From Salpingoeca rosetta (lineage: Eukaryota > Protista > Choanoflagellata): a DNA stretch of 64,000 bases. Below the pieces are notes generated by a model. The model had not been told where the DNA came from and searched no databases. It saw only the letters and a list, made by a program, of their open reading frames with translations. Location of the stretch: NCBI GenBank assembly GCA_033442325.1, contig JAWQFM010000008.1, positions 803,194-867,193 of the forward strand. Direction: 5' to 3'. Shown one piece after another: positions 1 to 64,000 of this stretch. A program made the position numbers and the translations under genes. The number at the start of each line of letters is the position of its first letter. Within the stretch, counting starts at the first letter, position 1.

Positions 1-284
1 GTGTGTGTGTGTGTGTTAGGTGGGCTCTGCCTGGCTCGTGCGCGCACACACGTGTGTGTAAGCATGTCTGCCAATGGACGTCGCGCGTGTGTATATAACC
101 CACTCTCTACATGCTGCCATCACTGACAGAGCGTGTTTGCTTGCAAGGAGCCCGTGCGCGCGTACTCTCTCTCTATGTAAGTGGTCGGTGGTGACTGCAT
201 TTGTGTATGTGCTCGCTAGTGAGAAAGGCGGATGCTCGTGCCGCTCCCGCTGATGATGATGACAGCACCCGCTGTCACTACACA

Positions 285-337
<53 letters not shown>

Positions 338-485
338 GCACGCACGCAGGTTTGACGAGCGCTTTGACGAGCTGGAGGGCGAAGAATCTCTGTGACGGGC
401 GCCGTGCATACGGGCGGTGTGGACACCGAATAGCGAAAGGGGGGGGGGAGGGAAGAAGGGTGATCATGTAGCACTTGTATCCATG

Positions 486-520
<35 letters not shown>

Positions 521-753
521 CTGTGGTGGATGACGGTATTCTGTACGAACGTGATGGTGGCAACTGCAGGCAGCGTGTGCGTGTGATGGGAGCTGACACA
601 TGAGAGAGATGGTAGTCATGAGCGCTGTAATTGCAGCAGACGGCTGAGGAGACAGAGAGGGAGCGAAGAGTGGGGGTTCTTGCATTAAATGAATCGACGA
701 CACACAGCAACAGAAGGACGCAGATGACAATGGCGGATTCTGTGTGTATGTGT

Positions 754-801
<48 letters not shown>

Positions 802-818
802 AGATACGACACGACAAT

Positions 819-820
<2 letters not shown>

Positions 821-889
<69 letters not shown>

Positions 890-1757
890 AATGCGAACGG
901 AACTTGCTCGCTCACTCGCTCACTCCTCACTCATTATGTGCCGTGCACATTCCTCTTCCCCCACCCCCAACCACAGGTGCGCTGATCTGAGGACGTGCAC
1001 GGAGACGCAATACGAGGATGCAGCGCCAACGGCGACAACAGACAGAGGTGATGAGCGCGCGTGCGAATGGCTGTGGAATGTGATTTGCGTTGTGTCCTGT
1101 GTCTTGTTGAGTTGCGCTGATCGCTGCTGGAACTCTTCTGATTGCACACATGGCGGTGCTCACACCCATATCTATCGCCTCTCCTGCTTGCGATCCCTTG
1201 TCTGCCACTGCCACTGCCACTGATGGATTGCCTTGCGTTGTCTCACCTACTCCCTTCCCCCGTGCTTGTCTACAGTGTGCCGCGCGCGCTCTGAGCTGCA
1301 CACCTTCCGCGTGTGGATGAATGCGAGCTACGTGGAGTATGCGCTTGCCTCGCCATCCCACGAACTGGAATCGGCGCTCGAGTCCACCTTGCGGGAGCGC
1401 GTGGCGGCTGTGCGCGGATACGTCGAAGTTGTGCTGGAAGAAAATTCCGTTCTCGCTGAAGACCGGACAGTTGCCAATGTGTCCGCGCGCTCCGTGGCCG
1501 CACGTGCCCAGGTGGAGGCGCTGGGCGAGTTTGAGGTTGAGGTTCAAGGCACAGCCATCCTCTCTGTGCTGTACACGGAGGACGAGGCCATTGCGGCGGC
1601 AAAGCAGGCGTACCTGGCAGCCCTCGGGGATGGGGAGGCGGCTGCCCGCGCTGCTGCGGAACAGGCATACGAGAACGCACACGGCATGCGCAACTTCACC
1701 ACCGCCTGGCGTCGTTTGTGAGTGAATGAGCGATGCTCTGTGTGTGTGTGTGTGTGT
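821..1757 (+). repeat. Near-identical second copy of 58166-59110 (last visible exons of the Cys-rich repeat gene), next to the assembly gap
   Basis: ORFs 891..1223 and 58244..58576 are identical (offset 57353). The copy starts and ends inside (TG)n tracts. Confidence 0.9.
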
Positions 1758-1857
1758 NNNNNNNNNNNNNNNNNNNNNNNNNNNNNNNNNNNNNNNNNNN
1801 NNNNNNNNNNNNNNNNNNNNNNNNNNNNNNNNNNNNNNNNNNNNNNNNNNNNNNNNN
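1758..1857. other. Assembly gap (100 N)
   Basis: Run of N. Confidence 0.99.
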
Positions 1858-1904
1858 GATGACGAGGAGGAGGAGGAGGAACCGTTGCTCGAGTCACAGT
1901 CGAG

Positions 1905-3760
1905 CTATTCTGGCCGCCGCCTGCGTGCGGTTGAGGCGGGGCCCGTGTGACCTCGTGGTGGGCTCCGCATCAGCAGCAACGCTGCCGCTGTTCCTCCCCT
2001 GCCATCGTCACCAAAGCTGTGACCGCCGTCCTCATCCTCTTCGCGTTCACTGCCATCGCCACCACCATCGTGCAAGTGCTCTTGTCTCCTCATTGCATCC
2101 GGTCGCACGTTACTCTTCAGATTCAGCCCTGAAAACCCACCACGGTGACTGCCGCTGCTGCCGCTGCTGCCATACGCAGCTCGCCTGTCGTCAACACTGT
2201 GGTCGCTCCTGTCCCTGTGCTGTGCACTCCTGCTCCACAGCTGGGGGCTGGTCACCACGAGCTCGCTTCCAAAGTGTGCAGCACTGCTGTTGCCGGCGCC
2301 GCCGCCGCTGCTGCTGCGAATGTGCCCAACGCTGTTGCCACCACTGCCACTGCCACTGCCGCTGCCGTCACCGCTGCTTCTGCGGCGTGGGATGTTCAGC
2401 ACATCGAGGCGCGGTGTGGATGCAAGTGTTGGCGACAGGCGCGGGAGGCCCTCACTGCGTCGCCCAAGCACACTGCGCTCGCCAAGACGACCGCTCAGGC
2501 TCAAATTGCCCCCAGCACCAGCACCAGCACCATCACCTCGACGGCTACCGCCATCGTCATTGCCATCGTCATCGCCATCATTACCGTCACCATCACTGCC
2601 ACTGCCACTGTGGTCATCGTAGTCGTCCCAGTGCAGACGCTGCTTCACGAGATCGCGTGGATCCGTGTCCGACGATGAGTCATCGTCGCTGTCGTACGGG
2701 CCACTGAGTATCGCAGCAACAACCACCACCACCATCAGAACAGCAGCGGCGCAACGCACACGTGAGTCGTACACATTTCATCCACCAACAAAGACAGGGG
2801 GAGAGTGTGGGAGGAGAACGAGTGTGGAGAAAAGAGAGAGAGAGTGTGTGTGTGTGTGTGTGCACGTATGTGCATGTGCAAGTGTGTGCAAATGTGTGTG
2901 TGTATGCACGTGTGTGCATGTGTGTGAGTGTGCACGTGTGTGTGCATGTGTGTGTGTGTGGAGGTGGAGGTGGGGAAGGAGCGGTGATCAGTCCTTGCAT
3001 AAGCATACACAAATACGCACGCACGCACACACACACCTGAATCGTCGCTTGCCGGTTGAAGCTGGACTGGAAACGACGCTGTCGTCATTGTCCTGAGCAG
3101 CGCAGCAGCACAGATGAAAACAGAGGGGTGAGTGACAGTGAAAGAGACAATGGGTGAGTGGGTGTGGGAGTGTGAGAGTGTGTGCATGTATGGGACAGAC
3201 ACACGGGCAACGCACGTACGCACGCATACTGCACAGCAGCTGTGCTGCGGAGAAATAGGAACGCGCAAGCAAGCACGGCAGAGCCAACGCGAACAAGTTG
3301 CATGATTCATCGAACCTGATTCTCGCTGCATGCGACGATGTCAGAGGAACAGCAGCAGCAGCAACAACAACACCAAAGCAAATGAAAAGCCATTTCGGTG
3401 GATGGGAGGGTGCACATGTGAAGGTGCGAAGCAATGTGACAGGGGAAGGGGTGCCGGTTGGAAACAAGGGCTACACGTTCGTTGAGTCCATGACATTGGC
3501 CGATGTGTACTGCGCCTCTTTGCTCTTGACGATACGTACCTCTCTGATGGTGTGATCAGGGTGCATGAATTCTGCCAGCACGCAACACGAAATCAAGTGA
3601 CTGTTATACTCGTGTGTCTTTTCCCACACCAGTAATGTTGGCTTTCCTCTCTCTCTCTCTCTTCTCCTGGCGTCTTACACCCACACACCCACGCACGCAC
3701 ACATCCACGCACACACACACACACACCCACACCCACACACACACACACACACACACACCC

Positions 3761-3858
<98 letters not shown>

Positions 3859-5074
3859 CCACCCACCCACCGACACACACCCACACGCACGCACCAGGGA
3901 GGAAGGGATGCGTTCGGCAGCGGCGGTGAGCCACCAGATGCAGGCGGTGGTGATGACGTCTGGGGACAGGCCAAGCAGCATGTGCACGGCAGCAGCAAGC
4001 AATAGCAGCGCAACTGCACTCACACACAAAGGGTGCAGAGACGGTCGATGTAAGCTCATTTGAAGTGGCATGCAAGCAGACACACACACACACGCACCCC
4101 GCATGTAGACGCACACGTACACGCACGTTCACGCAAACACACACCGCACACACACACACCGCACGTACGCACGTACACGCATGTAGACGCACACGTACAC
4201 ACACGTTCACGCAAACACACACCGCACACACACATGAGGTACGTACAGAGAAAGATGTTGGGGACGAGGAAGGGCAGAGGGGTGGAGGTGATGTGGCGCC
4301 AGGTTCGTCGCACAAGCCGCGATCTCAGCGGCTCTGTGCGCAGAAGTTCACGTGCACTCGGTCTAACATAGAGATGCAATGATCGTGGGTGGTTGAGCCA
4401 CAAGCGTGCACAGTGCCTTTGAGCTGTTTGAACTATAGACAGTGCCCACACAGACCATCACAAACAGCTGTCATCACAAACCCACGACATAGCACACGAA
4501 CAAACCATTGTCCCCAATGTTAGCACCAGCAGCAGCATCACCACCGCCACCACCAACCTGTGGTCGGGGTTGACGGACACGAGCCACTCGAGGACGCGTC
4601 GAAGGTCCGGCGACGTCGCATGCGGATCAAGAAAAGTGCTGGGCAACGACCCTGGGCACGGTGGTGTGGTGATTGCACGGTTGAGCAAACAAGGCAGGAT
4701 GAACGCGTGTGTGCAGCAGCAACATCGCTTCTCCTACAACAATTACGACTGCTAAATCTTCTTCTTCTATGCACACCAGCTTCGAGGCAGCGCAGCCAAC
4801 CCAAAGCTCACGTCACACACTCCCCATGAGCATCCACCCCATGAGTAGCACCACAGCGCACCTCTTCGGATGCTGTTGTATGCCTCGCTGCCGCCGCGCG
4901 GGAGTAGGAAGCCGCTGCGAAGGCCAGCCATCGTCAGGCCGAGACTACAAAGCCGCACAACATAAAAGGACGTTGAGGGGAGGATGGATGGTGCACCCGC
5001 AGCAACAGCACACAAGATCAGGACAAGCGTTACGTTTCGCTGAGGCACGCCTTGTTCACAGACACACACACACA

Positions 5075-5119
<45 letters not shown>

Positions 5120-5603
5120 ACACACACACACACACCACACACACACCTGAACATGTCTGATTTGTGAGACGGGGCGTGGATCGCTTCGGGCGCCATGATG
5201 ATGCCATCGCCGTCAGCACCAAAGCGGGCCGCACCAGAGGACGTCACTTGTGCAGATGCCACGCCAAAGTCTGCAAGCACGCACGCAGTTGGCTCGACAG
5301 GGTCACGTGCGCCGGAGGGGAGGAGCCGGGGGCCGCACAGGATGTTGTCGTCCTTGAAGTCCTTGTGGACGACACCGTGCTGCGACAAGTGATGCAGCGC
5401 CTGCGTGGTGACGGGAAGGGCAAGGGGGGGGGCAAGGGGGAAGGGGTCAGAAGGCAAGGGGATGACATGTACGAACATACGCAGGTGTGGTTGTGTGTGT
5501 GTGTGATTTGATTTGTTTGGGTGGGCATAATCCTAGCACATTGTATTGAGCCAACACACGCATTCAGCACAACACACGCACACGCACACGCACACGCACA
5601 CGC

Positions 5604-5659
<56 letters not shown>

Positions 5660-5666
5660 ACACACG

Positions 5667-5701
<35 letters not shown>

Positions 5702-5930
5702 ACACAACCAAGAACAACACAAAAATACATGCACACAGACACATAAGTGTACATGCACACGTAGGGTGTTGGGCGCCAGGAATCGCACCAGGGTCATGTC
5801 GAGGAGGTAGGTCCACACGTGGTCTTCGTCCACCTTGTGGTCAGGCCCAAGCATCCACTCTTCTTTCAGCGTTCGTGGATAATATGGCATCTGGATCACC
5901 CAGTGCCTGCGCACGAGCATGAACACGCGC

Positions 5931-5983
<53 letters not shown>

Positions 5984-6041
5984 CGTGATTGTGGCGGGGG
6001 GAAGGGCCGTCCGTGAGCACTTGGATCTGCTTGGCGCTGTC

Positions 6042-6103
<62 letters not shown>

Positions 6104-6371
6104 GGAAAAGCAATGCAAGGGATGAAACACACTTTTGGGACGCGGTCTCCTCGGTGAGACGGGTGATGCGGCAGGGGATGCAGTGGGGATGGGGGTTCAG
6201 CAGCTCCATGATCGTCTTCTCGGGCGCCTGCAGCACACCGACACATGATCACGGTGCACAGCCTCAGCAATAATGATGTTGAAAGGTCTAGTCGTAGCAC
6301 ATCTCAGCGAGCGTAACCAGCCGCCACCCTCGCGTGCGCGTGCACACCCACACATACACAGACACACGTAT

Positions 6372-6409
<38 letters not shown>

Positions 6410-7232
6410 GCATAAGTCTTACCTCTGCAATCTTGAGAACGCACACGACTTCATTGTCTCGTTTCACGAGGTGAACCTTTGTATTCTTCGCCTGACCCAG
6501 CACACAGTCTTCCGGCAGCATCTGCCAGCCAGGCACAGCAAGGTGAGGGGAGGGGGTGGGAGATAAGCGGCAGCGACAGGGAGTTGCAGTGCACTGTGGT
6601 GCAGAAGCAGCAGCGGGCCTCAGCCCCCAGCCGTGGCGGGTCGAAACAGGTGCTCACGGGGCTCTCTGAATACTTCTGTCTGTGCATCCACACCTTACTC
6701 CACCATGTTCGTACACAGCCAGCGCACTCACCCGCTCGAGTGCTTCCTTGAAATGCGGGGCGTTGCGATCCCTCTCTGTTCATCAGCAGTGGGTTTGTTG
6801 GGTGGCAACACACGGTCCATCAGTACGCAGAAGGTACGGGGAGGGAAAAGTGCAACAGTCTGCGCATGAGTGGCTGTGAGCAGCTCGATGGGTGGGAGTG
6901 TAGTCGAAACAAGTTTGTGCAAGTTCGTGCAAGTTCGTGCAAGCACTGCAGGTTTGGGCTTACGTGGCGATCCTGCCGGCTGTACACCGCTGCTCTCGAC
7001 CAGAACCAGCAACGCGATGACACAGGCGCGCAAGCACACACACACACACAAGCACACGCGAACATTTGTCAGTATCCACGCAAAGGCACACACGAGGCAG
7101 GGGGACCGAAAGACGGAGAGGCAGGCAAAGAGACAGAGACTCTGTGGGAGAGAGGGGAGAGGAAGAGACAGGTGGACAGACACGCACGCAGAGGCAAAGA
7201 AACAGAGAGAGACAGAGAGAGAGATCACGCAT

Positions 7233-7292
<60 letters not shown>

Positions 7293-7404
7293 GAGCGCCA
7301 AACAACCACCTTTTCTTCACAAATGAGGCGTTCAAGAGGTTCGGTGTTGGTCTCCCTTTCGGCGACGATACAATGAGTGACGCGTCTGGCGATATTGTCG
7401 CCAT
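1905..7404 (-). CDS. Wee1/Myt1-family protein kinase, Myt1 (PKMYT1)-like, multi-exon, with hydrophobic segments after the kinase domain
   Basis: ATG at 7404 ([21 protein letters not shown]). Spliced exons give [18 protein letters not shown] (~6423-6525), [16 protein letters not shown] (~6132-6228), [10 protein letters not shown]|[39 protein letters not shown] (~5148-5905), [29 protein letters not shown] (~4861-4944) and [22 protein letters not shown]|PSARELL. The LPxGG..IRxG and GDxxxMAPE signatures are typical of Wee1/Myt1. A hydrophobic exon follows at ~3894-4040 and a Ser/Asp-rich tail at 1905-~2704. The 3' exon linkage is less certain. Confidence 0.8.
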
Positions 7405-7648
7405 GGCTAACTATTGTCTATCCACACCAGCAGCCTTGTCGATTCGACAAAGGGACAGGCCTTCGAGCGTGTCGCGAGCTGTGCAGTTTGCGCGGCAAAA
7501 TGTAACGTCTGTGTCACACCGCACTGTGTGCCGTGTGCCGCTGCCACCAAAAACGACTCACTCACTCAAACACACACTCGCACACGCGCGCGCAAATAAA
7601 CGAAGCACACACGCTGTGTTTGGTTGCAGTGTTCCTTCAGTCGCTTGT

Positions 7649-7685
<37 letters not shown>

Positions 7686-7863
7686 GTCGATGAGTGCAGT
7701 GCTGCTTCTTGCTGGCTGGTGGTGGTGTCGGTTGATGACGGTTGATGATGAGGATGATGATGATGACAATGACGCGACGGAAAAAACGGCTGCCGCCTTT
7801 TTTTTTCATTAGTTGCGCATCAAATAAAACGCTAGAGCACAGTGAAGGAAAAGGTGGACGCAC

Positions 7864-7880
7864 TTCCCGCGCAAATCAAA
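7864..7880. promoter_or_regulatory. E2F-like site upstream of the Myt1-like kinase
   Basis: TTCCCGCGCAAATCAAA. A second E2F-like TTTGCGCGGCAAAA lies at 7487-7500. Confidence 0.35.
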
Positions 7881-7886
7881 ATCGTA

Positions 7887-8135
7887 CTAATCGTACAGCA
7901 GTGCTCGCTTGTGGCGGTTGACATGCGAGTCGAGCGAGTCGATGAGGGGTTTCAGCACATCATCAACACTTGAACAAGTCATCAGGAGGCGACTGGCAAC
8001 CAACAGCAACAACCGCGACAACTCACACTTCAAGCCGGCATACGAGGCGTCGTTGGAAGCGCCCTGCTCTTTGCTGACTGACTCACATGACAACTCCTCA
8101 CCCATTCTGGCCTTTCTGGGTTGTGACGGCAAATG
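7887..8135 (-). CDS. Possible terminal exon of a small unknown gene
   Basis: Non-repetitive ~80-codon frame (..LSRLLLLVASRLLMTCSSVDDVLKPLIDSLDSHVNRHKRALLYD*) after a ctgcag acceptor. No recognisable domain. Confidence 0.2.
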   Translation of the reverse strand, partial: HLPSQPRKARMGEELSCESVSKEQGASNDASYAGLKCELSRLLLLVASRLLMTCSSVDDVLKPLIDSLDSHVNRHKRALLYD

Positions 8136-9019
8136 CTGCAGTCGGCCTTGAATTGTTCAAAACTGTCAAGGAAAGTTCACAAGGTTCGGATCTCCTTTGT
8201 TTGGTGCTCAAGGTGTTCTGTCCTTCTTCACACCACACACACGCACACGCACACATACACACACACACGCACACGCACACGCACACCGCACACGCACACA
8301 CACATGAGGACGCCTTGCACCCGTGACAGGCAAGCAAAGAAGCAAGCAAGAAGACCTTCAGTGTTCGTCATCATGCTGTTGTTCTTCTGTTCCGAACCAA
8401 CAAAGGGACAACACTGCCACCAACGCATAAGCGGGCACGCATGCATGCATGCAAGGCAAAGGGCCAAAGCGCCAAGGTCACCCGCGCCATGAACAGCTAG
8501 CCAGAACGACCGACAATGACACCGCGGAGAAGGTGGTCCATTGTCATTTACGCCAGCCAGCAGCAGATCAGAACATCTGACCAAGGGACATAGCACACAG
8601 CTACCACAACAACAACAACGGCTGCAGCCACTCGTCGTTGCAAGCACGCACACAGCACACCAACAATCGTTGCAAACACGCGTCTCCCTTGCACACTTGC
8701 ACAGCTGTCCAATCAGTGAGGTGAGACCCTCCAAGGCAACGTCACTGGCGCAGTCTTGTCAACAAACAAACAACCGACGACAACCTCAACAGCACCTCGA
8801 CACCTGTGTTGTGGACACCTTCTACAGACCGCTATAGCCTCGTCTCTTCTCATTCTCCCCTAAGCCACACACACACACACACACATACAGACACACACAC
8901 ACACGCACACATACAGACACACAGACACACACACACTCACATCAACGACCTTCGGAGCCTGAAGTCCTTGCCCTTCCCGAGTGTAGCACAGCGACAAGCA
9001 ACGCGCTCTCGAGGGCAGC

Positions 9020-10468
9020 ATGTCGACATCCCTTCGTCCACGCCCACGCCAAGCTCGCAGGAGCAGCGTCCACTCCAGCAGCAGCACACCAGCCAAGCAC
9101 ATCTTCGCCCCTTCCTTCATGGGCAGCATGACGTCCACCAAGGACTACGAGCGCGTCTTCGAGGCTGCACGCACCGGCAAATGCCACGTGATTCGCCAGC
9201 GCTCCTCAGATTGGGTGCGCACACATGGGCTCATTGAAGGCATGGGCTTTGTCTTTGACACCAAGGTCATCAAGCGCTGGACAGACGGCATCACATGGTG
9301 CGTTGATGCGCCTTTGTGTGCTTGTATGCGCGTGTGCGTGCGTGTGCTCGTGTGTGCGTGTGTGCGTGTGTGCGTGTGCGTGTGTGCGTGTGTGCGTGTG
9401 CCATCTCTTGCGCCTTGTGTGCCCTTGCGCCCTTGCATACCGTGCATGCATGCACGCAAACTCATCCCTTGCTTCTCCTCTTCCCCCTCCCCAACCGACA
9501 CGCCAGGTCCGATTCCATTCACCCGCATGGCGGAAATGTCATGATCTACCGTGAGCTCACGCGCCAGGCCACGCGGTCAAAACGCCTCAGTGAAGTGAAG
9601 GATGGCCTGCGCAAGAAAACGCTCAAGGACCCAAAGTCCACGCTCAAGGTCGTCTATTACTACAGAGAAAGGTGTGTGCGTGTGCGTGTGCTTGAGTGCT
9701 TGTGTATGGGGTGTGCGTGCGTGTGCTTGTGCTTGTGTATGGGTGTGTGTGTGTGCTTTTGTGCTTGTGCTTGTGTATGTGTGTGTGTGTGCGCTTTTGT
9801 GCTTGTGCGATGTGTTAGTACTTGTGCTTGCCTGTGCTTGTGTCTGTATCTGTGGTTGTTGCTCATACCCCACCGCCTCGCAACGCCCGTCCCCACAGAT
9901 CTGCAGATAAATACGGGACATTGACAATGTTCAACCCTGGAACAATGTACTCAGGCCACGACCAGAGCGAAATCGACAGTGAGTTGATCTGCCCACGCAT
10001 ACACGTGTACTCATGCCCTTGTGCTCATGAGTTGTGCGGAGTGTGCACGTGCTCTCCAAGATGCGAGGCAGGATGATGCTGTGCCATATCAGCATGCTCG
10101 TGGCTCAATCACTGACTTGTTTTCGTGCCATACTTGCTCTCCTCCAGGTGCCTTCTTTCTGCTCGGCCTGCGGGACCTTCGCGTTTACTGCCTCCCCAAT
10201 GGCAAGACACACAAGGAGTGGGCAAACTCCACAAGCCGCCCGGCGTCAGCGTCGCCCTCACCATCGGACACATCCGACGCCGCATCGGAGCCAGAGGTGC
10301 TCGTCGCCACCCCCAGTGCACATGTCCCGCGCGTGCGGGCAGCCGCGCCCAAGGCAGTGCGGCGACGCAGCAGTGGCGGACGCATGCTGCGTCCTACTGC
10401 CAAGCTGGCCAGGTCCTCGTCACAGCAGCTCTTTGGCCGCCCAGTATCGCCAGTCATGCCACCCATGC

Positions 10469-10511
<43 letters not shown>

Positions 10512-10947
10512 TGTGGTGCGGCCTCTACTCGATGGCAACGACATTCGCCCGCACAGCTCGGCATCAGACGCGGAGCCGGTTGCGCTTGTGGAGGAGGATG
10601 TGCAGCACATGCTCAGCAGACACGCTGGCAGCGACTCCCCTCACCCTGACGAAGAACGGTTGTACAGCAGTGACCAGCAACACATGCAGCAAATGCATTG
10701 GCAACAGTGTCCGCCGCCTCGTCAAATGATGACTTCCCCAACACCATCCTCGTCTTCGTCATCGCTTTCTTCAGCTGCCTCCTCATCCACCTCTTCGCCA
10801 CAAGACATGGCCACATCCCGTACAGCAGCAGCGGCAGCGGCAGCAGCACACCTGGCTTTCACTTCGTCGTGCGCGCCGCACATGTGGCACCCGGTTCCTC
10901 ACTACCACCGCCACATGTTGCCTCGATCTGATGTGTATTGTGAGTGA
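9020..10947 (+). CDS. WOPR (Gti1/Pac2; Wor1/Mit1/Ryp1-family) DNA-binding transcription factor with a Ser/Gln-rich C-terminus
   Basis: Exons 9020-9297, 9507-9671, 9899-9978 and 10148-10947 join in frame at GT-AG sites. WOPRa: PSFMGSMTSTKDYERVFEAARTG..GFVFDTKVIKRWTDGITW|SDSIHPHGGNVMIYREL. WOPRb: DGLRKKTLKDPKSTLKVVYYYRE. Poly-Q at ~10468-10510. Confidence 0.88.
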
Positions 10948-11986
10948 TGTGCTTGCTGTGGTGTGGCTCTATTCTTACCTGTCTTCACTCCCCTGTTGGT
11001 TCACCTCCCCCGCCCCCTTTGTCCTCCTGTCGATTCGACGCGTGTACAACTCGCTCATCCACAAGGACCTCCCTCTGTTTGTTTCGTTCAATGAGATGTA
11101 CTTGTGCCGAACAGCATGTGCTGGTTGCATGCTCCCTTCGATCCGTTGACTACCGCCTTCAAAGAACACTCCTCCTCTCGTCTAATGTGTGCCCCACCTC
11201 CGCCACAATTGTCCGTGGAGCTGATCGATCTGTCAGTCTCTGTCAGAGAGGCAAGTGTCTATTCGACGCATTTGCGGCCCTTTTCCCTTTGGCATGTATT
11301 GTTTACGCCCTCGCTTGTTTCGTGGTTATGGTAGTCATGTGATGCCTAGACTTGGTCGCGTTTCGCACACGCGCATGCAGAAAGAGCCCAACGGTAGCCA
11401 CGTTGTGACTGCTGTGTTCAGATGATGATACAAATCCCAATCAACCTACGACAATGATATGAGACACACGGTCAGGATGCCAGATAGAAGTCAATGGCAG
11501 AACGAAATTGGCAGATACAAGTAGTGGGGAAAGCGATTCTAAGACGAGGCGATAATGGACAAAGTGAGATGAGTGGCACGCCAGCGTTGCAGACACGAGA
11601 CTCACATCGGTTACACCAACGTGCGCAAAACAACGCGCACGAAGCATGGAAGCAAAGCACAACACACCATGACAGTTATGACAATCGCATCAGTGAGCAA
11701 TAAGGTGACATAGAACAAAGAACAAAATCCTTCACTTCGTTCCAGGGTCAAGAAGACAAGCAGACAAAGGACATGTCACAGCCCTGCCTTTTCGCGATGG
11801 GGCTGATACGAAAATAGACGTACACAAACAGACATAGGTAGACGCAGACACACACTTGCACACACTTGCACACACACACACACTTGCAGACAGACAGACG
11901 GACAGTCAGAGAGACAGGCGGACAGACAGACAGGCAGACAGACACAGACACAGACATACACACACACAGAGATACATGCGCACTGG

Positions 11987-21227
<9,241 letters not shown>

Positions 21228-21634
21228 CGCTGCCTCGCTTGCAAGCGCTGGTCCAGGATGTTGGTCTGTGTTGGATGGTCGATATATTGCTTGGCACACT
21301 CAAAATGGGAAGTCAAGCTGCTGCGTTCTGCGTGCGTGTGCCCGTATGTGTCTGTGTATGCGCGTGTGTGTGTGCTTGTGTGTGTGTGGTTGTGCTTGTA
21401 AGTGAGGGAGTCCTCGATGGCTGCCTGAGGCTTTGCGCTGCTCTTGAAAGGCGCAACGGTTGTGGAGGGTGCGAGATGTGTGATGGTTGGTTGGCTGGCT
21501 GGCTGGTAGTTGGGGAATTTCGCTCGTCGCTCAACCAGCGTCTCCCAACAAAAAATTTTTGAATCTGGCGGAGGGTCTGCCGCGACTTATTCGAATGTTT
21601 TGTGTGTCTTTGTGTCACACGTGCACACACACAT

Positions 21635-21671
<37 letters not shown>

Positions 21672-21685
21672 AACACCCACACGCA

Positions 21686-21748
<63 letters not shown>

Positions 21749-21993
21749 GCACACACACACACACACACACGCTCACCCCCCACCCCACCACACACACACA
21801 CGAATATGTAGCTTCAGTCCGATTGGTTCGTTCAAGTTCAATGCGAAATTAATATACATAAAATGTCATTGTCACATCACATAAGAGTAGCAAAAGGAAT
21901 GAAATGGGCAAAACAAAAGCACTCGTCCGCACTGCCCATGATGCCGACCACGTCCACACCAGGACCCTTCTACACCTTCCCCTCAACCAAACA

Positions 21994-29908
<7,915 letters not shown>

Positions 29909-29923
<15 letters not shown>

Positions 29924-31316
29924 TGTTGTGGTGAGTGAGAGGTGTGTTGTTGTTGTGGGTTGTTGTGGCCATATGTGACTACATTTCATGGTGTTCAGAG
30001 CGACATGTCAACTTCGGAGGGTAGTGGTGGGCAGCGTGTTGCCAGCACGACCGCCATGGGTAGTGGTGGCAGCAGCAGCAAAGCCGTGTCGTTTGCGACG
30101 GCGCGCGGGATTGATGCCATGCAGTTTGCCGAGTCGCGCATCCAAGAGATCAAGGGCCTCCTCTCAACCCTCTCTGGCCCAGATCGCGTCCGCCGCGTGG
30201 TGCGTATGATTGAAAGCGTGAGTGTGAGTGTGAGTGTGAGTGTGAGCGAATGTGTGAATGTGTGAGTGTGTGAGTGAGTGTGAGTGTGAGTGTGCGTGTG
30301 AGTGTGAGTGTGAGTGTGAGTGTGAGTGTGCGTGTGAGTGTGAGCGAATGTGTGAATGTGTGAATGTGTGAGTGTGTGAGTGAGTGTGAATGTGTGCGTG
30401 TGTGAATACAACTTGCTGTGTGGGTATCAATCCTGTGGGAATGCGCTGCACATTTGGCGTCACCTTCGATCCTCACTCTGCTTGGACAGCATCAAACGAT
30501 GCCGAGGCATATGCGCCGAAGGGCAACCAGCCACAACGTCAAGCGGCTGCCCATTCGTCTTCGCCAAGCAGCAATTAGAGTGAGTGACAATGCGTGGGAG
30601 TGCCATCGGATTGTCGAACGCGAACAACGGCAGGCATTGTTGTGGTGAGTGAGAGGTGTGTTGTTGTTGTGGGTTGTTGTGGCCATATGTGACTACATTT
30701 CATGGTGTTCAGAGCGACATGTCAACTTCGGAGGGTAGTGGTGGGCAGCGTGTTGCCAGCACGACCGCCATGGGTAGTGGTGGCAGCAGCAGCAAAGCCG
30801 TGTCGTTTGCGACGGCGCGCGGGATTGATGCCATGCAGTTTGCCGAGTCGCGCATCCAAGAGATCAAGGGCCTCCTCTCAACCCTCTCTGGCCCAGATCG
30901 CGTCCGCCGCGTGGTGCGTATGATTGAAAGCGTGAGTGTGAGTGTGAGTGTGAGTGTGAGCGAATGTGTGAATGTGTGAGTGTGTGAGTGAGTGTGAGTG
31001 TGAGTGTGCGTGTGAGTGTGAGTGTGAGTGTGAGTGTGAGTGTGCGTGTGAGTGTGAGCGAATGTGTGAATGTGTGAATGTGTGAGTGTGTGAGTGAGTG
31101 TGAATGTGTGCGTGTGTGAATACAACTTGCTGTGTGGGTATCAATCCTGTGGGAATGCGCTGCACATTTGGCGTCACCTTCGATCCTCACTCTGCTTGGA
31201 CAGCATCAAACGATGCCGAGGCATATGCGCCGAAGGGCAACCAGCCACAACGTCAAGCGGCTGCCCATTCGTCTTCGCCAAGCAGCAATTAGAGTGAGTG
31301 ACAATGCGTGGGAGTG
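29909..31316. repeat. Perfect 694-bp tandem duplication (29909-30602 / 30623-31316) with a 20-nt spacer, containing the cadherin ATG and POP1 exons 1-2
   Basis: Identical ORF pairs offset by 714 nt (29942/30656, 30380/31094). Confidence 0.93.
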
Positions 31317-31773
31317 GGTGTATGTGTGTGCGTGTGTGTGCGTGTGTGTGTTCTTGTATGTGTGTGCGTGTATGTGTGTGTGTGTGCTTTTGTATTTGTG
31401 TGCGTGTGTGGCAACTGTGCGTAAGGCTGTGCGCAACGCTGCTTATGCCTGACGGCTGTGGCGTGCGCTCATGTGTGCGTTTCTTTTCCCCTTGGTTGTG
31501 GAAAAAGGAAATGGAGAGGGTGCCACCGCCAAAGCAATCTGGAACAGCTGCCAAGAAGAGCCGCGAGAAGAAACGGTCCCGCCGCAACCGTCGTCGCCCT
31601 TCAAACCTGAACCGGGAGTACGCAAAGCGGTCCGCTCACAAGGTACATGCACTTGTTTGTGTGTGTATGTGTATGTGTATGTGTGTATGTGTGTGCGCGA
31701 AATGTGTTCCTTTGAGGTGAAACAGTCCCCACTGGAATACAGTCGAGTAACGAATGAGCCTGCTTTCCCTCAC

Positions 31774-31827
<54 letters not shown>

Positions 31828-34499
31828 GCCCCTCAGACGTGGCTGCACACCCACATCTGGCACACGAAGCGGTTCAAGATGGAGGCCTTGTGGGGATGGC
31901 GCATTCCCGTGCACGCAAACGAAAAGTCTGTTCGCGCCAACTACCGCTGGGTCAAAGGCGCCCACTGCACCATGGCAGACATGTCCTATTACAGCTGCTT
32001 CCAGCTCACGGGCGCCCGCAGCGCTGTTCGCGCCGCCCTGGGCGCCTGCCTCCCATATCCACACCGCATCTTCGACGGACGAGAGCACCACCGCCTCATC
32101 ACCCGCGTGCAGGCAGCAGGAGCAGCAGACAACACGGCCAGCACTGGCACAGCTGACGACAACAAGGCAACTGCAGGCGCACACAAGCACGGCGAGCTCA
32201 TTGGTGTCGTCTCTGTCATCGCCACCCCATGGGCCCCAGCACCACCAACCGCAGAAGCATCATCGTCGTCGTTGTCGTCGTCGTTGTCGTCGTTGTCGAG
32301 TGATTCCGAGTGCTCTGTGTGGGTTTGGGCGCATCCGTCCATTGCGGTGGACGTACACACCGCCATTACCACCGCAGCAACAGCCACATCAACAACAGCA
32401 GCAGCAACAACAGCAGCAGCAACAACAGCAGCAGCAACAACAGCAGCAGCGCAGCACGGAGCCACCACCACTCCAAGCACCAGCACCACCTCGACTGGCG
32501 GGAGGGTGAAGGTGGAGGACATGAGCGGAGAGTTGTGCCGGTTTCGCTTGGTTGGCGGTGCATCGCACGCGCTTCTTGTGCGCGCACTGCACGTTGCTGT
32601 TGATGGCGAGGAGGTGCAGGCACAGGACGACGGCAACAGCACTGATAATGGTGACGGTGATGATGGAGACAGGGGAGTTGTGAAAGACAAAGACGACACG
32701 GGAGAAGGTATCGTGGAAGATGGCGGTGGTGGTGGTGAGTGTGTCCATGATGGCAATGATGACGATCATGATAACGACGATGATACTGCTGGTGGTGGTG
32801 GTGGTGGTTCTGAAGGTGTGCGGCAGATGAACACCTCACTGGATGATGGCAGGGCCGATGTTGCTGGTGTTGATGCTGGTACACTGCGCACCCGCAGCGA
32901 TACAGCGGTGTGGCAATCCCTGCGTGGCATGCGCGACCCGAGCCAGCTGTCGGCGGGCGCTGCGCTGTGTCTGACCGTGTGGGACCCGCGTCTTCGCTCC
33001 CCGTCATCCATCCACCCGCCAGACCAGCACGCCGTTCACACACAGGACACCGATGGTGACACGCAGGTTGGTTGGGTTGTGTTGGGGGCGGGAGAGGGGG
33101 AGGGACCAATGCCCATGGTCTATAGTATGTCGTGTCTGTATGTGCGTGTATGTGTACGCATGTATGTATGTGCGTGTGTTGTATGTCGTGCGACTTCGTG
33201 TGGTTGTGAGTGAGTGAGTGAGTGAGTGTGTGAGTGTGTGAGTGTAATCATGTGTTGCGTGTGATTGCACATGTGACCTGTTTGCACTGTTGCAAGCGTT
33301 CCATTCACAGCTCATGATGTCATCAACACTCCCAACCCACCACCCCCACCACCAACACCGCCGCCCACCAACACGAGCAGGCATGCCTGTTAGAGTGGAT
33401 CACAACATCCACGGCCTCTCCGCTGTGGTCCCCCACCGCCCGCGCAGCTATCAACACATCCAAGCTCCCGCAGAAGATGCTCGACAGGCGCCGCAGCCGC
33501 GTTGTTGGCCGCGTTGGGGGCGACCTCCCACCCACTACGAAGGACTCGCTCCTCCCACTCCTCCTCATCCAGCGACCAGGCAGCACAGCCTCAAGGTGCG
33601 CGTCGACATGTGTGTGTTTATGTGTGTGTTGATGTGTGTGTGTTGATATGTGTGTTGATGTGTGTGGGTGTGGTTTTGTGTCAGCATGCGTTGAACATGT
33701 GTACGTGTCCAGACGTTGCGCCATGGCTGCTCTGTCTATGTGCACTGTTCATCGACTCCATCACCCTCATCCTCTTATTCCCCTCGTGTGCACGTGTGCT
33801 TTGTTTAGGCGCGCGTCCGTGTTTGCGGGCCCCGGGAGCGGGTATGCGTGCGGATGGGACGTGGTGCTGCCGTCGGCGTGGGCGCGGGAGGTGTGGCACT
33901 GCCTCGTCCACGCCGGCGCAAAGACGTGCGGCCTCCGTGATGTCAGACAGCACGCAACAGAGCAGGTGTGCATGCCAGGGTTAGAGTGAGGGAATGAGTC
34001 AGTATGAATGCAAGTGAGTTTGGAAAGTGTGGGTGGCTTTGAGGAAGCGGGTGAATGTGTGTGTGTGCATGAGTGTGTGTGCGTGTGTACATGTTGTTGT
34101 TAACACTGTACACGAGTGCGCAAACATTTGGCCATGCACCAACGCTCATGTGTGTGCGCAATCTGGTGCGCTGTTGTGGGTGCTTACACGTTCGGGCCAA
34201 CACTGCGTTGAATCAGGGCATGCTCGGGTTTCCGTTTGACTTTGTTGGCACGCGTGCACAGCACTTGTGGCGTGCCCACACCAGCACCCAGGACCTGAGC
34301 AGGTGCGAGTCTGCCGGTTGTGTCACCGTCCAACATCTTCGTACCCCCCTTGCACGCATCTTCCAAACACAATCCACGCGCGCACGCGCACCCCTGCCAT
34401 GTTAATTCCCGTCACACGCATCACTCCTCTCTTCCCCACACTGCAACGACGATCACTCACACCCATCATCATCACCACCACCACCACCATCATCATCAC

Positions 34500-34561
<62 letters not shown>

Positions 34562-34609
34562 ACAACAACCACCACCACCACCACCACCACCACCACCACC
34601 ACCACCACC

Positions 34610-34674
<65 letters not shown>

Positions 34675-34856
34675 AAAACACCACCAACACCACCACAGGA
34701 GGTGCAGGCTGCTGGGCGCGGGCGACTGGACTGCCGCACGGCGCTGTTCGTGCCGGCTGCGGGCGATATCGAGGTCGCCGCCACAAACCCGCTGCTCCTG
34801 GAGTCTTCTGCTGCACTCAAGGGAAAGGTGCGCCGCCTTCGTGCTGCATCTTGTTG

Positions 34857-34942
<86 letters not shown>

Positions 34943-35568
34943 TGTGTGGGTGTGGGTGTGGGTGTGTAGGTGTGGGTGTGGGTGTTGTGGTTTCCCGCTC
35001 GCTCCCGCGTCTCTGTCTGCTTGATCATGTGAGGTGGTGATATGGTGCATCTTCGGGTCCGGCCTTCGCTGCGTCTGCTCTTTTGCATTCGGCTTCGCCC
35101 TGACGATGGTGCGTGCACTTGACACTGCAGGGCGTGTTCGACTTTGAATTTCGCGGCGTTGCCGGCGGGCTGACGAGCGGAGGATTCTGCCACTCGCGCG
35201 CACGTGAATACGGGCTTGGCTTCGTCACGGTGGCGGCCCTTGGCGAGTGCATACGCGTGACGCAGCAGCTCAGGGATACGCTTGGCGCACCGCCGGGCGT
35301 GCCATCACAGCAAACACGGCGACGCAAGAGGCAACAACAACAACAGCAGCAGCCGCGTGGCGATGGTGCAAGTGGGGTGGTTGCTGCGACTGGTACTGGC
35401 ACACCACACCCTGAGAAGAGACAAGCGGGATGGCGTGGCAAGAAGCGCGCACTGCTGCAGCATCCACGGTTTGACAACACGTTCTTGGCGCTCTCCAAGC
35501 ATGCGGACACGCGCTCGTTTCGCGTTGTTCATCTTCGTGTCGTCGACACGCACTGGCTCGAGAGCTGA
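30719..35568 (+). CDS. POP1: RNase P/MRP subunit POP1
   Basis: [95 protein letters not shown] 5' partial duplicate starts at 30005. Confidence 0.92.
34464..34695. repeat. Compound trinucleotide microsatellite (CAT)n(CAC)n(CAA)n within POP1
   Basis: Direct inspection. Confidence 0.95.
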
Positions 35569-35690
35569 TGCACCCGCGCGCGTGTGTGTGTGTGTGTGTG
35601 TGCGCTCGTTTCGCGTTGTTCATCTTCGTGTCGTCGACACGCACTGGCTCGAGAGCTGATGCACCCGCGCGCGTGTGTGTGTGTGTGTGT
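35511..35690. repeat. 91-bp tandem duplication of the POP1 stop-codon region
   Basis: gcgctcgtttcgcg...gagagctgatgcacccgcgcgc at 35511 and again at 35602. Confidence 0.9.
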
Positions 35691-35771
35691 TTTTGAGTGC
35701 CAGTGCTTGTCGATTGCTCGGGTCGAGTGCTGCTTATTTACACGGTAGCAAACAGCGTACGCACAAGCAAC

Positions 35772-35966
35772 GCAAGTAAAGACACCACAAGCAACTGGGA
35801 ATCACACGTCGCTACGCATCAAGCTTTGCCCGTTTTCGCGCCATGCTGCACACGATCACGCGGATATGCAAGTAAAGACACCACAAGCAACTGGGAATCA
35901 CACGTCGCTACGCATCAAGCTTTGCCCGTTTTCGCGCCATGCTGCACACGATCACGCGGATATGCA
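35772..35966. repeat. 96-bp tandem duplication
   Basis: gcaagtaaagacaccac...cggatatgca at 35772 and again at 35868. Confidence 0.9.
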
Positions 35967-36133
35967 GGACAAAGCGGGAGCAATGTGAGCAGCCCGCGAC
36001 GTAGGAAACAACATGGAATGCGCGCACGTGTGTGTGTGTGTGTGCGCGCGCGCGCGTGTGTGTGTGATCATCTCCTCTCATGGCCTTTACCCACCCATAC
36101 ATCGTTTCACTCCGTAAAGATGGCACGCCCAAG

Positions 36134-36177
<44 letters not shown>

Positions 36178-36179
<2 letters not shown>

Positions 36180-36533
36180 GCCGTCGGCATCGTCCCTGGT
36201 GCTGTCCGTATTATCCTTGCTGTCCAAGTTTCCACCATCATTGCCAGGCCCTGTACCACTATTGCTGTTTCTGCTGCCATCATCATCATCAGCACCGCCG
36301 CCACCAGAAGCACTCTCCTGTGTCGTTGTCTGGTGCTCTGTGGCAGTCTTATCAGGTTGGGTTTCCGCTTCGGCCGGTGCGCTGTCATCGCATTGACTGG
36401 GCGTGTCTCGCTGTGTTCGTAACGATGCTGGCACTGATGGTGTCGGCAACGCAGCCTGCAACATAAGAGGAGATGGTGTGGTGAGGAATAGCAAATCGCA
36501 GGTGTGCCACTTGTGAGACTGTTGCTACAACCA

Positions 36534-36613
<80 letters not shown>

Positions 36614-37140
36614 CACAAACACACGCACACACACACACGCGCGCGCGCGCACACACACACGCATGTGCGCACCGGGTTTGGCTTTGGCTGTGTGAGAAAG
36701 GCAGCGTTGGTGATATCGGTGATGCGACCGCGAAGTAGGGCGAGCCTCTCCTCTGCCAGCTGCACTTTGGTCCGGAGAAGTGAGGCGGCCTCGGCGTTCT
36801 TCCTGTGCAGCTCGTCCAAGTCATCGTCGTTTGTGTTGGTGGCTTGCTTGATGTCCGGCAAATGGTCACAGAACAGGTTAATGTCCTTGACGGTTTGCAA
36901 GATCGCGTGCTTTGTCACGTCCACTGTCTGTTGCACCTGCTGTCTCGCACTCGCCACTGCTCCTTCCTCCCCGTTGTTCTGCTGCTTCTGCGGCTGCTTC
37001 TGCGGCTGCTTCTTCGCTGACGATGGCGCCGGCTCCATGGCTGCTTCGCCGGCCTGCATGTGCAACACCCCAACTGCGTTTCGATAATGCTCCATCAGCG
37101 CTTGCAGCAGCTCTTGCAGCTGCGTCACGCGGTCCCCCAT
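36178..37140 (-). CDS. MED21: Mediator subunit 21 (Srb7) with a low-complexity C-terminal extension; last exon not resolved
   Basis: N-terminus MGDRVTQLQELLQALMEHYRNAVGVL matches the MED21 pattern MxDRLTQLQ..F.NAIGVL. Also ILQTVKDINLFCDHLP and a C-terminal coiled coil. Intron from ~36672 to ~36456. Confidence 0.88.
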
Positions 37141-37325
37141 GGCTGCTCCTGGTTGAGGGAAGGGGGGGGGGCGGGGTTAAGTGGGTTGTGTGACGTGAGA
37201 CGTGAAGGCACAGGTGCCGGTGCGAACGGTGACAGCGGTGCGAGTGCTGTTGTTGAGTGGTTGCTGTCTCTCTTCTTCTTGTCGTTTCGCTGCTTCGTGG
37301 TCAACGCCTGAATTCAGTCGCGTGG

Positions 37326-37335
37326 TTTTGGCGCG
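37326..37335 (+). promoter_or_regulatory. E2F consensus site (TTTGGCGC) in the MED21/CDK divergent promoter
   Basis: Exact TTTSSCGC match about 200 bp upstream of the CDK ATG. Confidence 0.4.
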
Positions 37336-37530
37336 CAGCGCTCAAAAACCGCCAACACCGCTGATGAAGACGAAGAACACAAACCTGACACCATCATCAT
37401 CTTCATCATCAGCCAGCCAACACCGCCACTCGACGCACGACAGGACCAAAAGGCAAGGACAAGGCAAGGCGGATAAGGCAAGGCAACAGCAAGAGGCGAA
37501 TACACACATTTACACACACACACACACAAG

Positions 37531-39537
37531 ATGGAGGGTGGCTACACGATGGACCGGTTTGAGAAGACGGAGAAGCTGGGCGAGGGAACATATGGCAGTG
37601 TGTACAAGGCCATTGACAAGACGACCATGGCAGTGGTGGCGCTCAAGAAGATCAAGCTCAACGACCAGGAAGAGTTTGGGGTCCCAGCGTCTGCCCTGCG
37701 GGAAATTGCTCTTCTTCGCGAACTCGACCATCCCAACATTGTCCAGTGAGTGTATTGTGATGTGTGGTGATGCCTGTGTGCGGTGATGTGTGTGGTGATG
37801 TGTATAGTGATGTAGTTTGACGATGTGTGTACAGTCTACATACGTGTATACTTGCGCCTGTGCACATGTACACGCACGCGCAAGCGAACATACCTGTGCA
37901 CACACGTATGCATACTGATGCACGTGGATGCGGCAAGCACGCACAGCTCCATGGTCCCTGCCACTGATCGATGTCATGCCACGTCTTGTCTTCTTCCTTC
38001 CGCCTGATTTCGTCCCCCCCCCCTCCTTGTCTCCCCTCCTTTACAAGGCTGTTGGATGTGATCCCTTCGTCCTCGGAGCTGCACTTGATCCTGGAATATG
38101 TGTACGAGGACCTGCGCAAGTTCATGCACCGCGTCAAAGTCCTGGAGCGCCCCATGTACCAGTCGTTCCTGCGGCAGCTGCTTCTCGGTCTGGAGTACTG
38201 TCATATCCACCGCATCCTTCACCGCGACCTCAAGCCAGAGAACCTGCTCATCAACCACCGCACGGGCGCACTGAAGCTGGCAGACTTTGGCCTTGCGCGC
38301 GCGTTTGGCATTCCAGTGCGTGCCTACACACACGAGGTGCGTGAATTTATGCTTGCGTGCGAATGTGTGCATGTGTGTTTGTGTATGTGCGCGTGTATGG
38401 GTGTGTGCAGAGTGTGTGCCTGTGTGCATATTTGTGTGTGTGTGCAGAGTGTGTGCCTGTGTATATTTGTGTGTGTGTGTGTGTGCAGAGTGTGTGCCTG
38501 TGTGTTTATTTGTGTGCGTGCACGTGTGCGTGCGTGTGCGTATGCGTGGCGTGTGTGCCCGCATGTGAACGTGTGGTAAAGGCAATGTTGTTATGCCGCT
38601 CGCGGGCACATTCGCAACGAAGGCTTTGCTGTGCAGCCATGCGCTCACGCTGTCACGCTGTCATGCTACTGGTGCTGGTGCTGGTGCCACTCACTCCTGC
38701 TCTCAGGTGGTGACGCTGTGGTACCGTGCCCCCGAGATCCTGCTGGGATCAAAGCAGTACGCTTGCCCTGTCGACATGTGGGCTGTGGGCTGCATCTTTG
38801 CGGAAATGGCGTCCTCAAAACCGCTCTTCCCGGGCGACTCAGAGGTGGACCAGATTATGCGCATCTTCCGCTATCTCGGCACACCCACAGAGAAGACATG
38901 GCCAGGCGTCTCCAACCTCCCAGACTTTAGGGTGCGATGTGTGTGTGCGTGTGCACTTGCGCGTGTGTGTGAGTCTGAGTGTGAGATGGTCGTATTGTTT
39001 GCACTACCTGTTGTTGGACAAGGTGTCAACTTCCTCAAGCATGCTCGTCCACATACACACTCACACACACATGCACACTCACGCACATGCACACTCACGC
39101 ACGCATATACACTCCACACACACACACATGCACACTCACGCGCACACATGCACACATGAGCGCAGGCAAACTTCCCGCGCTTTCCGGCCATCGACCTTGC
39201 GCCGATCGTACCACAAATGGACCCTGTCAGCATGGCTTTGCTGCAGGTGAGCACGTGTGTGCGTTGACGTACATGTGGGTGTGCATACGTGTGTATGTGT
39301 GTGCGAAATGTCTAGCGCTGCAAGCATCTGGTGCATTGCCCATTCCACTCAACGCTTCTTCTTCCCGCCCCGCACTCGCACACACACACACCCACACATC
39401 GTCTTGTCCGACTTCTTTTCCTTTTTTGTTGCAGCACATGTTGGTGTATTTGCCTGCGTCCCGCATCCCCGCCAACCAGGCACTCAAACACCCGTTCTTC
39501 CAAGGGCCCGAACACGACTTTGCTGCCTCTGCTGCAG

Positions 39538-39598
<61 letters not shown>

Positions 39599-39683
39599 GC
39601 AGCAACAAGAGGAAGAAGCGGACAGCACTGCCACAACCTCACCGTCGTCCACTGCGACAACAACGGCAGCAGCGAACAACTGA
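37531..39683 (+). CDS. Cyclin-dependent kinase, divergent CDK1/2 paralog (PASALRE) with poly-Q tail
   Basis: Exons ~37531-37745, 38048-38336, 38707-38931, 39166-39246 and 39435-39683. [42 protein letters not shown]|[17 protein letters not shown]. Confidence 0.93.
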
Positions 39684-39689
39684 AGTTTG

Positions 39690-39820
39690 CGGGCAACGCG
39701 ATTTTCGTCTGATATCTTGCACTAATTGTCCTCTTGTTTCTGTTGTGCCAACGCGAATTTTCAAAATTGGCGGGCGAATAAATAATTTTTTTATTCGACA
39801 ACTTCATCGTCTCCCGCGCA
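39690..39820. promoter_or_regulatory. Cell-cycle-type motif cluster upstream of the PSTAIRE CDK
   Basis: CAACGCGA(A)TTTTC twice (~39694, ~39749). TTCAAA (reverse complement of the CHR element TTTGAA) at 39760-39765 next to GGCGGGCGAA at 39769-39778. CTCCCGCGCA at 39811. Confidence 0.4.
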
Positions 39821-40433
39821 CGGCTTAAACAGCGCAACCGCCAACCACAACACTCTCAACGAACTCCGCACACACCACAAAGGCACTGACCGACCGCACT
39901 TCTTTCTCCGCACACCCCCGCACCAAGTCAGCCAGCCAGCCAGCCAGCACCCTCGTTCCATCGACAGCTACAGGTGAGCTGATGAGCAGAGGCGGCACTG
40001 TTGTGGACGAGGGTAGCTTGGGAAGCGAGTGGGGAGCTGGGAGAGGAGAGATCAAGCAGAGAAGGAGCGAGGAAGCAAAGGTGTTGGTTAGCGCCATAGC
40101 GCGCCCGCCATCCAACGGTCATGTTGGAGCGGAGGCAGGCGGTGAGGGGGGAACACGGTGCGGCAACTGTGCACACACATTCTCGTTCGTCTTACATGGC
40201 GACAGACTCAGCCGCGCTCCCCATGTGTTGACCTGCTTGCCCTGCCCCTCTATTTCTGTGCTCTCTCTCGCTCACTCACACACACACACACTCTCGCTCC
40301 CTCTCTCTGCCCCTCTGTCCTTGTGTGTGCATCTAACCAATCCACGCCAATGCAAACACGACGCAAACACGACGTACACAACTCAAACACAATGCCAACA
40401 CAAGAACAGACACATCCACAACCACCAGCAGTC

Positions 40434-40833
40434 ATGGACCGCTATGAGAAGATTGAGAAGATTGGCGAGGGTACCTACGGTACCGTGTACAAGGCCAAGC
40501 TCATCACATCCGGCGAGCTTGTCGCCCTGAAGAAGATCAAGCTGGAGACAGAGGAGGAGGGCGTCCCTTCCACTGCCATCCGTGAGATTTCCCTTCTCAA
40601 GGAGCTCAACCACCGCAACGTCGTCAGGTTAGCGGAATGACGCCACTCGCGTGTCGCGAGCACCACCACCACTCTTTGTTTCCCTCGTCATTTGAGTTCT
40701 GTGCCGCTTTGCCTTCTTCCTTGCACTATGCCCCCTCCTCCTTCATGATCGTCTTTGTCTTTCCGAAGGAGGAAATGAAAGAAGGAGGAAGAAAGGAAGG
40801 CGAGGAAATGGGGGAAAGCGGAAAAGAGGGAAG

Positions 40834-40872
<39 letters not shown>

Positions 40873-41270
40873 TTTTTCTTCCCTTCTCCTAATCCATCCA
40901 CTCATCTCCCCATCACATCCTCCCTTCGTCTCGTGTCAGGCTGATTGAGGTGATCCACTCTGAGCACGACCTCCACCTCGTGTTTGAGTTCCTCGACTGC
41001 GACCTGAAGAAGCACATGGAGGTTTCCCGTCAGCTCGCCCCAGACCTCGTGCGCTCGTACCTCTTCCAGCTCCTCAAGGGCATTGAGTTTTGCCACACCC
41101 ACCGCATCCTCCACCGCGACCTCAAGCCCCAGAACTTGCTCATCGACAGCGATGGCAACATCAAGATTGCCGACTTTGGCCTCGCCCGCGCCTTTGGCAT
41201 TCCCGTCCGCGCCTACACCCATGAGGTGCGCTTTCTCTGAGGATGGTGGCGCGGTGGAGCGTTGCAGTTG

Positions 41271-41334
<64 letters not shown>

Positions 41335-41673
41335 TGATCGTTTTTGTGTCTGCGTCAAGTGTTCTTCATGTCCCTTATCGTTTTATCTCTGCCACCATTG
41401 GCGCCATGACAACGCAACAGGTGGTGACACTGTGGTACCGCGCCCCCGAGATTCTGCTCGGTGCGCGCCAGTACGCGTGCCCTGTCGACATCTGGTCCAT
41501 TGGCTGCATCTTTGCGGAGATGGTGACCACCCGCCCGCTCTTCCCGGGCGATTCTGAGATTGACGAGCTGTTCCGCATCTTCCGCTACCTCGGCACCCCG
41601 AACGAGCACGTCTGGCCTGGCGTCTCCGAGCTCCCAGACTTCAAGGTGGGGTGGTTGCCCATTATGTGTGTGA

Positions 41674-41705
<32 letters not shown>

Positions 41706-42187
41706 ATGTATGTGTGTATGAATGTGTGTGTATATACTTGCGACCGCGTATCGGTTTGAGCTCATTCCCGTCCCCTCTGTACCTCATCCCTTCCTCCCAA
41801 CATACTCACACGATACGCAAACCCAATCACTGCGCGCTCTGCAGACAACGTTCCCGCAGTGGAAGCGCCAGGATCTGGCCAAGCTCGTCCCCGGCCTCGA
41901 CCCAACTGGCCTCGATCTCCTCGAGGTGCGCCCTCCAACGCGTGACGACACGTTGTGTGTGTGTGTGTATGTGTGTGTGTGTGTGCAATGTTGTGTGTAT
42001 TTTGTGTTGTATGTGTGTGTATTTTGTGTTGTGTGCCACATCGTCCCACTGTAATCTCACTCGCCTCCCTTCTACACGCCGCCTCCCTGGTTTACCCCAA
42101 CAGCAAATGCTGCGCTACGCCCCGTCGGCCCGCATCTCAGCCACCCGCGCCCTGCGTCACCCGTACTTTGCCGCCTACAACGCCTGA
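40434..42187 (+). CDS. CDK1: Cyclin-dependent kinase 1/2 (canonical PSTAIRE)
   Basis: Exons ~40434-40627, 40940-41225, 41421-41645, 41845-41925 and 42104-42187. [69 protein letters not shown]. Confidence 0.95.
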
Positions 42188-42699
42188 GAGCTGCTGTTCT
42201 TCGCAGCGGCGCCACAGCTTCAGTGCCTGCAGGCAACCACCAATGCACGAACGCAAACGTGCATCGTGGTCATTGTTCTGTTCAGGCTTGACGTGTGCAG
42301 TGTGAATGGTTTTGACATGAAATCACTTTGCCGTGACGTTGACGCGACGTAGAAGCCAATGCTATTGTTTTCTTCCTTCCTATCTCAGAAAGCCACATGG
42401 CCATAACACAAGTAAACTCGATCCAATCATCAACACACGATGAAAGCTATGCACGGGCACAGCCATGACGTTGGATCGCGCAATGACAGCGTTCACACAA
42501 GCCACACTTTCACACTTTCACACTTTCACACTTTCACACACTCTCACATTTTCACACACACACCACAAACCACAAGCCACAAATCACAACCTTGCTCGCA
42601 CAATCGCGGATGCATACAACCAAAAAAGTACAAGCCGATTCACGTGAGTGCACGAATATGCACAAACGCGTGGCAGTCACAGTCACAGTGACAGCCGCA

Positions 42700-43645
42700 T
42701 CACTTCTTTGCTGCTGCGGGAGGAGCAAAGTTGAAGCTGAACGTCGCAATGCCAGCAGCAATCGCGCTCACACCATCATCTTGTTGTGAGTCACCATCCT
42801 CCTCACCCATGTCCTGTGTTGCCTTGTCCTTCCCATCACCATCTGCAGTTTCAGGTTTGGCGGGCACGTCCTGCCTGCCATCCTGGCCGCTGCCACCGAA
42901 GTTGAAGCTGAACGTCGACACAGAGCCCCGTCCAGGTTTGTTGACATGTGTAGAAGCGCTGCTGCTGGTGGTGGTGGTGGTGGTGGTGGCAGCAACGGCA
43001 TTACTACTGCTGCCGCTGCTGCTGTTGTTGTTGTTGCTGCTGTTGCTGTTCGCCTGCTTCGGCTTGTTCTTCTGTTTTGTGTTGTTGTTGTTGTTCTTCT
43101 TCTTCCTACCACTACCTTGCCTGCCGCTTTGCTTCCTCCCTGTCGCCGCGTCCTTGCTGCTGGTGCTGCCCTGGTTCGCATCTGCCCCGTTCTCGCGTGC
43201 CTTCGCCTCAAGTTGCTTCAGGGACGCAAATGTCGAAAACCCAAACGTGCGGCGAGCAAGCGGTGGTGGCGCTACACCCGTTGTCGTCCGTGCTGTGTAT
43301 GACAACGGTGAAGATGATGACGCCGATGATGCCATTGTATGGGATGGTGTCGGTTTGCGGCTCGCGCGCCGGAGAAAGAACCCTTGAATCTCATCCGCTT
43401 CCAATGGGCCATCGACCTCTTCATGCCGTTCACGAACATCGGCTGGTACACCGGGCTGCTGCCGCTGCTGCTGCTGCTGATGATGATGATGATGTTGTTG
43501 TAGCTCTTGTTGTCGCTCTTGTTGTTGCTTGTGTTTCGCCTGGTGCGCTTCCCGCTTCGTCTTCTTCTGTCGGCGACGGGATTTCTTCTTGTTGTTCTTG
43601 TGTCTCTCTGCGCGTGACCGCTGCTGCTGCTGCTGCTGCCGTTGT

Positions 43646-43677
<32 letters not shown>

Positions 43678-44526
43678 CTGTTGTCGTTGTTGTTGCACTG
43701 GTGGGGTGGGCTGTGGCTGCTTGTCAGCTTCACCAGTAGCCGTGCCAGCACCCCTGCCTTCCGGCTGACTGCCTGTGACACGCTGCTTCATCGTCGGTGT
43801 GTCTGCCGCATGAGCTGTCTTTGCACGCCCACTCGTCTCCGCTGCGCCTTTCTCTTCCATGCGCGAGCCAACATGAGGTGATGTGATCCGTGGTTCTGAT
43901 GGCGCGTTCGCGCTGCTTGCTCTCGCACGACAACTTCCGTCAGCACGTGGTGGTGATGCTGCCATCATCTTCTCTTGTTGCTGCTGCTGCTTCTGCTGCT
44001 GCTTGCTCTGCTTGTCCCGGCTTCCGTGCCCTTGCTTCTCCTTTGTGGCTGGAGGCGGTATTGTGGATGCTGGTGACGGCGCAAAGTTGAAGGCAAATCC
44101 AGCTGTTGGCGCGGGTGCAGCAGTCGCACGCGTCGTTGTCGCTGTCGTTGTCGTCGTCGTCGTTGTTGTTGACGTGGCACCAGGGGTTGTTGTTGCATGC
44201 GCATTGGTGGCATCCACGCTGTCCCCCTTGTCGCTCTCACCGCCACTTGCAACACCAACGACGTAATTGCTGTCATCAGTGCCCTCTGCACGTGTGCAGT
44301 GGGTCTGGCTTGAAGTAGCCTCTGCGGTCTGCTCGTGCGCGCCTGCTGGCTGCTGCCCTTGCTGTTGCTGTTGTTGTTGTTGGCGCAGTCGAGCCTCCCG
44401 CTTGGCGCGACAAAGCCTGTCATTAGCATTGAAACGGGGAAGCACATGGCGGTGGCACAGCACACTCGAGTGAGTCTGATGCATTCATTGCAGACAGAGC
44501 CACGTAATCTGACGTGGGTAAAAATA

Positions 44527-44591
<65 letters not shown>

Positions 44592-45747
44592 TTGTGTGTG
44601 TGCGTGTGTGTGGGGGGGGGTGGTGGGTGTCTGTGGGTGTGGGATGTGTGTATGTGTGTGGGTGGGCGTGGTTGTGTGAAGCAACTTCTGGCCTCACCTG
44701 AAGAAGCCTTCGTTGGATGTGCCGGCACGTGTTGTGACCTTCTTGATTTGCACATCACGTGCTGTGGGCCAGGCAAGCAGGTGTGGATATCAAGGTGGCA
44801 GATGAGCTACAGGTGAGAATGGACAGGTGGGTGGAGCTTATGTGCAGCGTTGTAATAGCGAACGCGACGACGCACGAGGGCGCTGGCTCGCGTACATGCG
44901 CACCCGTTTGCGTGTGCACTCGCGCAAACACAAGGCACAGCTGCAGCACTCGGGGCGCACTGACCTGCAGCATGCTTTGGTTGTTCGTTGCTCTTCATCA
45001 GGGCGCGGTAGTCCCCAAACGCCTTGCTCATGGCTGCCCGCTTCTGGATCTATCAGCAGGTGTATTTGTGCGTGTGTTTGTGCGTGCGTGCGTGTGTGCA
45101 TGCGCGTGTTTTGGGACGTGGTGAGCAGTTGCCATGCTGGTTGGTTGGTTGGTTGGTTGGTTGGTTGGTTGGTTGGTTGGTTGGTTGGTTGGTTGGTTGG
45201 TGTGCCGGTCGTAATGAAAGCCACAATTAGCAGGGCACTCACAATGTTCTGCTTTGGTGACTTGAGCGTCCGCAACACTTTGGCCGCGTCCATCCCTTTG
45301 CACAATGAGTGAGCGAGTGTGTGTGTGTGTGCGTGAGAGAGAGCGAGAGAGAAAAACAATGAGTGTATGCGCACATGACCTGTGTGCGCAGATGAGCCGT
45401 TTGCTGCCTCTTTGCATGACTTACTGCCTTTGGGCCGAAATCCGCATTGCAGCTGTCGAATGCACCAGTCCAGTTCCTCTTCAAACGCACCTCCCTGATG
45501 GATACAAGAAATAATCTCGTTTGTGAGAAGAGAACCACTCATGACGCCACCACTGGGGTGTCTGAGCCAGCACGACAGAGCAGACTTCACACCCTCACTC
45601 TTCCACCAAGCACATGTCAGCTCCACTTACACCGCCTCTCTCATCAAAACTGACTTGTGTCGCAGGGCTGGACGAGCTGCCGCTTCCCTTTCCGCTCTTG
45701 GACGGTGGTGGTCGACGCCGACGCTTGTTGCGAGGCGGTGGCGGCAT
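42700..45747 (-). CDS. DUF4615 / UPF0488 (C8orf33-like) protein with a long low-complexity extension
   Basis: Spliced exons give [12 protein letters not shown].., [29 protein letters not shown]|[18 protein letters not shown] and GFFR|LCR. C-terminal FxFNF motifs are typical of the family. Confidence 0.8.
45139..45201. repeat. (GGTT)n microsatellite (intronic)
   Basis: Direct inspection. Confidence 0.9.
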
Positions 45748-46352
45748 GGTGCTGTGTGTTGTGGTGGTGGTTGTGTGTGTGTGTGATGTGGTGTGTGCTT
45801 CCGTGACACTGTGTTCCTTGCTTCCTTGCTGTTCCTGTTCTCGTTGTTGTTGTTGTGCTTCCCACGTGTAGTGGTGGCACGACTTGTTGCACAATAAATT
45901 AGACCCAATCCTTTGCGTCCTGCAATTTGCAAATGAATGTTTTGCCCTGTGGAAGTGCACCAAATGCCTGCAGGCACACAACACAGCAAAACTCACCAGC
46001 AAACTCGCTTTCCAACCGCCTGACAGACCAGCAGTCCTTGTGTTTTTCTCGTCGTTGCCTTCTTGCGACCGTTGGCTTGCTTGGTGTGTGTCGTCCTTAC
46101 GTGTTGCGCCACCCACAACCACCCACGCATCTCACATCAACAACCACACCAAAAGCGAGCTCCTTCATCATCAAAGCCCCCATAACAACACCAATAACCA
46201 ACCAACGCACCGCTTTGTTGTGTGTGCGTGTGCGTGTGTGTCTGAGCGGTGGCTGCTGCTGCTGCTGCTTCCATCCATCCAAACAAACAAACGAACACGC
46301 AAACAAACACCCCACAAACGCCACTTCTCCGCTGGCTCTGACAACCAGCATC

Positions 46353-59071
<12,719 letters not shown>

Positions 59072-59680
59072 GTGAGTGAATGAGCGATGCTCTGTGTGTG
59101 TGTGTGTGTGTGAGATTGAGGGAGATTGTGTATATGTGTGCGTGCGTGTGCGTGAGTATGCGCGTGTGCGTGTGCGTGTGTGTGCGGAAGTGAGGGAGTG
59201 TACACACAGACTCACTCACACACATACACACACAAGCACACTCACTCACACACACACACACACAACACACAAACCGACTCACTCACTCACTCACTCACAC
59301 ACAAACACACATACATACACACAAACCCACTCACTCACTCACTCACTCACTCACTCACTCACTCACTCACTCACACACACACACACACACACTCGCTCAC
59401 TCACACACACACACATACACACACGCGTACCTTTGTAGTACCCGACGTTGCCTCGCTTGGAGCTCATCACTCCACGCTTAGCACCACGCAGTGCCGTGCG
59501 CACAACACCAAACATCTTCCTCGTTCGCTCGTGGTCTTTGTCAACGAATTGTGCGCGTGTTTTTGAGAGAAGGAGAAAGAAGAGACAATCACACACACAC
59601 ACGCACGATTCTGTGTAACAACAAGCGCCACTCCAACCACACCAACCAACCAACCCACCCCACGAGCGACGAACGTCAAG

Positions 59681-60482
59681 ATGGAGAGCATGGGCGTGCC
59701 GCAGCTGCAGCTGTTCAACTCGTACACCCGCCAGAAGGTAACGGAGTGAGTGGTGCGTGTGGAGGAAAGGGAGAGGAGCGCAAGTGAACGTGCGAGTCGT
59801 GAGATGTGTGGAGGTGTGTGCAGTGGAGCAGTGCTGATCCAACCACCACTGGTTCAACCATCACGCACTGACTGGCTTGGCCCACACAGGAGGTGTTTGT
59901 GCCGCGGGAGAGGAACCGTGTCACGTGGTATGGCTGCGGTCCCACGGTTTACGACGCCTCGCACATGGGGCACGCACGGTGTGTCTCTGTATGTGTGTGT
60001 ATGTGTGTGCATGTGTATGTGTGTGCATGTTTGTGTGTGTGCATGTGTGTGTGCTTGTTGATGTGTGACAACTCTCTTTGTACACGCGTGCACGCTCTGC
60101 ACACGCACACTACGCGCACGCTTGCTGTGCACATGCACACTCTGCATACGCTTGCTCTGCACACGCACACGCTGCTCTGCTGTACCTCCTGAACCGTCGT
60201 TCATTCTGATTCTCGGCCCCCCTTCCACAAACATACCTTTGCCGTGCTCGCTGTACACAAATGACTCGCCGTCCTGCGTCACCACAGTGCGTACATCACG
60301 TTCGACATCATGCGCCGCGTCCTCCGCGACTACTTCAAGTACGACTGCGAGTATGTGATGAACATCACCGATCTCGATGACAAGGTATGAGCGAGGAGCA
60401 ATGAAGAAACAGAGCATGCACGCGAACCATGCATCCAAACCTACACGTATCTCTTCTTGCTCTGTCCTCGCTCCACCCCCGA

Positions 60483-60578
<96 letters not shown>

Positions 60579-61570
60579 ACACTCACTCACTCACACACAC
60601 TCACTCACTCACACACACTCACACTCACACTCACACGCACACTCACACATTTCGCTCGCCTCGTTTTTTGCCTTGCAGATCATCCTGCGTGCTCGCCAGA
60701 ACCACCTGTTTGAGCAGTACATTGCTCAGGAGACGCTCGACCGCGACACCGTGCTCCAGGACATCAAGGAAGCCCTTGGTGAGCGCATGTCTGCACATAC
60801 ATGCCTATTCTCTCGGCCTGGTTTTGCCCTCGCATCTGCTTCCCTGTGTCCCTGCCTCCCTGCCAATGTGCACGTCTGTTTGCCGCGCGTGCTTCCATCT
60901 GCTCACCACCGCTCACCCCTCCCTCTCTCCTCTCACACCCTTTCGGCCACGTGCTCCCGCCCCAACCAGAGCGCCTCGACGTGAAGATTGCCGACCCCGA
61001 GGAGGAGCCCGAGAAGAAGAAGATGTATGGCAAGGCCAAGGACGCCGTGCAGGCCGCCACTGTCGCGCTGCCAGAGTCGCCAGCACGCGAGGACCTTGTC
61101 GCCCTGTGCACTGCCGCAAAGGACCCGCTCTCCGCCATCCTCGACAAGCGCAAGGGCTCAAGTAATGCTCAATGGCCAAGGGGGAATGGAGTGTGTGTGT
61201 GTTTGTGTGTATTTGTGTGTTTTATTTGTGTGCGTGTGTGTCTCAACCAACTAAGCGTATACACTGCAGCTTGTTCGCCATCCACTCACCACTTCACCAC
61301 TTCACCACGTCACCACCTTACGTTGCCGCTTTCCTTTCGACTGTCAGCCGTGTCGGACCACTCCATCTTCTCCTCCGTGTCCCGCAAGTGGGAGGCCGAG
61401 TTCCACCGCGACATGAACGCCCTCAACGTACGTCATGGAATCGGTTGCGCTGCTCGCCTTTTGTCATGCTGGAAGCGATGATGAAATGGTGAAACACGCA
61501 CACACAAACACGTACACATGTGCACCCTCACACAAGCGCACACCCTGACATACACTCACACGACTGCACG

Positions 61571-61629
<59 letters not shown>

Positions 61630-64000
61630 ACGCGACGCAAAACGCCATGTTGCGTGCGTGGTGGCAGGTTGAGGCACCAGACGTGCTCAAGCGGGTGACG
61701 GAGTGCGTGCCTGAGATTGCCGCGTTTGTGCAGCGCATCATCGACAACGGATACGGCTACGAGGCAAACGGCAGCGTGTACTTTGATGTCGCCGCCTTCC
61801 GCGGCAGCAGCGAGCACAACTACCCGAAACTGCTCCCTGAGGCCGCTGCCAACGCCAAGGCGCTTGAGGAAGGGGAGGGCGCACTGTCGTCTGGCGCTGG
61901 CGATAAGCGCAGCCAGAGCGACTTTGCCCTGTGGAAGGCGAGCAAGCCTGGCGAGCCCGCTTGGCCCTCACCGTGGGGACAGGTGCGCGATTGCTGCACA
62001 TGCTGTCCTGTGCTTTGTTGTTTGTATTTCTGCGTGTCTGTGTCTGCGCGCGGGGCGTGTGTCTGTCTGTCTGTCTGTCTGTCTGTGTGTATGTGTGTGT
62101 GTGTCTGTCTGTCTGTCTGCCTGCCTGCCTGCCTGTGTGAGTGTGTGTGTAGGACATTGCTTCTCCTTTCCAGTGTGTGCATATACACGTGCGCACGTGT
62201 GCATGCACACAGCGTGTTGTCGTCTTGATCTCATCGTTCTGCTCGTTCAACCGCTTGTGCGTGTGCGTGTGTACATGTCCGTGTCACGGCCACAGGGGCG
62301 GCCTGGGTGGCACATCGAGTGCTCTGTGATGGCGAGTAGCGTCCTCAACGACAACATGGACATTCACTCCGGTGGCGTGGACCTCAAGTTCCCGCACCAC
62401 GACAACGAATGCGCGCAGTCGGAGGTGCGCCGGCTTATGGTGGTGGTGGTGGTGGTGGTGGTGGCGGCGTGTTTGTTGCGGTAGGATGCAGCTGCGAGAT
62501 GCGTGCGGATAAGACATCATCACATCCCACATGTACGAGCACACAGACACGCACACGCGCATGTACACCCACGTGCCACGTGCCCCCTCACATGTGCCCT
62601 CCTCCCTCGTTGCTTGCAGGCATACTACGGCAACGACAAGTGGGTCAACTACTTTATCCACTCGGGCCATCTCCACATTGAGGGCCACAAGATGTCAAAG
62701 AGCCTCAAGAACTTTATCACCATCAAGGTGTGTGTGGTGGGGGGGGGTTCTCTCCATTCGACACGTTGCATGTTCTCGCACGTCTCCACCGTTTTCCCGC
62801 ACTGCTCCTACCTTCCTCTTCCACCCCTCAACATCCGCCATTGTACGTTTGTGCGTGTGTGTGTTTGTGCGTGTGTGCGTGTGTTTGTGTACACAGGAGG
62901 CGCTGGACCAGTACACCGCGCGCCAGATCCGTCTCATGTTCCTCCTCCACAACTGGAAGGCCACCCTCGACTACAGGTGCGCCAACAAGCACAACTTGCA
63001 CACGCTCACGTGACCAATCGTGCGGCCATTCCTCCTTCGCTATTAATGCGTTTGCGTCCTTTGCGTCATCACCACCTTCTTCTTATGCGTGCGTGTGTGT
63101 GTGTGTGTGTGTGTGTGCAGTTCCCACTCCATGATGACGGCCATCTCCTACGAGAAAATGTTCAATGAGTTCTTCCTGAACGTTTCCGTGAGTTGCGACT
63201 GCGTTGTTTGCACTGGGTTTTGTGTGGCTGCCGGTGGATTTGTGGCTCTAGTTGCTCTCGCGTGAAGCACTGACGATTTTCCATGCACGCACACACACTC
63301 ATACACACACTCATACACACATACACATGCACACAATATGGCACACCAAACACGTATGTGTGTGTGCAGTCTGCGCTGTACGGAGCTGATCCGTTTTCGT
63401 TCTTCAAGCCGGACGCGGAGGACCGAGCAATCTTGCAGCAGTTCAAGGCGACCAAACAGCACATCCACAACGCCCTCTGCGACAGCATCGACACGGTAGG
63501 TGTGTGTGTGTTGTGTTGTGTCTTGTTTTGTGTAGCTTGACAAGCAAGCTCGCACTCGGCAAGCTCGCACTCATACTCCTTGTCAGTGGGCGGTGTCATC
63601 ATTGTTTGTACAACATGGCATTTGTCTAACATTCTCCTAGCTTCATTAACCGCCAAACACACGCATACACATGCACAAACACACACACACACACGCATAC
63701 ACACGCACACACACACACACAGCCACTGGTGATGCAGCTGTCAAAGCAGCTGATTACTGCGGTGAACGTGTACATCAAGGAGAAGGAGGCTGCTGGGAGC
63801 GCGCCCCAGGCTGCACTTCTGCGTCAGATTGGGCGCTACTTCACGGAGCTGCTTGCGCTGTTTGGTGTTGTGGAGACGCCCGAGGAGATTGGCTTCCACG
63901 CTGCTGGTGCGCAGGGCAGTATGGAGGACGCCGTCCTGCCGCAGCTGCTCGCCTTTGCACACACGCGCGAGGCTGTGCGCCAGACTGCCCTCACAAAGAA
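59681..64000 (+). CDS. CARS: Cysteinyl-tRNA synthetase, cytoplasmic (3' truncated by window end)
   Basis: LFNSYTRQK|[23 protein letters not shown] (HIGH-like), NITDLDDK|[62 protein letters not shown]. Confidence 0.97.

Follow-up and report, generated by a model that had tools for sequence, protein, structure and literature searches.

On the plus strand of the 64-kb window, by which we mean the whole stretch of Salpingoeca rosetta DNA that was analysed, a reading frame runs from an ATG at position 9020 to a TGA at 10945-10947. When its four exons are joined in frame, it comprises 1323 nt and encodes 440 amino acids; all three introns are of the GT...AG type with CAG acceptors. This four-exon model had been proposed in an earlier note on the same DNA: its coordinates fit exactly, and the WOPR strings quoted there are present in the spliced translation, in which KRWTDGITW occupies residues 85-93 (across intron 1), MIYREL 105-110, GLRKKT 126-131, and VVYYY 141-145. 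The locus is organized as follows.

9020..9297, plus strand: exon 1, codons 1-92 plus 2 nt, with an S/R-rich N-terminal leader and most of WOPRa; on the same strand its motifs are FAPSF (residues 29-33) and the KRWTDG recognition loop (85-90)
9298..9506, plus strand: intron 1, 209 nt, GT..AG, phase 2, carrying a TGTGTGCG-type repeat
9507..9671, plus strand: exon 2, with the end of WOPRa, the linker, and WOPRb
up to 9564, plus strand: end of WOPRa in exon 2, WSDSIHP..GNVMIYREL
9565-9603, plus strand: short linker in exon 2, about 13 aa
9604-9666, plus strand: WOPRb in exon 2, GLRKKT..KVVYYY, aligned with NGLVKKTI / ISYY of Wor1 in profile alignments
9672..9898, plus strand: intron 2, 227 nt, GT..AG, G+T 74%, with a 38-nt TG-rich repeat
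9899..9978, plus strand: exon 3, 80 nt, encoding YGTL.., which follows WOPRb and is kept among the choanoflagellate orthologues
9979..10147, plus strand: intron 3, 169 nt, GTGAGT..CAG, of unique sequence
10148..10227, plus strand: start of exon 4, the C-terminal domain module IDSAFFLLGL....LPNGKTHKEW (residues 173-199)
10228..10947, plus strand: remainder of exon 4, coding for a probably disordered tail of about 240 aa that is rich in S/A/P/Q and ends at the TGA at 10945-10947

Intron 1 splits the Trp codon of the DGITW motif, and homology to the orthologues runs unbroken over this junction. A donor-like GTGAGT site at 10940-10945 overlaps the stop codon, so that the final few residues of the protein are uncertain. 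Introns 1 and 2 are microsatellite-like (TG/GC), with dozens of similar arrays across the 64-kb window; the introns had been said to resemble the rest of the window, and TG-rich arrays are indeed common to both, which gives the non-coding parts of the gene a native appearance.

The same note had assigned the spliced exons to the WOPR family and suggested a comparison with the Pfam model Gti1_Pac2 (PF09729). Exon 1 alone matched this model with 38.8 bits (E 1.4e-9, profile positions 1-62) and thus passes the curated gathering cut-off of 23.6 bits; it is on exon 1 that the Pfam support for the S. rosetta protein rests. In a six-frame search of the 55.4-Mb genome with PF09729, exon 1 scored 42 bits and the WOPR locus was single. 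PF09729 was also the sole Pfam match of the exon pieces (E<=1) and of all six relatives (E<=0.01), and no match to CG-1 (PF03859) was found in either set at these thresholds. Among PDB sequences, the best matches of exon 1 were YHR177W and Wor1. A profile built from choanoflagellate proteins only matched nothing in the PDB except Wor1 (1.6e-11) and YHR177W (1.4e-10), and paired the WOPRa region with Wor1 residues 2-98 (E 1.6e-11). WOPRa spans residues ~27-112 and has an intact RWTDGxxW motif, of which the DxxxW part stabilises the recognition loop (PMC9252788). WOPRb, which in fungi comprises about 50 aa and pairs with WOPRa (PMC4567300), is probably represented by the motif GLRKKT..KVVYYY (residues ~126-146), which resembles fungal GLVKKT..SYY and is unscored on its own by the Pfam and HMM alignments. 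Because the Pfam alignments on choanoflagellate proteins cover the 168-position profile only from 1 to ~100, the support for WOPRb comes from this short motif and from structure, not from an HMM score. The linker between the halves measures about 13 residues in S. rosetta and 8-20 in the orthologues. A PKA-like site, KRWT, is kept at residues 85-88; the corresponding threonine is a PKA target in Wor1.

Relatives of the protein were collected with phmmer, using exon 1 (92 aa) as query in an exhaustive search of 1.84 billion representative proteins at E<=1e-3. The closest were transcriptome proteins of Salpingoeca infusionum, Hartaetosiga gracilis, H. balthica, and Choanoeca perplexa, followed by fungal proteins. 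PF09729 was present in all of these, with 33.6-78.7 bits for the four choanoflagellate orthologues and 105-202 bits for the fungal proteins. Choanoflagellate transcriptome proteins already bear this Pfam tag in public databases. Word-filtered protein searches yielded just these choanoflagellate proteins, even at E<=10; as the filter evidently let no fungal WOPRs through, this outcome carries no weight with regard to other holozoans. In blastp searches, the spliced protein was 49% identical to the S. infusionum protein over 182 aa, 38-40% identical to those of Hartaetosiga and Choanoeca, and 37% identical to a Penicillium WOPR protein over 104 aa. A profile of the four orthologues covered residues 25-204 with 218 bits and without a gap at any of the three splice junctions. 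The WOPR gene is thus old in craspedid choanoflagellates, with orthologues in at least four other species. The loop arginine of RWTDGxxW and the GLxKKT strand are kept in the S. rosetta, S. infusionum, and Choanoeca proteins; both Hartaetosiga proteins have RWTDN and are without the basic pair before the WVR segment, which is RR in Wor1 and Choanoeca and QR in S. rosetta. In the choanoflagellate WOPRs, fungal SPSR is replaced by SDSxHP. Together with RWTDN and the missing basic pair, this loss of SPSR suggests that DNA contacts may differ from those in fungi.

The fold was assessed on AlphaFold (AF2) models of two orthologues, which are 38-49% identical to the S. rosetta protein; the models are of medium quality, with a mean pLDDT of 62-66. 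The best four Foldseek matches of these models were to 4m8b, 4qtk, and 4qtj (E 2e-4 to 1.5e-3), and the next had an E of 1.5. Superposition with VIA on WOPR-DNA structures gave Z scores of 11.1, 10.9, and 9.2 (rmsd 2.7-4.2 A, 105-120 residues, 27-31% identity) and spanned Wor1 residues 6-249, i.e. both WOPR halves; the next structural match was Ssr4, with Z 4.3. The WOPRb strands were modelled with a pLDDT of 84-93 and aligned with WOPRb of Wor1 (chain range to 249), and pLDDT was low (<50) in both models for the WSDS..MIYRE hairpin and the C-terminal module. According to these models, the orthologues have the same interdigitated beta-sheet as the solved WOPR-DNA complexes. Backed by Pfam, by the profile-to-PDB comparison, and by the orthologue fold, the WOPR identity claimed from the raw sequence stands: the spliced protein is a genuine but divergent member of the WOPR/Gti1_Pac2 family.

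Downstream of WOPRb, the C-terminal module (residues 173-199) is kept in all five choanoflagellate sequences and has only a weak fungal WOPR counterpart; the whole extension conserved in these sequences occupies residues ~150-200 and completes an N-terminal domain region of ~200 residues. The remaining tail (residues 205-440) consists to 55% of S/P/Q/A/T and includes runs of Q14 (10468-10509), S6, and A8, a composition that bears out the Ser/Gln-rich low-complexity tail described before. A basic RRRSS patch is located in the exon 4 tail at 10360-10374. No Pfam domain was found in this tail in the scan of the exon pieces, and the orthologue tails are likewise of low complexity and unalignable. 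The ~240-residue S/A/P/Q-rich tail with its Q14 run could serve as an activation or interaction region.

Given the fungal reputation of the family, which is all that speaks for it, one might envisage that the contig is a fungal contaminant or that the frame is dead or due to chance. Of the 68 contigs of the assembly, contig 8 carries the locus, 12 kb from a cadherin+EGF ORF of 2148 aa, as well as a TNFR-Cys ORF. Codon usage of the WOPR gene is native (RSCU r = 0.77 against the other ORFs of the window; GC3 0.65), all sequencing runs that contain the gene carry one species label (13 studies), and the nearest relatives are choanoflagellate transcripts. The contig is holozoan, not fungal; the nearest relatives, the cadherin+EGF and TNFR-Cys ORFs, and the codon usage uphold the choanoflagellate host proposed in the earlier note. 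Transcription was judged from the shares of the gene's words (31-mers) in sequencing-run assemblies. In 15 small run assemblies from four studies, 0.58-0.69 of these words were present, where 0.71 is expected with exactly the three introns absent. The 31-mers of intron 3 were absent from all 15 of these assemblies and occurred only in DNA-type runs and X1-X3. To judge from these word shares, the WOPR gene is apparently transcribed and spliced. With an intact frame and exon words in transcriptome-sized assemblies that lack intron 3, and with the contig context, run labels, and relatives described above, an artefact is effectively refuted and we regard it as extremely improbable. We therefore read the locus as a single-copy, four-exon gene encoding a WOPR-domain protein, native to the choanoflagellate and apparently transcribed and spliced, and assign this reading a probability of roughly 0.8.

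As to the origin of the gene, with odds slightly better than even, we favour inheritance from the opisthokont ancestor and loss on the animal stem over transfer from fungi. That a choanoflagellate ancestor long ago acquired the gene horizontally from a fungus and then fully domesticated it, by gain of introns and adaptation of codon usage to the host, appears clearly less probable, even if the known distribution speaks for it: the family has thousands of fungal members while the non-fungal matches are all choanoflagellate, the exhaustive phmmer search at E<=1e-3 gave no Capsaspora, ichthyosporean, or animal match, and published accounts of the family are confined to fungi (PMC6243373, PMC4917244). 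However, the missing holozoan matches are weak evidence because they come from a short, 92-aa query against a huge library, in which even the Penicillium WOPR reached only E 8e-4. Moreover, five species, which represent at least three genera, have the gene, and the Pfam scores of the orthologues (34-79 bits; exon 1 alone, 38.8 bits) are far below the fungal range of 105-202 bits. In view of the lineage-specific motifs (WSDSxHP, the short linker, and the added C-terminal module), it is unlikely that the donor belonged to the crown fungi. Intron positions are not comparable with Penicillium, since the WOPR locus there is one uninterrupted frame of 1341 nt.

With regard to function, homology with Wor1 and YHR177W suggests that WOPRa and WOPRb would interdigitate into a single beta-sheet. 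Through this sheet, the RWTDGxxW loop would face DNA and its arginine would enter the minor groove; the identity of this arginine is taken indirectly from PMC9252788, PMC4567300, and PMC13729134. Judged by its sequence features, the protein is most likely a sequence-specific transcription factor that would bind DNA and act in the nucleus. The fungal WOPR core motif TTAAAGTTT, allowing up to one mismatch, occurred 0 times in the 64-kb window versus 2.2 expected. This count shows no enrichment of the motif near the gene and no sign of autoregulation via it, and is uninformative.

The divergence of the region after the loop (SDSxHP for SPSR), which is moreover modelled at low confidence, would also fit a WOPR-derived domain that has taken on a new function without sequence-specific DNA binding, a course that has been proposed for the structurally related N-terminal domain of the chromatin-remodeller subunit Ssr4. 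Ssr4 is the next structural match, and some members of the fold are not believed to bind DNA (Holm 2022, PMC9252788). We nevertheless consider this improbable: the loop arginine of RWTDGxxW and the GLxKKT strand persist in S. rosetta, S. infusionum, and Choanoeca, the DNA-bound WOPR structures (Z 9-11) score far above Ssr4 (Z 4.3), and the tail, rich in Q and in S/P, is of a kind typical for transcription factors. The role in cell-state switching put forward in the earlier note is an analogy with fungal WOPR proteins and as such hypothetical. The more far-reaching proposal, in which an ancestral opisthokont WOPR was kept in its short-linker form in choanoflagellates, was lost on the animal stem, and also acts, like its fungal counterparts, as a nutrient- or cAMP/PKA-responsive master switch of life history in S. 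rosetta, is in this full form doubtful, and we give it only a small chance. The life-history states concerned would be thecate, swimmer, rosette, and mating.

WOPR proteins count among the most familiar regulators regarded as kingdom-specific, being master switches for morphology, mating, and virulence in fungi. In agreement with the fungal affiliation given in the earlier note, the literature terms them fungal-specific (PMC4917244, PMC4567300, PMC13729134) or present exclusively in fungi (PMC6243373). In the searchable literature, we found no relevant paper linking WOPR, Gti1, or Wor1 with choanoflagellates, and neither Gti1 nor PF09729 occurs as a string in the supplements of Richter 2018. 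The gap is one of literature and interpretation, not of detectability, the choanoflagellate proteins being already Pfam-tagged. The choanoflagellate orthologue group extends the family to the closest relatives of animals and implies either a family of the opisthokont ancestor that was lost in animals or an old transfer of a regulator from fungi to holozoans. Since there is one gene copy, and since S. rosetta offers genetic tractability, a described knockout method (bioRxiv 10.1101/2024.07.13.603360), and well-defined cell-state transitions, WOPR control of cell identity outside fungi is directly testable. In addition, the natural short-linker form represents a compact WOPR domain that could be useful for biochemistry.

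Among known systems, CG-1 (CAMTA), Ssr4_N, and NAC/NAM (WRKY/GCM1 clan CL0274; Holm 2022, PMC9252788) belong to the same alpha-plus-five-strand fold class, but none of them is matched in Pfam by the S. rosetta exon pieces or the relatives. The S. rosetta protein is a WOPR protein proper, not one of the CG-1 type of animals and plants. With Candida albicans Wor1 and S. cerevisiae YHR177W/Mit1 (4qtj, 4qtk, 4m8b), it shares PF09729 with WOPRa and a probable WOPRb, the RWTDGxxW loop, the GLxKKT..YY strand, and the arrangement of an N-terminal domain followed by a long, low-complexity, Q-rich tail. It differs from them in its non-fungal host and in its linker of about 13 aa, compared to about 25-100 aa or more in fungi (PMC4567300) and ~100 in Wor1. 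Unlike Wor1 and YHR177W, the choanoflagellate WOPRs have SDSxHP in place of SPSR and an additional conserved module, D/IDGAFxLLSL...LPxGxxHxEW, after WOPRb. While most fungi have two paralogues (PMC4917244), the S. rosetta gene is single-copy. By the Pfam model, which is built on such fungal members, the protein falls into the same family as S. pombe Gti1 and Pac2, Histoplasma Ryp1, Fusarium Sge1, Ustilago Ros1, and Aspergillus OsaA, which control mating, dimorphism, sporulation, and effector genes in fungi.

The WOPR gene, as read from the sequence, consists of four exons whose in-frame splicing yields an open frame of 1323 nt (440 codons) that opens at the first ATG in frame downstream of a stop codon and closes at a TGA. 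All three introns carry GT at the 5' end and CAG at the 3' end. The exons, and the conserved strings of the spliced protein, are:

9020-9297, + strand, exon 1
9507-9671, + strand, exon 2
9899-9978, + strand, exon 3
10148-10947, + strand, exon 4
Residues 85-93, KRWTDGITW, with its Trp codon split by intron 1
Residues 105-110, MIYREL
Residues 126-131, GLRKKT
Residues 141-145, VVYYY

Every WOPR string that an earlier note had placed on four in-frame spliced exons was found in this translation. The strongest backing for the predicted exon model is an HMM built from four other choanoflagellate domains, which matched residues 25-204 in one piece (218 bits) and whose alignment runs unbroken past all three splice points (codons 92/93, 147/148, and 174/175). 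Because a GTGAGT donor-like site (10940-10945) overlaps the stop codon, the final few residues could differ. Residues 205-440 are 55% S/P/Q/A/T and contain Q14, S6, and A8 runs as well as a basic RRRSS patch, in line with the Ser/Gln-rich low-complexity tail described earlier. At the transcript level, 15 small transcriptome-sized run assemblies from four studies contained 0.58-0.69 of the sampled 31-mers from 8900-11300, compared with an expected 0.71 (1676/2371 words) for a sequence lacking the three introns and nothing else. A 31-mer query with intron 3 matched 20 data sets, all of them DNA-type runs or X1-X3, and none of the 15 transcriptome-sized assemblies was among them. These shares agree with a spliced WOPR mRNA and fall short of proof for the junctions.

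Exon 1 alone (92 aa) scored 38.8 bits against Pfam PF09729 (Gti1_Pac2), above the curated cut-off of 23.6 bits, so that the Pfam comparison, which the earlier note had proposed for the spliced protein, came out for exon 1 in favor of family membership. A six-frame search of the whole 55.4-Mb genome, which scores best candidates only, returned the WOPR locus (42 bits) as its sole match, suggesting a single-copy gene since no second locus matched. In phmmer searches of PDB sequences, exon 1 ranked both solved WOPR proteins, YHR177W (4m8b) and Wor1 (4qtj), first; a choanoflagellate-only profile likewise retrieved Wor1 (1.6e-11) and YHR177W (1.4e-10), and no other PDB entry below E 0.01. The DGITW string, immediately after the conserved KRW, is the DxxxW motif reported to stabilise the DNA-recognition loop (PMC9252788). 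The second conserved region, WOPRb, received no independent score from Pfam or the choanoflagellate profile; its motif and modelled strands agree with WOPR, and it is the weaker part of the predicted assignment.

Structure models were made with a small family alignment on two orthologues, S. infusionum (residues 1-180, mean pLDDT 62) and C. perplexa (residues 1-170, mean pLDDT 66). In both, core helices and strands reached pLDDT 80-94, and the WSDS..MIYRE hairpin and C-terminal module stayed below 50. Foldseek of these models against the PDB gave 4m8b, 4qtk_A, 4qtk_B, and 4qtj as the top four (E 2e-4 to 1.5e-3, probability 1.00), with the fifth match only at E 1.5. VIA-align to the WOPR structures gave Z scores of 11.1, 10.9, and 9.2 over 105-120 aligned residues (27-31% identity), and the span on Wor1 (residues 6-249) took in WOPRa and WOPRb on either side of the long linker of the fungal protein. 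After these structures came Ssr4 (Z 4.3), which Holm 2022 placed in one fold group with WOPR, CG-1, and NAC (PMC9252788).

By homology, we infer that WOPRa and WOPRb would fold into a single interdigitated sheet, that the KRWTDG loop would touch DNA with its arginine in the minor groove (PMC4567300, PMC13729134, PMC9252788), and that the disordered tail, rich in Q, S, and P, may bring in the transcription machinery. The fungal WOPR motif TTAAAGTTT had 0 matches (<=1 mismatch) in the 64-kb window versus 2.2 expected, a count that carries little meaning. A cell-state switch role would be pure analogy with fungi, and could be put to a direct test should the host prove to be knockout-ready S. rosetta. 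KRWT (residues 85-88) is a PKA-like site, and the corresponding threonine of Wor1 is a PKA target.

The window covers positions 803194-867193 of contig 8 in a 68-contig, 55.4-Mb assembly, and the gene shares this contig with the following reading frames:

22855-29298, - strand, uninterrupted 2148-aa ORF matching the Cadherin (130.6 bits) and EGF domain families, a large choanoflagellate cadherin
31471-33210, + strand, ORF with the N-terminal domain of POP1, an RNase P/MRP subunit (58.2 bits)
49710-51059, + strand, 450-aa ORF with TNFR/NGFR cysteine-rich repeats (46.9 bits)

Cadherins belong to holozoans and not to fungi, and the cadherin/EGF ORF was taken as a holozoan marker for the contig. 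Codon usage of the WOPR gene correlated with that of the other long ORFs (r = 0.77), its GC3 (0.65) fell inside their range, and TG/CA-rich repeats of the same kind occur in its introns and throughout the window, as had been remarked of the introns. All runs with WOPR sequence (13 studies, 2010-2024) carry one species label. Contamination or a fungal contig is thus excluded for practical purposes, and the choanoflagellate provenance claimed before stands. Elsewhere, the window contains a perfect 694-bp direct duplication (29909-30602 and 30623-31316, 20 bp apart), each copy with a (GTGAGT)n array, which may reflect either recent duplication in tandem or an error of assembly. Two-copy perfect tandem repeats lie at 35511-35690 and 35772-35966 (periods 91 and 96 nt, 100% identity), a 100-N run (an assembly gap or else a withheld stretch) at 1758-1857, and a CA-rich repeat stretch at 11847-11892.

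An exhaustive phmmer search with exon 1 against 1.84 billion cluster representatives gave six matches at E<=1e-3, named by exact look-up. The best four were EukProt transcriptome proteins of Salpingoeca infusionum, Hartaetosiga gracilis, H. balthica, and Choanoeca perplexa, followed by a fungal-type Logan protein and a Penicillium protein. PF09729 was recognised in each of the six, at 34-79 bits in the choanoflagellate and 105-202 bits in the fungal-type proteins. Blastp of the spliced protein gave:

S. infusionum, 49% identity over 182 aa
Hartaetosiga (two species), 39-40% over 185-189 aa
Choanoeca perplexa, 38% over 182 aa
Penicillium, 37% over 104 aa

The Logan protein P0005 (125 aa, PF09729 104.7 bits) resembles exon 1 of a WOPR gene of fungal type (DNA records L003, 2501-2878 and 3159-3779, and L004), apparently truncated at an intron by prokaryote-style gene calling; retrotransposon gag/pol lies near this region on L004.

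WOPRs are called "fungal-specific", "fungi-specific", or said to "occur exclusively in fungi" (PMC4917244, PMC4567300, PMC13729134, PMC6243373), bearing out the earlier remark on their usual description, and a choanoflagellate member runs against this much-repeated statement. A full-text literature search for WOPR, Gti1/Pac2, or Wor1 with "choanoflagellate" found no relevant paper, and the supplements of the 19-transcriptome study leave the family unmentioned. Choanoflagellate proteins in a public collection already bear the PF09729 tag, so the family was latent in databases. The protein is a divergent new member in an unexpected lineage, of a family and mechanism themselves known.

Its presence in five choanoflagellate species of at least three genera indicates that the gene is old within craspedids. 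We favor vertical descent followed by loss in animals, at a probability of roughly 55%. Ancient transfer from fungi is a less likely origin, and a recent donor within crown fungi is disfavoured by the low Pfam scores and lineage-specific motifs of the choanoflagellate proteins; there is a smaller chance still that descent and transfer cannot be told apart. For other holozoans the exon 1 search lacked the sensitivity needed (its query was 92 aa and the library huge, with Penicillium WOPR at only E 8e-4), and intron positions allowed no comparison with the intronless Penicillium gene. Compared with fungal WOPRs, the five choanoflagellate proteins have SDSxHP where fungi have SPSR, a linker of ~8-20 residues versus about 25-100 (PMC4567300), and an extra conserved block, (D/I)DGAFxLLSL...LPxGxxHxEW, common to all five.
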